Shown here: positions 1 to 64,000 of the stretch, in pieces
Position numbering within the stretch: position 1 is the stretch's first letter
How the letters are laid out: each line of letters begins with the position of its first letter
Assembly: GCA_043760135.1 (NCBI GenBank)
Contig: JAYUPL010000007.1
Coordinates: forward strand, 106 to 64,105
DNA from: Candidatus Parcubacteria bacterium
GTDB lineage: Bacteria > Patescibacteriota > Minisyncoccia > Phycocordibacterales > CAIZLB01
Length of the DNA stretch: 64,000 bases
Direction: 5' to 3'
The notes under the pieces: generated by a model
Told to the model about the DNA's origin: nothing
What the model saw: only the letters and a program-made list of their open reading frames with translations
The model's database searches: none
Program-made: the position numbers and the translations under genes

Positions 1-119
1 ACTGAAAGCACTGCCTGAGGGTGGTGTTTTTTGGTGTTTGACAAAGGAATTTTGAGTGGTATTCTGTATTTAAGATCTTCTCTAGGTAGAGATATCTCTT
101 CATTGAACCATCACACAAT

Positions 120-464
120 ATGAACACACTCAAACAGCTTTTAGATGATACAAAGTTTAAGGATGCTTTGATTTTGTTGGGGGAAAAGTTTACCCCCATA
201 GATGCAAACAACTTAGCACTCATATTGGGCAAGAAGGTATCGCCAGTGCCCCTGTTGAAGGTTAAAGAGGTTTTGGTTGAATACCTGATCCAGGACCTAG
301 GAACTGTTTCACTTTCAGTTTATCCGATGAGCCGGGTGGTTGTTCTTTCTAGAAAACTACAATTCATCACGTGCCGACTACTACCTTTTTCTGATCGAAT
401 TACCGATAGTCCACTAACTCCAAATGAGATTCAGGAGATTTACAGAATAGCCTGTCCAGAATAA
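120..464 (+). CDS. hypothetical protein (114 aa)
   Basis: ORF track; no recognisable motifs; hairpin plus T-run downstream at ~495-535. Confidence 0.3.
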   Translation: MNTLKQLLDDTKFKDALILLGEKFTPIDANNLALILGKKVSPVPLLKVKEVLVEYLIQDLGTVSLSVYPMSRVVVLSRKLQFITCRLLPFSDRITDSPLTPNEIQEIYRIACPE

Positions 465-557
465 TCTCGTTTTACAACCAACCATTAAGTGTCCGCCTTC
501 ACCTAGGTGGCGCTTTTTCATTTTTATATTATTTTTCTGATATAATAATATCAACAC

Positions 558-3431
558 ATGCAACCAAATAATTTTGAACAACTAGATAATGAAAACAAAC
601 AGTCACATAATTCTGAACCGTCTTCAGATAATAAAAATTTTACATCTCTTGAAGAAGAACTTGAATATTTACGAGGAGAAGTAAAAAAGAATCAAGAAAA
701 AAAATCAGAACAATTTGAACAAGATCAGATTATCACTCAAGAAATAAAAACATATCATCAAGAAACAGGTAGAGATTTATTACATGAATCATATATTCAA
801 CCTGAAAACAAAAGCGCCGAGATAGTTCTTAACCTTGCCCCTGAAAACCATGATAAAAATATGGAAGAGTATTGGACATTGATGAATAAGAACGGTATTT
901 ATAACACTTTAAACATAATAAAAAACACAGGTAATCCTCACCTAGAAGATGATTTCCATAGATTTTTAGTTGAGTATATAAAGGCTGGCTTGAAGATTCA
1001 AAATTTGAAAGAAAATGATCCAATTGATAGAAGTATTAAACAAACCCTATATCAAGTATCATTACCTGATTTTCAAGAAAAAGAGGGAGCACAAAAACCA
1101 TTAAAAGAACTTTTGTCAGTGATGGAGCAGTTTTATCTTGGTATGAGCTCTATTGCAGAAGCTGGTAAAAAATTTGCAGATAGTAGAAATAACATGACTA
1201 TAGAGCTTGCTATAGCTGAAGGAAGTGAAGAATTTATTTTCTATGTATCAGTGCCAAATGATAAAAATGATTTATTTGAAAAGCATATACTGTCAGTATT
1301 TCCAGAAGCTAAGATAGAAATAGAACACAATGACTATAATATATTTGATGAAGATGGTGTATCGCTGGCATCAGTTGCATCATTTACAAAACAAGATATC
1401 TATCCAATCAAAACATATGAAGAATTTGATGCTGACCCTATTAATGTTATTTTAAACTCATTATCAAAAATACAAAAAAATGGAGAAGGTGCGTGTATTC
1501 AGATTGTATTTAATAATGTTGGTGACTATTATCACAAGCTTTATAGAACAGCACTAGACAATATTCTCAAAGGAGAATCTCTTAAAAAAACAACGGATAT
1601 TCGACATACTATCTGGGGTCAATTTTCAAAAGTTGCTGGTGAAATGGGAAAAGAAATAGTGGATGGTACATTGTCTTATGATGATAGTAAAAAAGATGAG
1701 ACAAAAGAAAAATATATAGATCAGATTGCAGTTGAGCAAATCAAACATAAAATATCATCTCCGATAATAGAAACAAACATAAGACTTATTGCCTCCGCTA
1801 AAGATCGCATGCGCGCAGAAAATATTTTGTCTGATCTTGAGTCTTCGTTTAATCAGTTTACTAATGCTCTTGGAAATAGTTTTAAATGGGGTAGAGTAAA
1901 GGATAATCAACTCAAAGATTTATTTTATAAATTCACATTCCGTCTTTTTGACAAAGATCAAATATTACCAGTTTCTATTAAAGAAATTGCCACAGTGATG
2001 CATTTTCCAATGACTACCCAGTCAAACTTTTCTCCTCAGTTGAAACAATCAACTGCAGCAACAGCACCAGCACCACTGGATATTCCTCGAAAAGGTGATG
2101 GGGTTCTTATCGGTAAAAATGTTCATAGAAATGTTGAGCAAGATATTTATATGTCAGCTGAAGATAGGGCACGTCACATGTATGTGATTGGACAGACTGG
2201 TGTAGGTAAGTCGAGTATTTTAAAAAACCTTATCATACAAGATATTAAAAATGGTGAGGGTGTCTGTTTTATAGACCCTCATGGAAATGATGTGCAGGAT
2301 ATATTATCTCAAATTCCAAAAGAGAGATATGATGATGTGATTTATTTTGATCCAAGTCATACTGATCGTCCGATGGCTTTGAACATGCTCGAATACGATA
2401 CTTCAAATCCAGAACAAAAAACGTTTGTGGTAAACGAGCTGTTTAGTATTTTCCAAAAACTTTACGGCGCCAACCCAGAATCTATGGGACCGATGTTTGA
2501 GCAATATTTTAGAAATGCCACCATGCTCGTTATGGAGGATCCTGAATCAGGTTGTACCATGCTTGATATCTCTCGTGTTATGGCAGTGAAAAGTTTCCGT
2601 GATATGAAGATCGCTCATTGTAAAAACCCAATTGTAAAGCAATTCTGGACTGAGATTGCTGAGAAAACTTCGGGAGAATCAGGTTTAGCAAACATGATTC
2701 CATACATCACCTCAAAATTTGATGTCTTTTCATCAAACGAAATTATGCGCCCTATTATTGCTCAGGAAAAATCTTCTTTTAATTTCCGAGAAATAATGGA
2801 TACTAAAAAAATCTTACTGGTCAATTTGTCAAAAGGAAGATTGGGGGATATTAACGCCAACCTTATCGGTTTGATTATTGTTGGTAAAATTTTGATGGCC
2901 GCCTTATCGAGAGTAGATTCTTTTGGAAAAGATATGAATCCGTTTTATCTATATATTGATGAATTCCAAAACATAACTACTCCATCAATATCAACTATTT
3001 TGTCTGAAGCTAGAAAATATAAATTATCACTCACTATGGCGCATCAATTCATCGCACAGCTTGATGACAAAATAAAAGCTTCTGTGTTTGGAAACGTGGG
3101 GAATATGGTTGTCTACAGGACGGGTGCAGAAGATGCAGAATTTTTACAAAAACAATTCGAACCAGTTTTTGTGGCTAAAGATATTATGAATATTGATAAC
3201 TTCAATGCGTATATAAAGATGCTTTCACATGGTAAACCAACAAAACCATTTAATGTACGTATTATGCCTCAGGAGAAGGGAAATATGGCCATCGTGGACT
3301 CGTTGAAGGAGTTGTCATACCTCAAGTATGGAAAGGATAAAGACACTGTTATAGAAGAAATTGATGCGAAGTTTGCGAGTGATAAACCAAAACCAAAGCC
3401 TGTGGCAGATTTGAGTGCGTTTGGGTTGTAG
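558..3431 (+). CDS. VirD4/TraG/TraD-family type IV coupling-protein-like ATPase with ~480-aa hydrophilic N-terminal region of unknown function
   Basis: C-terminal half has Walker A 'GQTGVGKSS', 'FIDPHGND', Walker B 'LYIDEFQN' and 'TMAHQFIAQL' motifs typical of TrwB/TraG/VirD4; no N-terminal TM helices seen. Confidence 0.6.
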   Translation: MQPNNFEQLDNENKQSHNSEPSSDNKNFTSLEEELEYLRGEVKKNQEKKSEQFEQDQIITQEIKTYHQETGRDLLHESYIQPENKSAEIVLNLAPENHDKNMEEYWTLMNKNGIYNTLNIIKNTGNPHLEDDFHRFLVEYIKAGLKIQNLKENDPIDRSIKQTLYQVSLPDFQEKEGAQKPLKELLSVMEQFYLGMSSIAEAGKKFADSRNNMTIELAIAEGSEEFIFYVSVPNDKNDLFEKHILSVFPEAKIEIEHNDYNIFDEDGVSLASVASFTKQDIYPIKTYEEFDADPINVILNSLSKIQKNGEGACIQIVFNNVGDYYHKLYRTALDNILKGESLKKTTDIRHTIWGQFSKVAGEMGKEIVDGTLSYDDSKKDETKEKYIDQIAVEQIKHKISSPIIETNIRLIASAKDRMRAENILSDLESSFNQFTNALGNSFKWGRVKDNQLKDLFYKFTFRLFDKDQILPVSIKEIATVMHFPMTTQSNFSPQLKQSTAATAPAPLDIPRKGDGVLIGKNVHRNVEQDIYMSAEDRARHMYVIGQTGVGKSSILKNLIIQDIKNGEGVCFIDPHGNDVQDILSQIPKERYDDVIYFDPSHTDRPMALNMLEYDTSNPEQKTFVVNELFSIFQKLYGANPESMGPMFEQYFRNATMLVMEDPESGCTMLDISRVMAVKSFRDMKIAHCKNPIVKQFWTEIAEKTSGESGLANMIPYITSKFDVFSSNEIMRPIIAQEKSSFNFREIMDTKKILLVNLSKGRLGDINANLIGLIIVGKILMAALSRVDSFGKDMNPFYLYIDEFQNITTPSISTILSEARKYKLSLTMAHQFIAQLDDKIKASVFGNVGNMVVYRTGAEDAEFLQKQFEPVFVAKDIMNIDNFNAYIKMLSHGKPTKPFNVRIMPQEKGNMAIVDSLKELSYLKYGKDKDTVIEEIDAKFASDKPKPKPVADLSAFGL

Positions 3432-3437
3432 ATGGTT

Positions 3438-3472
3438 TAAAAAATCTCCTTTATTTTTAAGGAGGTTTTTTA
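3438..3472. terminator. bidirectional hairpin terminator between convergent genes
   Basis: 'AAAAATCTCCTT tattttt AAGGAGGTTTTTT': A-run, 9-bp stem, T-run. Confidence 0.45.
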
Positions 3473-3721
3473 ATTTGACAATAAGGCTTGCTACAACTAT
3501 ACTAAAATCAGTTTTGAGACTTTAAAACTTCTCTAAGTGCAGAAATTCGGCTACTGCCACCTACTTCGTAAGAAGTTGTTGAGATGGGGATTACGTCGTT
3601 CCCTAGAGAAGTTTTAAGTTCTTAAGATAAATTTGACACTCAGATATTGATCATGATACATTTAAATTACTACTAATGACGCTAGATACCTTCTCTAGTT
3701 GGCTCACTGCCTCGATTGGTA

Positions 3722-4207
3722 CTATAGGCATACGGAAGGAACCCTACTTACAACGTTTCCTCTACCGAGGAGGCGTTTTAAGTTTTTCTCATTTAAAGAC
3801 CTAGTTTCAAAATAGGTAACAATGTAAAAACCGTTATCTCTGTTTGCTGCTAAGACTAAATAATTATTAGAATTTGGTACTAACTTTATAATATTAATTC
3901 TATCTACATTTTTATCAAAATTTAAAATAAGGTATTCCCACTTATGAGTGTTAATTATAATATTTTCAGCGCAGATGGGGCCGTGGTCAGATTCTATTTT
4001 GTCTACAATTTCTCTAGATAAGTGTAATGGTCTTTCTTTATTATCAAAGGATAAGTTACTGGATAGATAGCCGATTGTCTCTAGATTACTTTTATAACTT
4101 AAAAGCCTTTTTAGTTTTTTATTGTATCTTTCTTGCTTATTAGTTAAGTTAAATATTTGCTTCGATATAAATGCTGATTTTTTAAATTTTTGATTTTTAT
4201 TTTCCAT
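3722..4207 (-). CDS. hypothetical protein, copy A of a three-member ~160-aa paralogous family
   Basis: Aligns over full length with ORFs 35203-35730 and 44322-44801 (motifs 'RPLxLSRxIxxKIxxDHGxIC', 'NGFYIVTxFE', 'KNLKRLLGRGNV'). Confidence 0.5.
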   Translation of the reverse strand: MENKNQKFKKSAFISKQIFNLTNKQERYNKKLKRLLSYKSNLETIGYLSSNLSFDNKERPLHLSREIVDKIESDHGPICAENIIINTHKWEYLILNFDKNVDRINIIKLVPNSNNYLVLAANRDNGFYIVTYFETRSLNEKNLKRLLGRGNVVSRVPSVCL

Positions 4208-4269
4208 CCACCAATACTACCAATATCAACATCAAGAAAACTTAAAGAAATTCCAAAGAAAAGATCAAG

Positions 4270-4848
4270 TTAAGATAAAGATTTAAACAACTCCTCAATA
4301 CCAATTTTTTCTCGTGCAGAATATTTTATTATTTTCTTACCCTCAAAAGCTTTTTCAATAACCTCCATACTTTTAAAAACTTCGTTTTGTTTTAACTTAT
4401 CAAATTTGTTAGCAATAATAACAATGTCTTGCTTATGCTCTGTTAAAAAATTATAAAAATGAATATCATCAACCGTAGGTCCAACTTTTGCATCTATTAT
4501 TAAAACTACTTTTTTTGTATTTGTTTTTTCACTTATAAAATACCATTCTATAATACGAGCAATCTTATCTCTTTGGACATGTGACCCTCTGGCAAATCCA
4601 TATCCAGGTAGGTCGACTAAATAAAATTCTTCATTGATCAAATAAAAATTAGCCTCAGCTGTAAAGCCTGGGGTAGAGGATGATCGTGCAAGTTTGTTTC
4701 TGCCAACAAGAGTATTTATCACAGAAGACTTACCTACGTTTGACCTTCCGATGAAGGCTATTTCAGGCAACTCGATTGTTGGAAGACCTGTGTCATGGAC
4801 TGCTCCTTTTACAAATATAGATGATTTTATTAATTGAGGGTTGGTCAT
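4270..4848 (-). CDS. engB: ribosome biogenesis GTP-binding protein YihA/EngB
   Basis: G1 'GRSNVGKSS', 'DLPGYGFA'; the track ORF extends over tRNA-Leu so the start was moved to the internal Met ('MTNPQLIK'). Confidence 0.8.
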   Translation of the reverse strand: MTNPQLIKSSIFVKGAVHDTGLPTIELPEIAFIGRSNVGKSSVINTLVGRNKLARSSSTPGFTAEANFYLINEEFYLVDLPGYGFARGSHVQRDKIARIIEWYFISEKTNTKKVVLIIDAKVGPTVDDIHFYNFLTEHKQDIVIIANKFDKLKQNEVFKSMEVIEKAFEGKKIIKYSAREKIGIEELFKSLS

Positions 4849-4852
4849 GTTG

Positions 4853-4935
4853 TGCCTCAGGCGGGACTCGAACCCGCACGACATTGCTGTCAAAAGATTT
4901 TAAGTCTTTCGTGTCTACCATTCCACCACCAAGGC
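4853..4935 (-). tRNA. tRNA-Leu (anticodon TAA), long variable arm
   Basis: Reverse complement folds as a cloverleaf: acceptor GCCTTGG/CTGAGGC, anticodon loop CTTAAAA, T-loop GCGGGTTCGAGTCCCGC. Confidence 0.8.
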
Positions 4936-4985
4936 ATTTTTCTATAGTCATTTTTTATAGGCATTCGCTTATATATAACAGCGTG

Positions 4986-5059
4986 AGGCGTAGGCCGGAT
5001 TTGAACCGGCGAATATCAGTTTTGCAAACTGCCGCGTTAAACCACTTCGCCACTACGCC
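4986..5059 (-). tRNA. tRNA-Cys (anticodon GCA)
   Basis: Reverse complement 'GGCGTAGTGGCGAAGTGG...TTGCAAA...CGCCGGTTCAAATCCGGCCTACGCCT'. Confidence 0.8.
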
Positions 5060-5143
5060 ATGATTGTATTTATAGCATATTTATATATATATTTCTACTC
5101 CAAGTGATTGCATTGTTGATAGGTAAAATGCGATAATATTGGT

Positions 5144-5434
5144 ATGCAAAATAACAATATCCAATTTGATGAATTCAAAGTCAAATCAAGAAGTATTTTA
5201 GGTCAGTCAGAATCTCCAGCTATGATACAGTCGATGGTAAAATATGGTATAGTAAAAAATGAAAAACAAGCTTTTGGGTTTATGGTTACTTTAATAATTG
5301 TCTTTTTAGCAGCTGCTGGTTTTATTATTTATTATAATTTTTTTAAGCAACCAACAATTCCGCCGATTACACCAGAAGCTCAATCATTTTATCAACAACA
5401 AATGGATGCCTCTACTAAGTCAAATAGTAAATAA
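5144..5434 (+). CDS. small membrane protein, upstream partner of the pilin gene (cassette copy 1)
   Basis: One C-terminal TM helix; homologous to ORF 22399-22767 (shared 'GIVKNEKQA'). Confidence 0.45.
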   Translation: MQNNNIQFDEFKVKSRSILGQSESPAMIQSMVKYGIVKNEKQAFGFMVTLIIVFLAAAGFIIYYNFFKQPTIPPITPEAQSFYQQQMDASTKSNSK

Positions 5435-5450
5435 TACAATTCACAACTCT

Positions 5451-6050
5451 ATGTTTAAAAAAATAAAAAATAAAAAAGGTTTTACTTTAATAGAATTAAT
5501 GGTGGTTATATCAATAATTGGATTGCTTTCAAGTATTGTACTAGCCTCACTTAAAGATGCAAGAGATAAAGCAGCGAATCAAAAATTTAAAGCAGAAATC
5601 ATGGAACTAGTTAAAGCATTAGAACTTTATAAAGCAGATAATGGTGAATATCCTTATGAAAAACAAGCTTCAGCTGTTAGTACATCAAACTATTCGGCAG
5701 GAATGTTAAATAATCAAACTGAAACTGTTACAACCGGGGATGCTTTATTATCTACCTTATTAATACCTAAATATATTAAAAAACTACCAACCCCACCAAA
5801 TAATTCTTTTTCTGGACCATCTTGGACTTACCGTACAAATTTTAAAAGATCAGGTTCAGGATTGTTTGTAAACTCGTGTTTTGATGATGGTGCACTTGAT
5901 AGGGATGATAGTCGTGTTCCTAAATATGTTGTTTATGTTGGACCTAATAATCCTATTGTAAATCAATTTAACGAATGGTCTTTTCTGAGAGCGTGGTATA
6001 GTACATCAGGTTATACTGACCTTACAGATCGTTGCTTCTCTCTTAAATAA
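5451..6050 (+). CDS. type IV pilin-like protein (class III N-terminal signal)
   Basis: 'KGFTLIELMVVISIIGLL' prepilin cleavage/methylation motif; start taken at the internal Met before KKGFTLIE. Confidence 0.65.
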   Translation: MFKKIKNKKGFTLIELMVVISIIGLLSSIVLASLKDARDKAANQKFKAEIMELVKALELYKADNGEYPYEKQASAVSTSNYSAGMLNNQTETVTTGDALLSTLLIPKYIKKLPTPPNNSFSGPSWTYRTNFKRSGSGLFVNSCFDDGALDRDDSRVPKYVVYVGPNNPIVNQFNEWSFLRAWYSTSGYTDLTDRCFSLK

Positions 6051-6384
6051 TCTCAAAAATCTCCTGCCTATGCTTCTCACCCTTATCGATCTCAAAATGT
6101 AAAAATGGGAGTATACCAACTCTTGTTTTTTTCTTTATATCATTTCGTATATCAGTCACATTTCTTGTTAAAAAGTCTATCACCGCATCTTCCTTATTTT
6201 CAGGTAATACAGAAACTCGGATTGTAACATTGTTACTCCTATCAGCTTGTTCTATAGAGGTGATAGTGATCAATGATTGACCTCCTGAGTTACGTGAAAT
6301 ATACTCATCAATTGTCTTTCTAAAAATTGACTCAGCCCGTCCTTTTGTTACTCTTTTATCTCTATGGTTGTTTTCTTTTTTCAT
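6043..6384 (-). CDS. rbfA: ribosome-binding factor A
   Basis: ~113 aa; position immediately downstream of infB; RbfA-like pattern 'VTIRVSVL...EDAV...TRVGILPFLHFEID'. Confidence 0.6.
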   Translation of the reverse strand: MKKENNHRDKRVTKGRAESIFRKTIDEYISRNSGGQSLITITSIEQADRSNNVTIRVSVLPENKEDAVIDFLTRNVTDIRNDIKKKTRVGILPFLHFEIDKGEKHRQEIFEII

Positions 6385-6394
6385 ATATTTTAAA

Positions 6395-8608
6395 TTATTT
6401 TTCTATTACAGAGAATGCAGCTATAACATCACCTGTTACGATTTCTATTTTTGCTTCGATCATCAAACCACACTCTGTATCAGCTTCAACACTCTTAACT
6501 TGTGAACGTGCATGTTGCAATTCAACTATCTCTCCACGACCGATTTCATTATCTCGTCTCATAATTTTAATCTTATCTCCTAGATTGATCTTTCCTGTTT
6601 CAACTTTACCTCCAAGAACTTGTTTTGTTTTATTGGCATTGAAAATCTTAAGAACCTTAAGAGTACCATGACTTTCTTCTTCAAGAATTTTAGGTGCTTT
6701 TGATCGTGCTTCATTTTCCAACCATTCTGAAAGTTTATAGATAATATCAAATGTTTCAATTTTCAAATTCAATTGATTGGCTAAATTTTTAGCAACGTTA
6801 TCAACTTTTGTGTTATATCCAACAATAACAGAGTCTTTACTTCCTTGAGCAAGTTTTATGTCATTTTCGTTGATGTCTCCAGTTTCAGCTCGAACGATTC
6901 TTAGCTCTATGTTTTCAAATTTAATTTTAGCAATTTCTTGTTTAACAGCGTCAAGTGTTCCAACAGAATCTGTTTTCAACACAATAGGGAGTGTCCAATT
7001 GTTATCAACTTCAAGACCGTAAAGTGCACGAATATTTGCGGGAATTTTTGCAGCAGGAACTTTACCTTCATTGTTGACTTCATCTTCTAGTATTTGCATT
7101 TTCTTTTGCTCTTCAGCAAGGAGCTCTGCTGTCTCTTTGTCTTCACACATGATACAGATATCGCCAACTTTTGGGGTCTCCACCCAACCAATAAGTCGCA
7201 CAGGTTGTCCTGGTTCAAAAGTTTTTTGAGCCTTACCTTCAAAATTTTCTATAATTCGAACAGGGGAGATAGCGCCACCTGAAACTATAAATGATCCAAC
7301 TTTCAATGTCCCGTTCTTAACAATCATTGTTGCATGAATTCCTCTTATCTTGTCTCTACCAGATTCGATTACAATACATTCAGCAGGAACATCGTACGCC
7401 GCTTTGATATCAGCCACTTCAGACATCAACATAATCATATCCAATAGATCACTTACACCATCTCCGGTTTTTCCTGAAAAAGGAATAAATGAAATATCTC
7501 CTCCGTACCCTTCAACAAAGATATTGTTTTCTGCTAATGATTGTTTTGTCTTCTCTAGGTCAGCCCCAACTTTGTCAATTTTTGATACTCCGATAAAGAA
7601 AGGAACATTTGCATCTTGAATTGATTTTAGCGCATCGAGTGTTTGTGGTTTAACTCCGTCTTCGGCAGAAACAATAAGAATGGCAATGTCGGCAGATCTT
7701 GCTCCACGATCGCGCATACTTGTAAATGATTCGTGCCCAGGTGTATCAAGGAATGTAATTTTTCCATCATTGTGATTGATTTCATATGCAGACATTTTTT
7801 GAGTAATACCTCCAACCTCACGGTCAGCAATGTTTGATTTTCTGATGTAATCCAATAATGTTGATTTACCATGATCAACATGACCCATGATAATAACCAC
7901 TGGATTTTTTGAACGTATATCTAATCCATCTAGTACCTGTATGGTTTTAACTAGATTGTTTGATCTTCCGCTAATGCGTGTTTTTAATGTAGCAGCCTTT
8001 TTAACTTTAGCAACCCTGGGTCTCTTGTAATATGGTATGTACTCAGTACGAGGTGCAATGTCTCTTTTTGCGAATGGTTTTCTCGGTGTTGATGTTCCTG
8101 TGGTTGTATCTTTACTTTTATTATTTATAAATGTCTTAGCAAATGCAATACCTCTCTCTTCTATTTTTTTCTTCTCATCTTCTTTCTTTTGTAAATCAAT
8201 TTTTTCTTCTTTCGTGATCACTTTTGATTTGAAGAGGGTAGGGGAATATTTTGGAACTGGCTTATGTTCAGGTTTTACTTCCTCAACTTTTTTCTCTTCA
8301 GGTTTCACTTCTACTACAGGTTTGTTTTTATTTTCATAAAATTTAGATGCGTTTTCGAACCAATTATTTTGCTCTTCAACTTTGGTTTTTCTTGTATCTT
8401 CAACTTCCTTACTTACAGCAAAAGTTCTCGAGCTAGTTCTTGGTGCTACAGTTATGGTCTCTTTTGTTGCAGTTTTTTTACTTTTAGTTTTACTTTTTAT
8501 CTCATCTGCCGGCTCCGGTGCCTTATTATCTCCAAAAACGCTCCCAAAAGCATTGCCAAAAACCCCTCCAAATGCGCTATCGTCGTTTTGATTTTTATCC
8601 ATTATCAT
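6395..8608 (-). CDS. infB: translation initiation factor IF-2
   Basis: K/E-rich N-terminus; G domain '[17 protein letters not shown]', 'DTPGHESF'; 737 aa. Confidence 0.9.
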
Positions 8609-8655
8609 AGTATATTAAATATACACTTTTTTAAAAAAAATACAATATTATCAAT

Positions 8656-9870
8656 ATGTTTTCACCATTTGGCAAATTTATCCCTCAGGGCAAGAAATAT
8701 TTCGATTATGCCTCTCAAACACCTACAGATGGGAGAGTTTTAAGGGTGGTAGAAGATGTCTCACGGAAGCTTTTTTACAATCCAGGGGCATTGTACTCAA
8801 ATGGGGTTTTGGCAGCCAAGATGTTGCAAAATGCCAGACATAAAACAGCTGATATATTTTCAGGAAAATCAAAGAATTCAGTTCATACCAATGAGATCAT
8901 CTTTACGAGTGGAGGGACCGAGTCCAACAACATCACCATTCAGGGTGTGGTTGCAAAATGGTATGAGGATCATGATTACGACTATTCAAATATTCCTCAT
9001 GTGATTATTTCAGAAATTGAACATCCTTCTTTAAATAATATTGTCGAGAATTTGAAAAAACAAAATAAAATCACATATTCTAAAATAAAAATTAATCAAG
9101 ATGGACTCGTTGATTTACAAGAATTAAAAGATGAATTGGTTAAGCACCGAAATACAATTTTGGTTTCTGTAATGTTAGTTAACAATGAGATTGGTTCTAT
9201 TCAACCTGTTCGAGACATTGCCTCATTGGTTCGAAAAGCTAAAGGGGATGATAAGTATCCATTGTTGCACACTGATGCATGTCAGGCTGTAAATTATCTT
9301 GACATACCTGTTGACAAGATGGGTGTGGATTTGATTTCTTACGATGCCTCTAAGTTTTATGGTCCAAAAAGTGTTGGTATTTTATATGTAAAAAGAGGTA
9401 CTTTGATCAATCCGATTTATTTTGGAGGAGATCAAGAATACTCTATGCGACCTGGTACAGAAAACCTTCCGGCCATTATGGGTATGGTAAAGGCATTGGA
9501 GATTGTAAATCATGAAAAGACAAAAGAGATAGAGAGAATATATAAAATGCAGCAACATATCTTTAAGAAAGTTTCGAAAATGAAAAATCTTTCAATTAAC
9601 GGATCTCTGGAGAAAGAAAAAAGAATTGTAAACAATATTAATATTTGTTTCGCCGGACAAGATTCAGAATTTTTACTTTTTAAAATGGATAAACTAGGGT
9701 ATGAAGTTTCGACTGGTACTACATGTCAGAATAAAAAGGAGGATTCAAAGTCTGTATCAGTAGAGGCTTTAGGTAATGATTGTGCTAGTTCAAGTTTACG
9801 TATCAGTTTAGGAAGGTATACAACTATGATGCAAGTGAGAGGGTTAGTTCGAGCTCTAACAAAATTGTAA
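8656..9870 (+). CDS. cysteine desulfurase / class V aminotransferase (IscS/NifS-like)
   Basis: 'TSGGTESNN', 'HTDACQAV', PLP-lysine context 'SYDASKFYGPKSVGILYV'. Confidence 0.8.
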   Translation: MFSPFGKFIPQGKKYFDYASQTPTDGRVLRVVEDVSRKLFYNPGALYSNGVLAAKMLQNARHKTADIFSGKSKNSVHTNEIIFTSGGTESNNITIQGVVAKWYEDHDYDYSNIPHVIISEIEHPSLNNIVENLKKQNKITYSKIKINQDGLVDLQELKDELVKHRNTILVSVMLVNNEIGSIQPVRDIASLVRKAKGDDKYPLLHTDACQAVNYLDIPVDKMGVDLISYDASKFYGPKSVGILYVKRGTLINPIYFGGDQEYSMRPGTENLPAIMGMVKALEIVNHEKTKEIERIYKMQQHIFKKVSKMKNLSINGSLEKEKRIVNNINICFAGQDSEFLLFKMDKLGYEVSTGTTCQNKKEDSKSVSVEALGNDCASSSLRISLGRYTTMMQVRGLVRALTKL

Positions 9871-9903
9871 GCAAAATTGTAGACTTAGGAGTATACTATA
9901 TAC

Positions 9904-10590
9904 ATGAATAACAAAAAAATAATAGTATCAATATTGGTATTAATCGTCTTAATTTTATCAATAGTTTTATTTAACAAAACCAGTCCACGAGTGATAGAAA
10001 ATGATGAGGTTGCTACAACAACAACTTCATCATCTACAACAGATGGTAAAATGGTCGTTGATAGTAGTATCAAACCAGCGACTGTTGTAAATGAGTCAAG
10101 TGCTAATTATGAATATACAAATGGAGTGTATTGGGGAATTATTAAAAAATCAGCAATTGCTAATGGGAAATTAATCTTAACTATAGATTTCCTACAATCA
10201 TTCGCTACACAAAAAGAAACAGTTCTTGCTGCGATACAAGATGATGTATGTAAATTTCCATCAAACATGGGTATAAAAAATAAACAAGAATTCGTAGCTA
10301 AAGTTATGACTCTAACAGAAGGTGAGATCGGTGCGTTTATTGCCAAGACAAACTGTTTCCCAGATGGAATAACATATTACAGAAATGCTAGTGCTCAATT
10401 GATAAGTAAAGATGTAGCTGCAAATTTCATTGCATTTTATCCAGCATATCCATCAACTACTATAACAAATACTGGAAACATGAATACATTAAACACTTTT
10501 ATAAACACACAAGGTCCATCAAATCCAAAATGGCAAGTTACTATAAAAGACAATAAAGTTGTTGGGTTAAATCAACCGTATACAAAGTAA
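9904..10590 (+). CDS. membrane-anchored hypothetical protein (N-terminal TM, Thr/Ser-rich linker)
   Basis: ORF with hydrophobic N-terminus 'IIVSILVLIVLILSIVLF'. Confidence 0.4.
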   Translation: MNNKKIIVSILVLIVLILSIVLFNKTSPRVIENDEVATTTTSSSTTDGKMVVDSSIKPATVVNESSANYEYTNGVYWGIIKKSAIANGKLILTIDFLQSFATQKETVLAAIQDDVCKFPSNMGIKNKQEFVAKVMTLTEGEIGAFIAKTNCFPDGITYYRNASAQLISKDVAANFIAFYPAYPSTTITNTGNMNTLNTFINTQGPSNPKWQVTIKDNKVVGLNQPYTK

Positions 10591-10696
10591 TCTTCAGATT
10601 CATTAATTAAGAAAGAAAAATACTGCTCATTTGGGTAGTTTTTTTCTTGAGAGTTTCTTTATGGGAACTTTAGCTGTCTTTTATTATCATTGAAGA

Positions 10697-13000
10697 ATGA
10701 AAAAATATTTTGATCAGTGGAATAATAAAAAGAAATATATAGATAAAACTCCTAAAGATTTGATATTTAATGAAGGAGAGATTTGGTGGTCACATTTCGG
10801 TATAAATGTAGGCGAAGAGGCTTATGGGAAAGGTGGGTATTTTAGGAGACCTGTAGTTGTCTTAAAAAAGATATCACAAAACTCTTGCATAGTTGTGCCG
10901 ACAACCACAAAAATAAAAGAAGGTGAAAATTACTTCAAATTCACAACAAATGATCTAGAAAGAAGAGCTATGCTCTATCAGATAAAGTTTATTTCTGCAA
11001 AAAGATTGTATGTGAGAGAATCTGAGATGGAAAAAGAAGATTTCCTGAAATTAAAAAAATCCCTAGCAAACTTGCTAGAAATCTCTTCATGGTCACCGAG
11101 CGGACAAAAAGGACAATGCTCGGATCAGTGGGTTTCCCCTGGTATGAATCTATTTTATCAAACTCAAAATAATTGTCAAATTTCCAAGTTTTCACGTTCT
11201 GGAATCTGTGCTAAACTTCCATTTATGCAAACATCATTAGAACATAAAAGACATTCCTTGGCGCATGTATTAGCTGGAGCCATATTAAAATTATATCCAG
11301 ATGCTTTGATGACGATTGGTCCTGCTGTTGAAAATGGTTTTTATTATGATATTGATTTTCCAAGCGGATCACCAAAAGAGGAAGACTTTGAGAAAATTCA
11401 AAATGAGATGAAAAATGTTTTAAAAGCCTGGTCAACTTCAGAGCAGAGTTTTGTTCAACAAAAAGTTTCTAAAGAAGAGGCAGAAACTATTTTCAAAAAT
11501 AATTCATACAAGTTGGAACTGATCCAAGGTGTTGTTGATCGAGGTGAAGAAATAACTTTGTATGTTTCTGGGAAAGGTACAGAGTACGAATTTACTGATC
11601 TTTGTCGTGGGGGACATGTTGAGAACACAAAAGAGATTGATGAAGGTTCTTTTGCACTAGATAAGATTGCTGGAGCGTACTGGAGAGGTGATGAGAAAAA
11701 TAAGATGCTTGTGCGAATCTATGGACTTGCATTCGAAACAAAAGAAGAGTTGGATTTATTTATTCATAATAGAGAAGAGGCGAAGAAGAGGGATCATAGA
11801 AAATTAGGAAAGGAATTGAAGCTGTTTACTATTTCAGATTTAGTTGGTTCTGGGCTTCCTTTGTTTCAACCAAAGGGTGCCGTCTTGAGAGTGGAGCTAG
11901 AAAAATACTTGTGGTCAATGCATAAAGATAAGGGTTATCAAAGAGTTTGGACGCCACATCTAGCTAAAGCACAACTGTATGAAATATCAGGTCATGGACA
12001 ACATTACCTTGATGATATGTTTGCAGTGCATGGAGGAACTTCAAAAGAAGATTTTTATTTGAAGCCAATGAATTGTCCTCATCACTACCAATTATTTTTG
12101 GATAATCAATTCTCATATAGGGATATGCCAATCAAATATTTTGAACCGGCAACAATCTATCGTGATGAAAAAACAGGACAATTAGCAGGTCTAACTCGTG
12201 TTCGTTCAATCACTCAAGATGATGGGCATTTATTTTGTCGTTCAACTCAAATCAAGGAAGAGGTAAATATTATTGTAGACATTATCAAGCAATTCTATAC
12301 AACTATGAATATGATTGATGGGTATTGGGTACGACTTTCAACTCGAGGTGATGATAAGGATGTGTATCTTGGGTCTGATGAAGTGTGGGAGACTGCTGAA
12401 AGTGCGTTGAAGGATATTTGTAACGAAAATAATTTACCATACAAAGAGGGTAAAAATGAGGCAGCTTTTTATGGTCCAAAACTGGACTTTATGTTTAAGG
12501 ATGCGATTGGAAGAGAATGGCAATTGGCAACAATCCAGCTTGATTTCAATGCACCAGAAAGATTCAATCTTTCTTTTGTAAATGAAAAAGGTGAAGATGA
12601 AAGACCTGTGGTTATTCACCGTGCCATCTCTGGATCAATAGAAAGATTCTTAGGTGTTGCTATTGAGCACTTTGCTGGAGCGTTTCCGCTATGGCTTTCA
12701 CCTGTTCAATTAAAAATTGTTCCAATCGGTGAAAGACAAATAGACTTTGCACATGATTTATTTAAGAAAATAATGAAGACTGATATAAGAGTTGAGATCG
12801 ATCAAAGTAGTGAAGGACTTGGTAAAAAAGTTCGTGCATCTAAAGTTGAGAAAATTCCATACCTAGTTGTGGTAGGAGATAAAGAAATGGAATCAAATAC
12901 ATTTTCTCTTGAAGGAAGAAATGATGAGAAGATTACAGGGTTAAGTTATGATGACATGGTTAAGTTTTTACAAGATAAAATAGACAGTAAGGCTCTATAA
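10697..13000 (+). CDS. thrS: threonyl-tRNA synthetase carrying an in-frame N-terminal MazF/PemK-like domain (no TGS domain)
   Basis: Residues ~180-767 match ThrRS (editing-domain 'HSLAHVLAGAI...IGPAVENGFYYDIDFP', 'DHRKLGKEL', 'KPMNCPHHYQLF', 'RVRSITQDDGHLFC'). Residues ~1-130 match PemK/MazF ('GEIWWSHFGINVGEEAYGKGGYFRRPVVVLK') and are a paralogue of ORF 45002-45400. No stop codon lies between the two parts. Confidence 0.8.
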   Translation: MKKYFDQWNNKKKYIDKTPKDLIFNEGEIWWSHFGINVGEEAYGKGGYFRRPVVVLKKISQNSCIVVPTTTKIKEGENYFKFTTNDLERRAMLYQIKFISAKRLYVRESEMEKEDFLKLKKSLANLLEISSWSPSGQKGQCSDQWVSPGMNLFYQTQNNCQISKFSRSGICAKLPFMQTSLEHKRHSLAHVLAGAILKLYPDALMTIGPAVENGFYYDIDFPSGSPKEEDFEKIQNEMKNVLKAWSTSEQSFVQQKVSKEEAETIFKNNSYKLELIQGVVDRGEEITLYVSGKGTEYEFTDLCRGGHVENTKEIDEGSFALDKIAGAYWRGDEKNKMLVRIYGLAFETKEELDLFIHNREEAKKRDHRKLGKELKLFTISDLVGSGLPLFQPKGAVLRVELEKYLWSMHKDKGYQRVWTPHLAKAQLYEISGHGQHYLDDMFAVHGGTSKEDFYLKPMNCPHHYQLFLDNQFSYRDMPIKYFEPATIYRDEKTGQLAGLTRVRSITQDDGHLFCRSTQIKEEVNIIVDIIKQFYTTMNMIDGYWVRLSTRGDDKDVYLGSDEVWETAESALKDICNENNLPYKEGKNEAAFYGPKLDFMFKDAIGREWQLATIQLDFNAPERFNLSFVNEKGEDERPVVIHRAISGSIERFLGVAIEHFAGAFPLWLSPVQLKIVPIGERQIDFAHDLFKKIMKTDIRVEIDQSSEGLGKKVRASKVEKIPYLVVVGDKEMESNTFSLEGRNDEKITGLSYDDMVKFLQDKIDSKAL

Positions 13001-13050
13001 AAAAAAGACAGCCCGCCGAGAGATCGACAGGTGTTTTGATTGTGTTGAGG

Positions 13051-13218
13051 TTAATCGATGCCTACAGCTAGTTGCAGCCTGTCGACTTCTATTTTGGCCT
13101 CTTCGAGGGAAATGTTTTCCGGATCGATTCCTTCGATCTCGAGCATGGTAAGTCCTGTTGAATTGATTCTCAATTTTTGAACATAGGACTCGAATTCTCC
13201 AATTTCGTTGTGATTCAT
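13051..13218 (-). CDS. possible small acidic protein (55 aa) in a higher-G+C intergenic stretch
   Basis: Hand translation of the minus strand gives 'MNHNEIGEFESYVQKLRINSTGLTMLEIEGIDPENISLEEAKIEVDRLQLAVGID'; absent from the ORF track (<60 aa). Confidence 0.2.
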   Translation of the reverse strand: MNHNEIGEFESYVQKLRINSTGLTMLEIEGIDPENISLEEAKIEVDRLQLAVGID

Positions 13219-13305
13219 GATGGCGGTATTGATTAGTGGTATTACAGTACAGCATCAAAATACCATCATCATAAACAAAATACAATATGATATAATATCC
13301 TAACC

Positions 13306-13980
13306 ATGAAAACTTATACCATAGTCGGCAAGGATTCAAATCCTGTAGATAAAATCTTCCGAGAAAAAGGATATATTAGAAATGATGAAAATCCTGATTT
13401 TGTCATATCGTATGGAGGGGACGGTACGCTCTTAAAAAGTGAGCATCTCTATCCTGGTATTCCAAAATTATTTTTACGAAATAGTTTGATCGGTAATCTT
13501 GGATTTAAAGAAACCAATGAAGAAGTTCTGGAAAAGTTTTTTGCAGATGAACTTACAATAAAAAAATATTTCAAAATCGAAGCACAAATCAAAAATAAAA
13601 AAATAGTAGCAGTAAACGAATTTTCTCTGAAAAACACAAATCCAAGAAATAGTATACGATTTGATGTATGTGTAAATGATGAAAAGATCCTACATCGCAT
13701 TGTGGGGGATGGTTTGATTGCTGCAACTCCTATTGGATCAACTGGATATTATCGATCCATTACTCGCTCTACATTTGAGCTGGGGATCGGTATAGCATTT
13801 AATAATACAACTGAGCACTATAACCACATGGTTTTGAAAGAAGACTCTGTTATTAAGGTTGTGATATTGCGAGGTCCAGCTTTTTGTTATGTTGATAATC
13901 ATGATGAGGAAACTGTTCTTGAAGTAGATGATGAAATAGTGATACGAAAATCAGATCAGTTTTTGCAGATGTTTGCATAA
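13306..13980 (+). CDS. nadK: NAD(+) kinase
   Basis: 'YGGDGTLL' GGDG motif, 'DGLIAATPIGSTGY'. Confidence 0.8.
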   Translation: MKTYTIVGKDSNPVDKIFREKGYIRNDENPDFVISYGGDGTLLKSEHLYPGIPKLFLRNSLIGNLGFKETNEEVLEKFFADELTIKKYFKIEAQIKNKKIVAVNEFSLKNTNPRNSIRFDVCVNDEKILHRIVGDGLIAATPIGSTGYYRSITRSTFELGIGIAFNNTTEHYNHMVLKEDSVIKVVILRGPAFCYVDNHDEETVLEVDDEIVIRKSDQFLQMFA

Positions 13981-14024
13981 ATAAGTCAATAAACTCCAGT
14001 TGACAACTATGTTATACTACAAAT

Positions 14025-16715
14025 ATGCCCCCATTGAACAACTTTACAACACGTGCCAAAGAGGCTATACGTCGTGCACATGAACTTGCTATAGAACGTG
14101 GACAAACCAACGTTTCGCCTATGCATTTATTGGTTTCTTTGCTGACTCAGGAAGATTCTGTGGTTATTTCTATGCTTGAAAAACTCGATGTAGACTATAT
14201 ATTGATGACTGACAATGCCTTTGAAGCAATAGATAGTGATTCTTCTATCTCAAATACTCTTTCACCTGCCTATCAATTATTCTTAACTCCTGAGCTCATC
14301 ATTCTTATGGAAAATTCTGGAAAAGTAGCTGTTGAGGTAAAAGATAATTTTGTTTCAGTAGAGCACTTATTTATTGCATTTTTTGATACATTAAACCCAG
14401 CCAGAGAATTGATAGAAAAATTTAAAATTGATAAAGAAAAATGTGTATCAACTTTGGAATTTTTAAGATCTCAAAAAGATGTGAAAGGTGCCGAAGGTAC
14501 AAGTGAAGCTAAAAAATCAAAAGCACTTGCTAAATTTACAAGAAACTTAACTGCCCTTGCTCGCGATAATAAACTTGATCCAGTGATTGGTCGTGATTCT
14601 GAGATTGCGCGTGTTATTCAAATTCTCTCAAGAAGAACAAAAAATAATCCAATTCTACTTGGTGAAGCGGGAGTTGGTAAGACTGCAATTGTTGAAGGGT
14701 TGGCAAATCGCATTGCACTTGGTGATGTTCCGGAATCTTTGAAAAACAAAGAACTGCTTTCGCTTGATATGGGATCACTTGTTGCGGGCACAAAGTATCG
14801 TGGAGAGTTTGAGGACAGATTAAAAAATATTTTAAAAGAAATAGATAAGTCAGATGGAAAAGTTATTCTATTTATGGATGAGACTCACACTATTGTAGGG
14901 GCTGGAGGTGCTGAGGGGTCACTTGATGCTTCAAATATGTTGAAACCTGCGTTGGCTCGCGGTGAGTTGAAAGCAATTGGTGCGACGACTTTAAGAGAAT
15001 ATCAGAAACATATTGAAAAAGACCCTGCACTGCAAAGACGTTTTCAACCTGTATATGTTGAAGAGCCGTCCATTGAAGATGCTACTGCTATATTAAGAGG
15101 GTTAAAAGAAAAATATGAATTATTCCACGGTGTTCGCATCCTTGATGAAGCAATTGTTGCTGCGGTAACACTATCATCTCGCTACATTTCAGATAGACAA
15201 TTGCCAGATAAGGCTGTTGATCTTATTGATGAGGCTGCATCAACTTTGAAGATTTCTCTTGAAAATAAACCTCAAGTAATAGAAGAGGCTCACAGAAAGA
15301 TCTTGCGTCTTGAGATAGAAAAACAAGCACTCTCAAAAGATCCTGCTAATAAAGATATAAAAGACCGTATTAAAAATATTGAAAACAGTATAAAAGAAAT
15401 AAAAGATTCTATATCTGATGTTGAAGGTAAGTGGAATGTTGAAAAAGAGTTGATCACAGCAATCAAAGATTTAAAGAAAAATATTGAGTCACTTACTCAA
15501 GAATCAATCAAGGCTGAGGCTAAAGCTGACCTGGTGAAAGCGGCAGAGATTCGTTATGGAAAATTACCAATCATGGAAGCGGACTTGGAAAATAAAATCA
15601 AAAAACTTCGCAAGCTTGATACAACAAAAAGAATCCTAAAAGAGGAGATCAATGAGGCTGATATTGCCGCTGTTGTTTCTTCGTGGACCGGTATACCAGT
15701 ATCTCGCATGCTTGAAGAGGAGATGAAAAAACTTTCTCGTCTGGAAGAAGTGTTGAAGTCACAAGTGATAGGACAAGATGAAGCAGTTAAGAAAATATCA
15801 GATACGATCAAAAGATCTCGCGCCGGTATCCATGATCCATCACGTCCACTTGGTTCATTTATATTCCTGGGTCCAACTGGTGTAGGTAAAACTGAGCTTA
15901 CAAAGTCGTTGGCTAAGTTTATGTTCAATGATGACAAAGCCTTGATTCGTGTTGACATGTCAGAGTTTGCTGAGCGTCACACTGTTTCAAAATTGATCGG
16001 TGCACCACCAGGATATGTTGGGCACGAGGATTCAGGAACACTGATCGATAAAGTTAAACATCGTCCGTATTCAGTTATATTATTTGATGAGATTGAAAAA
16101 GCTCACCCTGAGATATTTAACATCTTGTTGCAAGTGTTGGATAACGGTCATTTAACAGATTCAAAAGGTAAGACCGTAAACTTTAAGAATACTATTATTA
16201 TCATGACATCAAATATTGGTGCTCAATATATAGATAGAATGCAAGGTATTGGATTTGCTTCATCAAATGATGATCAGGATATTTATGCAGGTATAAAAGA
16301 AAAAGTTATGTCATCATTGAAAGATTATTTTAAACCAGAGTTTTTGAATCGTCTTGATGAGATTATATTGTTCGATGTGTTGTCACATGAATCTATTAGA
16401 AAAATTGTTGATATTGAAGTTAATAAGGTCCAAGCAAGATTGCTTGAAAAAGATATTCATCTTATGTTTAGGGATGGAGTGTATGAATTATTAGCAAAGG
16501 AAGGATATAGTCCACAATACGGTGCTCGACCTTTGAGACGCCTTATTCAGTCTAAGGTTTTGACACCTTTGGCATCGATGATGATTGATAAAGGCTTGGT
16601 TGGAAATAGACAAGTTGTGATTGATGTTGATAAGAAAGGTGAATTGAGTTTTGAGGACAAACCTTTACAAGTTGCTGGGATGAAGATGAAGAGGACTAAA
16701 GTTGAGAAAAAGTAG
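14025..16715 (+). CDS. clpB: AAA+ chaperone ClpB (two ATPase domains, long middle coiled coil)
   Basis: Clp N-domain; '[18 protein letters not shown]' and '[15 protein letters not shown]'; ~120-aa coiled-coil M-domain. Confidence 0.9.
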
Positions 16716-16761
16716 ATTATAGTGTATATTCATATATATTGTCGTAAGACGATATATATGA

Positions 16762-16847
16762 GCGCAGATGGCGGAGTGGTCAATCGCATCTGACTGTAAA
16801 TCAGACGCCTTCGGGCTACGTAGGTTCAAATCCTACTCTGCGCACCA
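16762..16847 (+). tRNA. tRNA-Tyr (anticodon GTA), long variable arm, CCA encoded
   Basis: Acceptor GCGCAGA/TCTGCGC, anticodon loop CTGTAAA, T-arm GTAGGTTCAAATCCTAC. Confidence 0.8.
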
Positions 16848-16873
16848 AATTAATAAATAAATTTGAAAATAAT

Positions 16874-17038
16874 ATGCCACAAAAGAAAATAGTTAAACTA
16901 AGACACAAAAAATCAGGACACGTTATCATAATGAGAAAATCTGGAAAACCAGGTTCTTCTACTATGCCAAAACTTAAACTGAAAAAGTATAATAAAGTTA
17001 CAAGAAAGAGAGAAGTTTTCGAGGAAGCGAAGAGATAA
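16874..17038 (+). CDS. rpmG: 50S ribosomal protein L33
   Basis: Hand translation gives 'MPQKKIVKLRHKKSGHVIIMRKSGKPGSSTMPKLKLKKYNKVTRKREVFEEAKR' (54 aa, below the ORF-track cutoff); matches the L33 C-terminal pattern. Confidence 0.75.
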   Translation: MPQKKIVKLRHKKSGHVIIMRKSGKPGSSTMPKLKLKKYNKVTRKREVFEEAKR

Positions 17039-17117
17039 TCTCTTATTGCTATTAATTAAATTGGGTCCCGAAAGGGTCTTTTTTAATTTGCATAATCCAT
17101 GCTAGTATATGTCTCAA

Positions 17118-17189
17118 GGGTCCATAGTTTCAATGGTAAAACATCGCACTCCAAACGCGAGGTTCTAGGTTCGAGTCCTAGTGGGCCCG
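17118..17189 (+). tRNA. tRNA-Trp (anticodon CCA)
   Basis: Acceptor GGGTCCA/TGGGCCC, anticodon loop CTCCAAA, T-arm CTAGGTTCGAGTCCTAG. Confidence 0.8.
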
Positions 17190-17237
17190 CAAATGTTACA
17201 ATACTCTCGAGTTAAAAAATGCGGAGCATTTTTAGGA

Positions 17238-17318
17238 CTCGAAAAGCTTTGCTATATTTTTGAGAACTCGGAGAGTTTGAAAAAATAGCAAAGGTGTACT
17301 GAACCTGTAAGGTTCGAC
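17238..17318 (+). promoter_or_regulatory. conserved ~80-nt structured non-coding element, copy 1 (second copy at 63381-63457)
   Basis: Shares 'TCGAAAAGCTTTGC...TATTTT...GAAAAAAT.G.AAAGGTGTACTGA' with copy 2; two hairpins keep pairing through compensatory changes (AACTC-gga-GAGTT vs AGAAC-tgt-GTTCT; ACCT-gta-AGGT vs CCTC-gta-GAGG). Confidence 0.4.
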
Positions 17319-17359
17319 TCTAAACACAACACTCTATTTCTATGGTATAATACATATCT

Positions 17360-18301
17360 ATGACAATACTCATCCTTATCATCATCTTCCTCCTCGGAAC
17401 AATCATCGGAAGTTTCCTTAACGTAGTAATATTTCGCCTCAACACAAATCTGAGTATTAGCCGTGGCCGCTCAAAGTGCTTTTCATGCGGTAGGGAACTG
17501 GAACCTAAAGATTTGATCCCTGTATTTTCATTTTTAATGTTCAAAGGACGATGTCGAACTTGTAAGTCTAAAATTTCTTGGCAATATCCACTTGTAGAAT
17601 TGGCAACTGGTATTATGTTTGTTCTCGTTACATATTCTTATTTTTTCAGTAATACAATTTTCATTGGAAACAATATTTTTAATAAAGGATTGGTGTTACA
17701 GGCATTCACACAGATGGCATATATAAAATATGTTTTCTATATAATGGATTTAGCTGTTGTATCACTTCTTATGTGTATCTTTGTGTATGATTTCAGACAC
17801 AAAATTATCCCTGATAAACTAGTATATTCTGGTGCGGTTTTGATGTTTACAAAAGCCCTTATCTCGATATTTATTTTTAAGGCGAGTGCGATGACTGTTG
17901 TGTGGGTGTTGTTAGCTGGACCAATAGTTGCTATACCTTTTGCATTGTTTTGGGTGGTGTCAGGTGGAAGATGGATGGGGTTGGGAGATGCAAAGCTTGC
18001 TCTTATTGTGGGTTGGGGATTAGGTTTGGGGTATGGATATACTGCGCTCATGTATTCATTTTGGATAGGAGCTATTGTTATTATTGGTCTTATGCTAACC
18101 AGAGAGATGCTCGATGCATTTTCAACTCATAATAATGCACTTGGTTTTAAAATAAAATTTTTACATAATAAAAAGCTAGAATATTTTAGAAACAAGCTAC
18201 CATCTTACAAATTAAGGTCAGAAATACCATTCGGACCCTTTATGATTGTGGCTTTTTATATGATCTATTTCCTAGGCAGGAATCTTCTGTGGTGGATATA
18301 A
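17360..18301 (+). CDS. pilD: prepilin peptidase (A24 family, PilD-like)
   Basis: N-terminal Cys tetrad 'CFSCG...CRTC', TM-rich, 'GLGDAKLALIVGWGLG' motif; TATAAT 9 nt upstream of ATG. Confidence 0.8.
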   Translation: MTILILIIIFLLGTIIGSFLNVVIFRLNTNLSISRGRSKCFSCGRELEPKDLIPVFSFLMFKGRCRTCKSKISWQYPLVELATGIMFVLVTYSYFFSNTIFIGNNIFNKGLVLQAFTQMAYIKYVFYIMDLAVVSLLMCIFVYDFRHKIIPDKLVYSGAVLMFTKALISIFIFKASAMTVVWVLLAGPIVAIPFALFWVVSGGRWMGLGDAKLALIVGWGLGLGYGYTALMYSFWIGAIVIIGLMLTREMLDAFSTHNNALGFKIKFLHNKKLEYFRNKLPSYKLRSEIPFGPFMIVAFYMIYFLGRNLLWWI

Positions 18302-18635
18302 AGCCTTTGGTTTTCACGTTGGTTTATAAGGGGTTTTTTGACTTTTCCTAAATTTGCTTGTCCTTTATGAACATATTTGAATAATCCCCATATAATCGCT
18401 TGACTTTGTTTATGTTTCGTATATAATAGACACCCATACGGAATAGAAATATAACTCTCGAATCCTTGATGGATTCAAGAAAAATTTCTAAAGAAATATA
18501 CTTTGAAAATAGAATAAAGATATACATACATCACAATAGATATGTAAGAACATTGTATTGATTTTGTACAATGAGCAAGAATTAATTTTAAAATTAATCA
18601 AATCCTTTCTTTTGTTCTGTTTGAGTTTTTTATTT

Positions 18636-20160
<1,525 letters not shown>

Positions 20161-20532
20161 TATGTCACCTGATTTATCAGGTTGCATCAGATTTATAACG
20201 GTCGTTACTGATCTTTTAAGCAATTAAAATTTCAACAGTTCTTATATGCTGTCGTTCATATAAGCGAAGAAGTTCGTAAAACTTTGACATATCGGAAAGA
20301 CGGTGACTCAAACAGAACAAAAGAATTTGTTTGATTAGGTTTAGGTTAATTCAAGCGTTTCTATATTGTGATTTTGTAAAAATTATGTAATACTCAGTAC
20401 ATGATATTTTTTCCGTATGGACGGAATGGAATATTGTTTCGCTTAACTTCGCTTATGAGTTGAGCGAACGAGTCGACCCTGCCGGGAAGCTTTGCTTCCG
20501 AGGACTTCTCGACGAGAGAACAAAACAAATAA

Positions 20533-20608
20533 GCGCGCGTAGCTCAGTTGGTAGAGCGCTCGACTGATACTCGAAAGGTCCTTGGTTCAACTCCAAGCGC
20601 GCGCACCA
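20533..20608 (+). tRNA. tRNA-Ile (anticodon GAT) in the 16S-downstream spacer
   Basis: Acceptor GCGCGCG/CGCGCGC, D-arm TAGCTCAGTTGGTAGAGC, anticodon loop CTGATAC, CCA encoded. Confidence 0.8.
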
Positions 20609-20776
20609 CAAGGGTAATTCTATAATTCTAAAGAATTATATGTCGCACAAAAGGCACTTCTATTTTGATAAATCAAAATATGTCGCGCACCAGTAAAAAT
20701 AAAAATAAATCTCCGAAAGGGGATTTATTTTTTTATTTGACATCAAAACCCTACCTCTGATATACTTCAATCATCG

Positions 20777-20872
20777 GAAGCAACTCCTTATACAGGCAAG
20801 TCTGTATCGGGAATTTCCTTAGAATTGGAAGCAACCCCTTGTATAGTTTCGTCTGTATCGGGGATTTCCCTT
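20777..20872. repeat. two tandem ~48-bp imperfect direct repeats
   Basis: 'GGAAGCAACTCCTTATACAGGCAAGTCTGTATCGGGAATTTCC' and 'GGAAGCAACCCCTTGTATAGTTTCGTCTGTATCGGGGATTTCC'; would encode an 'EIPDTD' repeat on the minus strand. Confidence 0.45.
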
Positions 20873-21346
20873 GTATTAAGAAGGTCTATGATGTCAGACA
20901 TGTATATTATTTCTAAATACAGCCGATCTTTAAACATCATCGATGTATTCTTAGGATGAACACTAAAGCATCTCAATATTTCTAGTTTAGATTTTGCATA
21001 ATCGAGTAATGATGTAAAATCACCATCACCTGAAGTGAGGTACGATAGCCTGAACTTTATTTTTTTCTATATCAAGGGTAATTTTGTGAGCTATCTCAAC
21101 GTCACAATTGGCCTTTATTTTATTCTTTTCTCTATAGCTTTGTTTAAAAACAATTTCTACATCATTTTCATACAAACCTACATATAATTGCTCATGTTCT
21201 TCAAACCGAGCGGTGAAATATATTATTTTATCAGCTCTGTATTTATTTTTAAGATAAATAATTAATTCGACCATATCAAAATTCAGTCCTTGATCTCGAG
21301 CACTCAGTATAATATTGGCAGCGTCTATGTATATATTTGTTTTCAT
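20788..21346 (-). pseudogene. NYN-domain (LabA/PIN-like) protein gene interrupted by a frameshift
   Basis: ORF 21026-21346 has N-terminal 'IYIDAANI'; the hallmark 'SGDGDFTSLLDYAK' motif continues in another frame just past its stop and joins ORF 20788-20976. Confidence 0.45.
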
Positions 21347-21434
21347 AATCAGGTAATTTTAACGTAGAGGGGTTAAAGTAAATTAAAAGAAATGATAAAG
21401 AAATTCTAAACTTTTTCATGATATAATATTTCAC

Positions 21435-22430
21435 ATGAACATGCTTAATCCGAAAATTTTTTCACCTATTGCAGAAATAGAACAAACTCCAATCCGAAAA
21501 GGTTTCGGTGAAGGTTTGCTTTTGGCTGGTGAGAAAAATAAAAACATAGTCGGACTGTGTGCGGACCTAACCGAATCTACTCAGATGAATCTTTTCAGAG
21601 ATCGTTTCCCGGACCGTTTTATCGAGATAGGGGTAGCTGAGCAAAACCTTGCCTCTGTGGCCTCTGGTATGGCTGCTATGGGCAAGATTCCTGCCATGAC
21701 ATCATATGCCATGTTCTCACCTGGACGTAACTGGGAGCAGATTAGAACGACTATTTGTTATAACGATAGGAAAGTGATCATCGCTGGTTCGCATGCTGGT
21801 ATATCAGTTGGACCTGATGGTGGAACACATCAGGCTATTGAGGATTTGGCTTTAACTCGGATTATACCAAACATGACGGTTATCTCACCGTGCGATGTTA
21901 TTGAGGCACGTAAGGCGACTATAGCGGCATTTGAAAATACCCAAAAAACACCAGTATATATCCGCCTTGCTCGCGAAAAAACACCAATCATAACAACCGA
22001 AGAAGCGCCATTTGTGATAGGGAAGGCAAATGTGTTGTATGAGTCAAGTTTTGATGTCAATATTGACATACGATTTGACACTCTCATATGTGCAACAGGT
22101 GCATTGGTATACAATGCACTCTTAGCTGCAAAAGAATTGGAATCAAAACATGGTCAAAAAGTCGCGGTTATTAATTTTCATACAATAAAACCACTCGACA
22201 CAGAAACACTTTTTTCATATGTTGAAAAATCAGAAAAAATAGTTACAGTCGAAGAGCATCAGATTGCTGGAGGATTTGGGTCTGCAATATGTGAGGTGGT
22301 GTCAGAAAAATATGCCAAGATTATTCATCGTATCGGAGTAAAAGATCAGTTCGGACAATCAGGAACGCCGGCCGAGCTTATCAAGTTTTATAAGATGGAT
22401 GTTGCGGATATTGTTAAAGTTAGTATATAA
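21435..22430 (+). CDS. transketolase C-terminal subunit (pyrimidine-binding plus C-terminal domains)
   Basis: 'GVAEQNLASVASGMAAMGKIP', 'GSHAGISVGPDGGTHQAIEDLA'; 331 aa is the size of the C-terminal half of split transketolases; no N-terminal subunit gene is adjacent. Confidence 0.75.
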   Translation: MNMLNPKIFSPIAEIEQTPIRKGFGEGLLLAGEKNKNIVGLCADLTESTQMNLFRDRFPDRFIEIGVAEQNLASVASGMAAMGKIPAMTSYAMFSPGRNWEQIRTTICYNDRKVIIAGSHAGISVGPDGGTHQAIEDLALTRIIPNMTVISPCDVIEARKATIAAFENTQKTPVYIRLAREKTPIITTEEAPFVIGKANVLYESSFDVNIDIRFDTLICATGALVYNALLAAKELESKHGQKVAVINFHTIKPLDTETLFSYVEKSEKIVTVEEHQIAGGFGSAICEVVSEKYAKIIHRIGVKDQFGQSGTPAELIKFYKMDVADIVKVSI

Positions 22431-22767
22431 TATGTTTATGTTAACAGAAGATAGTATATCATTTGATGAAAATAAATATAAAATAAAATCAAGAGTTATA
22501 TTTGGGCAAGCTGAGGTGCCTAAGATGATAACTTTTTTAACAACTAAGGGTATAGTTAAAAATGAGAAACAGGCAAAAATGGTTTTGCTTGGTGCTACTA
22601 CATGTTTTTTCATAGCTTCTATTGTTGTGTTTATGGTGTATGTGTTGGATGTACGTATAGGTGGACAGTCAGGTGGTATTACGCCGGAGCAATTGCAGGA
22701 AAATATAGATAGATTTCAACAGATTATTAACAATGGTAAGAATGCAAATACTCAAACTAATCAATAA
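22399..22767 (+). CDS. small membrane protein, upstream partner of the pilin gene (cassette copy 2)
   Basis: Homologous to ORF 5144-5434; true start is probably an internal Met. Confidence 0.4.
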   Translation: MLRILLKLVYNMFMLTEDSISFDENKYKIKSRVIFGQAEVPKMITFLTTKGIVKNEKQAKMVLLGATTCFFIASIVVFMVYVLDVRIGGQSGGITPEQLQENIDRFQQIINNGKNANTQTNQ

Positions 22768-22770
22768 TAT

Positions 22771-23400
22771 ATGAAAAAAATATATAAAAAAGGGTTTACT
22801 CTTATAGAACTATTAGTTGTTATATCTATCATTTCACTTTTGTCTAGTGTTGTGCTTGCGTCGGTGTATACAGGTAGAGAAAAGGCTGTTTTGACTAAAA
22901 CTGTGGCTGAGATGAAGTCGCTGCAGACGGCTGTGGAGTTGTATAGAAATCAGTTTGGGGTTTATCCGGGGGTTACTAATATATTATATTCAGATGCCAG
23001 AACAAGTCCTACCCCTGCAAATTGGAGTACTTGGAACTATATGTCCCCAGCAACAGTTTCATTAAATGATTTGCAAAATACGTATTTGATTTCAAATAAT
23101 TTGCTAGCAAAACCTGTTCTTGCGCCAACATATCTCGAATCTTGTGATACTGGGTGTTATAATAAAGGTTATGAATTGTTATATGTTATACCAAATCCTA
23201 CAACATATAGTTTTGTATTCAGTTGTGGAGGTGTTCCTGTGAATAACTATATAATATTTTTATTAGCCAATACTAAAAAATTAAACTTACCTCTAGCTTC
23301 TGTTTCACCTTTTCCTGGTGCCACTTGGAATGCTGGTTCAGTAAGTGCAGGTACAGGTGGTCCAAATACCCCCCCCTACACCTACTGCCTATCCATGTAA
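22771..23400 (+). CDS. type IV pilin-like protein (class III N-terminal signal)
   Basis: 'MKKIYKKGFTLIELLVVISIISLL'. Confidence 0.65.
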   Translation: MKKIYKKGFTLIELLVVISIISLLSSVVLASVYTGREKAVLTKTVAEMKSLQTAVELYRNQFGVYPGVTNILYSDARTSPTPANWSTWNYMSPATVSLNDLQNTYLISNNLLAKPVLAPTYLESCDTGCYNKGYELLYVIPNPTTYSFVFSCGGVPVNNYIIFLLANTKKLNLPLASVSPFPGATWNAGSVSAGTGGPNTPPYTYCLSM

Positions 23401-23459
23401 TCACTCCAACAAAAAATCCTCTTCATCGAGGATTTTTTCATTTTTCATTTTCTATTTTT

Positions 23460-24497
23460 TTAACCTATAGTCTCAACCTCCCATCCAACAGGTTTAGTTT
23501 TAAGATAATTCTCAAGCTTTTCTCTACTTAACAATCCCTCCTGCGCTCCAACGTATTGACATACTGACATCGAGTTTATCGACCCCCACATCAATGCTGT
23601 TCTATTGTCTAACCCAAGATATTTTGCAGCAGAAAACGTGGAAGCAAAAGCATCTCCTGCGCCAGTCCTATCAACAGGAGTTGCTATATCAGGATATATA
23701 TCTATATGTATAATCCTATCACCTTCATCATATGTATATGATCCATGAGGACCATCTGTGATAACTGGCAAACGTACTCCCAATTTTTTCAGACCATCAA
23801 GCAGATATTGTATGTCCATGTGTCCTTCTCCAGCATTTAGTATTTTTATTGCTTCCTCTTTATTACAGAAAAATATCTCTGTTCTTTTGTACAAATCAGC
23901 AAGAGCGATAGCACCGAACTTTATTTGAAAAGTTCCTGGTTGAAATACAAGTTTTATATCAGGATTTCGCTTTAAGTATAAACTAAGCTGATGATGAAAT
24001 TCTAAAGTGTTCTCACCAAGAGAAGAAAGATAGATATATGCAGGTTTTATCTTTCCTGATATTAATTGCTCTGGTATTTTATAGTCATATTTTTCATGAT
24101 TTATAAGAATAGTTCTTTCATCACCATGCCAAAGCACATAATGATAATTTGTTTTTTTACCAGCATCTGTTGACACTAGGGAAGTGTTCACATCGTCTAC
24201 TCTCAAAACTTCTTTGTTCTTATGTCCATAATAATCATCGCCTGTATGGGTCAAAAGTCCAGAGTTTATATGTAGTCTTGAAACTGCCACAGATGCATTG
24301 GCTGAGTTTCCAACACCTAGAAGCTCAGTTACTGACTCAAAAGGAACTTTTTCCCCGAAAGGTACACATATCTTCTTACTGTTACCGGTTTCTATCACTT
24401 CTCCGACATCGAGTCGTATAAACGCATCAACGACGATATCGCCTATAGACAGGAAGTCAATTTTGTTATTTTTTTGGAAAATGTCTCGTATATTCAT
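23460..24497 (-). CDS. PfkB-family carbohydrate/nucleoside kinase
   Basis: C-terminal 'DRTGAGDAFASTF' PfkB signature; ribokinase-like fold motifs. Confidence 0.7.
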   Translation of the reverse strand: MNIRDIFQKNNKIDFLSIGDIVVDAFIRLDVGEVIETGNSKKICVPFGEKVPFESVTELLGVGNSANASVAVSRLHINSGLLTHTGDDYYGHKNKEVLRVDDVNTSLVSTDAGKKTNYHYVLWHGDERTILINHEKYDYKIPEQLISGKIKPAYIYLSSLGENTLEFHHQLSLYLKRNPDIKLVFQPGTFQIKFGAIALADLYKRTEIFFCNKEEAIKILNAGEGHMDIQYLLDGLKKLGVRLPVITDGPHGSYTYDEGDRIIHIDIYPDIATPVDRTGAGDAFASTFSAAKYLGLDNRTALMWGSINSMSVCQYVGAQEGLLSREKLENYLKTKPVGWEVETIG

Positions 24498-24559
24498 GTA
24501 TATGATAATACCATAGATGTATTGATAAGTGCCAAAAATAGTGTATACTACAAAACACT

Positions 24560-25195
24560 ATGACTTATACACTTAACGTTCAAGAAATCGATAAAAATAA
24601 TACTACTGCTATAGATATGGCAAACAGTATAAAGGCTGTAGTTTATGGTCCTGCATATCCATCTACACCTATTGTTATCAATCAAAAAGATTTTACAAAG
24701 CTATATAAACAAGCTGGAGAATCATCTATTGTAACTCTTACAGGTCTTAAAGCCAATCAAGATGTTTTGATACATGATATTCAGATAAATGTAAGAAACG
24801 GTGAAATCATCCATGCTGATTTCTATGCTGTTAAAAAAGGTCAAAAGATCACAGTTAATGTACCACTGGTATTTGTTGGTGTGGCCGATGCTGTAAAAAC
24901 TCATGGAGCTGATCTTATTAAAAATATGTTCGAAGTTGAGATCGAGGCTGAGGCAAAAGATCTTCCACATGAGATAGAGATAGATATAACAGTTCTTAAA
25001 GAAGTCGATGATCATATCAGTATATCTGATATCAAAGCTCCATCAGGGGTTAAGATCTTGAACAATGAAGATGATGTTATTATCACAGCATCAAAGCATG
25101 AAGAGGAAAAAGAAGAAGAATCAACAGAGATAGATATGTCAGCGATCGGAGTATCTGATGCAAAAGGTAAGAAAGAAGAAGAGGATCCTCAATAA
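24560..25195 (+). CDS. rplY: 50S ribosomal protein L25 / general stress protein Ctc, acidic C-terminal tail
   Basis: L25-like N-terminal beta-barrel pattern 'IKAVVYGP...IHDIQINVRNGEIIHADFYAV'; E/K-rich tail. Confidence 0.55.
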   Translation: MTYTLNVQEIDKNNTTAIDMANSIKAVVYGPAYPSTPIVINQKDFTKLYKQAGESSIVTLTGLKANQDVLIHDIQINVRNGEIIHADFYAVKKGQKITVNVPLVFVGVADAVKTHGADLIKNMFEVEIEAEAKDLPHEIEIDITVLKEVDDHISISDIKAPSGVKILNNEDDVIITASKHEEEKEEESTEIDMSAIGVSDAKGKKEEEDPQ

Positions 25196-25314
25196 AAAAG
25201 AAAGTTCTAAGAAAAAACAAGGTAAACAAAAAAGTTTCCTTGTTTTTTTATTCTCACTTTAGTAGCTCGTCTAGCGATTTTTTTATGAAGGTTTCCATGA
25301 TATAATATAGTGAT

Positions 25315-26670
25315 ATGAATTTTAGACTTAGACACAGACTTGCGATTTTTAGTATTGCTACAATTTTAATAACTTACCTGTCAATGTCTGTTGTTTTTGC
25401 AGCAGAACTTGATTGTAATCTCCCTGAAAATAGAGAGACTTGTTTGGCTGAGTTAGCTAAAACCGAAAATGAGATATCTGACTTAAATAAACAGCTTTCC
25501 GGACTTAAAAATGAAGGAGCCTCTATCGCTCGTGACAAAAAGATCCTTGAAAACCAAGCTAAACAGGCCAAACTGAAGATAAAAACTCATGAACTTTCTA
25601 TAGCTAAACTCGGGAAAGATATTAAAACAAAAGAATCTACAATCACTGGCTTACAAGAGAGAATTAATAAAAACAAAATTGGTTTAAATGAGGTTATTCA
25701 AAATGCCTACGAAGTTGATAATATATCAGCAGTTGAAATATTTTTATCAAATCAAAATATATCTGATTTTTTTCGTGATCTTGATGCCTATGTTTTTATA
25801 AACACTAAGATTAGAGAATCTATAGGAATTATTAGTAAAGACAAGTCAGAAGAAGAGGTTGAAAAAAAACAACTCGACGTAACACGATCTAAAGAATACG
25901 ATTCTAAGTATGCTGTTGAGGCTGAAAAAATGAAGATTGAGAAAATAGATGCTGAAAAAGCCCGTCTTTTGAGTTTGAACAAGAAAGAGCAAACTTCTTA
26001 CGGTACCATCATCGTTGATAAACAAAAGAAAGCTACTCAGATTCGAAATGCACTTTTCGCACTACGTGACTCTGCTTCAATCAAGTTCGAAGATGCGGTA
26101 GCTTTTGCAAAATCAGCAAGTAAAAACACAGGAGTGAGAGCATCATTTATTTTGGCGATACTGCAACAAGAATCTAACTTAGGGAAAAACGTTGGCTCAT
26201 GTTATATGACAAATGTCGATACCGGAGCTGGGGTTAAAATATCATCTGGAAATGCAGTAAATAATGTTATGAAGCCATCACGTGATGTTCAACCGTTTTT
26301 GAATATTACAAAATCTTTGGGTAAAGATTGGGCGACTACTCGAGTGTCATGTCCGTTTACAACAGGGTATGGAGGAGCCATGGGTCCTGCTCAGTTTATA
26401 CCATCTACTTGGCAGTTGTTTGCAGCTCGTATTTCTAAGACTAAAGGAGGTGCTGTTGCCAACCCTTGGGCTGCTGCTGATGCTTTTATGGCCTCGTCTA
26501 TGTACTTATCTGATCTCGGTGCATCCTCTGGATCAGCTTCAGCTGAGCGAAATGCAGCTTGTCGTTACTATTCAGGACGTGCTTGTGGATCTGCTGACAA
26601 CACTTTCTACGGGGATCAGGTTATGAAGAGGGCTGTAAAATTGCAGGCAGATATTGATTTAATCCAGTAA
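25315..26670 (+). CDS. secreted coiled-coil protein with C-terminal lytic-transglycosylase (SLT)-like domain
   Basis: Signal/TM N-terminus, ~250 aa coiled coil, then 'ILQQESNLG' (catalytic ES) and 'GAMGPAQFIPSTW' (GLMQ-like) motifs. Confidence 0.4.
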   Translation: MNFRLRHRLAIFSIATILITYLSMSVVFAAELDCNLPENRETCLAELAKTENEISDLNKQLSGLKNEGASIARDKKILENQAKQAKLKIKTHELSIAKLGKDIKTKESTITGLQERINKNKIGLNEVIQNAYEVDNISAVEIFLSNQNISDFFRDLDAYVFINTKIRESIGIISKDKSEEEVEKKQLDVTRSKEYDSKYAVEAEKMKIEKIDAEKARLLSLNKKEQTSYGTIIVDKQKKATQIRNALFALRDSASIKFEDAVAFAKSASKNTGVRASFILAILQQESNLGKNVGSCYMTNVDTGAGVKISSGNAVNNVMKPSRDVQPFLNITKSLGKDWATTRVSCPFTTGYGGAMGPAQFIPSTWQLFAARISKTKGGAVANPWAAADAFMASSMYLSDLGASSGSASAERNAACRYYSGRACGSADNTFYGDQVMKRAVKLQADIDLIQ

Positions 26671-26691
26671 TAGTGTATAATCGTTACTATT

Positions 26692-26916
26692 ATGAAGAAA
26701 AATATACATCCATCATATTTTGGAGATGCTGAGTTTGTTTGTGCTTGTGGAGCAAAATACACTATGGGATCAACAAAAGAGAAAAATACAACTGAAATGT
26801 GTTCAGCATGTCATCCGTATTACACTGGTAATGAAAGAACAGTTGACACTGCTGGTCGTGTTGAGAAGTTCAAAGCTCGCCAATCAGCTGCTGTTAAAAA
26901 AGTTTCTAATAAATAA
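26692..26916 (+). CDS. rpmE: 50S ribosomal protein L31
   Basis: 'MKKNIHPSY...CACG...CSACHPYYTG' zinc-ribbon L31 pattern. Confidence 0.8.
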   Translation: MKKNIHPSYFGDAEFVCACGAKYTMGSTKEKNTTEMCSACHPYYTGNERTVDTAGRVEKFKARQSAAVKKVSNK

Positions 26917-27056
26917 CTTTAGAGTAAAAAAGTCTGTTATACTACACGTATAGGGCTTTTTTTATTGCGACGTAGAGTGAGAGAACTAAACCTGATAACA
27001 GGTTTAGTTCCGAACCGAGGAGTCAATTACCTATTTTATATAAATAATACAAATAT

Positions 27057-28049
27057 ATGGAAGATTTAAATTTAGAAGAATTAAGAAAAGATTTCAAAAC
27101 TAGTTTTTTTGCTGGTGAGATTGATCGTTTGAATAAAGAAAAAGATTCTTTGACTGAGATGATGGTTGATCCTGAAATGAAGGAAATGGCAGAAGCAGAT
27201 ATGGTTGCTATTGATGAGCAAATACAATTCATGGTTGATAAGATAAAAGATATTATCAAAGAAGAAGAGGTTGCTGATCTATATCCAAACGAACTTGTGC
27301 TTGAAATCAGAGCTGGTGCCGGAGGAGATGAGGCTGCACTTTTTGCTGCCAATCTTTCTAATATGTATAAAGTTTTTTGTGCAGAAAGAGGTTTTAGAGT
27401 TGATACACTTGATGTTTCAGAAAACGGTATTGGAGGATATAAAGAAGCGGTATATGAGATCCGTGGCTTTGAAGTGTATCGATATTTTAAATATGAGATC
27501 GGAACTCATCGTATTCAGCGTATTCCAGAAACTGAAAAATCAGGTAGAGTGCACACCTCAACCGCGACAGTTGCAGTATTACCGATACGAAAGAAAGTTA
27601 AATTTCAAATAGATCCAGCTGATCTAGAAATGGAATTCTCAAGAGCTGGAGGTAAGGGGGGGCAAAACGTAAACAAGGTGGAAACAGCAGTGCGTTTGAT
27701 TCATATACCAACAGGACTGGATGTTCGTTGTACTTCTGAGCGAAGTCAGTTAAAAAACCGCGAGAAAGCGTTGTCTGTACTACAGGCCAAAGTAGGTGAA
27801 TTGTATGAAAGAGAGGCATCTAAAAAATTCTCAGGAGAAAAGAAATTGCAGTTAGGAACGGGAGATAGATCTGAGAAAATACGAACATACAATGTTTTAC
27901 AAGATCGTATCACTGATCATAGACTGAAGGAATCATGGCATGGTATATCGTTGATGTTAGGGCAAGGTCAAATAGGTAAAATGATTGATATGATTGTAGG
28001 GTATTTTGAAAATGGCGGTGAGGTGAGTCTGGAGGATGATGGGGAATAG
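27057..28049 (+). CDS. prfA: peptide chain release factor 1
   Basis: 'GGQNVNKVETAVRL' GGQ motif; RF1-specific 'PET' (PxT) tripeptide in 'RIQRIPETEKSGRVHTSTATVAVLP'. Confidence 0.85.
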   Translation: MEDLNLEELRKDFKTSFFAGEIDRLNKEKDSLTEMMVDPEMKEMAEADMVAIDEQIQFMVDKIKDIIKEEEVADLYPNELVLEIRAGAGGDEAALFAANLSNMYKVFCAERGFRVDTLDVSENGIGGYKEAVYEIRGFEVYRYFKYEIGTHRIQRIPETEKSGRVHTSTATVAVLPIRKKVKFQIDPADLEMEFSRAGGKGGQNVNKVETAVRLIHIPTGLDVRCTSERSQLKNREKALSVLQAKVGELYEREASKKFSGEKKLQLGTGDRSEKIRTYNVLQDRITDHRLKESWHGISLMLGQGQIGKMIDMIVGYFENGGEVSLEDDGE

Positions 28050-28150
28050 TTTGTATTCATTTATTACAAAACTTATACATAAAAGTATAGGTTTGTTGTT
28101 GTATTTATTTGATTTTTAATGGTAAAATAAAATGAGAATTAATTACAAAA

Positions 28151-30676
28151 ATGAAAATATTTAATAATCTTAAGTGTATAGTGTTGGTATTTTTGATTAT
28201 GTTTTCTCATGTAGTTTTCGCCGCCAACCCACCTTATCCTTTTCTACCATCAGACAATGTACAAGATCCAAACTGTACACCGCTGGACTCTAACTGTTAT
28301 GTTCTTTTAACATCTTTTCAGAATGAAACAGTGACAGGACTCGACTATGCAACTTCGACTGGAATACTTTCTTTAACTTCAGGCTACAATATACCACTTA
28401 CTGCGTCGACTACTGCGTGGAATAGTGCTATCGGAGCACTAGGAGGAAGTGCACTTTTGCAAAATGGTAATTCATTTGGTACAACGCTCACACTTGGAAC
28501 AAATGACAATCAAGCTTTGAGTTTTGAGACAAATGGTATTAACAGACTCACTATCGACACATCAGGAAATATCACTGCTACAGGAACCATCACAGCGAGT
28601 TCATTTTTTGGTAATGGCTCAAACTTGACTGGTATATTTTCAACATCAACGACAAGAGGTGTTTTCTCGGCGTCTGGTCCTATTTCGTATTCAACTTCGA
28701 CTGGAAATTTTTTAATAACTCAAGCTTCGTCAACTTCAAGTGGATATCTTTCTTCAGCTGACTTTACAACTTTCCAAGCCAAAGAAGACGTCATCACTGC
28801 GTCCACCACGGCAACATACTTCCGAGGTGACAAAACCTTCAGTACTCTCGACACCTCGGCTGTTCCTGAGAATGGAAATCTCTACTTCACAAATGCTCGT
28901 GTGAATTCAATCTTGTCAGCAACAACTTCACTTCCAAACATCACCACACTCTCAGGACTCATTTCTGCAACAAACCTAGGTTCATTGGGTACGACTACAA
29001 TCGGAGTGTGGAATGCCACTCCGATTGGAGACTCATACATCACAAAGACTGGAAACTGGACAGGAATATTCGATGGACAAGAAGGAACATATTATTTGGA
29101 CAGAGCAAATCACACAGGCACACAGTTGGCTTCAACTATTTTGGATTTCGGAACTACTACAAGAAACTTACTTTCATCCACTGCAACAGGACTAACATAT
29201 TCGACCTCAACTGGAATATTTTCTTTAACTTCAGGTTACAATATACCTTTGACCGCCTCAACTACTGCATGGAATGCAAAAGTCTCAAGTCAATGGGTGA
29301 CGAGTGGTGTAAATATATATTATACAGGTGTGGCTGTTGGTATTGGGACAACAACACCAAGCAATAAATTTGTTGTAGTAGGAACGTCAACAGTTATTGG
29401 AAATTTTAACCTCAATGGTTATGTGTTGCAGGGTTCGTCAAATGGTTCACTGTTTGGGAATACAGTTAGTAATGGTATTTATGATTCCAACTTCCTTGGT
29501 GCCTATGCGGGAAATGGTGCTACAAGTACCAGTTACTCCAACTTCCTTGGTGCCTCTGCGGGACATAGTGCTACAAATGCCAGCTACTCCAACTTCCTTG
29601 GTTACTATGCGGGATATAGTGCTACAAATGCCAACCAATCCAACTTTCTTGGTTACGGTACGGGATATAGTGCTACAAATGCCAACAACTCCAACTTCCT
29701 TGGTTACTATGCGGGATATAGTGCTACAAATGCAGCTTCCTCCATATTCTTTGGGAAGAATTCTGGTTATTCTGACACTGTGAATAACACTTCTGGAAAC
29801 AAATACTCAATACTTATAGGAAACTACACCTCAACTGGTGGTTTTTCCAACTCGATATCAATAGGACAAGGTGTGGCCAACTCAGAAATTGATCAACTAA
29901 ACATTGGTCGTATTATCTATGCTACCAAAATAGGCTCATCAACCTCATCTATCTCTTCACCTTATGCCTCAGCTTCTGTCGGTATAGGAACATCTACTCC
30001 AGCCGATAAGCTTCAAGTCTATGGTGACATACGTGTAGGAACCACAGGAACAAACGGTTGTATCAAAGATTTTGGAGGAACAGGTATCACAGGAGTATGT
30101 TCATCAGATGAAAGATTGAAAACAAATGTTGTAGATTTATCAGATAATTATCTTGATAAAATGGCTAAACTTAGAGTAATATCATATAACTGGAATGATA
30201 CTGCTAAAGATTTAAACAAAGTCAATACGACTGCTACAAACTACGGACTATTGGCGCAAAATGTAGAAGAAAATTTTCCAGAATTAGTCACAATAGATTC
30301 CAATGGATATAAGCAAGTTAATTATTCACGATTACCATTATATTTAATAAAATCAATACAAGAATTGTCAAAAAAGTTTTTGTCATTTGCTGATTCTGTT
30401 ACAACTAAAGAATTAAAAACCAATAAGCTATGTGTTGATGATATTTGTGTTACAAAAGATCAGTTTAAGATGATGTTACAAAACAGTAATGTATCTCCAG
30501 TTATATATCAACAATCAGTCTCAATTCCTGCCCCAGTCCAAAATCCAGAACCTGTTGTTGAGCAAGCAATAACAACTGAAGTTGTGGCCGAAATTGCTGT
30601 ACCGATACCTGTGGTTGAGACTGCTCCTGAACCTATTGTTGTACCAGTTGTGACAGAAAATCAGTTAGTACAATAG
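28151..30676 (+). CDS. phage-tail-fibre-like secreted surface protein with C-terminal intramolecular-chaperone (peptidase S74) domain
   Basis: Signal peptide, S/T/G/N-rich repeats, five tandem 'SNFLGYYAGYSATNAN' repeats; C-terminal 'SDERLKTNVVDLSDNYLDKMAKLRVISYNWND...YGLLAQNVEENFPELVTIDSNGYKQVNYSRLPLYLIKSIQEL' matches S74 autochaperone domains; Pro-rich tail. Confidence 0.6.
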   Translation: MKIFNNLKCIVLVFLIMFSHVVFAANPPYPFLPSDNVQDPNCTPLDSNCYVLLTSFQNETVTGLDYATSTGILSLTSGYNIPLTASTTAWNSAIGALGGSALLQNGNSFGTTLTLGTNDNQALSFETNGINRLTIDTSGNITATGTITASSFFGNGSNLTGIFSTSTTRGVFSASGPISYSTSTGNFLITQASSTSSGYLSSADFTTFQAKEDVITASTTATYFRGDKTFSTLDTSAVPENGNLYFTNARVNSILSATTSLPNITTLSGLISATNLGSLGTTTIGVWNATPIGDSYITKTGNWTGIFDGQEGTYYLDRANHTGTQLASTILDFGTTTRNLLSSTATGLTYSTSTGIFSLTSGYNIPLTASTTAWNAKVSSQWVTSGVNIYYTGVAVGIGTTTPSNKFVVVGTSTVIGNFNLNGYVLQGSSNGSLFGNTVSNGIYDSNFLGAYAGNGATSTSYSNFLGASAGHSATNASYSNFLGYYAGYSATNANQSNFLGYGTGYSATNANNSNFLGYYAGYSATNAASSIFFGKNSGYSDTVNNTSGNKYSILIGNYTSTGGFSNSISIGQGVANSEIDQLNIGRIIYATKIGSSTSSISSPYASASVGIGTSTPADKLQVYGDIRVGTTGTNGCIKDFGGTGITGVCSSDERLKTNVVDLSDNYLDKMAKLRVISYNWNDTAKDLNKVNTTATNYGLLAQNVEENFPELVTIDSNGYKQVNYSRLPLYLIKSIQELSKKFLSFADSVTTKELKTNKLCVDDICVTKDQFKMMLQNSNVSPVIYQQSVSIPAPVQNPEPVVEQAITTEVVAEIAVPIPVVETAPEPIVVPVVTENQLVQ
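29485..29760 (+). repeat. five tandem 51-bp in-frame coding repeats (17-aa units)
   Basis: 'TCCAACTTCCTTGGTTACTATGCGGGATATAGTGCTACAAATGCCAAC...' repeated with minor variation. Confidence 0.75.
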
Positions 30677-30742
30677 TTCACTGCGTGATAGAAGTTTTTT
30701 CTATTGCCATTTTACCTGAAAAATGATATACATATACACTAT

Positions 30743-31408
30743 ATGACATCACAAAACGACACGATAAAAGACATGTTTGAAGCAGGGGTTCACTATGGAA
30801 CTCTGCGCGCATCTCGAAATCCATCTGTTAAAAAATACGTTTATGGAACAAAAGGAACCGTTGATATTATTAATGTTGAAATTACAGCTGATCAAATCGA
30901 AAAAGCTCGCATCTTCATTGCTGATCTTAAGGCAAACGGTAAAGTTATTCTTTTTGCCACAAGTAAAAGTGAAGTAGTTGATCTTGTAAAAGATTCTGCT
31001 ATCAGATTCAACTCACCATTCATCGCAGGACGATGGGTTGGAGGACTATTCACAAACTTTGAAATCATCAGAAAAAGAATCAATCGTATGATTGATCTTG
31101 TTTCAATGAAAGAAAAAGGTGAATTAAAAAAATATACTAAAAAAGAGCAATCATTGATGGATAAAGAAGTTGAAAGACTTGAAAAACTATTCTCAGGTGT
31201 AAAAGAGTTAACTTCACTACCAGCAGCATTACTTGTTGTTGATCCTAAGAAAGAATTTATCGCCGTAGAAGAAGCTCGTATGCTTGGTATACCTGTTATT
31301 GCTATTGCCAACACAGATTGTAAAGTTTCAACTATCGATTTCCCAATCGTTGCAAATGACTCATCAAGATCTTCAGTTGATTACATCTTGCATCAATTGT
31401 TAGGCTAA
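30743..31408 (+). CDS. rpsB: 30S ribosomal protein S2
   Basis: 'MFEAGVHYGTLRASRNPSV', 'GRWVGGLFTNFEII'; start taken at the internal Met; tsf follows. Confidence 0.85.
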   Translation: MTSQNDTIKDMFEAGVHYGTLRASRNPSVKKYVYGTKGTVDIINVEITADQIEKARIFIADLKANGKVILFATSKSEVVDLVKDSAIRFNSPFIAGRWVGGLFTNFEIIRKRINRMIDLVSMKEKGELKKYTKKEQSLMDKEVERLEKLFSGVKELTSLPAALLVVDPKKEFIAVEEARMLGIPVIAIANTDCKVSTIDFPIVANDSSRSSVDYILHQLLG

Positions 31409-31470
31409 TTCGGTTTTTCGGATTATAATAGTTAGATATTTATATAAAATAATTTCAAAATAAAAACACT

Positions 31471-32058
31471 ATGAACATTACATCAGATCAGATCAAAGCG
31501 CTTAGAGAAAAAACTGGTATTTCAGTTATGCAATGTAAAAAAGCATTGGAAGAGGCAGAAGGTGATGAGGCTAAGGCTATCATCATCCTAAAGAAAAAAG
31601 GTGCTGAACAAGCAGCTAAAAAAGCAGATCGTGAATTTGGTGCTGGAATTGTAGAAGCCTACATCCACTCAAACGGCTTAGTTGGATCTATTATAGAGTT
31701 GGCATCAGAAACAGATTTTGTGTCAAACAATGCAGAATTCAAAACATTGGCCAAAGATATCGCGATGCAAGTTACTGCAACTGCACCTGAGTTTTTAAGA
31801 CAAACTGATATAGACGAGACTACGGCCCAAAAAGCTAAAGAATTGTTTACAAAAGAGATTGTCGATAAACCAGCTGAAATGCAAGAGAAGATCCTACAAG
31901 GAAAGATGGATTCATACTTCAAAGATCAAGTATTGTTAAATCAAGATTTTATCAAGAATCCTGAGATGACAATTCAAATGATGCTTGATAATGCTATGCA
32001 AAAGTTTGGTGAGCGTATTGAGATAACTCGCTTCAAAAGATTTGAAATTGGAAAGTAA
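31471..32058 (+). CDS. tsf: elongation factor Ts (short form, 195 aa)
   Basis: N-terminal UBA-like 'IKALREKTGISVMQCKKALEEAEGDEAKAII'; downstream of rpsB. Confidence 0.8.
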   Translation: MNITSDQIKALREKTGISVMQCKKALEEAEGDEAKAIIILKKKGAEQAAKKADREFGAGIVEAYIHSNGLVGSIIELASETDFVSNNAEFKTLAKDIAMQVTATAPEFLRQTDIDETTAQKAKELFTKEIVDKPAEMQEKILQGKMDSYFKDQVLLNQDFIKNPEMTIQMMLDNAMQKFGERIEITRFKRFEIGK

Positions 32059-32197
32059 TTAGTGTATACTGGGTTTGTCAAAAGGTTATCTTACCCTGAA
32101 GACAAGGCGTTTGTTCCCCTAGCGATGCACGTATCCTTCCATGGTGGAAGGATCTACGGAAGCGTCAACATCGACAGGGAACTACGCCTCCACTTTT

Positions 32198-32270
32198 GCC
32201 GTTTTAGCTCAGTTGGTAGAGCAACTGTTTTGTAAACAGTAGGTCCCCAGTTCGAATCTGGGAAGCGGCT
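32198..32270 (+). tRNA. tRNA-Thr (anticodon TGT)
   Basis: Acceptor GCCGTTT/AAGCGGC, anticodon loop TTTGTAA, T-arm CCCAGTTCGAATCTGGG. Confidence 0.8.
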
Positions 32271-32275
32271 CCGAT

Positions 32276-32839
32276 ATGTTTGAACCTTATTCATCAACAA
32301 GAAAATCAACGACAGCTTCAAATAATTTTGAGGCCAATACCGTTGAGAAGATGAGAATGGAAAATTTGAAGAAAGAAAAAGAACGAAGAGAGAAGGAAAG
32401 ATATAAGATGGAATACGATGCAAAGAAAAGAGAATTTGACCGGCACAGTGCTGACAAAGCTCGTTTTGAGTTGGAAAAAAGAAGATTGGAAATAGAGCTT
32501 AAAAAATATGAGACTGACACACTATCGACTTTACGAGATGAAAAGAAATACGATATTGAAAAAATGCATCTGACTGACGAAGAAAGTGTAATCAATAAAA
32601 AAATTCAAACTATGGAGGTTGAATTACAACAATTAAAAAACAAAGCTCAAAAGTTGAAGGTGGATAAAGAATCATCAACCAGAAAAGATAGAGAATTATT
32701 GTCTGACATTACTAAGAAGAATGCCTATATTCAATCAATCAATTTGAAATTAGCAGCAGCAGAAAGAAATTTGGCTGAAGCAAATAGACAGGTAACACAT
32801 TTAAATACAGATTTAATAAATTTAAAGAAATATGCGTAA
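32276..32839 (+). CDS. K/E/R-rich coiled-coil hypothetical protein
   Basis: ORF; heptad-like charged repeats. Confidence 0.4.
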   Translation: MFEPYSSTRKSTTASNNFEANTVEKMRMENLKKEKERREKERYKMEYDAKKREFDRHSADKARFELEKRRLEIELKKYETDTLSTLRDEKKYDIEKMHLTDEESVINKKIQTMEVELQQLKNKAQKLKVDKESSTRKDRELLSDITKKNAYIQSINLKLAAAERNLAEANRQVTHLNTDLINLKKYA

Positions 32840-34361
32840 AGTAGCACTGATAATAATGGATGGTTGGGGAATGGGTGAAGAAAATGAAAAGAATGCGATT
32901 CATATGGCGAAGACTCCATTCTTTGACCACTGTCTAAAAACATACCCACATGCATTTTTAGAAGCCTCAGGATTGGCTGTAGGTCTACCTGAAGGTCAGA
33001 TGGGAAATAGTGAGATCGGGCACACAACTATTGGTGCCGGCTCTGCAATCGATACTGATCTTGTAATGATAGAGAAATCTATTAAAGATAATTCATTTTT
33101 TGAGAATGAGGCTTTTTTGCGTTTGATAAATCATGCAAAAACATACAACTCCAAGATCCACATGATTGGGTTATTGTCAGATGGCGGTGTTCATAGTCAT
33201 AACACTCATATTTATGCATTTTTAAAATTGGCGAAACATCAAGGATTAGATAAAAACCAAGTTGTACTGCATATATTTACAGATGGTCGCGATGTGTCTG
33301 GGGGAACAGCAGTAAAATATATTAAAGAATTGGAAAGTGAAATAGTTAAAATAGATATGGGGGTGATAGGCTCATTTGGAGGGAGATATTATGGAATGGA
33401 TAGAGCTGGTAATCATGAACGAATAGAACACGTTACAAATATCCTTTTTAAGGCAGAAGGAAATGTATTAAATTTGCACGAGACGTCTATTGCTGATTTT
33501 ATAGAAAATGAATATGTACAAAAAGATCCAACTGGAAAGATTGATGAATATTTTGAACACTATTTATGTATACATGATCATGAAAATCCACGTAAATATA
33601 TTATAGATAAAAATGATGGAATATTTTTCTTTAATTTTAGAGCCGATCGTGCGAAGCAATTAACCAAAGCGATCTTGGATAAACAAGAAGAATATAATCT
33701 ACACTTTGTTTCAATGGCTCAATATGGTGAGGATTTGAAAACTGATGCTGCATTTAAACCAGCATATATTGTGACAACATTAGGAAAAGAATTATCTTCA
33801 AGAAAAATCAAGCACGCTCATATCTCTGAATCTGAGAAATTTCCTCATGTAACTTTTTTTATGAATGGACAATCTGATATTGTGCAAGAGGGAGAAACGC
33901 AAAAGAAAATTGAAAGTCGAACTGATGTTAAAACACATGATGAAGCGCCAGAGATGAAATCTAAAGAAATAGTTGATGCGGCGATCGAAGCGTTTGCGGA
34001 TCATGATGTGGTGATTATTAATTTTCCCAATACCGATGTGGTTGGGCATACAGGGAATATAAAAGCGGTTATGGCAGCTGCAGAGACTGTGGACATGGAA
34101 ACTAAAAGATTAGCTGACTACGTTGCTCGTGTGGGTGGTGTATCTCTAATAACAGCAGATCATGGAAATGCTGAGGTGATGATTGATGGTGATGGTGCGA
34201 TGCATGTGGCTCATACGACAAACTTGGTACCATTTATTGTGACTGATACAAGTATAGAAATAAAAAGACCAGTGGGGACATTGGCTGATATTGCACCGAC
34301 GATATTGAAGTTGTGTGGAGTAGATAATGTAAAGGGGATGAAGGGGAAGAGTGTATTGTAA
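32832..34361 (+). CDS. gpmI: 2,3-bisphosphoglycerate-independent phosphoglycerate mutase
   Basis: 'ALIIMDGWG', 'GNSEIGHTTIGAG', ~509 aa. Confidence 0.9.
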   Translation: MRKVALIIMDGWGMGEENEKNAIHMAKTPFFDHCLKTYPHAFLEASGLAVGLPEGQMGNSEIGHTTIGAGSAIDTDLVMIEKSIKDNSFFENEAFLRLINHAKTYNSKIHMIGLLSDGGVHSHNTHIYAFLKLAKHQGLDKNQVVLHIFTDGRDVSGGTAVKYIKELESEIVKIDMGVIGSFGGRYYGMDRAGNHERIEHVTNILFKAEGNVLNLHETSIADFIENEYVQKDPTGKIDEYFEHYLCIHDHENPRKYIIDKNDGIFFFNFRADRAKQLTKAILDKQEEYNLHFVSMAQYGEDLKTDAAFKPAYIVTTLGKELSSRKIKHAHISESEKFPHVTFFMNGQSDIVQEGETQKKIESRTDVKTHDEAPEMKSKEIVDAAIEAFADHDVVIINFPNTDVVGHTGNIKAVMAAAETVDMETKRLADYVARVGGVSLITADHGNAEVMIDGDGAMHVAHTTNLVPFIVTDTSIEIKRPVGTLADIAPTILKLCGVDNVKGMKGKSVL

Positions 34362-34403
34362 AAAAAAGTGCCCATCCTGGAGAATTCCAGGATGGGCTTT
34401 TTG
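34362..34403. terminator. rho-independent bidirectional terminator after gpmI
   Basis: A-run, 'GCCCATCCTGGAGAATTCCAGGATGGGC' perfect hairpin, T-run. Confidence 0.65.
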
Positions 34404-34410
34404 GTTGTCG

Positions 34411-34656
34411 TCACCGCATGCTGTTGATGGTAAGTGCGAAGAGATTGATTCGATCAGGATCAGTGAGGTAGTTTGCTCTTTCACATTGACACTGGTATTC
34501 TCTCATTCGATTATCGACGAACGTGAACTGGTCTTCGTCCTCTAGAATCACATCTTTTCTGACCCCGCAGGTAACCTCCTTAAGGAAGGTTTCCATCGCT
34601 TTTGAACTTTTTTGTTCGGCGAGTTCTCTCAGATATTGTTTTGCTGGCATGCTCAT
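34411..34656 (-). CDS. hypothetical protein (81 aa, Cys-containing), higher G+C
   Basis: ORF track only. Confidence 0.3.
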   Translation of the reverse strand: MSMPAKQYLRELAEQKSSKAMETFLKEVTCGVRKDVILEDEDQFTFVDNRMREYQCQCERANYLTDPDRINLFALTINSMR

Positions 34657-34804
34657 AATTGTATGGTGTTCGTTGTTTATTTACTCAAATTAAAACAGTG
34701 TATATATTATATCAATATTAGATATATTTGTCAAGTATGGACATTCCACTATCAAAAAATGGTATAATTATAATTATTAATAAATAAATAATAAAAATAA
34801 ACAT

Positions 34805-34975
34805 ATGCAAGAATCAAACGGATCATCATCAAATTTAATAATAGGAATCATATTAGGTATTTTAATTATAGGAGGAGTTCTTCTGTATATGAGAAATCAA
34901 GCACCAGCTGCAAATGACTCTCTGGATGTTAATGTAACATTGCCAACAACACAAGACGAGACAAACGGAAGATAA
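34805..34975 (+). CDS. possible small membrane peptide (56 aa)
   Basis: Hand translation gives 'MQESNGSSSNLIIGIILGILIIGGVLLYMRNQAPAAND...'; below the ORF-track cutoff. Confidence 0.3.
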   Translation: MQESNGSSSNLIIGIILGILIIGGVLLYMRNQAPAANDSLDVNVTLPTTQDETNGR

Positions 34976-34978
34976 TTT

Positions 34979-35143
34979 ATGGATCGGAAAAAGCTTGTGA
35001 TGTTTGGAACTATTGTTGGAGGATATGCGGGTAGTTATATCCCGGCTCTTTGGGGTGCAGGTGGTTTGTCTATGTGGGGGCTTTTATTCGGAGCTATGGG
35101 AAGTTTGGTTGGAATTTGGGTAGGGTTTAGGTTGGGTGAGTAA
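34979..35143 (+). CDS. possible small glycine-zipper membrane peptide (54 aa)
   Basis: Hand translation gives 'MDRKKLVMFGTIVGGYAGSYIPALWGAGGLSMWGLLFGAMGSLVGIWVGFRLGE'. Confidence 0.3.
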   Translation: MDRKKLVMFGTIVGGYAGSYIPALWGAGGLSMWGLLFGAMGSLVGIWVGFRLGE

Positions 35144-35202
35144 ATTCAGGTTTTCTTTAGAACTTCTTAATCAAAACTTTACCACCTCTCTGGTAAAGTT
35201 TT

Positions 35203-35730
35203 TTGATGGAATACAGAAAACCTAAAAAATCACTTTTTATATCAAAACAAATTAGAAATTTAAATAGTGAGGAAAAGATATATCTCGAGAATTTAAAAAA
35301 AGTTTTAAACAAAGAAAGTGATATTGAAACCATTGGGAATATTCCGGGTTATTTATGTTTTGATAAAAAAGAAAGACCCTTAATTTTATCTCGAGAGATT
35401 GTCGATAAGATAGAAAATGATCATGGTTCAATTTGCTCTCAAAATATGATTATTAACATTTTTGAATGGGAATATGCAACTACTAATGTATTAGGTAATC
35501 CTGATAAAATAAATCTTATTAAAAATATACCCGATTCTGATAATTATCTCTTAGTGGCAGCTGTTAGGATTAATGGCTTTTTTGTACTTACTCATTTTGA
35601 AATTGAAGCTAAAAATGGTAACAATTTAAAACGCCTCCTCGACAGAGGGAGCGTTTTAAATAGGGTCTCTTCTATAGCCTGTACTACCAATCAAGACTTG
35701 AATTCAAGTCAATCTAGAGAAGTTGTCTAG
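35203..35730 (+). CDS. hypothetical protein, copy B of the ~160-aa paralogous family (C-terminally extended)
   Basis: Full-length alignment to copies A and C. Confidence 0.5.
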   Translation: MMEYRKPKKSLFISKQIRNLNSEEKIYLENLKKVLNKESDIETIGNIPGYLCFDKKERPLILSREIVDKIENDHGSICSQNMIINIFEWEYATTNVLGNPDKINLIKNIPDSDNYLLVAAVRINGFFVLTHFEIEAKNGNNLKRLLDRGSVLNRVSSIACTTNQDLNSSQSREVV

Positions 35731-35833
35731 CGTCAAAGGTAATGGTTGTATTTTAGCAAAAGTTTGATTTATGTCAAATAATACACAAGTATTTCCTTTT
35801 GACTTTTTACCTCAAATAATATAGGTTTTATAT

Positions 35834-36103
35834 ATGAAAAACATATATAAGGCCTTTATTTGTATACTCGCTTTAACAGTACTGGCTCCGTCAGCTGAAG
35901 CCTATTCGTATGGATATAATACGTACAATCCGTACCAATACCATTACCAAAATTATGATTACCGAGATTTTAGTACAAGACCAAATTACACTTATTCGAG
36001 TATTCCAACTATTGTAACTCGACTTAATTTTACGAACTCGTATGTACCTTTTACGAACTCACGAATAAGTTATAGTTCGTATGTGCCGATTTATTATAGA
36101 TAA
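35834..36103 (+). CDS. small secreted Tyr-rich protein
   Basis: Signal peptide 'ILALTVLAPSAEA' then Y/N/P-rich sequence. Confidence 0.4.
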   Translation: MKNIYKAFICILALTVLAPSAEAYSYGYNTYNPYQYHYQNYDYRDFSTRPNYTYSSIPTIVTRLNFTNSYVPFTNSRISYSSYVPIYYR

Positions 36104-36145
36104 TTTCTCTCATTTATTTATGAATTACGATATACTATTTGTATT

Positions 36146-36439
36146 ATGTCAGAAAAAATATTAACACCAGAATCTCTACAAGAAGGAACCGATCTATATG
36201 ATGGGTTTATACTATCTGCCCTTGAAGGTGATTTAGATTTTGGAATATTGGATCCTGAGACCTTGTTTAAGATTCATGAACGATTGATGCACTATGTAGA
36301 GATACGTAAATCTGTAGATAAACCAGGAGAGGAACCATTTGCATATTTAGAAGCGAAAGGGTTGACTGATAAGCTGGGTATAGATATTGATGATGAATCT
36401 CTTGCAATGATAATAGGAGACTGTGAGGCATATATGTAA
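36146..36439 (+). CDS. hypothetical acidic protein
   Basis: ORF track only. Confidence 0.3.
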   Translation: MSEKILTPESLQEGTDLYDGFILSALEGDLDFGILDPETLFKIHERLMHYVEIRKSVDKPGEEPFAYLEAKGLTDKLGIDIDDESLAMIIGDCEAYM

Positions 36440-36458
36440 TTTGCTATACTAAACCTAT

Positions 36459-37043
36459 ATGAAAAAATATTTCCCACACTTGTTACTTGCGATATATGTT
36501 ATTGAATTTATTGTTCTTGGAATTAGTCCATACTCAAGAGCGGTGTGGTATGCAGAAAACTTACCTATAGTCGCATTGGTGGCAGTGATGACAATTTTAT
36601 ACTATAAGAAAGTTCGATTTTCTAATCTAACTTATTTTCTGATATTTATTTTACCTTTTTGGCATACAATAGGAGGTCACTATACGTTTGAGAAAGTTCC
36701 ATTCCAATGGTTTAGTGATTTGTTTGGATTTGAGAGAAATATGTTTGATCGTATTGGACACTTTGCAGTTGGTTTTTATGCCTTGCCGATAATGGAGTAT
36801 GTATATAGTCGAGGGATTATTAAGAGTAAATTGGTGACGATTTTGTATGGTATTTTTGCTATTGCGTTTGTTGCGGCCTGTTATGAATGGATTGAATGGA
36901 TTTATGCTGTTATGTATGGTGGGGAGGCTGGTGCGGCGTTTTTAGGGTCCCAGGGGGATGTGTGGGACGCACAGAAGGATATGTTGATGGATGTGTTGGG
37001 TGCGGTGGTTGGGTCTATTGTTTGGATATTTAAAAAGAGATAA
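36459..37043 (+). CDS. integral membrane protein (possibly YjdF/DUF2238-like)
   Basis: Four or five predicted TM helices; family assignment is tentative. Confidence 0.4.
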   Translation: MKKYFPHLLLAIYVIEFIVLGISPYSRAVWYAENLPIVALVAVMTILYYKKVRFSNLTYFLIFILPFWHTIGGHYTFEKVPFQWFSDLFGFERNMFDRIGHFAVGFYALPIMEYVYSRGIIKSKLVTILYGIFAIAFVAACYEWIEWIYAVMYGGEAGAAFLGSQGDVWDAQKDMLMDVLGAVVGSIVWIFKKR

Positions 37044-37579
37044 TGATGCCTCCATACACACTGAACACCCGAAAAAATTTAAAAAATCTTCGTATTACGA
37101 TAACTCGAACTGGAGAGATTATTTTATCTAAACCAAATCGAATACCACTTTTAATTGCTGAAAATTTTATCCTATCCAAATCCGACTGGATAAACTCACA
37201 GCTGGAAAAAATAAAATCGGCACCTCAACAAACTCCACACATAAAATTAACTAAAAAAGATTACCTACGCTTAAAACCCCTCGCGCTCAAACTAACCACA
37301 GAAAAACTCGCACTTTACAACCGTCACTACAACCTCCCATACAAAAACATCACAATCAAAAATACCAAAACTCGCTGGGGATCATGCTCACACCGCGGCA
37401 ACTTAAATTTCAATTATAAAATCGCCCTCATCCCGGAACAACTTCAAAACTACATCGTCGTCCACGAACTCTGCCACCGCGGACAGTTTAATCATTCTCA
37501 AAAATTCTGGGACCTCGTCGCAGAAACAATTCCAAACCACCTCGAACTGAGGAGGGAATTACGGAAAATACATCTTTAG
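37043..37579 (+). CDS. YgjP/DUF45-family metal-dependent hydrolase (HExxH)
   Basis: C-terminal 'VVHELCHRGQFNHSQKFWDLV'. Confidence 0.6.
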   Translation: MMPPYTLNTRKNLKNLRITITRTGEIILSKPNRIPLLIAENFILSKSDWINSQLEKIKSAPQQTPHIKLTKKDYLRLKPLALKLTTEKLALYNRHYNLPYKNITIKNTKTRWGSCSHRGNLNFNYKIALIPEQLQNYIVVHELCHRGQFNHSQKFWDLVAETIPNHLELRRELRKIHL

Positions 37580-37639
37580 TCTACATTGACTTTTTTTATA
37601 TAGAATGTTAGAATCCACGCATCTAACAACACAATTAGA

Positions 37640-37945
37640 ATGCACAAAATAGACAACGAAAAAGTTCTTCGACCGCTTATAGAGAGGTTCGAAGCCCTTA
37701 GTCATCAAGGTTTCAGCCATGGAAGAAGAGATCATGATCTCGATGACTTATTTGCAGAACTGGTTCTTACCAAGCTTGGTCCGGGTGAAAAAGAATTCAA
37801 ACCTGAGGATACTTCAAAAGTTTGGAGCCGATGCTTTAGCTACAAGAGCTCTGATCATACCTGCAAGATTTTCCTCCGAGTAAAAATAGTTAAAGGTAAA
37901 AAGGGACAGAGTAGCTTTGAAGTCGAAACTAAATTCAAGAAATAA
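37640..37945 (+). CDS. hypothetical protein (101 aa)
   Basis: ORF; overlaps the next ORF by 29 nt. Confidence 0.3.
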   Translation: MHKIDNEKVLRPLIERFEALSHQGFSHGRRDHDLDDLFAELVLTKLGPGEKEFKPEDTSKVWSRCFSYKSSDHTCKIFLRVKIVKGKKGQSSFEVETKFKK

Positions 37946-38279
37946 CAATCAGCCAACTCAGATGAAACAGAAACTTCGCAATCTCATTACCGATCTCCAC
38001 CATGCTTCAAAATTACCACCTAGCGATATACGCAACAGGAGTATTTGTGACTTTTTCAAGCGAGCGGTAATGCTCGGTCTCCAAGAAGACAAACAGAAGG
38101 GTGTTATTTACACTCAGATTGAAACTGAGTTTGAACTATCTTCGATTCTCAATCTCTGGTTCAGTGACCCTGGACAAGGTATTGATATTCTCATTGTAGT
38201 TGAGCTTGGGAAGAATCCACTTAATACTACTGTCATGATCGACCGCGAGCGCATCGATGAAGATGCTGAAGAAGTATGA
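37917..38279 (+). CDS. hypothetical protein (120 aa)
   Basis: ORF track only. Confidence 0.3.
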   Translation: MKSKLNSRNNNQPTQMKQKLRNLITDLHHASKLPPSDIRNRSICDFFKRAVMLGLQEDKQKGVIYTQIETEFELSSILNLWFSDPGQGIDILIVVELGKNPLNTTVMIDRERIDEDAEEV

Positions 38280-38356
38280 TCTCACTCATGGTTGCAAGTT
38301 ACCCTACCAAAACTTGCTCCTCCTCCGGGAGGTATTTTTTATAGTATAATTAAACT

Positions 38357-39157
38357 ATGAAAACGTATCAAAAAAACATCACCCTCTTCGTGATTCTTTC
38401 CTTGTGTCTTTTTGTGTATTTTTCAAAAAAAGAAAAAGAAGTTGTGGTTCCTTCAACTGTAGCTACCACCACCGATATTTTTATTAATGATGTAAACGAG
38501 TTTTATACAATTTCAGCACAGTATCCGAAAGAGCTTTGGGACAAAGATTTTACCATGGAAAAAGATGTGCTTACTATTGTAAATCAAAAAAAAGAAGAAT
38601 GGAAAATAGGTGGTCCGGTAAATAATGAAGAAAAGGCGATAACTATGCAGTATCCAGATCGTCCTATTTTAAAATATGAATTAAACATTAAGTTTGATAA
38701 ATTTGAGTCAAAAGATAAAGGTACTGTAAGTTATGTATTTAAAAATTATGAGTTTACAGGTGGGGCTCATGGGGGTACTGGACTGGTAACATACACATTC
38801 GATAAAAACGGTATTGTGAATATTGGAGATATTTTAGACTTAACAAGTAGTGGTCATTCTTTGGCCATAAGTAAAATAATGAGAGATAAGCTAAAAGTGT
38901 CATTAGGTGAATTGCATAATGCAGAGATGTTGGATGGCGGACTTGGTTTGCAGTTTATAAATGCCAATGGAAATTCTAATGCTATAACTGGTGATGCGTT
39001 TAATTTTTCTGCGAATTTTAATAACTTTGTAGTGTTGGATGAGGGGATTAGATTTATTTTTGGGCAATATCAAGTTGCTCCGTATGCTGCTGGTATACCC
39101 GAGGTGTTATTGACTTGGGAGGAACTTAGTCCGTATTTAAAAAAGTATGCTCGTTAA
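38357..39157 (+). CDS. membrane-anchored protein, possibly DUF3298/DUF4163 (RsiV-like) fold
   Basis: N-terminal TM; 'YEFTGGAHGGTG' resembles the DUF3298 'tGGAHG' motif (from memory). Confidence 0.35.
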   Translation: MKTYQKNITLFVILSLCLFVYFSKKEKEVVVPSTVATTTDIFINDVNEFYTISAQYPKELWDKDFTMEKDVLTIVNQKKEEWKIGGPVNNEEKAITMQYPDRPILKYELNIKFDKFESKDKGTVSYVFKNYEFTGGAHGGTGLVTYTFDKNGIVNIGDILDLTSSGHSLAISKIMRDKLKVSLGELHNAEMLDGGLGLQFINANGNSNAITGDAFNFSANFNNFVVLDEGIRFIFGQYQVAPYAAGIPEVLLTWEELSPYLKKYAR

Positions 39158-39169
39158 GTATTCTGTAAA

Positions 39170-39207
39170 TAAAAAACCACCCCCGCGAACACTTGGTTCG
39201 CACGGGG
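39170..39207. terminator. GC-rich hairpin terminator between convergent genes
   Basis: 'AAAAAACCA CCCCGCGAAC acttg GTTCGCACGGGG'. Confidence 0.5.
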
Positions 39208-39221
39208 CACGGGGGAATGGG

Positions 39222-39494
39222 TTATGCAGCACGGCTGCGTTGTTGTTGGTTGGGTTTACTGGCTTCTCTGATCCAGCTGGTAATCTCGTTGTGTACGAGG
39301 TTTGCCAGTTCTGCAGGTGACTTTTCGTCGATTTGAATTGCACTAAGCCAAGCGATTAAGTGTCTCTCATCTTCTTGGTTGAGTTGACTGTTGTCTTGGT
39401 CTGTGTGCGCAGCGATGTGGGCAATCAAGTTTTTGAATCTCAAATCTTCGCGTTTATTTGAGATTCCTTCGAGTATGGTTATTGTTGGTTTCAT
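39222..39494 (-). CDS. hypothetical protein (90 aa), higher G+C
   Basis: ORF track only. Confidence 0.3.
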   Translation of the reverse strand: MKPTITILEGISNKREDLRFKNLIAHIAAHTDQDNSQLNQEDERHLIAWLSAIQIDEKSPAELANLVHNEITSWIREASKPNQQQRSRAA

Positions 39495-39639
39495 GATTTA
39501 TCATAATGGGCTCTACATAATATGTAATATCATTATATATGGCTTTGTCAACCTTGCCACATCACCAAACAAGCTCTTAATAAAATAAACCATTCGAGGA
39601 AAGAATGGTTTATTTATATGTTAGGTTTGGAAAAAGAAT

Positions 39640-40929
39640 CTATTTGTTGAGCGCCTTAACCCCAGCAAACACAGCCTTCTTTCCAAGTTGTTCCTCAATT
39701 CGAAGCAACTCATTATATTTCGCAACCCTATCAGTTCGACATAATGATCCTGTCTTAATTTGACCACATCCTGTTCCAACCACAAAGTGTGAAATAGTTG
39801 TATCTTCAGTCTCACCTGATCGATGGGATATGATTGCAGTCATCCCAGCTTTGTGTGCCATTTTCACAGCCCTGATAGTTTCTGTAACTGTACCGATTTG
39901 ATTTAGTTTTATAAGAATAGAGTTACCGGCTTTGGTATCAATTCCTTTTTGTAATCTCTCAATATTTGTTACAAAAAGATCATCTCCAACAACTTGAACT
40001 TTTGTTCCCATAAGTTTTGTACATTCTTGATATCCTTCCCAATCATCTTCAGCAAATCCATCCTCGATAGAAAGGATTGGATATTTTTTACACCAAGTTT
40101 TATATAGTTGTACCATTTCTTTTGAAGATAATTTTTTACCCTCTCTTTCTAGATCGTACACACCATCTTTATATAATTCTGATGCGGCAACATCCATCGC
40201 AATACCAACATCTTTTCCTAATTTGTATCCAGCAATTTTCACAGCTTTAGAAATAATCTCAATCGCTGCTTCGTTCGATGGAAGTGATGGGGCATATCCA
40301 CCTTCATCTCCTGTAGTTGTGGTCATACCCTGATCTTTTAACATTTTCTTTAAGTGGTGGAAAATTTCAGCACCCATACGAAGCGCCTCGCGAAAAGTTC
40401 TCGCCCCGATCGGCATAATCATAAACTCTTGAAAATCTGTTGAGTTTGTTGCATGTTGTCCACCATTTAAAATATTCATCATTGGTAATGGAAGAGAAAT
40501 TTTCTTTCCAGTTTTAGCAATAGATGCAAAATACATATACAGAGGTTTTTTCATTGATGCGGCTGCAGCATGTGAGAATGCCATTGATACACCAAGGATT
40601 GCATTTGCCCCCAAGTTTGATTTTGTATTTGTACCGTCAAGTTTAATCATCGCTTCATCAAGTGTAGTTTGATCCCAAGTTTTTCCAACCAAAGCTTTTT
40701 TAAGTTTTGTATTTACATTTGCCACAGCTTTCAAAACACCTTTTCCAAGATATCTTTTTTTATCACCATCGCGAAGTTCGATCGCTTCATATGACCCAGT
40801 TGAAGCACCTGAAGGAACGGCGGCACGACCAAAAGAACCATCTTTAAGTAAAACATCTACTTCGACAGTAGGATTACCACGAGAGTCTAAGATTTCACGA
40901 CCAGTAATGTTTTTTATCGTTAACGACAT
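39640..40929 (-). CDS. eno: enolase
   Basis: '[19 protein letters not shown]', 'SHRSGETED', 429 aa. Confidence 0.9.
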
Positions 40930-40992
40930 ATGTTTGTATTTATGAATTTTAATTATTTATATAATGACTGATACATGATATCATAGATTCAT

Positions 40993-42009
40993 ATGCTTAA
41001 AAGATTTACACGGACGGCCTTATTATGTTTGATTTTGATAATTGGAGTCTTTTTGAGTAATAATGCTCGGGCTGCATTTATAAATGACTTTATTGTACCT
41101 CGAGGCTTTACGTTTAATAGAAATCTAGTTAAAGGTACAACTGTGTCACCAGATGTGAGATATCTACAAAATATTTTAAATATCTCAACCTCAACTCGTG
41201 TGTCTGAAAAGGATGCGGGTGCTAACGGAAAACTAACACCATATTTTGGTGATAAAACAGAAAGTGCATTGGCACGATTCCAACAAACATTTAAACAAGA
41301 TATAGAGTTTGAAAAAGCTATATCAACAACAACTGGTGCAAATCAATATGTTATAAATTCGAAAGTGGTGGATCCGTACACTCGTATTGTATTAACTAAG
41401 TTGGTTACCATATACAACGATCAGCTTGATACCTATAAAAAAGTTAGAGCTGCAACTTCTACATTGCCTTTTTCTTCAACAACAAAATTTAAAACTGATG
41501 AGGGAAAAACTGATGAAAAATTTGATGTTAAAAAAGGCGGTTTTGAATATTCACCACAAGGTTTACTTTTAAAATTAATTGGTGGACAGGATTTGGTTGA
41601 TAAGATTTATAGTTATTCTCCAGTAGGAATGATAGAAGGTGGCGGTGCTGGGGGAGGAAGTGGTGGTGGTGCGGCACTTGGATCTTTGGGAGGGATAGGT
41701 GGAGCAGGAGGTAGTGGTGCATCTGCATCTTCGGGTATTTACAACTTCGGCGGTAAAACAGTTTCTATGGTAACTTGTACATGTAGTCTTAATCTTTTAT
41801 TATATGTTCAAGATGTGAGAGGTGCAACTATTCCATTGATATATCAGCCAGGTGCTACGTATTTGTATAAAATGTATACACCGACAGTGGGGGTGAACGT
41901 ATTAGGAAAATATGTATCAGGTGGACAATGTTTACTTATCGGATATCCGTGTTACACCGGTGGAAGTCCGATGGGTACTATGATACAACTAGGTACATCC
42001 GCTTTATAG
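40993..42009 (+). CDS. secreted hypothetical protein with Gly-rich segment
   Basis: Signal peptide; 'GGGAGGGSGGGAALGSLGGIGGAGGSGAS'. Confidence 0.4.
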   Translation: MLKRFTRTALLCLILIIGVFLSNNARAAFINDFIVPRGFTFNRNLVKGTTVSPDVRYLQNILNISTSTRVSEKDAGANGKLTPYFGDKTESALARFQQTFKQDIEFEKAISTTTGANQYVINSKVVDPYTRIVLTKLVTIYNDQLDTYKKVRAATSTLPFSSTTKFKTDEGKTDEKFDVKKGGFEYSPQGLLLKLIGGQDLVDKIYSYSPVGMIEGGGAGGGSGGGAALGSLGGIGGAGGSGASASSGIYNFGGKTVSMVTCTCSLNLLLYVQDVRGATIPLIYQPGATYLYKMYTPTVGVNVLGKYVSGGQCLLIGYPCYTGGSPMGTMIQLGTSAL

Positions 42010-42012
42010 ATT

Positions 42013-43020
42013 ATGTCTTTCATTCAAAAATTAAAACAAGATAAACAACGACCCTTATTTGTACTGGCTCCAATGGCTGATGTGACAGATGTGGCTTTTC
42101 GAACTGTCATAGGTGAGGCAGCGTCACCTGACATCTATTGGACTGAGTTTGTGTCGGCAGATGGGCTTATACGAGCTACGGAGATTGGAAAATATAAGCT
42201 AAAAAAAGATTTATTATTTGATACAGAAAAACAACGACCTATTATTGTTCAATTATTTTCTTCTACGTATCAATATATGTATGAGGCAACAAAACTTTGT
42301 ATTGAACTTGGTTTTGATGGTGTGGATATAAACATGGGTTGTCCAGATAAATCAATTGAAAAACAAAAGTGTGGTGCGGCGATGATTAAAAATCCAGAGC
42401 TGGCAGTTGGTGTGATAAAAGCCTGTAAGGATGCACGGCGAGATTTTGGAAATGAAAACTTTTCTGTATCTGTAAAAACTCGAGTAGGATACAATGCGGT
42501 TGAATTAGATTCTTGGATTCCACTATTGTTGGAACAAGAAATCGATCTCATAACTATCCATGCCCGTACTCGAAAAGAAATGTCGAAAGTTGAAGCAAAT
42601 TGGGACTATGTCAAGACTGTTGTCAAGATGAGAGATGGTTGGGTTGAAAAAAATCCTACAAAAACCGCACCACTTATTTTTGGAAATGGTGATGTTGTAA
42701 GTGTTGAGGATGGATTTTCTAAGTGTGAAAATTTTAATGCAGACGGAGCAATGATTGGACGAGCTATGTTCGGTAATCCGTGGTTCTTTAAAGATATCGA
42801 AGAAAAATTCGTACCAACGAGGGAAGACAGAATTAAAACCTTGATCAGACAAGTTGAAGTGTTTGATAGGGAATTGGGAGATGTAAAATCTTTTGCTGTG
42901 ATGAAGAAATTTTTTAAGACGTATATGAATGGGTTTGAGGATGCGAAAGAGATCAGGGAGAAAATTATGGGGATGGAAAATGCCGGTGAGGTTACGAGGT
43001 TTTTGAGAGAATCTCTTTAG
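42013..43020 (+). CDS. dus: tRNA-dihydrouridine synthase
   Basis: 'LAPMADVTDVAFR', TIM-barrel FMN motifs, 'DINMGCP'. Confidence 0.8.
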   Translation: MSFIQKLKQDKQRPLFVLAPMADVTDVAFRTVIGEAASPDIYWTEFVSADGLIRATEIGKYKLKKDLLFDTEKQRPIIVQLFSSTYQYMYEATKLCIELGFDGVDINMGCPDKSIEKQKCGAAMIKNPELAVGVIKACKDARRDFGNENFSVSVKTRVGYNAVELDSWIPLLLEQEIDLITIHARTRKEMSKVEANWDYVKTVVKMRDGWVEKNPTKTAPLIFGNGDVVSVEDGFSKCENFNADGAMIGRAMFGNPWFFKDIEEKFVPTREDRIKTLIRQVEVFDRELGDVKSFAVMKKFFKTYMNGFEDAKEIREKIMGMENAGEVTRFLRESL

Positions 43021-43048
43021 ATGGTAGGGTTGCTTTTTTCGTCAAGAT

Positions 43049-43738
43049 ATGTTTAAATTACATACCCGAAGCGATAACGAAACGCTTGGATTAACACAAA
43101 CTAGAACATTACATACTATGCCTAAAATTGAAGGACACATTAGCCAGATCGAAGCACTTACCAGAAAACTTGGTGCAACTCCAGAATCTCTAGACGCAGT
43201 ATTGGCTTCCAACCTGCTCCGAGATATCCTGAACCCAGATGCAATTCTGAGAAATCTGACTCGAGATTCTTTGAGGCGCATCATTGAACTTCCTGAGCTG
43301 CTCCATGTTGATTACAGTCTGACGTTGGAGGAGGTTATCCGTCAGTCTCAGATTCAGGACATTGACCCGAACCTGTTCAAGGTTGATGCTAAATGCTGGG
43401 AATACAAGTATTCAACCATGAAGACTTTCGAGTGCGAGGATGTTATTTTCGGTGGCCCGACGATTATCAAAAACGCCCGCGAAACTATCAATGGTTCTGA
43501 TGGAGGTTCGTGGCGACAGGTTGATTTGTACCAATTTTTGGTATATCACTGCAAGCATCTAGAAAAACATATTCATCACCCAATTATCTGTGGTCAGATT
43601 CTTGAAATCAAAGGGGTGCAACACATCGCCGTTCTCGGGTCTGAGAAGAAACGTTCATTCATTCATCTGATGCCGATAAAGAGTATGCCGGCTTGGCCAA
43701 AAATAACCCTTTTTCCCAAGGTGCGATTAGCAAAATAA
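43049..43738 (+). CDS. hypothetical protein (229 aa), higher G+C
   Basis: ORF track only. Confidence 0.35.
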   Translation: MFKLHTRSDNETLGLTQTRTLHTMPKIEGHISQIEALTRKLGATPESLDAVLASNLLRDILNPDAILRNLTRDSLRRIIELPELLHVDYSLTLEEVIRQSQIQDIDPNLFKVDAKCWEYKYSTMKTFECEDVIFGGPTIIKNARETINGSDGGSWRQVDLYQFLVYHCKHLEKHIHHPIICGQILEIKGVQHIAVLGSEKKRSFIHLMPIKSMPAWPKITLFPKVRLAK

Positions 43739-43820
43739 CGACGTACAATCGCAAAAACCAAAAATCCTGCAACAGCATCACACTGTTGCGGGAATTTTAT
43801 TTTACATATAAAATCAAACT

Positions 43821-44276
43821 ATGAATTACTGGCTCATGAAATCTGAAGGAGATTGCTATCCTATCGAACAACTTAAAAAAGATAAAGTCACTCCATGGGG
43901 CGGTGTGCGCAACTATCAAGCACGAAACTACATGAAAGAGATGGAAGTTGGAGATATGGTTTTATTCTATCATTCAAGTTCAAAACCCACTGGAGTATTT
44001 GGATTGGCAAAAGTTGTAAAAACTGCACATCCTGATCTGACCGCTTTTGATAAAAGAGATGATCATTATGATGAACGATCAACAGTAGAAAAACCCATCT
44101 GGGAATGTGTTGATGTACAGTATGTTTCAACATTTAAAGAACCTATCACATTAGATGAAATGAAAAGATATCGAGAGTTAAGCACAATGAAATTATTTCA
44201 AAAAGGATCAAGATTGTCAGTTATTCCAGTGACTGAGAAGGAGTACAATTTTATTGTTTCTTTGGGGAAAGTTTAG
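43821..44276 (+). CDS. EVE (PUA-like) domain protein
   Basis: 'MNYWLMKSEG...GGVRNYQARNYMKEMEVGDMVLFYHSS...GVFGLAKVV'. Confidence 0.7.
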   Translation: MNYWLMKSEGDCYPIEQLKKDKVTPWGGVRNYQARNYMKEMEVGDMVLFYHSSSKPTGVFGLAKVVKTAHPDLTAFDKRDDHYDERSTVEKPIWECVDVQYVSTFKEPITLDEMKRYRELSTMKLFQKGSRLSVIPVTEKEYNFIVSLGKV

Positions 44277-44321
44277 AATTTCTTTATGAGAACTTTATGT
44301 TGGTTTTGGTATTATTTTTGA

Positions 44322-44801
44322 ATGCTAATCGAAAAACCAAAAAAGCCTGCATTTATCCACGGACCTATCCTACCTCTGAATAAAAGAGAGGAGATGTACT
44401 TGTGGAAAATAAAAAATATTATCAAATATAAAAGCACTCATGAAAATATTGGGTATGTACCCGAATCTTTATCAAAGGACGCTAAAGTCAGACCCCTTAT
44501 TTTATCTCGAAGTATATTACATAAAATTCAATCTGATCATGGACATATTTGTCCAGAAAACATGATTATCAATGCACATCGGTGGGATTATATCGTTTCG
44601 TATCCATATAACAATGTAGACAAGATTGTGCTGGTAAAGAATATACCGAATAGTCGCAATTATTTTGTGTTAGCAGCTAACAGAAATAATGGTTTTTATA
44701 TTGTGACACATTTCGAAGTCGAAGCGATGACTGGAAAAAACTTAAAACGTCTCCTCGGTAGAGGAAACGTTTTAAGTAGGGGGCCTTCTATATGCCTATA
44801 G
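44322..44801 (+). CDS. hypothetical protein, copy C of the ~160-aa paralogous family
   Basis: Full-length alignment to copies A and B; 200 bp upstream of the MazF-like gene. Confidence 0.5.
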   Translation: MLIEKPKKPAFIHGPILPLNKREEMYLWKIKNIIKYKSTHENIGYVPESLSKDAKVRPLILSRSILHKIQSDHGHICPENMIINAHRWDYIVSYPYNNVDKIVLVKNIPNSRNYFVLAANRNNGFYIVTHFEVEAMTGKNLKRLLGRGNVLSRGPSICL

Positions 44802-45001
44802 TACCGATCTGAGACTTTTTCAAGTCAGTATGAGAAGGTGTCATGTGTCATCGGTAATGGTTGTATTATACGCTTGGGTAAACCAAAGTCAAATTGTAGA
44901 ATATTTTGATCATTTCAATGAAATATAATTTTATTTTTTCTTTGGTAAAACTTTAAAATCTCTTTATCAGAACTTTATCGGTATTTTTATAAAATTGATG
45001 G

Positions 45002-45400
45002 ATGAATAACAAAAACTATGATGAATGGAATATATTAAAGAAAAGAATAAATAAATTATATAAAACCAAACATCCAAAAATAAGAGAAGTTTGGTGGGTA
45101 AATATCGGTTTGAATATAGGCTCTGAAATATATGGAAAGGGTTCAAAATATTTAAGACCTGTATTGGTGTTAAAGGTAAATGATGAAAGTTTTTTAGGTA
45201 TACCATTATCATCAAAATTAAGGAAAAGCAAACAAAGATTCATTTTGAAAACAAATGATCAGAAGCTTCATTCCTTGGTTTTTAATCAAATTAAGATTTT
45301 GGACAACAGGAGATTGTTGAGTAAGAAGTATATTATTTCAAAAAATAAATTTAGGAAAATAATCCGTAAATTTAAAAATACGATAACCGTCAATGGTTAG
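45002..45400 (+). CDS. MazF/PemK-family toxin-like protein
   Basis: 'REVWWVNIGLNIGSEIYGKGSKYLRPVLVLK' matches the MazF/PemK core; paralogue of the ThrRS N-terminal domain. Confidence 0.65.
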   Translation: MNNKNYDEWNILKKRINKLYKTKHPKIREVWWVNIGLNIGSEIYGKGSKYLRPVLVLKVNDESFLGIPLSSKLRKSKQRFILKTNDQKLHSLVFNQIKILDNRRLLSKKYIISKNKFRKIIRKFKNTITVNG

Positions 45401-45502
45401 TTGACGGTTATCCGGCCCGAAGGCTGAGGAGCATAAGCTCAACTCGTACCTTCATTGTATCAAATTATCTTTTGCTGTCAAATTTGGTATAATACTCATC
45501 AT

Positions 45503-46426
45503 ATGTCAGAACACACATCCTTATATAGAAAATATCGCCCCTCTAATTTCTCTGAAGTTCTAGGTCAAGATCATATTATTTCTGTATTACAAAAAGCTAT
45601 TGAAAGTAAAAATCCAAACCATGCCTACATCTTTACTGGTTCAAGAGGTATTGGAAAAACTTCTATTGCTCGTATCTTTGCTCGAGAGTTAGGGGTTAAT
45701 GAAGCTGATATTTATGAGATTGATTCAGCATCGTATACTGGAGTTGATAATATTAGAGAGCTTATCGAAAGTGCCACGGTACTTCCGATGCAATCACCAT
45801 ACAAAGTGTACATACTCGATGAGGTTCACATGCTTTCGAAGAATGCTTTTAATGCATTTCTTAAGGGATTGGAAGAGCCACCAAAGCATGTGATTTATAT
45901 ATTGGCGACAACAGAATTAAATAAATTATTAGATACAATTATTTCTCGCTGCGAAGTTCATAATTTTAAAAAGCCGAGTATCGAGATACTGTCTCAAGTT
46001 GTTTCGGACGTTGTCAAGAAAGAAGGGTTATCTATAGATGATGAATCGACAAAATTGATAGCCATGAGCGGGGATGAATCTTTTAGAGATACATTGTCTG
46101 TTTTGCAAAAAGTTATCGCATCTATTGGAAGTAAGAAAATAGAGAACATAGAACATATTTTAAATATTCCGGATATATCTTTGATCGAAGAGATTATAGA
46201 AAAGAATATAAAAGGGGAGGCAGTGTTTGAAAATATTGATAAACTAAAACAAAATAATGCTGATGGAAAAATCGTGTATGATTTGTTTATGGATAGATTA
46301 CGATCAAAATTGAGAGAGGGAAAAGATAAAGAAAAAGTTCTGAGCTTGTTTACTAAGGCATTGGAAAATTATCGACATGTAAGGTTTGTGGATGCGTTTT
46401 TGGTGTTGGAGGTGGTGTGTGGATAA
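45503..46426 (+). CDS. dnaX: DNA polymerase III clamp-loader subunit (gamma/tau-like, or delta')
   Basis: 'YRPSNFSEVLGQDHI', Walker A 'GSRGIGKTSIAR', 'ILDEVHML', 'SRC'; short (307 aa); -10 TATAAT 9 nt before ATG. Confidence 0.6.
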   Translation: MSEHTSLYRKYRPSNFSEVLGQDHIISVLQKAIESKNPNHAYIFTGSRGIGKTSIARIFARELGVNEADIYEIDSASYTGVDNIRELIESATVLPMQSPYKVYILDEVHMLSKNAFNAFLKGLEEPPKHVIYILATTELNKLLDTIISRCEVHNFKKPSIEILSQVVSDVVKKEGLSIDDESTKLIAMSGDESFRDTLSVLQKVIASIGSKKIENIEHILNIPDISLIEEIIEKNIKGEAVFENIDKLKQNNADGKIVYDLFMDRLRSKLREGKDKEKVLSLFTKALENYRHVRFVDAFLVLEVVCG

Positions 46427-46449
46427 AGAAAATATGATATTATTTAAAT

Positions 46450-46704
46450 ATGAAATTTATAGTATATCTTTTTGATGCATGGTTGAACTTTTTGAGTTTA
46501 TTTGCTGGAGATAGTTTAAGTGCATCTCTTATTGTTTCAGGGATAGGGTTTATAACGTTTGCAGCAGTTTTAATAACTATCGTATTAACAATATTAAAAT
46601 TTATTTTTAAATATCTTAAATTGAAAGATAATTATATATCTAAGGTAATTGTGATTCTGGTATTATTATTATTAATATTTTATTGGAATTATTTAACTTG
46701 GTAA
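46450..46704 (+). CDS. small membrane protein
   Basis: ORF with two hydrophobic helices. Confidence 0.3.
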   Translation: MKFIVYLFDAWLNFLSLFAGDSLSASLIVSGIGFITFAAVLITIVLTILKFIFKYLKLKDNYISKVIVILVLLLLIFYWNYLTW

Positions 46705-46765
46705 ACATAAAGTTAAACGAAAAATAACCACCCGTAAGGATGGATATTTTTATTTTATATATTCT

Positions 46766-48757
46766 CTATGCAAACAATATCACAGGAATAATAATTGGTC
46801 TTTTGGCAGTCTCTCTAAAGATAAACTTACCAAGCGTATCCGTCACAACATCTTTCACGTAATCAAGATTAGGTGCATTTCTTGTATCATACACCGCCTT
46901 CTCGATAGTAGTTCGAACAGTTGTTCTGATCTCTCTAAGCAAGTCTTGTGACTCTCTTAAGTAGACTGACCCTCTTGAGATAATATCAGGAGATTTAATA
47001 AGTCGTCCTGTCATTGGATTCAACATTGCAACAACCACGAAGATTCCGTCTTCAGCCAGAATTTGTCTATCTCGAAGAACAACATCTTGAATATCTCCAA
47101 CTGTAAATCCATCAACGATTACAACATTGTCAGGAGCTTTCACACCAAGCTTCACGAATTTAGTTCCTTTATCTTGGATCTCAAGAATATTACAGTCATC
47201 AGGAATAATAATATTTTCCTTTGGCATACCAATTTGCATTGCAAGATCAGCATGAAGTTTTACGTGATAATGGTGACCATGCATCGGCATAAAGAATTTA
47301 GGATTCAATTTCTTATGTAACCACTCGATCTCTCCACGGTTCGCATGTCCTGTTGCGTGAATAAACACATCAGATGATCTGTAGTGAATAATCTTTGCAC
47401 CTGAACGAGCAATATTATCTTTCATTTTTTGTACCGCTTTTTCATTTCCAGGAATGATAGATGATGACAGTAGAACAGTATCTCTATCAGTTATTTGAAC
47501 ATATTTATGCTGCTTTGTAGAAATACGCATCAAGGCTGAGAATTCATCTCCCTGTCCACCAGTGGCTAAGATAACAATCTTATCAGGTGAATAGTTGGCC
47601 ATGTCTGGTGCATTGATCACTGTACTTTTATTTATCTTAAGCATTCCAGCTTGGATCATAATATCAATATTGTTTTTTAGTGAACGTCCTTCAATCACAA
47701 GTTTCTTTCCATTCTTTTCACAGGCTTCAGCGATTTTTGCAATACGGAAGAAGTGAGAGGCGAACATTCCGACAATAAGACGACCCTTTATTTCCTTTAC
47801 AATTTGTACCAAGTTGTCATGTACAATAGATTCAGGAGTAGAGAAGCCAGGGTTTTCAATGTTTGTAGATTCACCTAATAAAAGGAGAACATTTTTTCCA
47901 TCAAATACTTTATAGTTTTCTTCTTCTTCGTCGGTTGGTTTTCCATCAACGTGGTCAAGCTTAAAGTCTCCAGGTGTTGTAATCCATCCGTATGGTGTGT
48001 CAAAGATAATACCCATAGAGTCAGGAATAGAGTGAGTTACTCCGTAAAATTTTACTGATGTTTTTCCGATGATTACAGTTTCATTTCCTTCGATTATTTT
48101 AAAATCTATTGGTGGAACATGAGGAAACTCAGCTTGACGTTTTTTCAACATCAGCGATGTAAGGTTTCGAGTATACACTGGGGGCATACCGATCTTCTCC
48201 ATAATATATGGGATTGCACCGATGTGGTCCAAGTGACCGTGAGTTACGATCATGGCTCGGATTTTATGTTTTCTTTCTTCAAGATATTTTGTGTTTGGTA
48301 AAATATAGTCGATACCAGGTGTAGCTTCTTCTTTGAATTTGAAACCGGCATCGATCACAATAATGTCGTGCTCGTTTTCAAAAACAGTCATGTTCATACC
48401 GATCTCTTCAACTCCACCAAGTGGAATAATACGAAAAGTGTCAGGCGCTACATCAGGAATGTTATGTTTAACCCCGTGCTTGATTTGACTTGCTGAACCG
48501 ATGTTTGGTCGTGTTCGTGGCATGTTAAATCTTTTTGCTCCGGGCTTTTTCATTTTGATACCAGTTAATTCACCACTCGCGTTAGATGAAAAGGTATCAT
48601 TCATATTTAAATTATTGTCCTGTCTTCTCGTGATTGGACCAGGTGCACGTGCTGGCGCAGATGCTCTTGGTGTGACAGGGGTATTTGGTATTGGTAAATT
48701 TTTCTTTAGACCACCGTGATATACCCTTGATGGCGGTCTGTTGTTATTTGGATTCAT
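46766..48757 (-). CDS. rnj: ribonuclease J (metallo-beta-lactamase/beta-CASP) with ~110-aa Pro/basic-rich N-terminal extension
   Basis: 'HGHLDHIGA', beta-CASP and RNase J C-terminal motifs. Confidence 0.85.
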   Translation of the reverse strand: MNPNNNRPPSRVYHGGLKKNLPIPNTPVTPRASAPARAPGPITRRQDNNLNMNDTFSSNASGELTGIKMKKPGAKRFNMPRTRPNIGSASQIKHGVKHNIPDVAPDTFRIIPLGGVEEIGMNMTVFENEHDIIVIDAGFKFKEEATPGIDYILPNTKYLEERKHKIRAMIVTHGHLDHIGAIPYIMEKIGMPPVYTRNLTSLMLKKRQAEFPHVPPIDFKIIEGNETVIIGKTSVKFYGVTHSIPDSMGIIFDTPYGWITTPGDFKLDHVDGKPTDEEEENYKVFDGKNVLLLLGESTNIENPGFSTPESIVHDNLVQIVKEIKGRLIVGMFASHFFRIAKIAEACEKNGKKLVIEGRSLKNNIDIMIQAGMLKINKSTVINAPDMANYSPDKIVILATGGQGDEFSALMRISTKQHKYVQITDRDTVLLSSSIIPGNEKAVQKMKDNIARSGAKIIHYRSSDVFIHATGHANRGEIEWLHKKLNPKFFMPMHGHHYHVKLHADLAMQIGMPKENIIIPDDCNILEIQDKGTKFVKLGVKAPDNVVIVDGFTVGDIQDVVLRDRQILAEDGIFVVVAMLNPMTGRLIKSPDIISRGSVYLRESQDLLREIRTTVRTTIEKAVYDTRNAPNLDYVKDVVTDTLGKFIFRETAKRPIIIPVILFA

Positions 48758-48848
48758 TGTTTTAATTTTTAGTTTAGTTAACCTCGATGCATCTGTAAAG
48801 AGTTACAGTTCAAGGTTTTGTATAATTAGTAACAATTAAACTAAGTTT

Positions 48849-49094
48849 TTATTTCCACAGATCAACGAGTACAGAGGCTACGAATAGTATAGAGATCACT
48901 ATTGTAAAGTAGAAGATGAACTTTTCAGCTCCACGACGTGTGTGCCAATTTGAAGTAGCGCCACCACCGAAAGAACCTCCGGCATCAGACTCTGTTTGTT
49001 GTATCAATACAAGTATTACCATCAATATAGCTAGAAATATCTGTATGTAAGGGAGAATGCTTAGAATAACTGTTAACATGCTTAGAGTATACAC
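48849..49094 (-). CDS. secG: preprotein translocase subunit SecG
   Basis: Two TM helices flanking 'ESDAGGSFGGGA' Gly-rich loop. Confidence 0.6.
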   Translation of the reverse strand: MYTLSMLTVILSILPYIQIFLAILMVILVLIQQTESDAGGSFGGGATSNWHTRRGAEKFIFYFTIVISILFVASVLVDLWK

Positions 49095-49133
49095 TAGTTA
49101 TGTGTGTTTGAAAAGGGCTTATTTATATATGAA

Positions 49134-50006
49134 TTATAGTCTCATTTCCTTCTTCGGAAACATTTGAGACAATATAACCGCTGTGAAAATTATTCCAAAA
49201 AGCACAGCCAAAGATATTGCTGAGCTAATATGAATATGGAAAATTCCAAGCATCATTTTCCCTCCAATAAAAAATAGGATGATTGCCAAAGCCTTCGTAA
49301 TAAGATGAAATTTATGAAGTATATATTCAACAACGAAGAACAATGACCGTAGACCTAAAAGAGCAAAAGCATTTGCAGTAAAGATCACAAATCTATTTTG
49401 ACTAATAGCAAACGAAGCGGGGATAGAATCAACGGCAAAAATAATATCAGAAAATTCTATCATCAAGAGACATAGGAAGAGATTGGTGATGTGAAATTTC
49501 TTGTTAATCGTAATAAAAAACTTCTTGCCATGATGTCCATCAGCAATTGGTAAAACTTTGTTTAAAAATTTTAGTATTTTATTTGTATCTAAATTTTTAT
49601 CTTTCTCATTTTTCTCTTTTAATATTTGAATACCAGTGTAAATAAGAAGTGCACCAAAAAGATACAATACCCATTCAAATCTTTGTACGATTTCAAATCC
49701 TAACCCTATAAAAATGGCACGAAATACAAATGCCCCCATAATTCCTAAAAATAATACTCGATGCTGATATTTTTCCTCAACTTTAAAATAAGAGAATATT
49801 AAAAGCATGATAAAGAGGTTATCAATAGAGAGCATGTATTCAGTTATATACACAGAGAACCATTGAAACCCAATCTCGGCACCGCGAGTAAAGTAGACAT
49901 AGATACCAAAAGCAACAGCGGTCATCACCCACATTAAGGTCAGTAAAATAGATTTTTTTATTTTGTTCATTGGTATATTAAAACATGTTTGAAGTGGATT
50001 TGACAA
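49134..50006 (-). CDS. TerC-family integral membrane protein
   Basis: Multi-TM; 'LSIDNLFIMLLIF' TerC-like motif. Confidence 0.5.
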   Translation of the reverse strand: MSNPLQTCFNIPMNKIKKSILLTLMWVMTAVAFGIYVYFTRGAEIGFQWFSVYITEYMLSIDNLFIMLLIFSYFKVEEKYQHRVLFLGIMGAFVFRAIFIGLGFEIVQRFEWVLYLFGALLIYTGIQILKEKNEKDKNLDTNKILKFLNKVLPIADGHHGKKFFITINKKFHITNLFLCLLMIEFSDIIFAVDSIPASFAISQNRFVIFTANAFALLGLRSLFFVVEYILHKFHLITKALAIILFFIGGKMMLGIFHIHISSAISLAVLFGIIFTAVILSQMFPKKEMRL

Positions 50007-50158
50007 ACTTTAACAACTTGCTAAAATAAATATGTAATCTGAAGGACAGAAAATTAACAATCGGCTTGCTGCGGACTTCGCTGAAAATGCTTAGTACTTA
50101 TGGATGAAATGTTCTCATTTTTAATAAATGATCCCTGCCGTCATCCCAGACTACAATT

Positions 50159-50190
50159 AAAAACACCACCGGTTATCCGGTGGTGTTTTT
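50159..50190. terminator. rho-independent terminator overlapping the 3' end of ORF 50173-50505
   Basis: 'AAAAACACCACCGG ttat CCGGTGGTGTTTTT' perfect hairpin. Confidence 0.6.
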
Positions 50191-50505
50191 AATTTTCTTA
50201 TAATGCATTGTCACTATTTCAAGATGATCTTCGGTATGTTCGAGCACTATTCTGATTATCGGTATGGATCTTATGCTTTCAGAAAAATCTTTTGAAAAAT
50301 AAAGCCTATTACTATTTGTTTCCAACGAATTATAATTACTTAGAACATTTTCAATGTTGTCGATAATTAAATAAAGCCTTCCTAAAATATATTCATTTTC
50401 AGATCCAACTAATTCTCCAGACCTGCTCTCAACAAAATGCTTCAAGGCCCTCTTGGAAATATATACATCTTTGTCCTCCAGTCCGCATACAAACACCAAT
50501 CCCAA
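50173..50505 (-). CDS. hypothetical protein (110 aa)
   Basis: ORF track only. Confidence 0.35.
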   Translation of the reverse strand: MGLVFVCGLEDKDVYISKRALKHFVESRSGELVGSENEYILGRLYLIIDNIENVLSNYNSLETNSNRLYFSKDFSESIRSIPIIRIVLEHTEDHLEIVTMHYKKIKNTTG

Positions 50506-50716
50506 AAAATCTGCAATTAATTCACCTTTTTTAGATGGAAATATTCGTTAACTAGTTTTTTAATTGTAATTATATTTGTGTTAATTCTTCAATTTTACAA
50601 AACCACCCATAAACTCCCCATAAAGAAAAACCGAAGATTTCCACAAGAAAAGATGAAGAAAGGTAAAACCAGCCTCAAATTTTGCATTTTCTCAAAAAAT
50701 ATGTCAAAATGGTGCG

Positions 50717-52534
50717 ATGACTAATGAAAACTCAAATGATATAAGAAATATAGCGATTATTGCCCATGTGGACCACGGTAAAACAACTCTTGTTGATGCC
50801 ATGCTGCACTATACTGGTGCCATCAAAGCTGATGCGGGGTCTATGGACTCGAACTCTATCGAACAAGAAAGAGGTATTACTATTTATGCGAAAAATGCAT
50901 CTTTGACTTATAAAGGTCACAAGATCAATATTGTGGACACACCAGGTCATGCCGACTTCGGATCAGAGGTAGAGCGCGTACTTAGATCTATCGATACAGT
51001 GCTTTTGTTGGTTGATGCTCAAGAAGGTCCTATGCCTCAAACAAGATTCGTTCTTAAGAAATCTTTAGAGCTTGGATTAAACCCAATCATTATTATGAAC
51101 AAGTTGGATAAGCCTGCAGCTGATCCTCATAAAGTTCATGATGAGATTCTAGAATTGTTCATCGAACTTGGAGCACATGATTCACAACTAGATTTCCCAG
51201 TAGTATATGCGATTGGACGGGATGCAGTTGCTAAAAAAGAGTTGACAGACGAATTTGTCAATCTTGACCCGCTATTTGACATGATCATTTCTCATATTGC
51301 ACCAGCCAAGCCATCTCGTGAAGATGATGTATTTGTTGCTCAACCTTTCAACCTTGCCTACGACAACTTCCTAGGACGTATGGCACTTTGTCGTGTATGG
51401 AATGGATCAATGGAAATAAATAAGACTGTACACATATTGAATGCTGATAAAGCTCCACGAACAGGAAAGATTATTAAAATCTATTCATTCATAGGTCAAT
51501 CAAAAGTTGAAGTAGAAAAAGCTTCTGTTGGAGATATTGTTATGGTTGCTGGTTTAACTGATATCTATATCGGAGAAACTATTACTTCAGATCCAACTAT
51601 CGAACCTTTGAAAACTATCGGTATCGATGAACCGACTATTGCGCTTAACTTTTTGGTTAACAACTCACCATTTGCCGGAAAAGATGGAAAATATGTTACA
51701 TCAAGACAAATCAGAGATAGACTAGAAAAAGAACTTGAAGTAAATGTTGGACTTAAGGTTGATTTTGATAATGCAACGGGAGACACATTTAAAGTATATG
51801 GTCGTGGAGAATTGCACATCGCTGTTCTTCTAGAGCAAATGCGAAGAGAAGGTTTTGAAGTTCAAGTTTCAAATCCAGAGGTTATTACAAAAATGGTAGA
51901 TAATAGATTGAATGAGCCTTTTGAAGAAGTTGTAATCGACGTTCCTCAAGAATTCTCAGGTGCTGTTATTGAAAAACTTGGAAAAAGAAAAGGTATCATG
52001 ACTCAAATGTCAGAAAGAAATGGTATCTCAAGACTTGTATTTGAAATGCCAACAAGAGGTCTACTTGGTTACCGAGGTCAATTTACTATTGATACAAAAG
52101 GTGAAGGTATTCTATCATCACGTTTTATTGAGTTCAGACAGCACGTAGGTGTTATAGAGAAAAGAGAAGTTGGTTCTATGGTTTCTATGGAAAATGGAAA
52201 GGCACTTACGTTCGCTCTTGGAAACTTACAAACCCGTGGAGTATTATATATCATTGCTCAAACAGAAGTGTATGCTGGTATGGTTGTTGGTAACACATCG
52301 AAAGGAGAGGAGATGGAAGTTAACCCAACAAAAGCTAAACAGCTTACAAACATGCGTGCCTCAGGAACTGATGATGCTATCTTACTTGTTCCACCATATA
52401 CAATTACGATTGAAAGAGGATTGGAAATTATGCAAGATGATGAATATCTTGAAATCACTCCGAACAACGTAAGACTGCGAAAGAAATATTTGACAAAGAC
52501 TGATAGAGAGATGGCGAAGAAGAAGGCACAATAA
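50717..52534 (+). CDS. typA: translational GTPase TypA/BipA
   Basis: 'IRNIAIIAHVDHGKTTLVDAML', 'DTPGHADF', 605 aa. Confidence 0.85.
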   Translation: MTNENSNDIRNIAIIAHVDHGKTTLVDAMLHYTGAIKADAGSMDSNSIEQERGITIYAKNASLTYKGHKINIVDTPGHADFGSEVERVLRSIDTVLLLVDAQEGPMPQTRFVLKKSLELGLNPIIIMNKLDKPAADPHKVHDEILELFIELGAHDSQLDFPVVYAIGRDAVAKKELTDEFVNLDPLFDMIISHIAPAKPSREDDVFVAQPFNLAYDNFLGRMALCRVWNGSMEINKTVHILNADKAPRTGKIIKIYSFIGQSKVEVEKASVGDIVMVAGLTDIYIGETITSDPTIEPLKTIGIDEPTIALNFLVNNSPFAGKDGKYVTSRQIRDRLEKELEVNVGLKVDFDNATGDTFKVYGRGELHIAVLLEQMRREGFEVQVSNPEVITKMVDNRLNEPFEEVVIDVPQEFSGAVIEKLGKRKGIMTQMSERNGISRLVFEMPTRGLLGYRGQFTIDTKGEGILSSRFIEFRQHVGVIEKREVGSMVSMENGKALTFALGNLQTRGVLYIIAQTEVYAGMVVGNTSKGEEMEVNPTKAKQLTNMRASGTDDAILLVPPYTITIERGLEIMQDDEYLEITPNNVRLRKKYLTKTDREMAKKKAQ

Positions 52535-52633
52535 TTAATTTTATGTATTTGCTCCGTTTCAGTCCTCGGTCCTTTGCTTAGAGCAAAAGACCTGCGAAGA
52601 AACTCACTCATACATAAAATTAATAGTAAATGA

Positions 52634-52660
52634 AAAGCGTTCAGTGGTGGACGCTTTTTT
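52634..52660 (+). terminator. hairpin plus T-run downstream of typA; a TTGACT -35-like box follows at 52667
   Basis: 'AAGCGTtcagtggtggACGCTTTTTT'. Confidence 0.4.
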
Positions 52661-52725
52661 GTTGTGTTGACTTGCAAGGTTCGTTATGGTTTAATATATT
52701 CGTCAAACATTCAACATACACCATC

Positions 52726-53211
52726 ATGAAAATAATTGAACTTCCATGTCTCTATGAAGGCTTTCCTCTTTCTCTCGCTTGGTATGGCTACTCAACCATT
52801 GTAGAAACATACTCATTTCGGATATTCACTTTGAATAAGGAATATCTATCGTCGATCATTGTCGATTGGGACATTATTTCGATAATGGATATGATCTGCT
52901 CAGACTTTCCAGAGTATGCCGCTATTGAGCGTGCTGCGGCAGACGGACCTGTTGTTGAGTTGGCGGAGGCAAGACTTAAAACCAATAGGATTGCTATGGA
53001 TCAAATCCCTTTCGTTATTGAGGCTACCTTCTTTAAAACTGGCCACATTATGTCTCGTCAGTATATAAATGCAGGGGAAGAAACCCTGGGATACAGAGTT
53101 GTCTTTAGGTTTGCAGAGTCATTGCAAGCACCGGTTTCAGAGGATAACCCTCCGTTGTTTAATCCGCGGACTGATAGACTTTTTATACTCAGCAATAAAT
53201 TTATTGTATAG
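52726..53211 (+). CDS. hypothetical protein, higher G+C (start uncertain)
   Basis: ORF; internal Met 'MKIIELP' follows a promoter-like region. Confidence 0.3.
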   Translation: MKIIELPCLYEGFPLSLAWYGYSTIVETYSFRIFTLNKEYLSSIIVDWDIISIMDMICSDFPEYAAIERAAADGPVVELAEARLKTNRIAMDQIPFVIEATFFKTGHIMSRQYINAGEETLGYRVVFRFAESLQAPVSEDNPPLFNPRTDRLFILSNKFIV

Positions 53212-53227
53212 GTTTAATAATCCAACC

Positions 53228-53268
53228 CACGCGGTATCCTTCACAGGACCCGCGTGATTTTATTTATC
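53228..53268 (+). terminator. hairpin terminator
   Basis: 'CACGCGG...CCGCGTG ATTTTATTT'. Confidence 0.4.
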
Positions 53269-53615
53269 ATAATTTCAGTATTTCTTAATAATTTCAATAT
53301 CTACCTAGATAACATATAAAGAAAAAAGGTCGTCATCCTAACGGTCGACGCCTTTTTTCAAACTAGCCTTAGTTATTATAATATCAAAAAAATATTTTAT
53401 GTTAAATCTGCTAAAACATAAAATAAAAATACTCAACTAAGAGTATCTTTATCCATGCGACCGGCGCCAGCTTGTGAAGATGAGGATTGTTTAAATCCGG
53501 CGGTCTAACGGACCTTTTTCTCTTCAGCTTGTTACGCTATATATTATACTTGTGGAGAAAGGTAAGTCAAATACCATTCATAAACCCTCAAAACTGTGTT
53601 ATACTGCAAATAATT

Positions 53616-55247
53616 ATGCAAAAAACAAGCAACATCCTCACAAAATTAAAAGCTGCTCCCACCTACGTCTGGACCAATAAAAAGAAAAAAAGAGTGTGGA
53701 TTCCAGCTACGCTTATCGTCATTGCTTTGACTTTCAGTCTTTTTGGGGGAAATAAGTCAGCAGACGTGTCAACATATAAAGTCGAGGCTAAAGAATTTGT
53801 ACAAAATGTATCACTCACTGGAAAGGTGATAGCGGCTAAAAATGTAGACATGGGGTTTGAGACTTCGGGTCGTATCAACAGGGTAAATTTTAAAGTTGGC
53901 GACCGCGTTAAAAAAGGACAAGTCATCGCATCACTTCAAAATGGCGATGCGGTTTCTAACCTTCAAAAGAGTTATGCATCTGTATCAGCTCAGAGTGCAC
54001 GACTTCAAGATACTCAAAATGGTTCACGTCCTGAAGAAATTGCTATTGCAGAAGGTGATCTGACTGGTGCACAAAATGATCTTGATTTGTCTAAACAAGT
54101 TCTTGAAGCTGAGTTGCAAAACATTTACAATAAGGCTGATGAAGCTATTCGTTTTAAAATAGATAACACATTTACTAATCCACGCAGTGTAAATCCACAA
54201 TTTAACTATTCTATAGATCAAAACGCAAATTTAAAGCAAAAGTTATCAGAGGATAGATTGAAACTAACTGAGACTTTTGTAAAATGGAATGGTAAATTTA
54301 ATATCAGCAATATTGAAGAAGTAAAAGTATACATCATTCAAGTTCAGAATTTTATAAATGATGTTAATACTGCGATGTCTATAGTTGCCGAAAAATCAGT
54401 TTCAACCGATGCAAATTATGCAACTGTTCAATCAAACAAAGTCGATGTATCACTTGCTCGTACCAATTTTTCAACTGCCAACAATAGCTTCAACCAAGCG
54501 CAAATTGCATATAAAAACAGTCAAAATCTTTTGACTCGAGCACAAAATAACTTGAAATTAAAAATGTCTGGTGGAACAGCAACTCAGATCGGTATCCAAC
54601 GGGCTGATCTGCAAAGTGCAAATGCCGGTGTAAATAACGCTCGCGCAATTATAGCCAAAACTCTCATAACGGCACCATTTGATGGAGTGATAACTAAAGT
54701 TGATGTGAAGGAAGGGGAAATATCTTCACCAAATACACCAGTTATTAGTTTGCTTAATGACGGAGAATATCAAATAGAAACATTCGTTTCGGAAAATGAT
54801 ATTGCAAAACTAAAAGTAGATCAGACAACAAAAATATCATTAGATGCGTACGGCCGCGACGTATTTTTTAACGGTTTGATTATTTCTATCGACCCAGCTG
54901 AAACAATAAAAGATGGAGTTTCAACATATAGAACTAAAATACAATTTATCAATAAAGATGAACGTGTTAAAAGTGGTATGACTGCAAACATTGATATTGA
55001 AACTGATCGAAGACCAAATATTATTTCTATCCCTCAAGCAGCAGTGATTCTTTTGAAGGGAATAAAGAAAGTGTATGTACTCACAGATACTTCATGTGTG
55101 TTGGATAATTCATGTGCTACCAATTTCAAAAAAATGAAAGATGTACAAGTTGTTGAAATAAAAACAGGAGAAATAAATAATAATGGCGATATAGAAATAA
55201 TTTCAGGATTAGAAAATAATCAAACAATTATTTATGGAAAGAAATAA
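53616..55247 (+). CDS. HlyD/MacA-family periplasmic adaptor (membrane fusion protein) with very long coiled coil
   Basis: N-terminal TM, biotin-lipoyl-like 'VTLTGKVIAAKNVDMGFETSGRINRVNFKVGDRVKKGQVIASL', long coiled coil, C-terminal beta domains. Confidence 0.65.
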   Translation: MQKTSNILTKLKAAPTYVWTNKKKKRVWIPATLIVIALTFSLFGGNKSADVSTYKVEAKEFVQNVSLTGKVIAAKNVDMGFETSGRINRVNFKVGDRVKKGQVIASLQNGDAVSNLQKSYASVSAQSARLQDTQNGSRPEEIAIAEGDLTGAQNDLDLSKQVLEAELQNIYNKADEAIRFKIDNTFTNPRSVNPQFNYSIDQNANLKQKLSEDRLKLTETFVKWNGKFNISNIEEVKVYIIQVQNFINDVNTAMSIVAEKSVSTDANYATVQSNKVDVSLARTNFSTANNSFNQAQIAYKNSQNLLTRAQNNLKLKMSGGTATQIGIQRADLQSANAGVNNARAIIAKTLITAPFDGVITKVDVKEGEISSPNTPVISLLNDGEYQIETFVSENDIAKLKVDQTTKISLDAYGRDVFFNGLIISIDPAETIKDGVSTYRTKIQFINKDERVKSGMTANIDIETDRRPNIISIPQAAVILLKGIKKVYVLTDTSCVLDNSCATNFKKMKDVQVVEIKTGEINNNGDIEIISGLENNQTIIYGKK

Positions 55248-56529
55248 GCTAAAAAATAAAACTGCAAACAAAAAAATACACAATATTAAAATTGGATATT
55301 TTTTGGCCTATAGGCAATTGAAACACGCCAGTATATGGACTACGTCTTTGATTGTGGTTGTGATGATGCTTACGTTTTTGAACTTGGTTGTGGTAAATGG
55401 TATTTTGGTTGGACTTATTCAAAGTTCCATCCAAGCATCAGAGGAGAGATATTCTGGAAATGTAATTATTTCAACGTTGCGACAAAAATCCATCATTGAA
55501 AATTCTGCAGAAATTCAGAAGGTATTGGAGAGCTTACCTAATGTAATTGATGTAGTTCCTAGGGTTTTGGCTGGAGGTACAGTTAAGGCAGACTACAACA
55601 GACTGCTTCGAGAAGAAGAAACTCCAAATCAAGCTCAGGCCACAATCTCAGGAATCGTTCCTTCAAGAGAAGATAAAGCAACAGGACTTTCAAAATATGT
55701 TGTGGATGGAGCGTATTTGGATGATGCAGACAAAGACGGAATATTGGTTGGTGCATTTCTTGTAAATGAATTAACCCCGATTGATGCAGTTGGATTTTCA
55801 CAACTTAGGGAAGTTAAAGTTGGTGATAGGATAAAAGTTACGGTTGGAAATAATAGTAAGGAAGTATATATTCGTGGATTTATGAAATCAAAAATAGATA
55901 ATATCGATGCACGAATTATTATGATTGAATCAGAGCTTCGAAAATTGATCGGAAGAAGTGATACAAATGTTTCTGAGATAGCTGTAAAATTAACAGCAGG
56001 ATCAACCGAGCTTGATGGAGTTCGTGTAAAAGAAATTCTTTCTGCTAACGGCTATGATTTTGATGCAAAAATTCAAACCGCTACAGAGGCTCAGCCTAAA
56101 TTCTTAAAAGATATGAAAAGTTTATTTGGATTACTTGGAACATTGATGGGTTCTATTGGTTTGGTTGTGGCTTCGATTACTGTGTTCATTGTTATTTTTG
56201 TAAACACCTTAACACGACGTAAATTTATCGGAATATTAAAAGGTATTGGTATATCATCAAAATCAATTGAGTATTCATATATTATGCAATCTGCATTTTA
56301 TGCTATTGTTGGTGCAGCTCTTGGTATGATCGTTCTCTATGGATTTTTAGTTCCATTCATTGATGCTCACCCGATTAACTTTCCATTTTCTGATGGAATA
56401 TTATACGCACCGCTTGGTGGAACTCTTTGGAGGGTGCTGGCATTATTTATTACGACAATAGTTGCTGGATATATTCCTGCCAGAATGATTGTTAAAAAAA
56501 ATACATTAGATTCAATATTGGGACGATAA
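55234..56529 (+). CDS. ABC transporter permease, FtsX/MacB-like (4 TM, large extracytoplasmic domain)
   Basis: TM1, ~250-aa extracytoplasmic domain, three C-terminal TM helices; 14-nt overlap with the upstream gene. Confidence 0.7.
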   Translation: MERNKLKNKTANKKIHNIKIGYFLAYRQLKHASIWTTSLIVVVMMLTFLNLVVVNGILVGLIQSSIQASEERYSGNVIISTLRQKSIIENSAEIQKVLESLPNVIDVVPRVLAGGTVKADYNRLLREEETPNQAQATISGIVPSREDKATGLSKYVVDGAYLDDADKDGILVGAFLVNELTPIDAVGFSQLREVKVGDRIKVTVGNNSKEVYIRGFMKSKIDNIDARIIMIESELRKLIGRSDTNVSEIAVKLTAGSTELDGVRVKEILSANGYDFDAKIQTATEAQPKFLKDMKSLFGLLGTLMGSIGLVVASITVFIVIFVNTLTRRKFIGILKGIGISSKSIEYSYIMQSAFYAIVGAALGMIVLYGFLVPFIDAHPINFPFSDGILYAPLGGTLWRVLALFITTIVAGYIPARMIVKKNTLDSILGR

Positions 56530-56543
56530 ATTAAAATACATAT

Positions 56544-57215
56544 ATGCAAGATCCAATTATAAAAACAAAAAATCTTATACGATCATTTACCGATGGTGAT
56601 AAAGAGACCACCGTTTTAAAAAGTATTGATATGGAAATTCAGAGAGGGGAATTTGTAGCAATTATGGGTAGGTCTGGTGCCGGAAAATCAACTCTCCTCT
56701 ATCAAATATCTTTACTTGATACTCCAACTTCGGGTGAGATTGTAATCAATGGAGTTGATATTCACAATTTAACAGAGGATGAGAGAATTAATTTTCGTTT
56801 AAATAATCTTGGATATGTTTTTCAAGATTATGCCTTACTTCCTGATTTGACTGCTGTAGAGAATGTTTCTTTACCATTGTTAATGCAAGGGTACAATAGA
56901 GAACAAGCATATAACAGAGCTGTTGAGGTTTTGGATCAAGTAGGTCTTGACGGAAAATATAAAAACATACCAGCGAAACTTTCTGGTGGTCAGCAACAAA
57001 GAGTTTCGATTGCTCGAGCCTTAGCACACAGTCCAGCAATTATTTTTGCTGATGAGCCAACAGCAAACTTGGATATTGAGTCTTCACTTTTGGTTCTTAA
57101 AATTTTCAAAGAGATTCATGCTAAAGGTCAGACTATTGTTATGGTGACTCATGAGGCAGAGTATGCAAGAACTGCAGATAGGGTGATCGAGATGAAGGAT
57201 GGAATCATTGAATAG
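56544..57215 (+). CDS. ABC transporter ATP-binding protein (MacB/LolD-like)
   Basis: Walker A 'GRSGAGKST', signature 'LSGGQQQRVSIARAL', Walker B 'IIFADEPT'. Confidence 0.85.
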   Translation: MQDPIIKTKNLIRSFTDGDKETTVLKSIDMEIQRGEFVAIMGRSGAGKSTLLYQISLLDTPTSGEIVINGVDIHNLTEDERINFRLNNLGYVFQDYALLPDLTAVENVSLPLLMQGYNREQAYNRAVEVLDQVGLDGKYKNIPAKLSGGQQQRVSIARALAHSPAIIFADEPTANLDIESSLLVLKIFKEIHAKGQTIVMVTHEAEYARTADRVIEMKDGIIE

Positions 57216-57292
57216 GAACCCTCAATAAAAAATATTCATTCAAGGAAAGAATGAATATTTTTATATTTCGGGTTCAGAAGACAAGACATAGG

Positions 57293-57326
57293 CAAAAAAA
57301 ACGAGGCGGCCCTGGGTGGGACCGCC
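57293..57326 (-). terminator. terminator of the minus-strand gene 57334-57825
   Basis: On the minus strand: 'GGCGGTCCCACCCAGGGCCGCC' hairpin followed by a T-run. Confidence 0.5.
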
Positions 57327-57333
57327 TACTGTA

Positions 57334-57825
57334 TTACGAGTACTTTACGTGCAGGCAAAGCACCAAGTATGAATCTGACTGTGAACTGATAAATGTTCGA
57401 GATCTTACATGTAAATGCCAGTATTGTGGATATTCAGGATTTTGCTCCAGGCAGAGATAGTGATGATTGTCGATATCCTGTACCTGAAGTGATTTAGTGA
57501 GGGGTGTGTTGAAAGCGAACATTTTGTATCCACTGAATCGGCTGAAATCTATCAGACCTAAGTTGAGCCACCGAGACAGGATGTACATGTCCAAGATTGT
57601 GAGTTTAACAATGGAGCTGCAGATTCGATTTGCAGATATGGCCTCAATCTCATTGACGTTTGCTCGGGTTACATGAATCTTGCAACTCTGTGGTTTGCCG
57701 GCATAGTGCCAAGGATTTGGGTAAAAGTTGATGTTTTTCAGGACTGTTTTGAGGGTGACTTTCTTGTGCCGGAAATACCACCTCCTTTTTCCGACAATTT
57801 TTTTTGCTGGTGATGTATTTTTCAT
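57334..57825 (-). CDS. hypothetical protein (163 aa), higher G+C, basic N-terminus
   Basis: ORF track only. Confidence 0.35.
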   Translation of the reverse strand: MKNTSPAKKIVGKRRWYFRHKKVTLKTVLKNINFYPNPWHYAGKPQSCKIHVTRANVNEIEAISANRICSSIVKLTILDMYILSRWLNLGLIDFSRFSGYKMFAFNTPLTKSLQVQDIDNHHYLCLEQNPEYPQYWHLHVRSRTFISSQSDSYLVLCLHVKYS

Positions 57826-57909
57826 GTGCGTGGGGTTACAATTAAACAGTATAATATATCTACTGACTTGTCAAAACTCACCTAGCAAAAAACCTAAAAA
57901 TAAGGTACT

Positions 57910-59691
57910 ATGGGCACAATGCAGATTAGAAACTTTAGTATTATAGCCCATATAGATCACGGTAAATCAACTCTTGCCGATCGAATGCTTGAGATTACTC
58001 AAACGGTTGAAAAGAGAAAAATGACCAATCAGGTTCTCGACGACATGGAGCTCGAAAAAGAAAAAGGTATCACTATCAAGATGCGTCCTGTTCGTATGGA
58101 ATATAAGGGGCATGTTTTAAACTTGATCGATACACCAGGTCATATTGATTTCTCATATGAGGTATCTCGTGCACTTAAGGCAGTGGAAGGTTGCTTACTT
58201 TTGGTTGATGCTACGCAAGGGGTTCAGGCTCAAACATTAACCACATTAAATGCTGCCAAAGAAGCTGGGTTGGTTATCATTCCAGTATTATCAAAATCAG
58301 ATTCACCACTTGCTCGCATTGCCGATATTAAAAAAGAAGTATCTATTCTTTTGAATTGTGATGAGAGTACTATACTTGAAAGTTCAGGAAAAACTGGGGC
58401 TGGTGTGAAAGAGTTACTTGATGCAATAATAGAAATTATTCCGCCATCAAAATCAGAATCAGAAACAAAAGATCCGAGAGGTTTGATTTTTGATTTTCAA
58501 TATTCAAACCATAAAGGGGTAATTGTGTTTATTCGTGTTATGGATGGAGAGATTAGAAAAGGAGATGAGTTGATCTTCTCTCAAGCGGACGAAAAGTTCT
58601 TCGTGCTCGAGGTTGGAATTTTCGCTCCGGAGGAGCGTCCAGTCGATGTATTAACTGCCGGGTGTATTGGGTATATTGTGACAGGTATAAAACGATCAGG
58701 TATTGCAACAGTAGGAGATACGATCACAAGTTTTAGAAGACCGTTGCCTGCCTTGCCTGGATACATGAAGCCTTCGCCTGTGGTATGGGCATCTATTTTC
58801 CCAGAAGATGCGGATGACTTCGAATCATTAAAACAATCTCTTGGAAAATTATCTTTATCTGATTCATCGTATTCATACGAAGAAGAATCATCAGGAACGA
58901 TGGGAAGAGGTTTTCGTTGTGGATTTTTGGGACTTTTGCACTTGGAAATTATTACTGAACGTTTGAAGAGAGAATATAATTTGTCACTTATCATCGCTAG
59001 TCCAAGCATAACGTACGAAGTAACTTTGAAGAATGGAGAAGTTAAAATGGTATATTCACCGTCACTGTTTCCAGAACACGGATTTTATACAAAGGTTCGC
59101 GAGCCGTGGATTGTAGTAAAAATTATTTCACCAGGAAAATATTCTGGAAATATCTATCAGCTCTTATATGATCATGAAGGTGATTTGATTGAAACGGAAA
59201 ACTTCGGTGATGATAGACTATCACTTACAATCCTTATGCCGTTACGTGAGCTTATGAGGAACTTTTTTGATGAATTGAAGAGTGTAACTTCAGGTTACGG
59301 TTCTTTGTCATATGAATTTTTTGAAATGAAAGATGCTGACGTGACGCGAATGGATATCTTGGTTGCAGAAGAAGTGATTGAGGCATTTACAAGAGTTGTT
59401 GCTCAAAGAAGGTTAGATGAAGAAGCTACAAAAGCTGTGGAAAAACTAGAAGGTGTATTACCAAAGCAAATGTTCACGACCAAGATTCAAGCGAAATCAA
59501 ACGGGAGAATAATTGCATCAAGAACTTTATCTGCTATGCGTAAAGACGTTACAGGATATTTATATGGTGGAGATATTACACGAAAGATGAAGCTTTTGGA
59601 TAAACAAAAGAAGGGAAAGAAGAAAATGGCGGAAAGGGGTAAGGTTTCTATTTCTCATGAAGTGTTTTTGAAGATGATGAAGAATGGGTAG
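57910..59691 (+). CDS. lepA: elongation factor 4 (LepA)
   Basis: 'IRNFSIIAHIDHGKSTLADRML', 593 aa, LepA C-terminal domain. Confidence 0.9.
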   Translation: MGTMQIRNFSIIAHIDHGKSTLADRMLEITQTVEKRKMTNQVLDDMELEKEKGITIKMRPVRMEYKGHVLNLIDTPGHIDFSYEVSRALKAVEGCLLLVDATQGVQAQTLTTLNAAKEAGLVIIPVLSKSDSPLARIADIKKEVSILLNCDESTILESSGKTGAGVKELLDAIIEIIPPSKSESETKDPRGLIFDFQYSNHKGVIVFIRVMDGEIRKGDELIFSQADEKFFVLEVGIFAPEERPVDVLTAGCIGYIVTGIKRSGIATVGDTITSFRRPLPALPGYMKPSPVVWASIFPEDADDFESLKQSLGKLSLSDSSYSYEEESSGTMGRGFRCGFLGLLHLEIITERLKREYNLSLIIASPSITYEVTLKNGEVKMVYSPSLFPEHGFYTKVREPWIVVKIISPGKYSGNIYQLLYDHEGDLIETENFGDDRLSLTILMPLRELMRNFFDELKSVTSGYGSLSYEFFEMKDADVTRMDILVAEEVIEAFTRVVAQRRLDEEATKAVEKLEGVLPKQMFTTKIQAKSNGRIIASRTLSAMRKDVTGYLYGGDITRKMKLLDKQKKGKKKMAERGKVSISHEVFLKMMKNG

Positions 59692-59701
59692 ATATAACTT
59701 C

Positions 59702-59965
59702 CTATCTATACACCTCATCATGCGTGCCTATCTGTATCATCTCTACCAAAGTATACCCATCCTCCTCTCTAAATATTATACGTATATTGTAATTTACTCG
59801 AATTGATTTATACCCAACAAGCTTTCCTGTGAGGTTATGATTCATAAGTGAAATGTCAAAAGGATTTACTTCAAATTTTTCTATAGCTATATTTACTTTT
59901 CTTTGAAGTATAGAGTTGAGTTTTCTATATTGCTTTTCAAAGGTAGTATTAAAAATAATCCTCAT
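59702..59965 (-). CDS. RelE/ParE-family type II toxin
   Basis: 87 aa; '...KSIRVNYNIRIIFREEDGYTLVEMIQIGTHDEVY' RelE/YafQ-like C-terminus; begins 1 nt after the antitoxin stop. Confidence 0.6.
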   Translation of the reverse strand: MRIIFNTTFEKQYRKLNSILQRKVNIAIEKFEVNPFDISLMNHNLTGKLVGYKSIRVNYNIRIIFREEDGYTLVEMIQIGTHDEVYR

Positions 59966-59966
59966 A

Positions 59967-60278
59967 TTATTTTTTCTTCTTAAGGTAGGCTATGGCACTT
60001 TTGGCATCTTTGAACGTAGGAGATCGAGAAGTGTCCTTTGCGGCTTTTAGTATCTGATCTTCTTCTTTTTTGGAATAACTATAATACCAACTATCTGTAT
60101 CATCTATTACACTAAAAGGTATACCTTGTACCATATTCATCTTTTTAAGAAACATACGAAAAGCAGTAGGAAAATCAAGTCCTAGTTTATCCAAGAGCTT
60201 TTCACTGTCTTTTTTGAGTTTTGTGTCTATGCGTATTTGTATGTTTGTTGTCATAAATGTAGTGTAATGCATATGCAT
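59967..60278 (-). CDS. RelB/DinJ-family antitoxin
   Basis: 'NIQIRIDTKLKKDSEKLLDKLGLDFPTAFRMFLKKMNMVQGIPF' ribbon-helix-helix DinJ pattern. Confidence 0.6.
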   Translation of the reverse strand: MHMHYTTFMTTNIQIRIDTKLKKDSEKLLDKLGLDFPTAFRMFLKKMNMVQGIPFSVIDDTDSWYYSYSKKEEDQILKAAKDTSRSPTFKDAKSAIAYLKKKK

Positions 60279-60352
60279 GTGTTTTGCAAATGTTTAATTT
60301 ACCCCCGGTATACGAAAGCAACCGGGGTATTTTTTAATTCTTTAAATTATTA

Positions 60353-60381
60353 TTGACATGAGGGTATGTCAGGTATATAAA
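60353..60381 (+). promoter_or_regulatory. sigma70-like promoter (TTGACA-17-TATAAA)
   Basis: Followed by a 12-bp perfect inverted repeat (60425-60471) and a strong SD 'AAAGGAGGT' 6 nt before GTG at 60512. Confidence 0.35.
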
Positions 60382-60569
60382 TTAATAGTAAAAGAGCACT
60401 TTGTTGAAATGCAGAGCACAGCTTTTTGTATCTACATGTTTGGATATATAAAGCTGTGCTCAATCAGGAGCTCGTGCCAGTCATCTGTTTGCCTGTAAAA
60501 GGAGGTATATCGTGCGTCTAACACGGTGTATTAACTTAAATAGACGGTTTACCTTACTGCGCTCCGTTA

Positions 60570-60941
60570 ATGCGTACAAAAATTGCAATGTCCAGTTCAT
60601 CTATCCCTAATTCACCTAAAACCGATTTTTCAGTAATTCCAACTGATTTTGTCTTTCTCCGAAACCCTTCTCCTCGGCTGATCAAGGCTCTGGGTAAGAC
60701 GGAGGCAGATCTAGAGCCGGACGAATGGAACCGGGAAAATTTGAGATGGTTGAATCTTCCATCTGTACCTGAAGATGTCGAGATTTATTATGATGGTCTC
60801 GAAAGCACCTGTCTTTTGGAGGAACTTGAGGAAGAAGCGGTGGTCGAAGTAGCTACTGCGAACACTGTTCCGTTTGAGATTCCTAAGGTGTCTAAAAAAC
60901 AGACCCAGTTTAGACGCAAGGTGTGGAGAAAGTTCGCTTAG
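60570..60941 (+). CDS. hypothetical protein (123 aa) in a higher-G+C segment
   Basis: ORF track; an alternative GTG-initiated 32-codon ORF at 60512-60610 has the only strong SD seen in the window. Confidence 0.3.
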   Translation: MRTKIAMSSSSIPNSPKTDFSVIPTDFVFLRNPSPRLIKALGKTEADLEPDEWNRENLRWLNLPSVPEDVEIYYDGLESTCLLEELEEEAVVEVATANTVPFEIPKVSKKQTQFRRKVWRKFA

Positions 60942-61183
60942 AAGGGACAACACCTCACCTATGAGAAAAATGGTAACACTCTCATAGTATCAATACCAAA
61001 CACCTCGTACGCCTACACGTTCGGGGTTGTTTTTTTGTATTAAAATCAATAATTTACGCAATAATCATCGCAACGTACGCAAAGAGCATACTCACGATTA
61101 TCAGTACCACTACAATAGCCCATATGAATTGAAGTTTTTGACGATGCTTTGGATTTAGAAACATGATATAAATATAGCAGTAA

Positions 61184-61504
61184 ATGAGAGAATTTCAAGC
61201 CCAAAAAAAACAACAAGCTTCTTTTGATAGAGTTCTCAATTCTAAATGGTCTTTAGTTGTTCTTTTAATAATACTGATATTTTTAGTAAAAGGTAATATA
61301 CGAATCTTTAAAAACTATTTCCATGTGAAAGATAAGTATGAACAAGATTTAAAATCTTATGAAGAGTTAAAAAATCGAGAAGCTCAACTTAATAAAGATA
61401 TTGATAGACTTAAAACCGATCAAGGATTAGACTATGAAATCAGAAAAAAACTTGACGTTTCCACACCGGATGAGAAAGTGATAAAGATAATAGATAAAAA
61501 ATAA
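61184..61504 (+). CDS. septum formation initiator family protein (FtsB/DivIC-like)
   Basis: N-terminal TM, coiled coil, C-terminal 'DYEIRKKLDVSTPDEKVIKI'. Confidence 0.55.
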   Translation: MREFQAQKKQQASFDRVLNSKWSLVVLLIILIFLVKGNIRIFKNYFHVKDKYEQDLKSYEELKNREAQLNKDIDRLKTDQGLDYEIRKKLDVSTPDEKVIKIIDKK

Positions 61505-61524
61505 ATACGTGATATAATTGACGA

Positions 61525-61788
61525 ATGGACACAACGACAACAATAGAACAAAAAAATAAAATCATTATTTACAGTACTGAAAACTGCAAATTTTGCCATA
61601 TGTTAAAGGATTATTTGACAGAGAAAGGTTTTAGCTATGAGAACGTAGATGTTGGTAAGGATGCTTCTCAGGCTGAGATCGCTAAGGAAAAAAGTGGTCA
61701 GCTGGGAGTGCCTGTAACCGATATAGATGGTCATATTATTGTCGGATATGATATAGAAGAAGTGGATAATTTACTAAATATAAAATAA
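61525..61788 (+). CDS. glutaredoxin-like protein (NrdH/Grx fold, CxxC)
   Basis: 'IIIYSTENCKFCHMLKDYL', 'GVPVTDIDGHIIVGYD'. Confidence 0.7.
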   Translation: MDTTTTIEQKNKIIIYSTENCKFCHMLKDYLTEKGFSYENVDVGKDASQAEIAKEKSGQLGVPVTDIDGHIIVGYDIEEVDNLLNIK

Positions 61789-61803
61789 AATAATTAAAAT
61801 AAC

Positions 61804-62328
61804 ATGGAACAAACACAACAAAACAAAAAAGTAGTTTATATAATCGTATTACTAGCGTTGGCTTTATTTGGTTATATTGCTTATGCAGTTATTCAAAATA
61901 ATAAAAATAATAAAGATACAAATATGGCAACAACGACAAATCAAGAGGTTTTAGGAGAACTGAGAGTAGCTCAGGCAGAAGATATTATTGTTATCAATTA
62001 CTCCGGAAAGCTTGAGAATGGTACTGAATTTGATTCATCATATAAGAGAAATCAACCTTTTGTATTTCAACTTGGTATAGGTCAAGTTATCAAAGGGTGG
62101 GATGAAAGTCTTGTTGGGGTGAAAAAAGGTGATAAAAAAACACTTACTATTACACCTGATAAAGGATACGGTGCTGAGGATGTAAAAGGTCAAGATGGAA
62201 AAATTGTTATTCCTAAAAACTCAACTCTTATTTTTGATGTAGAAGTTGTTGAAGTGATCTCAAAAGCTGATGCAGAAAAAATGATGGCTGAGCAACAAGC
62301 TGCACAAGGTACAACTACAGCTCAATAG
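61804..62328 (+). CDS. FKBP-type peptidyl-prolyl cis-trans isomerase, membrane-anchored
   Basis: N-terminal TM; 'NYSGKLENGTEFDSSYKRNQPFVFQLGIGQVIKGWDESLVGVKKGDKKTLTITPDKGYG'. Confidence 0.8.
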   Translation: MEQTQQNKKVVYIIVLLALALFGYIAYAVIQNNKNNKDTNMATTTNQEVLGELRVAQAEDIIVINYSGKLENGTEFDSSYKRNQPFVFQLGIGQVIKGWDESLVGVKKGDKKTLTITPDKGYGAEDVKGQDGKIVIPKNSTLIFDVEVVEVISKADAEKMMAEQQAAQGTTTAQ

Positions 62329-62352
62329 ATTTTAAACTGACACAGGTCAGTT

Positions 62353-62424
62353 GCCGCTATAGTTCAATGGATAGAACAGTCCCGTCCTAAGGGGTAGATG
62401 TAGGTTCGATTCCCGCTAGCGGCA
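62353..62424 (+). tRNA. tRNA-Arg (anticodon CCT)
   Basis: Acceptor GCCGCTA/TAGCGGC, D-arm GTTCAATGGATAGAAC, anticodon loop GTCCTAA, T-loop TTCGATT; one mismatch in the T-stem. Confidence 0.7.
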
Positions 62425-62481
62425 CAGTAGAAAAATATGAGGTTGTTAGGGTTATGACACCTTAAAATACAAGGTTGCAAA

Positions 62482-63189
62482 TTGGTCAAAATGACATATA
62501 ATTCAACTATGACACCCGAATCAATGCCTCAAGAATTGTTACCCAAAGAAGTTTTTATGGATGCGTTAGATAAAGAATTGTCCACCTTAGTTCAATCTGG
62601 GAGAATTACCGAAGATCGGGCGGAAGAAAAAAGAAGTGCAGGAATGTTAATTGAGGAAAGCTTTTCCGATGACCCTAAACACGACGCACTTGTCTTTGCA
62701 TTGGCAGGTAATACTTCTGAAAGTGAAATGGTTGAAGTTTTTAATAGGAAAAAAAATAATGCAGAAGAGGAGGATGGTTTTGCAGATGAAGAATCATTGG
62801 CTAAAGATGTATTTTTCCACACTGTTAGAGATAAAGTGGGAAGCCTTTGTGATAAGGGTGAACTGTCTGGTGAATATGTGCAAAATTTGTTAGACCGCGC
62901 CGTTCTGATAGAAGGTCCTTTTGATGATGCCGATGACGCTAAGGAAAAAGCTTTTGGGTTTTTGAAGACGATCGAGCCTGTTGTTGAATTAATGCGCATT
63001 TTAAACAATACCGAAATGCAACTTTTATCCGCGGCTGGAGATATCAGTATTTCAATGGAAGAAGTAAGGTCTAATGCTAATATTGACGAAGAAAAGAAAG
63101 TTGGCATATTGAATAAGCTTTCAGGTGTTCTTGAGGGAATAAATGGTTATTCAGAAACAATAAAAGCTGTGCGAAACAATATTTTCTAA
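62482..63189 (+). CDS. hypothetical acidic protein (235 aa)
   Basis: ORF track only. Confidence 0.3.
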   Translation: MVKMTYNSTMTPESMPQELLPKEVFMDALDKELSTLVQSGRITEDRAEEKRSAGMLIEESFSDDPKHDALVFALAGNTSESEMVEVFNRKKNNAEEEDGFADEESLAKDVFFHTVRDKVGSLCDKGELSGEYVQNLLDRAVLIEGPFDDADDAKEKAFGFLKTIEPVVELMRILNNTEMQLLSAAGDISISMEEVRSNANIDEEKKVGILNKLSGVLEGINGYSETIKAVRNNIF

Positions 63190-63306
63190 TGAAGAAAAGG
63201 TTAGGTAAAAATTTATGAAGCAAGCAAGTGGTTTATTTTTCCATCAATTTCATCCATATACTCCTTATCCATAAACAGGAAATTAAGAGCCTTTAAGGGC
63301 ACATTA

Positions 63307-63336
63307 GAAAAAGTCACCTAATTTAGGTGACTTTTT
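63307..63336. terminator. perfect hairpin terminator
   Basis: 'AAAAAGTCACCTAA ttt AGGTGACTTTTT'. Confidence 0.55.
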
Positions 63337-63380
63337 CTGTGCCAGCTAAGCAAGCCAACAGCTTGGCTTGCGGGCGGGAA

Positions 63381-63457
63381 TCGAAAAGCTTTGCCTTATT
63401 TTCGAAGAACTGTGTTCTGAGAAAATGGTAAAGGTGTACTGACCTCGTAGAGGTCGA
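63381..63457 (+). promoter_or_regulatory. conserved ~80-nt structured non-coding element, copy 2
   Basis: See copy 1 (17238-17318); lies ~45 nt upstream of the RlmI-like start. Confidence 0.4.
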
Positions 63458-63500
63458 TTTCTGTATATAAATTAAATCTTTAATATGCTACCATAATCCC

Positions 63501-64000
63501 ATGAAAGACCTCAACTACACCCTCATCGACACCGGAGACAAACGTAAACTTGAATCATACAACGGCTACATTATCGATCGACCAGATCCCCAAGCACTTT
63601 GGCCGAAGAAATTGACCAAAGAATGGGAGAAGGTTGATGCTATTTTTGTTGACGACAACAAGGTAGGAAAAAGAGATGAAAGAGGAATCTGGAAAACATA
63701 TAAAGATTTACCAGAAGATTTTTCTATAAACTTTTTTAAAGATTTAAAATGTGGTATTAAACTAAATCCATTTAAACATACTGGAATTTTCCCTGAGCAA
63801 TATGATAACTGGAAATTTATCGATGATGTTATTTCTAAATCAAAAAATAAAAATATAAAAGTTTTAAATCTTTTTGGATACACAGGTTGTGCATCTTTAG
63901 TTGCAGTCAACGCAGGTGCTGAAACGGTTCATGTGGATGCTTCAAAACCATCTATTGGTGTAGGTATGAAAAATGCTGAACTCTCAGGTCTTAAAGACAA
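63501..64000 (+). CDS. class I SAM-dependent rRNA methyltransferase, RlmI-like (partial, runs off the window end)
   Basis: 'VLNLFGYTGCASLVAVNAGAETVHVDASKPSI' resembles the RlmI/RlmK SAM-binding region; no stop before the window end. Confidence 0.55.
   Translation, partial: MKDLNYTLIDTGDKRKLESYNGYIIDRPDPQALWPKKLTKEWEKVDAIFVDDNKVGKRDERGIWKTYKDLPEDFSINFFKDLKCGIKLNPFKHTGIFPEQYDNWKFIDDVISKSKNKNIKVLNLFGYTGCASLVAVNAGAETVHVDASKPSIGVGMKNAELSGLKD

Follow-up and report, generated by a model that had tools for sequence, protein, structure and literature searches.

The reading frame at 10697-13000

Whether a MazF/PemK-like toxin and a threonyl-tRNA synthetase (ThrRS) have been joined into one selected protein is the question raised by a long ORF of a Candidatus Parcubacteria bacterium, located in a stretch of 64,000 nucleotides that was analysed as a whole and is hereafter called the window. 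The first-pass annotation had offered two readings, a genuine fusion in which the toxin domain takes the place of the TGS domain, or two separate genes joined through loss of a stop by frameshift or assembly error. Its description of the frame was accurate. With translation table 11, positions 10697 to 13000 (+) constitute a single ORF of 767 aa, in which Pfam recognised PemK_toxin (residues 26-126), tRNA_SAD (298-342), tRNA-synt_2b (450-659) and HGTP_anticodon (672-760), the first of them (PF02452) with an E value of 6e-8 and 33.3 bits against a cutoff of 23.1. A TGS domain was not found in the Pfam search of this ORF, as had been claimed, and the stop-free linker described as of about 50 aa was observed as an interdomain stretch of ca. 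47 codons (residues 130-176). Between 11085 and 11225 the sole open frame is that of the ORF itself.

In spite of its continuity, the 767-codon frame is very probably not a selected toxin-synthetase fusion, and we divide it into three units, a toxin gene, a small antisense RNA gene and thrS, with the following features:

10657-10696 (+): putative toxin-gene promoter region, with the motif CTTTATGGGAACTTTA (10657-10672) and a -10-like TATTAT (10682-10687), 9 nt before ATG 10697
10697-11083 (+): functional part (residues 1-129) of a MazF/PemK-like endoribonuclease toxin (PF02452), without a stop, so that the ORF continues
11053-11145 (-): small antisense RNA of ca. 93 nt, identified by covariance model R1, its ends placed from the promoter and the U-tract
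11209-11224 (+): thrS promoter, an extended -10 element TGCTAAACT (11209-11217) with 7 nt to ATG 11225
11225-13000 (+): thrS, encoding a complete TGS-less ThrRS of 591 aa (TIGR00418)

The best explanation as a whole, to which we assign a probability of about 0.8, is that the 767-aa ORF represents accidental read-through over these three separate genetic units.

thrS and the loss of the toxin stop codon

The internal methionine at 11225, earlier suggested as an independent ThrRS start, is best taken as that start. The orthologue in the related locus L008 has 591 aa and the N-terminus MQTSLENKRH (related loci are designated by L numbers), and from ATG 11225 the TIGR00418 profile was covered in full (positions 1-564 of 565, with 652.5 bits against a cutoff of 383.65). 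The TGCTAAACT box and its spacing are conserved in L024, L008 and L114, and also in L113 and L111, which carry no toxin module. Of 46 long ORFs in the window, 28 are preceded by a TAnnnT box at a distance of 4-12 nt from the ATG and only two by an SD-like motif; a start of the leaderless type is typical of the genome. The analysis predicts a leaderless thrS mRNA starting at ATG 11225; transcription from its own extended -10 element would then lead to the 591-aa enzyme that is typical of the lineage. The best 120 ThrRS homologues have ca. 575-650 aa (most of them 575-620) and none of the 120 contains TGS (PF02824); judged by these homologues, a TGS-less ThrRS of ca. 575-650 aa is the norm in the lineage.

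A bifunctional MazF-ThrRS protein in which the toxin domain has replaced TGS would agree with the uninterrupted frame, which is called with an identical 767-aa product on two contigs, and with the same in-phase junction in L024 and L114. We nevertheless consider it very unlikely, since the absence of TGS is a trait of the whole lineage and the comparison of thrS N-termini among relatives, recommended in the first-pass annotation, went against it. The closest ThrRS relatives (87-90% identical, with shared synteny) lack any MazF gene (L111/L112, 90%; L113, 87%), L008 has the toxin (172 aa) and thrS (591 aa) as separate genes, and L024 carries a TAA nonsense codon within MazF while its thrS is intact. 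The linker, moreover, is occupied by the antisense RNA gene and the thrS promoter and shows no coding constraint: differences by codon position are [7,8,9] against [43,9,189] in ThrRS, that is, third-position bias is absent from the linker, and residues changed amount to 26-33% against 6.6% in ThrRS. L008 and L010 read this stretch in different frames, and in L014 it lies between genes. Thus neither conservation of the fusion in orthologues nor coding constraint on the linker, the marks of a domain-fusion aminoacyl-tRNA synthetase, was observed. Some fusion polypeptide could still be made from read-through transcripts, because an open, in-phase frame exists in the window, L024, L114 and, for dnaX, L016; in-phase junctions recur in two of about four contexts, for which our own rough estimate of the chance probability is ca. 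0.08. On the other hand, a missing stop codon or a frameshift of the window that is due to sequencing or assembly error could be invoked from the one-A difference of L008 in the A7/A8 run at 11053-11059. It is scarcely credible, given that the same 767-aa product occurs on two contigs and that the stop is missing across a clade of independent assemblies (L002, L004, L005, L009, L016 and L024). The earlier alternative of separate genes with a lost stop therefore stands, except for its cause, which is a clade-wide evolutionary loss and not a frameshift or an assembly error. In the accidental read-through that we favour, the toxin stop codon would have been lost in the clade of the window, its relatives carrying a stop ca. 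37 nt into the neighbouring RNA gene.

The toxin gene

The family profile of the toxin aligns end to end (positions 23-127) with the Bacillus MazF/PemK chains 7bxy, 4hke, 1ne8 and 4mdx, and this alignment to solved structures, which had been proposed as a check of the catalytic residues, indicated that both the Arg (R51 in the window, at the RP position) and the Thr (T70) are conserved. Compared to L024, the toxin part differs by codon position as [20,10,51]. Confirmed relatives number 481; among 35 metagenome relatives, 24 have the end of this ORF within ca. 3-18 nt of the position equivalent to 11083. The CTTTATGGGAACTTTA 16-mer is found exactly 40 nt before three ATGs of the window (10697, 45002 and 44322), when 0.2 matches would be expected by chance, and it precedes the toxin gene in L005-L007 as well. 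Upstream of the toxin lie unrelated genes (ligA, one for a hypothetical protein of 228 aa, one for an aminotransferase), and a search of 67 loci for a conserved protein antitoxin rendered no conserved ORF of up to 130 aa ending near the toxin start, with a single XRE-like ORF in L058.

A small antisense RNA gene in the linker

On the strand opposite to the toxin, the linker and the last toxin codons contain a small gene, with these elements:

11152-11179 (-): promoter, TTGACA (11179-11174), a 16-nt spacer and an extended -10 TG-n-TAAAAT (11157-11152)
11139-11137 paired with 11132-11130 (-): P1, closed by a GAAA loop and followed by the conserved ACUGAUCC motif
11123-11118 paired with 11101-11096 (-): P2, followed by GGUGACC
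11083-11060 (-): hairpin core of the terminator, with a U7 tract at 11059-11053, inside the last toxin codons

The ends of the RNA are predictions from this anatomy. In the promoter scan the promoter was of sigma-70 type, with 11 of 12 matches plus the TG, and at the equal relative position a promoter with at least 9 of 12 matches was present in 35 of 39 distinct loci. Model R1 matched 11050-11150 (-) with 90.7 bits (E 7e-19) and located the RNA at more than 40 loci, next to MazF-like genes and without exception on the strand opposite to the toxin. The toxin ORF overlaps the RNA by at least 37 nt, an overlap of exactly 37 nt being seen at 24 of 35 loci. Pair statistics taken from an alignment that had been fitted to the model gave covariation in 17 of 19 base pairs and 94.9% paired cells, a level reached by none of 500 shuffles and to be compared with at most 59% in slid controls; RNAalifold, run on a MAFFT alignment, detected covariation in 9 of the 19 pairs. 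Two hairpins are capped by GNRA and UUCG loops, and the motifs CCCAC(U/C)GAUCC and GGUGA(C/U) are conserved.

By inspection only, a hammerhead-like or box C/D-like reading was considered for the CUGAUCC...GGUGAC sequences that flank P2.

Several other candidates were searched for. ARAGORN found neither a tRNA nor a tmRNA in the linker; tandem repeats in the style of type III antitoxins were not detected in 10400-11400; and Rfam rendered no relevant match for 10500-11500 of the window at E<=10, for 12 related loci at E<=1, or for three plasmid loci. An association with phages was discarded, since the covariance model rejected every one of 45 pattern matches found in viral contigs. A DNA pattern scan of representative genomes gave 19 matches, of which 16 were due to chance and those in L014, L016 and L024 were real.

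The conserved block could in principle work on the plus strand, either as a leader that regulates the next gene in cis or as a DNA site, single- or double-stranded, for instance one for recombination. It is always closely followed by another gene, and the plus strand can form hairpins too; this reading is nonetheless quite improbable. The strand-asymmetry count, 44 G·U/U·G against 8 A·C/C·A combinations, favours an RNA of the minus strand, the only one to bear the promoter, the U-tract terminator and the GNRA and UUCG loops; folding gave -32.8 kcal/mol (z -3.65) for the minus strand and -26 (z of merely -1.8) for the plus strand; and the downstream genes vary, each having its own -10 box adjoining the ATG. 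It can also be asked whether the block gives the toxin a functional C-terminal extension with Cys residues (...PSGQxGQCSDHWVSPGM..YQNCxxCQI), a peptide kept in five standalone homologues of 165-194 aa. This is highly improbable in view of the same DNA being in other frames in L008 and L010 and the block lying between genes in L014 and at 24 of the 35 metagenome loci. Third-position bias is absent, and compensatory changes of the RNA stems, for instance CCGAGC/GCUCGG to CCAGAC/GUCUGG, are non-synonymous in the peptide. On comparative grounds, we thus regard the antisense RNA as a well-supported small RNA family, previously undescribed and tied to a MazF-family toxin without a protein antitoxin.

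An accessory module with variable presence

The toxin gene and the RNA gene constitute an accessory module of ca. 540 bp, which is present or absent at the thrS site among close relatives. Elsewhere the same module precedes other housekeeping genes; it is found after ligA (L002, L004, L005 and L009), before dnaX (L014 and L016) and in another context in L010. Extended N-termini are called for ThrRS in L114 and L024, and a 'MazF-DnaX' ORF in L016. The window itself contains a second copy, whose toxin ORF had been noted as a paralogue and is one indeed (PemK with E 9e-8, 32% identical):

45002-45481 (both strands): second, diverged copy of the module, with the toxin paralogue at 45002-45400 (+) and dnaX next (ATG 45503)
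45481-45454 (-): promoter of the second copy, TTGACA-16-TACAAT, 11 of 12 matches with TG
45412-45382 (-): terminator of the second copy, 12-bp, over the stop codon of the paralogue

This copy has a fold z of -3.6 and scores only 11 bits with R1.

Possible role of the RNA

The gene boundaries, the structure, strand and promoter of the RNA, the association of the module parts and their variable presence are observed; that the RNA is the antitoxin of the toxin is what we infer, with a confidence somewhat better than even. The RNA can pair with any toxin transcript, because it is fully complementary to its 3' part, and such pairing might be followed by decay of the transcript, in a type I-like manner, to which convergent transcription would add interference. 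It can also be the case that a protein, possibly the toxin itself, binds the RNA in a type III-like manner; the invariant single-stranded motifs and the stabilising tetraloops suggest protein binding, possibly by the toxin. RNA-directed cleavage could yield non-stop toxin mRNAs, because the toxin ORF of the clade has no stop in the region paired with the RNA. To the proposition that MazF/PemK endoribonucleases, known from textbooks as type II toxins, also occur as solitary genes, whose conserved partner would be a structured, convergent sRNA antitoxin of ca. 90 nt acting by antisense pairing, direct binding or both, we give even odds.

The RNA gene might be real and yet serve otherwise, as an independent regulatory RNA, as a substrate or processing target of the MazF-like nuclease, or as an RNP partner with another role. 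The strong conservation of CCCAC(U/C)GAUCC, GGUGA(C/U) and the GNRA and UUCG loops exceeds what a cis-antisense RNA needs, and L024 retains an intact RNA gene next to its nonsense-mutated toxin gene, an arrangement compatible both with recent decay and with a different task of the RNA. We hold such a role to be unlikely, though of appreciable probability, inasmuch as the RNA is confined to the neighbourhood of this toxin family, with a fixed 37-nt overlap in many unrelated contexts, and the toxin keeps its catalytic residues in the absence of a conserved protein antitoxin, when a free MazF nuclease would need an inhibitor.

Implications

The 'MazF-ThrRS' ORF, the 'MazF-DnaX' ORF of L016 and the extended ThrRS ORFs of L114 and L024 are gene-calling artefacts of genomes in which mRNAs are leaderless and stop codons are sparse across structured RNA genes; such ORFs should not spread as novel domain architectures. 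If the RNA is an antitoxin, the classification into types I, II and III becomes blurred and the module is a compact, two-part one of ca. 540 bp. Should the reading of a solitary MazF with an RNA partner be true, a widespread, uncatalogued RNA family and a toxin-antitoxin architecture would be added to Patescibacteria, in whose reduced genomes the module fronts essential genes, which may bear on its retention.

Comparison with known systems

In the literature searched, nothing directly relevant was found on MazF with an RNA antitoxin, on toxin-antitoxin systems of Patescibacteria or on leaderless translation in Parcubacteria. The Bacillus subtilis txpA/RatA and bsrG/SR4 pairs are type I systems with a convergent antitoxin RNA that overlaps the toxin 3' end. 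As in them, toxin and sRNA genes converge here, the RNA has a strong promoter and a terminator of its own, and its sequence complements the toxin transcript in the 3' part, the antisense gene being recognised by its anatomy (promoter, structure and terminator on the opposite strand). In contrast to the small hydrophobic membrane peptides of type I, the toxin is a PemK-family endoribonuclease of ca. 130 aa, and the RNA is conserved in sequence and structure across toxins of just 35-58% identity, an unusual feature for a type I antitoxin. SymE/SymR and RalR/RalA are type I systems with nuclease toxins, and likewise place an enzyme-like toxin under a cis-antisense RNA; their toxin folds, however, differ from that of the window toxin, and the overlap of their antisense RNAs is with the 5' end or with the coding region; these RNAs are not known to be structured and conserved across phyla.

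With type II MazEF/PemIK the module shares the Pfam family PF02452, the MazF/PemK fold and the catalytic Arg and Thr, whereas no adjacent co-oriented MazE/PemI-like gene was found in 67 loci, the upstream neighbours being unrelated. The pemK RNA motif, also a structured RNA, takes its name from an association with pemK genes. The Rfam family of this name (bioRxiv 10.1101/2024.10.12.618037) matched neither the window (E<=10) nor 15 related loci (E<=1). The type III systems ToxIN, CptIN and TenpIN have a tandem-repeat RNA antitoxin on the same strand (PMC3401426). They resemble the module in combining an endoribonuclease toxin with a structured RNA, and the conserved unpaired motifs suggest protein binding here too, but our RNA is single-copy, downstream and convergent, with no tandem-repeat array upstream on the toxin strand in 10400-11400, and the toxin does not belong to the ToxN, CptN or TenpN families.

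Campylobacter jejuni pVir carries cjrA/cjpT, for which PMC10470494 and PMC7826846 cite Shen et al. (2016, Mol Microbiol 101:909) as reporting a type I system whose antitoxin is an antisense RNA. The plasmid encodes a homologue of the window toxin family (39% identity; PemK-family gene at NC_005012 30630-31034), annotated PemK/MazF and without an adjacent antitoxin, with a minus-strand promoter ca. 90-115 nt downstream; R1 does not match there (best score 8.9 bits, on the plus strand). From what those citing papers say of cjrA/cjpT, a correspondence between it and the window toxin with its RNA is a candidate lead, the identity of cjpT with the pVir homologue being putative. The antisense RNA described here is absent from Rfam and is, as a candidate antitoxin of a MazF-family toxin, new. 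We read the toxin as a solitary MazF-family gene with a candidate RNA antitoxin, which would be a variant architecture among toxin-antitoxin systems.

The 767-aa open reading frame and its relatives

The ORF was first annotated as a MazF/PemK toxin domain fused to threonyl-tRNA synthetase (ThrRS) in place of the TGS domain:

10697-13000, plus strand: ORF, 767 aa

Its domain composition agrees with Pfam, in which PemK_toxin covers residues 26-126 with a score over the gathering threshold (E 6e-8); tRNA_SAD, the class II core and an anticodon-binding domain come after it, and Pfam found no TGS domain in the ORF. A single frame is open across 11085-11225, and two contigs carry a call of the identical 767-aa protein. 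The fusion itself did not hold up when loci from other genomes and the N-termini of related thrS genes were compared. The orthologous locus L008 has two genes, the toxin gene (172 aa) and thrS (591 aa), with a gap of 10 nt; in L024 (Candidatus Parcubacteria bacterium LF-bin-100) thrS is intact and a TAA lies within the toxin gene. The loci of highest ThrRS identity, L111 and L112 (90%) and L113 (87%), have no toxin gene, just 23-97 nt preceding thrS there, and preserve the gene order IF-2, aminotransferase, (228-aa protein), thrS, NAD kinase. Because the toxin gene is absent while synteny is kept, the toxin region, roughly 10650-11186, is, on this comparison, an accessory insertion or deletion.

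The first 260 residues of the ORF retrieved standalone PemK proteins (160-194 aa, 65-74% identity) and no fusion proteins. In L002, L004, L005 and L009 the toxin gene has ligA on one side and a hypothetical gene and then gatCAB on the other, and L010 represents a third genomic context. Nor did the supposed exchange of domains stand, since the 120 best ThrRS homologues, with identities of 62-93% and mostly 575-620 aa long (named members belong to Patescibacteria, Paceibacterota and Nomurabacteria), all lack PF02824 (TGS); judged from these, TGS is not 'replaced' but missing from the lineage. The MazF-ThrRS fusion as such is no real feature. A low-level MazF-ThrRS polypeptide may be made from read-through transcripts, with no sign of selection for it.

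Similar gene calls were noticed elsewhere. At L016 ~7560-7962 (minus strand) a MazF-like ORF continues in frame through the antisense RNA gene into dnaX, giving a 'MazF-DnaX' ORF of 424 aa or more, the same artefact with another gene. In L114 (1-250), the 652-aa 'ThrRS' call starts in 5' sequence that is GC-rich and looks chimeric, then passes through an incomplete copy of the RNA element into thrS.

The linker and the start of thrS

Differences between the window and L024 were counted by codon position in the toxin, ThrRS and the linker of ~47 codons (residues 130-176) between them.

Differences at codon positions 1, 2 and 3, and residues differing, window vs L024
Toxin: 20, 10, 51; 21.7%
ThrRS: 43, 9, 189; 6.6%
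Linker: 7, 8, 9; 26-33%

L008 and L010 use other reading frames across the linker DNA, and in L014, with a toxin ending in ...KKSLAKLLGL and a stop, the linker DNA lies between genes; it is strongly conserved at the DNA level in all contexts. By these comparisons the linker is non-coding sequence.

ThrRS translated from ATG 11225 spans positions 1-564 of 565 of TIGR00418.

7 nt before ATG 11225, plus strand: extended -10 box TGCTAAACT, candidate thrS promoter

This box and its spacing are conserved in L024, L008, L113, L111 and L114, that is, with and without the toxin module. In the window, a TAnnnT box lies 4-12 nt before the ATG in 28 of 46 long ORFs vs 21% of all ATGs, often as TGnTATAAT, and a Shine-Dalgarno-like motif precedes just 2 of the 46. 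Since -10 boxes near ATGs are common and Shine-Dalgarno-like motifs rare, leaderless initiation would be usual for this genome, and thrS conforms to the pattern.

The toxin gene

Along its full length the toxin family profile can be aligned to Bacillus MazF/PemK structures, and the catalytic Arg and Thr, whose conservation the first-pass annotation had left to such an alignment, are conserved. The fold is complete by residue ~127-129. No conserved protein antitoxin gene was found upstream of the toxin in 67 loci.

10657-10672, 44962-44977 and 44282-44297: motif CTTTAT[G/C][G/A]GAACTTTA, exactly 40 nt before three ATGs

The genes behind this motif are both MazF-like genes and an unannotated 159-aa ORF (44322-44801); 0.2 matches are expected by chance. 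It contains a GGAACTT-like -35 and may serve as an operator, or as an alternative-sigma promoter that the three genes share.

A predicted antisense small-RNA gene

11179 to 11152, minus strand: promoter TTGACA, 16-nt spacer, TG-n-TAAAAT (promoter scan, 11/12 match)
3' of the promoter, minus strand: P1, hairpin GGG-GAAA-CCC
After P1, minus strand: motif ACUGAUCC
After this motif, minus strand: P2, 6-bp hairpin
After P2, minus strand: motif GGUGACC
After GGUGACC, minus strand: hairpin then U7, complementary to toxin codons ...KKSLANLL

RNAalifold, applied to a MAFFT alignment of 21 sequences, gave 19 pairs, 9 of them covarying, and the P2 variants (CCGAGC, CCAAGC, CCGAAC, CCAGGC, CCGAGA, CCAGAC, CCGGAC, CCGGGC, CCCCGC) each occur with their exact complement. 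The covariance model of this RNA, R1, matched in more than 40 of ~90 loci carrying the toxin family, always at the toxin 3' end and on the opposite strand; the match in the window (11050-11150, minus strand) scores 90.7 bits. In the R1-fitted alignment, which is biased towards the structure by that fitting, pairing holds in 94.9% of cells, and double changes occur in 17 of the 19 pairs (0/500 shuffles as good; slid controls at most 59%). The minus strand is favoured by G·U/U·G over A·C/C·A (44 vs 8); GNRA and UUCG loops are readable on it only, and its folding energy is -32.8 kcal/mol (z -3.65) vs -26 (z -1.8) for the plus strand. Of 39 distinct loci, 35 share a promoter of at least 9/12 at a constant position. 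In 24 of the metagenome loci (35 in all) the toxin ORF stops exactly 37 nt inside the RNA gene; in 10 it crosses the gene entirely, as in the window. No Rfam family matched the small-RNA region in the window or the related loci searched. Comparative analysis shows a two-gene module, a toxin gene and a predicted convergent structured small-RNA gene overlapping its 3' end, variably present and in several genomic contexts.

The A7 run at 11053-11059, complement of the U-tract, falls in toxin codons K-K-K; L008 has A8 instead, shifting the last toxin codons, so that the toxin C-terminus varies with homopolymer length. In the 'empty' site of L113 (1441-1455, before thrS), ATTTGGGTTTACCCA on the plus strand is similar to the P1 region, and could be a remnant of the small RNA or a coincidence.

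A second module and neighbouring elements

45002-45481: second, diverged module copy, before dnaX
45002-45400: MazF-like paralogue
45412-45382, minus strand: terminator, covering the paralogue's stop codon
45481-45454, minus strand: promoter TTGACA-16-TACAAT
45503: ATG of dnaX, with TGGTATAAT 9 nt upstream

The paralogue, already recognized in the first annotation, is a PemK protein by Pfam. R1 scores just 11 bits here, and the hairpins are unlike those of the first module. An intergenic block of ~170 nt, conserved in L002 (~4500-4690), L004, L005 and L009, separates the module from the hypothetical gene preceding gatCAB; it has hairpins (...GCCTTCGCC..AGCATAGA...TCTATGCT.AAGGCGAAAC...) and could be a further structured RNA.

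Proposed mechanism and comparison with known systems

The small RNA would be a putative antitoxin of the toxin gene. It is fully complementary to any toxin transcript reaching past codon ~119, so that the simplest route would be type I-like, the RNA-RNA duplex triggering decay and convergent transcription interfering. The unpaired motifs are invariant and the stabilising tetraloops kept across toxins only 35-58% identical, which argues for recognition of the RNA by a protein as well; this could be the toxin itself, in a type III-like manner. Speculatively, cutting in the duplex might leave non-stop toxin mRNAs in the clade whose toxin ORF lacks a stop codon.

Toxin homologues occur on Campylobacter, Helicobacter, Nitratiruptor and Bacillus plasmids. 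C. jejuni pVir reportedly carries an antisense-RNA antitoxin, cjrA (PMC10470494, PMC7826846), whose toxin may be the pVir PemK-family gene. Downstream of that gene (L110 1884-2000) there are a CCCCGC...GCGGGG hairpin and a minus-strand promoter TTGATT-17-TATAAT with TG, a layout that recalls the module; R1 had no match at this locus. The Firmicute plasmid homologues (B. velezensis pA, L115 1162-1770; Paenibacillus, L116 1075-1707), annotated as 202-210 aa, exceed the PemK domain by ~60-70 aa, and their calls may be over-extended as in the window. In L115 a Bacillus-plasmid RNA (RF01691) lies ~530 nt downstream of the toxin homologue.

The module lacks the protein antitoxin that defines type II, and has neither the repeat array nor the ToxN-like toxin of type III. 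Its toxin is not the small peptide that defines type I; in its working the module would most resemble type I systems that overlap at the 3' end.

Follow-up and report, generated by a model that had tools for sequence, protein, structure and literature searches.

A conserved three-way-junction repeat behind tRNA genes of Patescibacteria: a possible recognition module of small integrative units

Sequence, fold, and surroundings of the two copies

What is the 80-nt noncoding repeat that occurs twice in this DNA of a Candidatus Parcubacteria bacterium, once ahead of pilD and once ahead of an RlmI-like gene? The initial annotation had described two conserved copies of ~80 nt with compensated hairpins in the window (the whole 64,000-nt stretch analyzed) and had proposed either a small RNA gene or a cis-acting leader. 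Both copies are real (17239-17317 and 63381-63457). They are 76% identical over the aligned unit and share the blocks TCGAAAAGCTTTGC and AAAGGTGTACTGA, each of which is exact and, within the window, confined to these two sites. Both copies fold alike, into a long hairpin and then a short one whose loop is GUA. Their fold energies are -24.8 and -26.7 kcal/mol (z = -3.2 and -4.0); the plus strand folds better than the minus strand. The covariance model of the family scored them at 97.6 and 91.5 bits and found no third copy in the whole window. The two hairpins reported as compensated are genuine helices, one being the apical part of the long hairpin (P2) and the other the short hairpin (P3). Two further elements had been overlooked, an outer helix built by the flanks (P1) and an upstream hairpin (Pa). 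Copy 1 lies behind tRNA-Trp(CCA) and has the following parts.

17118..17190, plus strand: tRNA-Trp(CCA), cognate tRNA of copy 1 (ARAGORN, Rfam, sequence)
17171-17181, plus strand: tRNA-Trp T-loop, T-stem, 3' strand, TCGAGTCCTAG, complemented by the 5' flank of the module (sequence)
17194..17202, plus strand: promoter-like extended -10 box TGTTACAAT, directly 3' of tRNA-Trp (sequence)
17214..17233, plus strand: hairpin Pa (AAAAAAUGC-GGA-GCAUUUUU), weak and terminator-like (sequence; homologous hairpin in class ii units)
17234..17240, plus strand: P1 5' strand (A': AGGAC+UC), perfect complement of tRNA-Trp nucleotides 57-63
17241..17246, plus strand: junction J1/2, GAAAAG, near-invariant in the family (alignment A2)
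17247..17293, plus strand: P2, long hairpin with conserved base CUUUGC/GCAAAG and covarying apical hairpin AACUC-GGA-GAGUU
17294..17300, plus strand: junction J2/3, GUGUACU, near-invariant (alignment)
17301..17315, plus strand: P3 (GAACCU-GUA-AGGUUC), whose final U and C correspond to tRNA nucleotides 55-56 (covariation; T-loop variant units)
17316..17322, plus strand: P1 3' strand, GA followed by CUCUA, a decayed distal tRNA-Trp 3' end (GUCCU in the tRNA)
17343..17351, plus strand: -10 box TGGTATAAT of leaderless pilD (ATG at 17360) (sequence)

Intact counterparts of the decayed distal strand, TCGAGTCCTAGTGGGCCCGCCA, are found at loci L037 and L066. The position of the TGTTACAAT-type box is common to compact class ii units behind different tRNAs (12 class ii units compared), and we infer that the box may serve as a promoter. 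Copy 2 is also linked to a tRNA, which had likewise escaped notice: tRNA-Arg(CCT) lies 942 nt upstream of it.

62353..62425, plus strand: tRNA-Arg(CCT), cognate tRNA of copy 2
62407-62425, plus strand: 3' part of tRNA-Arg(CCT), TCGATTCCCGCTAGCGGCAC (sequence)
62491..63189, plus strand: 232-aa open reading frame (ORF) between tRNA-Arg and its module, with no Pfam match
63298..63348, plus strand: helix Y, in which a remnant acceptor 3' strand (GGCAC), trailer, and terminator pair with anti-trailer and anti-acceptor, GUGCC(AGCUA)
63309-63337, plus strand: intrinsic terminator hairpin inside helix Y (sequence)
63350..63371, plus strand: hairpin Pa (GCAAGCCAA-CAGC-UUGGCUUGC), -14.2 kcal/mol (folding)
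63374..63382, plus strand: P1 5' strand (A': GCGGGAA+UC), perfect complement of tRNA-Arg nucleotides 57-65
63383..63440, plus strand: J1/2 (GAAAAG), P2 (63389-63433), and J2/3 (GUGUACU)
63441..63455, plus strand: P3 (GACCUC-GUA-GAGGUC) (fold, covariation)
63456..63464, plus strand: P1 3' strand, GA followed by UUUCUGU, the distal copy of the tRNA-Arg T-stem strand UUCCCGC

The distal strand of copy 2 differs from tRNA-Arg by only three C-to-U transitions, with G-U pairs to A' kept. An equivalent of helix Y is present in other units, and a Pa like that of copy 2, with covarying stems, is found in most class i units. At the orthologous FKBP-tRNA-Arg-module-rlmI locus (L005), the 232-aa ORF is missing; thus, the ORF looks like cargo.

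As the initial annotation had noted, both copies lie just upstream of an ATG; the distance is 42-43 nt, and the strand is the same. This arrangement, together with the use of S-adenosylmethionine by both the PilD and the RlmI-like proteins, speaks for a cis-acting leader or riboswitch that controls pilD and the RlmI-like methyltransferase gene. However, nearly all genes of the window genome start 6-9 nt after a TGnTATAAT box and are thus leaderless, and -10 boxes are situated between the element and both ATGs (17343-17351 and 63492-63497), which places the element outside the pilD and RlmI-like mRNAs. Moreover, the genes downstream of modules across the family are unrelated to each other or are tRNAs, pilD is kept in a relative that lacks the element, and no Rfam riboswitch matched. 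A leader function is contradicted by these results, and we regard it as scarcely credible. The other suggestion, a small RNA gene, is possible.

A family of modules linked to tRNA genes

The search for further copies that had been recommended bore out the conservation of the element. Using a pattern scan and a covariance model, we found ~115 copies in ~50 Patescibacteria genomes, with the hairpins kept and covarying. The scan alone returned 95 stretches, ~85% of them in Patescibacteria; the covariance model returned 113 matches and rejected chance pattern matches. The 80-nt repeat proved to be only the core of a larger unit, a three-way junction of P1, P2, and P3 preceded by Pa and an extended terminator helix. 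The full unit measures ~130-200 nt, and its hosts are Paceibacteria/Parcubacteria. Among 75 homologous copies, 90.5% of cells were paired versus 74.6% in shuffles, double-change cells numbered 254 versus 103 in shuffles, and the covariation score was 0.409 versus about 0.07 when partners were slid. Covariation was strong in all three helices, and 86/86 P2 segments tested folded as a single hairpin. Since the compensatory changes are those of the plus strand, they indicate a folded single strand rather than a plain duplex site for a protein; to this extent, the earlier proposal of a conserved RNA structure in place of a protein-binding DNA site holds, and only its extension to a leader falls away. 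Counted over all pairs, there were 57 G-U and 32 A-C combinations; for P2, P3, and the six innermost pairs of P1, the counts were 24 and 7. This excess of G-U, together with the better fold of the plus strand, points to a sense-strand bias.

Most units stand directly behind a canonical intrinsic terminator and have no recognizable conserved promoter; one subclass, class ii, carries a promoter-like TGTTAYAAT box (12 class ii units, position-specific conservation). P3 itself was considered as an intrinsic terminator and rejected, as it is followed by P1 sequence and not by a U-run in nearly all copies. Copy 2, in which P3 is followed by UUUCU, is the sole copy that scores as terminator-like.

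At the gathering threshold, a search of the whole window with Rfam returned only 16S rRNA and tRNAs and no match to the repeat. Both copies and the full unit, searched against Rfam 15 at E<=10, gave only chance-level matches (MIR8041, RNAI, and sX4, the last overlapping the tRNA), and six extra loci had no family match. The element has no Rfam family and was not found in literature searches. It is previously uncatalogued, and the window holds one instance of a phylum-wide system. Carriage by phages was considered and rejected: a pattern search of IMG/VR gave three matches only, all by chance and inside the coding region of a phage of 51% GC.

The neighbor conserved across the ~115 copies is the upstream tRNA or tmRNA and not any downstream gene. 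In the fetched loci, 86/125 tRNAs were followed on their own strand by a module no more than 400 nt away, mostly at a distance of 34-82 nt, and all amino-acid identities were represented in this linkage. Units are known for at least 17 tRNA identities, and in one case (L041) the module follows a tmRNA. The link extends to sequence. The 3' strand of P1 repeats the tRNA sequence from the T-loop and T-stem to the acceptor 3' end, and its 5' strand is the complement of the tRNA 3' end. In 35/78 units the distal flank matches the tRNA 3' end perfectly for 16 nt, the identity running from the T-loop through to the discriminator base and ending there. The "TCGA" boxes of the repeat, whose nature had been overlooked, correspond to tRNA T-loop nucleotides 55-58 and their complement. 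Behind a tRNA with a TTCAAGT T-loop, the module has TTGA...CCAAG instead of TCGA...TCGA, so the boxes are tRNA derived.

The inverted copy pairs with the real tRNA at 6.0/7 positions, compared to 4.6/7 with the distal copy, and is closer to the real tRNA in 31 units and to the distal copy in 4. The anti-trailer likewise pairs with the trailer adjoining the tRNA in perfect helices of 19-25 bp. Both kinds of pairing fit a unit that starts with the tRNA 3' end, ends with the core, and does not include the distal repeat. Hairpin Pa is located exactly at the acceptor-stem/T-stem boundary and is kept, with a loop of 3-4 nt, across different tRNAs. In many copies the distal 3' mimic decays freely. 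From one genome to another, the units of a given tRNA look like old orthologs, and the junction sequences are conserved across orders. We also considered encoded CCA as a marker of an ancestral end or a retro-copy; it is enriched in distal copies (about 12/35 versus 18/125 tRNA genes) but inconsistently so, and this idea was dropped. In a test for chimeric tRNAs, module-bearing tRNAs showed no difference in stem mismatches.

Islands, arrays, and possible explanations

At eight or more loci, 0.6-6.5 kb of accessory genes lie between a tRNA and its cognate module, and the module often forms the distal border of such small islands. The cargo classes are copper resistance, restriction-modification, toxin-antitoxin, and NUDIX. 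One island of 5.2 kb (L008) carries cupredoxin, DsbD/HMA, a P-type ATPase, and a CsoR-type repressor; another, of 5.4 kb (L090), carries a TOTE primase-helicase, Fic, NUDIX, and ASCH; and a third, of at least 6.5 kb (L074), carries a type III restriction-modification system and a Panacea toxin-antitoxin pair. Small cargos are the NUDIX and kinase ORFs of L051, L093, and L094 and the 232-aa ORF of the window. Tandem arrays of two or three units also occur, with different core types, so that a second core type is present within arrays. Distribution is patchy. A close relative whose PilD is 80% identical keeps the tRNA-Trp-pilD synteny without the module. In a relative at 68%, an ORF occupies the position of the module, and a relative at ~73% possesses it. 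L101 and L102 lack the module, which the window and L048 contain.

The islands examined (L008, L090, L074, L053, and the small cargos) showed no integrase, transposase, or reverse transcriptase. We clustered the 465 ORFs within 3 kb of modules and ran Pfam on the 148 nearest and on 30 island ORFs, and no linked recombinase emerged. No recombinase family recurred among the 148 nearest ORFs, a count that takes in only families shared by several ORFs and that single occurrences could escape, and no transposase was found among ORFs neighboring the modules. Any recombination machinery is therefore hypothetical.

Starting from what is seen directly (the anatomy, tRNA linkage, direct and inverted repeats, covariation, sense-strand bias, islands, arrays, and patchiness), we tentatively favor the view that small integrative units without an integrase of their own target tRNA 3' ends and that the 80-nt repeat is their folded recognition module. 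Such a unit would begin in the T-loop with a copy that functionally replaces the tRNA 3' end (nucleotides 55-73) and would continue with the trailer and its terminator, then with the inverted copy of the tRNA 3' end, split by Pa exactly at the acceptor-stem/T-stem boundary, and finally with the core (J1/2 GAAAAG, P2, J2/3 GUGUACU, and P3). The older, displaced tRNA 3' end would lie just past the core as a direct repeat. The sense strand would fold as single-stranded DNA or as RNA, and the inverted copy and the tRNA 3' segment would rebuild the target-site duplex, capped by the conserved junction. A recombinase encoded elsewhere might recognize this fold and swap strands in the T-loop region, and units with or without cargo could thereby insert while the tRNA remains intact. 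Under this explanation, we propose that copy 1, behind tRNA-Trp, is an old cargo-free unit and that copy 2 is an old tRNA-Arg(CCT) unit that was moved 0.9 kb off by the later insertion of the 232-aa ORF.

Several observations weigh against a mobile unit. No free or circular form and no precise pair of empty and filled sites was obtained, and in the empty-site comparison of the window with L101 the intergenic DNA was not alignable. The old, orthologous look of the units and the conservation of the junctions across orders fit a functional RNA better than attachment sites, and the promoter-like box of class ii units suggests transcription. Retargeting of both the direct and the inverted copies to at least 17 tRNA identities is left unexplained. 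A host-encoded structured noncoding RNA linked to tRNA genes is accordingly a possibility that we take seriously while considering it rather less probable. It would arise when transcription reads past the tRNA terminator or starts at a -10 box of the module itself, and it would have a 5' segment antisense to the tRNA 3' half and a 3' segment that mimics this half. Its role would lie in tRNA metabolism: it could help to process or check read-through precursors, occupy factors as a decoy or sponge in the manner of a tRNA 3' end, or bind a protein that recognizes tRNA. The sense-strand-specific structure with its G-U pairs, junction nucleotides that are near-invariant across distant genomes, the orthologous look of same-tRNA copies, and the TGTTAYAAT box ahead of class ii units all agree with such an RNA, as do the inverted copy, which follows the real tRNA sequence in guide-like fashion, and the exact placement of Pa. 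However, it does not predict tandem arrays with different core types or islands wedged between tRNA and module, and it fits poorly with the position of most units behind a terminator without a conserved promoter, with the patchiness seen even among close relatives, and with the free decay of the 3' mimic. In addition, the helix of P1 plus acceptor, ~19 bp long, is too long for a tRNA-like acceptor/T arm, and most hairpins are closed by triloops, GNA or other, and not by the tetraloops typical of RNA, while true terminators nearby use GAAA loops. Related candidates were set aside: a tRNA-like structure, as the tRNA model does not match the module and there is no anticodon loop (the Pa loop has only 3-4 nt); a tRNA interrupted by an intron in the T-loop or a duplicate derived from a tRNA, as the 5' strand does not copy the tRNA 5' strands but is perfectly antisense, including loop nucleotides 57-60 and the discriminator, and as Pa is kept behind different tRNAs; and a box C/D reading of CUGA, whose G and A pair with tRNA nucleotides 56 and 55.

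The ~9-20 nt beside the conserved scaffold that match or complement the target, different for each tRNA, also recall guide RNAs. An element-encoded RNA in the manner of IS110 bridge RNA or IS200/IS605 omega RNA, with the core as protein-binding scaffold and the tRNA-derived segments specifying the tRNA gene for an RNA-guided recombinase or nuclease encoded elsewhere, would suit the position of modules at island ends adjoining the target repeat and the promoter-like box of class ii units. We consider it unlikely, since IS110-, TnpB-, and IscB-type genes were not seen near ~110 modules, the guide-like segment is mostly sequestered in P1, and Rfam gave no match to known element-end RNAs. An IS608-style pairing of guide and cleavage site (AAAG against TCGA) was also tried, and no pairing was found. 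That the element is multicopy, intergenic, and hairpin rich, that its distal repeats decay, and that P3 of copy 2 with its UUUCU is terminator-like would be expected of a nonfunctional REP/MITE-type repeat or of an elaborate terminator or insulator behind tRNAs, kept by gene conversion. Drift or conversion within one genome does not, however, yield junctions and a GUA loop that stay near-invariant while stems covary in ~50 species; most P3 hairpins lack a U-run, and tRNA linkage with tRNA-specific sequence is foreign to REP and MITE repeats, so we judge such an origin improbable. Finally, we hold it very improbable that the element is a small RNA that cleaves or splices itself and thus resembles an intron placed in the T-loop together with a spare 3' exon. 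The conserved strands of the three-way junction and an insertion point inside the T-loop would suit such an RNA, and rRNA insertions are reportedly frequent in Patescibacteria; against it, the upstream tRNA needs no splicing to be complete, the would-be intron contains a terminator, and no ribozyme or intron family matched in Rfam at E<=10. Its junction strands (6, 7, and 0 nt) fit no hammerhead permutation (7, 3-4, and 1 nt), and a comparison of GAAAAG, GUGUACU, and none with the core CUGANGA / GAAA / H led us to reject the hammerhead and other ribozymes.

Returning to a folded module of integrative units, one may go further, and here we regard the idea as speculative and rather doubtful. Paceibacteria might carry an integron-like gene-capture system anchored at tRNA/tmRNA genes, in which the folded module inserts cassettes into the segment from T-loop to 3' end. 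Cassettes would range from empty 150-nt units to multigene defense and resistance islets. The module would be a single-stranded site like those of attC and CTX or a bridge-like guide RNA, would embed a copy and the complement of its target, and would be used by a putative recombinase encoded in trans.

Significance and comparison with known systems

Patescibacteria have tiny genomes with few recognized mobile elements. The element described here ties a strongly conserved fold to tRNA 3' ends and to the borders of integrase-free defense and resistance islands. If it is a recombination or guide module, it would offer a new insertion platform and a ready island marker in Patescibacteria genomes; if the gene-capture idea is true, a phylum regarded as poor in mobile elements would have a new class of platform for site-specific recombination. 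If it is a host RNA instead, it would be a new multicopy RNA class built from tRNA-derived sequence. In each case, model R1 and alignment A2 provide a testable model for surveys.

P4-type integrase islands and tycheposons target the 3' ends of tRNA and tmRNA genes. Like these islands, the units stand at tRNA/tmRNA genes with the tRNA intact and have a direct repeat of the tRNA 3' end starting from the T-loop; defense, resistance, and toxin-antitoxin cargo with presence/absence variation, arrays, and remnants are likewise shared. The units differ in having no integrase in cis, in being mostly cargo free and ~150 nt long, and, unlike known att sites, in ending distally with a conserved three-way junction and the tRNA 3' end in inverted form. 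Integron attC sites and CTX-phage attP(+) seem to resemble the module in their imperfect hairpin, inverted arms that rebuild a duplex site, preference for one strand, branches or extrahelical features on one arm, lack of a recombinase of their own, and arrays at a fixed platform. The module has neither the R/L box consensus of attC (RYYYAAC/GTTRRRY), its arms being derived from tRNA nucleotides 55-73 and their complement, nor a dif-like site, and a tRNA gene serves as its platform in place of attI or dif. The position of the variable terminal structure is taken in the module by a highly conserved junction, and an IntI or Xer link and a single-stranded DNA state would be hypothetical here.

Among RNAs, IS110 bridge/seek RNA and IS200/IS605 omega RNA (reRNA) are also structured scaffolds at an element end beside target-matching sequence. 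Unlike them, the module has no recombinase or nuclease gene, its three-way junction is closed by a target-derived helix, and there is no sequence or covariance-model similarity. The Escherichia coli 3'ETS-leuZ (tRNA 3' external transcribed spacer RNA) is likewise noncoding and located in a tRNA 3' trailer; RNAs of this type are single-locus sponges without the tRNA-derived repeats, conserved junctions, and multicopy spread of the module. REP, BIME, and MITE repeats are similarly multicopy, intergenic, and hairpin forming, with compensatory changes. In contrast with these repeats, the module is strictly tRNA linked, carries the sequence of its own tRNA in each copy, and is conserved across orders and not just within species.

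Two window copies and their neighboring genes

The initial annotation described a two-copy, noncoding element whose hairpins differ in sequence but keep their pairing, and both parts of that description were confirmed. The copies lie on the same strand and are 76% identical when aligned:

17239-17317, + strand, copy 1, behind tRNA-Trp and upstream of pilD
63381-63457, + strand, copy 2, upstream of the RlmI-like gene

Blocks TCGAAAAGCTTTGC and AAAGGTGTACTGA are exact in both copies and occur nowhere else in the window (GC content, 36%). In both folds, a long hairpin (P2) precedes a short one capped by a GUA loop (P3). The folding energy is -24.8 kcal/mol (z = -3.2) for copy 1 and -26.7 kcal/mol (z = -4.0) for copy 2, and in each case the fold of the + strand is more favorable than that of the - strand. 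The compensated hairpins correspond to the apical part of P2 and to P3.

The further suggestion of a cis-acting leader or riboswitch-like element was not upheld. Almost all gene starts across the window have a TGnTATAAT-type box 6 to 9 nt before the ATG and no Shine-Dalgarno sequence (for example, those at 558, 13306, 14025, 21435, 25315, and 45503); leaderless expression is widespread throughout this genome. Boxes of this -10 type also separate each copy from the ATG that follows it. This places the element outside the pilD and rlmI-like mRNAs, and a reading as leader or riboswitch of either gene fails. As a general account of the element, a leader of the downstream gene is among the less likely readings.

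Two other features of the window were recorded. The 19-nt motif TTTCTTTATGRGAACTTTA occurs four times (0.2 expected), with three sites ~25 nt upstream of gene starts (a ThrRS-like gene and ORFs at 44322 and 45002), which makes it a candidate operator or promoter element:

10654-10672, + strand
44279-44297, + strand
44959-44977, + strand
50610-50628, - strand

A 16S rRNA gene followed by tRNA-Ile occupies 18629-20608, and a protein-coding gene begins at 21435. The window yielded no 23S gene; the rRNA genes are therefore apparently unlinked.

A covarying family in Patescibacteria

We scanned one genome per species with TCGAAAAG N36-60 GGTGTACTGA N9-15 TCGA, a pattern built only from unpaired conserved blocks. 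The scan returned 95 stretches, ~85% of them in Patescibacteria metagenome-assembled genomes (~50 assemblies), with several copies per genome (at least 8 in JAZKFG01 and at least 9 in JBDNIW01). The source names of PilD homologues are Candidatus Parcubacteria, Paceibacterota, or Patescibacteria. From 75 aligned copies we built a covariance model, which gave 113 matches in the scanned loci and, in the window, found the two known copies and no others. It did not recover the pattern matches in Sphingomonas, Burkholderiaceae, Mycobacterium, and similar sources, which we therefore regard as chance matches.

Covariation, for which the initial annotation had proposed a statistical test, was strong. 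In a MAFFT alignment, 90.5% of cells were paired (74.6% in shuffles), double-change cells numbered 254 (versus 103), and the covariation score was 0.409, compared to ~0.07 with slid partners. All 86 of the P2 segments folded as a single hairpin (mean, 15 bp). G-U pairs outnumbered A-C pairs by 57 to 32 (24 to 7 when the count covers P2, P3, and the six innermost pairs of the outer helix, P1), which argues that the sense strand is the folded strand. Rfam 15 contained no family for the element at gathering thresholds or at E<=10, and IMG/VR contained no copies. Full-text literature in the library searched yielded nothing on it.

Modules built on the upstream tRNA

The core reads P1, GAAAAG, P2, G(U)GUACU, P3 (GA NNNN GUA NNNN UC), and P1'; its flanks pair as P1, so it is a three-way junction. 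The true partner of this module is the tRNA that precedes it. Of the 125 tRNAs in the loci fetched, 86 were followed on their own strand by a module no more than 400 nt away, at modal distances of 34 to 50 and 60 to 82 nt; essentially every amino acid identity was represented. The 5' strand of P1 is the complement of the tRNA 3' segment, and its 3' strand, with the sequence that follows, copies the adjoining tRNA, starting at T-loop nucleotide 55 and running to the discriminator. The GA of CUGA, at the base of P3, pairs with nucleotides 55-56, and the 5' flank pairs with nucleotides 57-65. The "TCGA" boxes change with the tRNA: where the T-loop is TTCAAGT, the module has TTGA...CCAAG instead. 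A tmRNA gene adjoining smpB is also followed by a module, flanked by the complement and a copy of the tmRNA 3' end. Copy 1 lies 48 nt behind tRNA-Trp, and its 5' flank, AGGAC-UC, complements the T-arm. The flanks of copy 2, GCGGGAA-UC and GUGCC(AGCUA), complement the 3' end of a more distant tRNA:

62353-62425, tRNA-Arg(CCT), 942 nt upstream of copy 2
62491-63189, 232-aa acidic ORF without a Pfam match, between tRNA-Arg(CCT) and its module

Upstream of P1, and ending 2 to 3 nt before it, is Pa, a hairpin with a covarying stem of 9 to 10 bp (often GCAAGCCAA-CUGC-UUGGCUUGC). Most units (class i) have a canonical terminator after the tRNA, its stem lengthened by an anti-trailer and an anti-acceptor that pair with the trailer and acceptor 3' strand of the tRNA; this helix Y is perfect over 19 to 25 bp in tRNA-Glu units. 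Compact class ii units, such as copy 1, are without the anti-acceptor and share a promoter-like TGTTAYAAT box; their Pa is a weak A-run/U-run hairpin. Variants include a small covarying hairpin, P4 (GCG-UACU-CGC), 3' of the 3' box; more divergent cores recovered by the covariance model; and a second, shorter core type, TCGAAAGACUUUUCC...GGAAAAGUAC-hairpin (TCGAAAGACTTTTCC..GGAAAAGTAC plus hairpin), which shares tRNA-derived flanks, Pa, and arrays with the main type:

L033, 4150-4260
L044, ~3480-3600, - strand
L074, ~1460-1560, - strand

In 35 of 78 units, 16 nt of the repeat distal to the core match the tRNA 3' end exactly, and the match ends at the discriminator. Where this repeat has diverged, the inverted copy before the core pairs better with the real tRNA (6.0/7) than with the distal repeat (4.6/7; 31 units versus 4); the distal strand of copy 2 has three C-to-U changes relative to the tRNA, all retained as G-U pairs. 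In helix Y, the pairing partner is the trailer beside the tRNA, not the distal flank; the unit therefore runs from the tRNA T-loop to the core end, with the distal repeat outside.

Other tRNA features were seen in these loci. A conserved hairpin, AxTCGAGCTAGCACGAGA-loop-TCTCGTGCTAG, lies directly 3' of an encoded CCA, ~15 nt past the distal repeat, in L004, L037, L053, and L090 (a variant is behind tRNA-Gln in L093); it could be a native tRNA trailer/terminator or another element. Encoded CCA is absent from ~85% of tRNA genes in the window and L004 to L097, which end in the discriminator plus CA(A). In L009, L021, L030, and L044, ARAGORN assigned the unusual anticodon ACT to several tRNA-Ser genes.

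Arrays, islets, and a possible insertion mechanism

Modules occur in tandem arrays, with different core types in succession, and their presence is patchy. The module is missing from a relative whose PilD is 80% identical and whose gene order is the same (clpB-tRNA-Tyr-rpmG-tRNA-Trp-pilD-16S). At that position, a relative at 68% has a 184-aa ORF, and one at ~73% (L048) has the module. The clpB-tRNA-Tyr interval is also variable in close relatives: one has an inserted KilA-N ORF, and another has GrpB, CYTH, and NDK genes there (L101, 1619-2428; L102, 359-1902).

At least 8 loci carry accessory DNA between the cognate tRNA and the module, and in those that were inspected helix Y is immediately preceded by a remnant of the 3' end of the tRNA. 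The 232-aa ORF of the window is absent from the orthologous FKBP-tRNA-Arg-module-rlmI locus of JAZKFG01. Further cargo comprises NUDIX and P-loop kinase ORFs; a 5.2-kb copper-resistance islet (L008); an islet of 5.4 kb that lies between two tRNA-Gln-type units and encodes TOTE primase-helicase, Fic, NUDIX, and ASCH (L090); and a type III restriction-modification system plus a Panacea toxin-antitoxin pair, with a module at their end (L074). A LOOT RNA (RF03000) match (L074, 6900-7029, - strand, on a Patescibacteria-like contig) adjoins this type III island. The listed islets contained no integrase, and no recombinase family recurred among the 148 ORFs nearest modules.

Classical insertions into tRNA genes show a 3'-end direct repeat from the T-loop, an intact tRNA, cargo, arrays, and patchiness. 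The direct repeats, intact tRNAs, tmRNA case, cargo, arrays, and patchiness described here are that site-specific signature. We tentatively favor, at somewhat under an even chance, a family of tRNA-3'-end-targeting insertion units with a folded sense strand and a trans-encoded recombinase. The structure, tRNA linkage, repeats, islands, and patchiness are observations; we infer single-strand folding in vivo, the recombinase, and the crossover point. The sense strand would fold, the inverted copy and tRNA segment would rebuild the target duplex with the conserved junction as its cap, and the recombinase would recognize this fold.

The main rival, a host noncoding RNA, we consider less likely, though a serious alternative. 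It would fit the conservation of junction nucleotides at the order level, the orthologous appearance of copies, the promoter-like box of class ii, and an inverted copy that behaves like a guide, but terminators precede most units, the distal mimic decays freely, and arrays, islands, and patchiness count against it. A guide-RNA version is less likely still, as are a junk repeat or terminator and a ribozyme or intron.

Compared with classical tRNA-gene insertions, the proposed insertion units differ in that modules lack an integrase in cis, most units are tiny, and the module is a conserved fold that embeds the target complement. Their logic is that of integron attC and CTX attP sites, with tRNA genes as the anchor here. 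Their known relatives in kind are tRNA-targeting islands or folded att sites, and the mechanism itself has a substantial chance of being new.

What the first reader, a model, noticed from the sequence alone, without database searches (positions are those of the whole stretch)
28151..30676. Chromosomal phage-tail-fibre-like surface protein with C-terminal S74 intramolecular-chaperone domain and tandem 17-aa repeats
The 841-aa secreted protein is rich in S/T/G/N. It has two ~90-bp internal dispersed repeats (28340-28430 and 29190-29280), five tandem 51-bp repeats encoding 'SNFLGYYAGYSATNAN', then a C-terminal block 'SDERLKTNVVDLSDNYLDKMAKLRVISYNWND...YGLLAQNVEENFPELV...GYKQVNYSRLPLYLIKSIQEL'. 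This matches the auto-cleaving intramolecular chaperone domain of phage tail spikes/fibres and endosialidases, followed by a Pro-rich tail. It sits between prfA and rpsB with no other phage genes, so it looks like a domesticated fibre. It may be a trimeric surface adhesin, for example for attachment to a host or partner cell in an episymbiotic lifestyle.
Basis: partly seen in the sequence, partly recalled or inferred. Interest (0 to 1): 0.6.

Follow-up and report, generated by a model that had tools for sequence, protein, structure and literature searches.

The report
Secreted phage-fibre-like surface protein in Patescibacteria
A tiny, probably host-dependent bacterium carries in its own chromosome a secreted protein built from phage tail-fibre parts with a self-cleaving folding domain, one of a large uncharacterised family that most resembles the prey-recognition fibres of the predator Bdellovibrio and is a plausible host-attachment fibre.

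Summary
ORF 28151-30676 (+) encodes 841 aa with a signal peptide, a T/S/G/N-rich shaft, a 90-nt dispersed repeat, a 5 x 51-bp in-frame tandem array, a full-length Peptidase_S74 domain (55.8 bits against a cutoff of 22) with an invariant S652-D-E-R-L-K657 motif, and a Pro/Val/Glu-rich tail. No ORF of 120 aa or more in the 64-kb window hits a phage structural family. The window carries 16S rRNA, ribosomal proteins, translation factors and type IV pilus genes.

Two related Parcubacteria MAGs keep a fibre gene directly upstream of rpsB-tsf. Their flanking proteins are 81-97% identical to the window's, but the fibre is only 58-68% identical.

The family is mosaic. It has a conserved ~28-aa N-terminal Cys-loop motif right after the signal peptide, a variable middle (17-aa repeats in 5 to over 30 copies), and a conserved tip plus S74. 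The N-terminal motif finds about 1,400 protein clusters; 48 of 57 sampled carry S74. It is absent from 80 related viral loci.

The best solved-structure matches for the shaft are Bdellovibrio MAT adhesion fibres. The likely mechanism is Sec export, S74-templated trimerisation, self-cleavage at S652, and an N-terminally held surface fibre. The adhesin role is inferred, not shown. I rate it a new variant of a known kind.

The parts
28151..28222 (+). Signal peptide, aa 1-24 (MKIFNNLKCIVLVFLIMFSHVVFA). The predicted signal-peptidase I site is VFA|ANP.
   Evidence: It is the only segment with transmembrane-like hydrophobicity. The ..FA|A(N/S)P junction is conserved in homologues.
28223..28306 (+). 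N1 motif, aa 25-52: ANPPYPFLPSDNVQDPNCTPLDSNCYVL. It is a conserved Cys-loop (C42, C49) at the mature N-terminus and the proposed cell-proximal anchoring module.
   Evidence: It is invariant or nearly so in close homologues and present in 64 of 120 homologues. A 34-position profile finds 1,400 cluster representatives, almost all matching at residues 20-65. It is absent from 1,652 ORFs of 80 related viral loci.
28334..28423 (+). Dispersed repeat, copy 1. It encodes TGLDYATSTGILSLTSGYNIPLTASTTAWN, a phage-fibre shaft module.
   Evidence: The repeat pair is 81% identical. The same module occurs at 69-77% identity in viral contigs L057 and L079.
28496..28585 (+). GTNDNQALSFETNGINRLTIDTSGNI module, aa 116-145. 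It is homologous to beta-helix modules of Bdellovibrio MAT fibres.
   Evidence: It matches Bd3182 (8OJN) at E=0.0015 with the single sequence and at 3.8e-11 with the family profile. It is 60-73% identical to viral contigs L048, L050, L055, L063 and L083. It is the only confident part of the N-terminal AF2 model.
29186..29275 (+). Dispersed repeat, copy 2 (TGLTYSTSTGIFSLTSGYNIPLTASTTAWN).
29486..29791 (+). In-frame tandem array of 51-bp / 17-aa units (SNFLGxxAGxSATNAxx). Five clear copies are followed by a degenerate one.
   Evidence: Tandem Repeats Finder gives 5.0 copies at 87%; the protein register is. A simple motif count (S[NIT]F[LIFVM]G) gives 6 here and up to 36 in homologues. No Pfam or PDB sequence match was found for this repeat.
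29948..30103 (+). Conserved distal tip, aa 600-651. It holds VGIGTSTPADKLQVYGDIRVGTTGTNGC...GVCS with the Cys pair C637/C650, and would become the C-terminus of the mature fibre.
   Evidence: It is nearly invariant in close homologues and 69-77% identical in the syntenic orthologues. The VGIGTxxPxxxL motif aligns with the Bd3182/Bd2133 loops.
30104..30121 (+). S652-D-E-R-L-K657: the predicted autoproteolytic Ser-Lys dyad and cleavage site (S651|S652).
   Evidence: It is invariant in A1. It aligns with residue 1 (SDERHK) of the released GA-1 chaperone 3GUD. The C-[ST]-S-D-E-R-L-K-T motif is present in over 70 homologues.
30104..30406 (+). S74 intramolecular chaperone domain, aa 652-752, including the long helix at aa 725-752.
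   Evidence: Pfam. The AF2 model has pLDDT above 90 across this stretch. Foldseek hits 7DC3, 3GW6 and 3GUD.
30425..30484 (+). Family-specific add-on: a Cys hairpin (KLCVDDICVTK, C761/C766) plus a short helix (DQFKMMLQN).
   Evidence: The AF2 secondary structure is confident here. C761 and C766 are invariant in A1. The module is found in 54 of 120 homologues.
30494..30673 (+). Pro/Val/Glu-rich C-terminal tail, aa 782-841. It is predicted to be extended or disordered and has no transmembrane segment or LPXTG motif.
   Evidence: Composition and hydropathy are. It is coil at pLDDT ~60-75 in AF2. Its composition is conserved but its sequence is not: 37-40% identity in the syntenic orthologues.

Best explanation
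The gene encodes a cellular, Sec-exported, phage-derived fibre of a Patescibacterium (Parcubacteria/Paceibacteria lineage).

Proposed steps, each marked shown or inferred:

1. The 24-aa signal peptide directs export and is cut at VFA|ANP (inferred from sequence and conservation).
2. Outside the cytoplasm, three chains are brought together by the C-terminal S74 intramolecular chaperone. This templates folding of the upstream interdigitated beta-helical shaft from the C-terminal end. This is the established behaviour of S74 domains in endosialidase, the T5 fibre and Bdellovibrio Bd3182; here only the domain, motif and fold are shown.
3. The Ser652-Lys657 dyad cuts the chain before S652. This releases a 190-aa fragment made of the chaperone, a Cys hairpin and the Pro-rich tail (inferred).
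4. A 627-aa mature fibre (aa 25-651) remains. Its conserved N-terminal Cys-loop motif holds it on the cell surface. Its conserved tip and mosaic shaft project outward and bind a surface structure of a host or partner cell (inferred by analogy with Bdellovibrio MAT fibres and from the conservation pattern).
5. Module exchange, in-frame changes in 17-aa repeat number and fast sequence divergence at a fixed chromosomal site diversify length and specificity. The pattern is shown; its purpose is inferred.
For: **Domain and fold:** Pfam S74 at 55.8 bits; invariant S-D-E-R-L-K; alignment to the first residue of the released GA-1 chaperone. The AF2 model has pLDDT above 90 over aa 652-781, and Foldseek finds MyRF ICA, endoNF CIMCD and GA-1 CIMCD.

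**Secretion:** the only hydrophobic segment is N-terminal, the FA|A site is conserved, and three conserved close Cys pairs fit an extracytoplasmic protein.

**Cellular, not viral:** all 64 kb is housekeeping. Homologues lie in three different housekeeping contexts. The fibre-rpsB-tsf-iPGM arrangement is kept in two Parcubacteria MAGs.

**Fast evolution:** the fibre is 58-68% identical against 81-97% for the flanking proteins.

**Mosaic family:** modules are distributed independently.

**N1 motif as a cellular hallmark:** 1,400 cluster representatives match, positioned right after the signal peptide. 48 of 57 sampled carry S74 and 14 of 57 carry YadA_head adhesin repeats. There are zero occurrences in related viral loci.

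**Homology to experimentally characterised surface fibres:** the family profile hits Bd3182 (3.8e-11), Bd2133 (1.4e-5), Bd2439 (7.9e-5) and Bd1334 (2.5e-3). Caulton et al. 2024 (PMC10769870) showed that these MAT proteins are surface-located and that Bd3182 self-cleaves at its S74 serine.
Against: - There is no direct evidence here for expression, trimerisation, cleavage, surface location or binding.
- How the fibre would stay on the cell after cleavage is unknown. There is no LPXTG, lipobox or second transmembrane segment. The N-terminal model was of too low confidence (pLDDT 58) to show a domain.
- The distal tip is among the more conserved parts, and the most variable parts are the middle and the discarded tail. 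This is unlike many phage receptor-binding proteins, whose tips vary most.
- The role of the Pro-rich tail is unexplained.
- The organism's episymbiotic lifestyle is assumed from its lineage, not shown.
Confidence: 0.6

Rival explanations
1. It is a released (not anchored) secreted product. It could be a free fibre or a tailspike-like depolymerase that binds or degrades a polysaccharide of a host cell, a biofilm matrix or the cell's own envelope, rather than a cell-attached adhesin.
For: S74 domains also mature endosialidases and capsule depolymerases (established knowledge; the description of PF13884 is 'Chaperone of endosialidase'). No recognised anchoring signal is present. One N1-bearing relative carries a GDSL lipase domain.
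Against: No catalytic domain is detected in aa 25-651 by Pfam or NCBIfam. The shaft is made of short fibre-type repeats homologous to MAT fibre modules. The strict conservation of the mature N-terminus in about 1,400 clusters is more easily explained by a docking function.
Confidence: 0.15
2. It is a structural or protective surface-coat component. Examples are a fibrous outer layer, an antigenically variable shield, or a decoy that competes with phages for receptors. In this reading it has no role in host recognition.
For: Its T/S/G/N-rich repetitive composition, variable repeat number and rapid divergence are also typical of variable surface coats. At least two paralogues were found in each of three relatives' genomes.
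Against: The closest characterised relatives are adhesion fibres. 14 of 57 N1-bearing relatives carry YadA-head adhesin repeats. A coat protein would not need a single-turnover folding chaperone typical of receptor-binding fibres, although this is a weak argument.
Confidence: 0.15
3. It is an ordinary phage, prophage-remnant or tailocin/eCIS tail fibre that happens to lie in the chromosome and has no cellular function.
For: PHROG tail-fibre families hit the C-terminal part. NCBI names homologues 'tail fiber domain-containing protein'. Shaft modules are shared with viral contigs.
Against: It has a signal peptide, whereas virion and tailocin fibres assemble in the cytoplasm. There is no capsid, tail, baseplate, sheath, integrase or terminase gene in 64 kb. 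Its position next to rpsB is conserved in related genomes. The ORF is intact and its motifs are conserved. The N1 motif is absent from the viral relatives.
Confidence: 0.05
4. It works like MyRF. The C-terminal fragment (chaperone plus Pro-rich tail) is the retained, envelope-associated part. Self-cleavage serves to release the N-terminal trimer as a regulated, shed effector.
For: The best fold match is the MyRF ICA domain. The family-specific Cys hairpin and the long Pro-rich tail resemble wall-spanning spacers of monoderm surface proteins.
Against: There is no transmembrane segment, LPXTG or other anchor after the chaperone; maximum hydropathy in the tail is 1.25. The tail sequence is poorly conserved, whereas the N-terminus is the conserved end.
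Confidence: 0.05

Closest known systems
Bdellovibrio bacteriovorus MAT (mosaic adhesive trimer) fibres, S74 subgroup, e.g. Bd3182 (Caulton et al. 2024, PMC10769870; PDB 8OJN/8ONB/8ONC)
   Same: Both are chromosomally encoded and have a signal peptide, a conserved N-terminal end, a long mosaic fibre, and a C-terminal S74 domain with SDxxxK. Shaft modules are homologous by sequence (GTND..LSFETN..R.TI..G.VGIGTTTP..L.V.G): the profile hits Bd3182 at E=3.8e-11, and also Bd2133, Bd2439 and Bd1334. Both occur as several paralogues per genome, in bacteria that live on other bacteria.
   Different: The host lineage is Patescibacteria, which is not among the lineages listed for MATs (Table S3 of the paper). 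The conserved N-terminal element here is a ~28-aa Cys-loop motif, not a recognisable ~130-aa beta-rich domain; equivalence could not be tested. This family adds a Cys hairpin and a Pro-rich tail after the chaperone. It also has an invariant Cys pair just before the cleavage site and 17-aa SNFLG repeats. No experimental data exist for it.
Phage tail fibres and tailspikes with a C-terminal intramolecular chaperone domain (K1F endosialidase 3GW6, GA-1 gp12 3GUD, T5 pb1 4UW8)
   Same: The S74 fold and the Ser-Lys motif are the same. Fibre shaft modules are shared with viral contigs. The chaperone sits at the extreme C-terminal side of the mature fibre.
   Different: This protein has a signal peptide and no phage context. 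S74 identity to viral versions is only 28-38%, against 50-76% among the cellular relatives. The N-terminal virion-attachment part is replaced by the N1 motif, which is absent from the viral loci.
MyRF / Ndt80-type membrane transcription factors with an ICA domain (PDB 7DC3)
   Same: This is the best structural match of the C-terminal domain (Foldseek E=5e-6, probability 1.0). The Ser/Lys motif position is the same.
   Different: MyRF is a eukaryotic ER membrane protein with a transmembrane segment after the ICA domain, and it releases a DNA-binding trimer. Nothing else is shared.
Trimeric autotransporter adhesins (YadA/BadA type)
   Same: Both are repetitive trimeric adhesin-like proteins. 14 of 57 relatives that share the N1 motif contain bona fide YadA_head repeats, and JGI labels some homologues 'trimeric autotransporter adhesin'.
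   Different: This protein has no YadA_head hit even at E<=10 and no YadA anchor barrel. Trimerisation is expected to come from S74, not from an outer-membrane anchor.

Membership tests
Peptidase_S74 / C-terminal intramolecular chaperone domain (CIMCD) | Significant match to the family profile above the curated threshold | tested here: met
   PF13884 at E=5.8e-15, 55.8 bits against a cutoff of 22, full profile 1-58, aa 652-714.
Peptidase_S74 / C-terminal intramolecular chaperone domain (CIMCD) | Catalytic Ser-Lys dyad in an S-D-x-x-x-K motif at the start of the domain | tested here: met
   S652-D-E-R-L-K657 is invariant in 13 close homologues and conserved in over 70. It aligns with SDERHK at residue 1 of the released GA-1 chaperone 3GUD and with the equivalent MyRF site.
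Peptidase_S74 / C-terminal intramolecular chaperone domain (CIMCD) | Characteristic fold: small beta/alpha part followed by a long helix | tested here: met
   The AF2 model has pLDDT above 90 for aa 652-781. Foldseek PDB top hits are 7DC3 (5e-6), 3GW6 (5e-3) and 3GUD (1e-2); 4UW8 is only weak at 0.4.
Peptidase_S74 / C-terminal intramolecular chaperone domain (CIMCD) | Trimerisation-dependent autoproteolysis that releases the domain | not testable with these tools
   This needs expression of wild type and S652A/K657A. No multimer prediction was available.
MAT (mosaic adhesive trimer) superfamily, S74 subgroup (Caulton et al. 2024) | N-terminal signal peptide | tested here: met
   There is a hydrophobic N-terminus with a conserved VFA|A site. 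No dedicated predictor was available.
MAT (mosaic adhesive trimer) superfamily, S74 subgroup (Caulton et al. 2024) | [quoted passage not shown] | tested here: inconclusive
   Only about 28 aa (N1) are conserved family-wide. The AF2 model of aa 25-200 has mean pLDDT 57.9. The AFDB library needed to compare with Bdellovibrio N-domains was unavailable, and PDB holds no MAT N-domain.
MAT (mosaic adhesive trimer) superfamily, S74 subgroup (Caulton et al. 2024) | Beta-helical fibre modules with the VG(I/V)GTxxPxxxL-type capping loops | tested here: met
   The family profile hits Bd3182 at 3.8e-11, Bd2133 at 1.4e-5, Bd2439 at 7.9e-5 and Bd1334 at 2.5e-3. The motifs are at aa 396 and 610.
MAT (mosaic adhesive trimer) superfamily, S74 subgroup (Caulton et al. 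2024) | C-terminal S74 with SDxxxK | tested here: met
MAT (mosaic adhesive trimer) superfamily, S74 subgroup (Caulton et al. 2024) | Surface localisation and binding of prey/host epitopes | not testable with these tools
   This is experimental only.
Phage virion tail fibre (prophage-encoded) | Encoded among phage structural / morphogenesis genes | tested here: not met
   No ORF of 120 aa or more in the 64-kb window hits a phage structural family in Pfam. Homologues lie in housekeeping contexts.
Phage virion tail fibre (prophage-encoded) | Cytoplasmic assembly (no secretion signal) and an N-terminal virion-attachment domain | tested here: not met
   A signal peptide is present. The N1 motif is not found in 1,652 ORFs of 80 related viral loci.
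Trimeric autotransporter adhesin | YadA_head / Hep_Hag repeats and a C-terminal YadA anchor barrel | tested here: not met
   Pfam reports only PF13884 at E<=1 for the whole protein and nothing at E<=10 for the repeat region. There is no PDB sequence match for the repeats.

The most novel reading that the evidence does not exclude
The ~28-aa Cys-loop motif at the mature N-terminus (consensus PPxGGYxPGxTLDPxCxPGDxxCxV; here ANPPYPFLPSDNVQDPNCTPLDSNCYV) is a lineage-wide docking adaptor. Through it, Patescibacteria would display a large, rapidly recombining repertoire of phage-derived, S74-matured receptor-binding fibres on their surface. These fibres would then be principal determinants of which host cell an episymbiont can attach to, a cellular counterpart of phage host-range determinants. 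It would have arisen by swapping the virion-attachment end for a signal peptide plus the adaptor.
Probability: 0.3. Interest if true: 0.8.

Novelty: new variant of a known kind. Interest (0 to 1): 0.58.

Why it matters
How ultrasmall Patescibacteria recognise and bind their hosts is largely unknown. The abstract of PMC12206443 says so explicitly. Work so far points to type IV pili and unnamed 'adhesins' in Saccharibacteria (PMC10633639 and PMC11665869).

This gene belongs to a large, sequence-definable family: about 1,400 clusters at 50% identity carry the N-terminal motif, and most of those sampled carry S74. Its architecture is that of a receptor-binding fibre, and it is homologous to the only experimentally characterised cellular S74 fibres, those of Bdellovibrio.

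It offers concrete candidates for host-specificity determinants and a simple biochemical read-out (self-cleavage at S652). It also gives a bioinformatic handle, the N1 motif, for cataloguing such fibres and relating their variation to host range. It is a clear example of phage receptor-binding hardware recruited for cellular use.

Tried and rejected
- **Exact look-up of the window protein's contig:** nothing was on record. Cluster look-ups gave no organism names for window proteins. The lineage was therefore inferred from syntenic Parcubacteria MAG contigs.
- **The search for homologous proteins with aa 1-145:** it returned only 8 short fragments and was uninformative.
- **AF2 of aa 25-200:** mean pLDDT was 57.9. 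I judged it unusable and ran no fold search on it.
- **AFDB Foldseek library:** it was unavailable, so there was no structural comparison with Bdellovibrio MAT N-domains and no taxonomic view of structural neighbours.
- **YadA-head or other known repeat identity for the 17-aa SNFLG repeat:** no Pfam hit at E<=10 and no PDB sequence hit. Rejected as a membership claim.
- **NCBIfam:** no model matches.
- **Paralogues in the window:** none.
- **Promoter/terminator scan around the gene:** promoter-like sites were not above shuffled expectation and no terminator was found. Uninformative.
- **Literature:** no paper in the library links S74 or the intramolecular chaperone with Patescibacteria. Absence from this library is not proof of absence.
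- **ORFs nested in other frames of the repeat region (29397-29783 (+), 29447-29638 (-)):** I treated these as by-products of the repeats, not genes.
Full report
**1. The observation**

- Pfam gives one hit: Peptidase_S74 (PF13884), E=5.8e-15, 55.8 bits against a curated cutoff of 22. It covers the whole 58-position profile at aa 652-714.
- Tandem Repeats Finder reports a 51-bp period with 5.0 copies and 87% matches at 29486-29737. At protein level this is a 17-aa register (SNFLGxxAGxSATNAxx) from aa 446, fading out near aa 547.
- A 90-nt dispersed repeat lies at 28334-28423 and 29186-29275 with 81% identity.
- The mature part is T/S/G/N-rich. The last 60 aa are V 25%, P 17% and E 12%.
- Upstream are L25, a secreted SLT-domain protein, L31 and RF-1. 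Downstream are S2 and EF-Ts.

The description is confirmed in every particular.

**2. Chromosomal, not prophage**

The window holds a complete 16S rRNA, seven tRNAs, and many housekeeping genes:
- translation: IF-2, ThrRS, BipA, LepA
- other core functions: ClpB, RNase J, enolase, iPGM, a transketolase-like protein
- envelope and secretion: a prepilin peptidase, two pilin-like proteins, a T4SS coupling-protein-like ATPase

Every ORF of 120 aa or more was scanned with Pfam. None hits a capsid, portal, terminase, tail, baseplate, sheath or integrase family. There is no paralogue of the fibre in the window.

Three close homologues (P0005, P0013, P0010) lie in three different housekeeping neighbourhoods, again without phage genes.

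Two contigs from 'Candidatus Parcubacteria' MAGs (L006, L007) carry a fibre gene followed by rpsB, tsf, a 187-aa protein and iPGM. Those flanking proteins are 81-97% identical to the window's. The fibre itself is only 58-68% identical over the part that was assembled. The locus is therefore inherited vertically in this lineage, and the fibre evolves much faster than its neighbours. This synteny also places the window in the Parcubacteria/Paceibacteria part of Patescibacteria.

**3. Anatomy of the protein**

- **Signal peptide.** Residues 1-24 form the only transmembrane-like hydrophobic segment. They end in VFA|ANP, and homologues conserve the ..FA|A junction.
- **N1 motif.** The mature N-terminus, ANPPYPFLPSDNVQDPNCTPLDSNCYV, is nearly invariant in close relatives. 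It is recognisable as PPxGGYxPGxTLDPxCxPGDxxCxV in distant ones.
- **Shaft modules shared with viral contigs at high local identity.** These are the TGLDY(A/S)TSTG.LSLTSGY.IP..ASTT.WN unit (69-77%), the LQNGNSFGTTLTLGTNDNQALSFETNG..R.TI..GN unit (60-73%) and a YFRGDKTF..LDTS.. unit (65%).
- **The rest of the chain.** The 17-aa array follows, then a conserved block and the tip ..VGIGTSTPADKLQVYGDIRVGTTGTNGC..GVCS. Next come S652-D-E-R-L-K657 and the S74 domain.
- **Cysteines.** The six mature cysteines form three close pairs (42/49, 637/650, 761/766), all conserved. This fits an extracytoplasmic protein.

**4. The S74 domain**

- S652, D653 and K657 are invariant in 13 close and 48 broader homologues.
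- The released chaperone of the GA-1 neck appendage (3GUD) begins exactly at the aligned serine, SDERHK.
- An AF2 model of aa 592-841, built with a 48-sequence alignment, has pLDDT above 90 for aa 652-781. It shows a long helix at aa 725-752, then a Cys hairpin and a short helix, then a lower-confidence coil tail (pLDDT ~60-75).
- Its best PDB matches are the MyRF ICA domain (E=5e-6, probability 1.0), the endosialidase CIMCD 3GW6 and GA-1 3GUD. T5 pb1 is only a weak match.

Profile, motif and fold criteria are met. Autoproteolysis itself cannot be tested here.

**5. A mosaic family**

The whole-protein search returned 610 relatives. Named ones are 'tail fiber domain-containing protein' from Paceibacterota, Pacebacteria or Patescibacteria MAGs.

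Mapping eleven segments of the query onto the best 120 hits shows that modules are distributed independently:

| Module | Hits out of 120 |
|---|---|
| 17-aa repeat | 99 |
| S74 | 76 |
| Post-S74 Cys hairpin | 54 |
| Tip | 27 |
| N1 (phmmer) | 29 |
| N1 (looser pattern) | 64 |

A simple motif count (S[NIT]F[LIFVM]G) gives 6 in the window protein and up to 36 in homologues. Hits without a signal peptide mostly lack S74 and look like true phage fibres that share only the repeat.

A scan of one genome per species found 17 loci:
- 15 are in Patescibacteria MAGs; one is in a Terriglobia MAG and one in a Pseudohongiellaceae MAG.
- Three genomes have two loci each.
- Ten loci are truncated by a contig end inside the gene.

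**6. The N-terminal motif marks the cellular version**

A 34-position profile of the motif, searched against 1.84 billion cluster representatives, found 1,400 proteins at E<=0.001 and 60 at E<=1e-10. The match almost always lies at residues 20-65, directly after a signal peptide.

Of 57 such representatives of 450-1,200 aa, 48 carry Peptidase_S74 and 14 carry YadA_head adhesin repeats. A few carry LVIVD, Ig-like or GDSL-lipase domains. The one with an organism name is from Candidatus Paceibacterota.

The motif is absent from all 1,652 ORFs of the 80 viral loci that share fibre or S74 modules. Neither Pfam nor NCBIfam models it.

My reading is that a phage fibre lost its virion-attachment end and gained a signal peptide plus this motif. 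That is inference.

**7. Closest characterised relatives**

A profile of the close family, searched against PDB sequences, gives these hits:

| PDB entry | Protein | E-value |
|---|---|---|
| 8OJN | Bdellovibrio Bd3182 | 3.8e-11 |
| 8OND | Bd2133 | 1.4e-5 |
| 8OL4 | Bd2439 | 7.9e-5 |
| 7DC3 | MyRF | 2.4e-4 |
| 8OML | Bd1334 | 2.5e-3 |
| 6F45 | phage long-tail-fibre tip | 5e-3 |

Caulton et al. 2024 (PMC10769870) define the MAT family as follows: a signal peptide, a conserved N-terminal domain of ~130 aa, a long trimeric fibre, and either S74 (13 members, SDxxxK) or other tips. They showed surface location, prey-glycan binding for one member, and S74 self-cleavage of Bd3182 that is blocked by S782A. 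Their list of MAT-like proteins in other lineages covers Oligoflexia, Micavibrio, Uabimicrobium, Omnitrophica and others, but not Patescibacteria.

The window protein meets the signal-peptide, fibre-module and S74 criteria. The N-terminal-domain criterion could not be decided. I therefore describe it as working like an S74-type MAT fibre and as a probable distant member or sister family, not as a proven member.

**8. Mechanism and its weak points**

The proposed mechanism is Sec export, S74-templated trimerisation, cleavage before S652, release of a 190-aa fragment, and a 627-aa fibre held by its N-terminus with the tip outward. Four things remain unexplained:
- what the N1 motif binds
- why the tip is more conserved than the middle
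- what the Cys hairpin and Pro-rich tail do
- whether the mature fibre is retained or shed

Rivals are a shed fibre or depolymerase, a variable surface coat, a phage remnant, and a MyRF-like release mechanism. They are listed with their evidence in the rival explanations. The phage-remnant reading is the one the data most clearly exclude.

**9. Verdict**

It is not categorically new. S74 fibres in non-phage bacteria are known from Bdellovibrio, and NCBI's annotation already labels these proteins as tail-fibre-domain proteins.

Three things appear to be undescribed in the searched literature:
- the scale of the Patescibacterial family
- its defining N-terminal motif
- its C-terminal add-ons

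Because host recognition in Patescibacteria is an open question, this family is a worthwhile experimental target. Interest is 0.58.

Noticed in passing
window 10697-13000 (+): The 767-aa ThrRS ORF (tRNA_SAD, class II core, anticodon-binding) has an N-terminal extension whose aa 26-126 hit the PemK/MazF toxin family (E=6e-8, 33 bits, cutoff 23). The ThrRS of a relative (L012) is only about 581 aa and aligns without this part. It is either a MazF-ThrRS fusion or an upstream toxin gene read through in frame.
   Followed up: partly
window 45002-45400 (+): A second, stand-alone PemK/MazF-like toxin ORF of 132 aa (E=9e-8).
   Followed up: no
window 558-3431 (+), 5406-6050 (+), 17360-18301 (+), 22771-23400 (+): Cell-surface machinery typical of Patescibacteria: a T4SS coupling-protein-like ATPase (TraG-D_C, TrwB), two type IV pilin-like proteins (N_methyl motif) and a prepilin peptidase (A24).
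   Followed up: no
window 18629-20608: The 16S rRNA is followed by tRNA-Ile but not by a 23S rRNA; a transketolase-like gene starts at 21435. The rRNA genes are therefore unlinked.
   Followed up: no
window 25315-26670 (+): A 451-aa protein with a signal peptide, a long coiled-coil region and a C-terminal SLT_2 lytic transglycosylase domain lies 1.5 kb upstream of the fibre gene. It is another possible cell-wall-acting secreted factor.
   Followed up: no
L011 2-11926 (Candidatus Kaiserbacteria MAG JALWJR010000063.1): A giant open frame of at least 3,975 aa ends in an S74 module 50% identical to the window's C-terminal module. This would be a very long fibre of the same kind.
   Followed up: no
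L004, L006, L007, L009, L012, L013, L015, L016, L017, L019: Ten of the 17 related genome loci are cut by a contig end inside the fibre gene. This suggests that the repeats and/or strain-level variation in these genes break metagenome assemblies. Copy numbers per genome are therefore likely underestimated.
   Followed up: partly
window 32276-32839 (+): A 187-aa Lys/Glu-rich, coiled-coil-like ORF with no Pfam hit lies directly after tRNA-Thr. It is conserved at 81% identity at the same position in both related MAGs (L006, L007).
   Followed up: no
window 29397-29783 (+) and 29447-29638 (-): Two ORFs of 128 and 63 aa lie in other frames inside the 51-bp repeat array. Their own sequences are repetitive, so they are most likely by-products of the repeat and not genes.
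   Followed up: no
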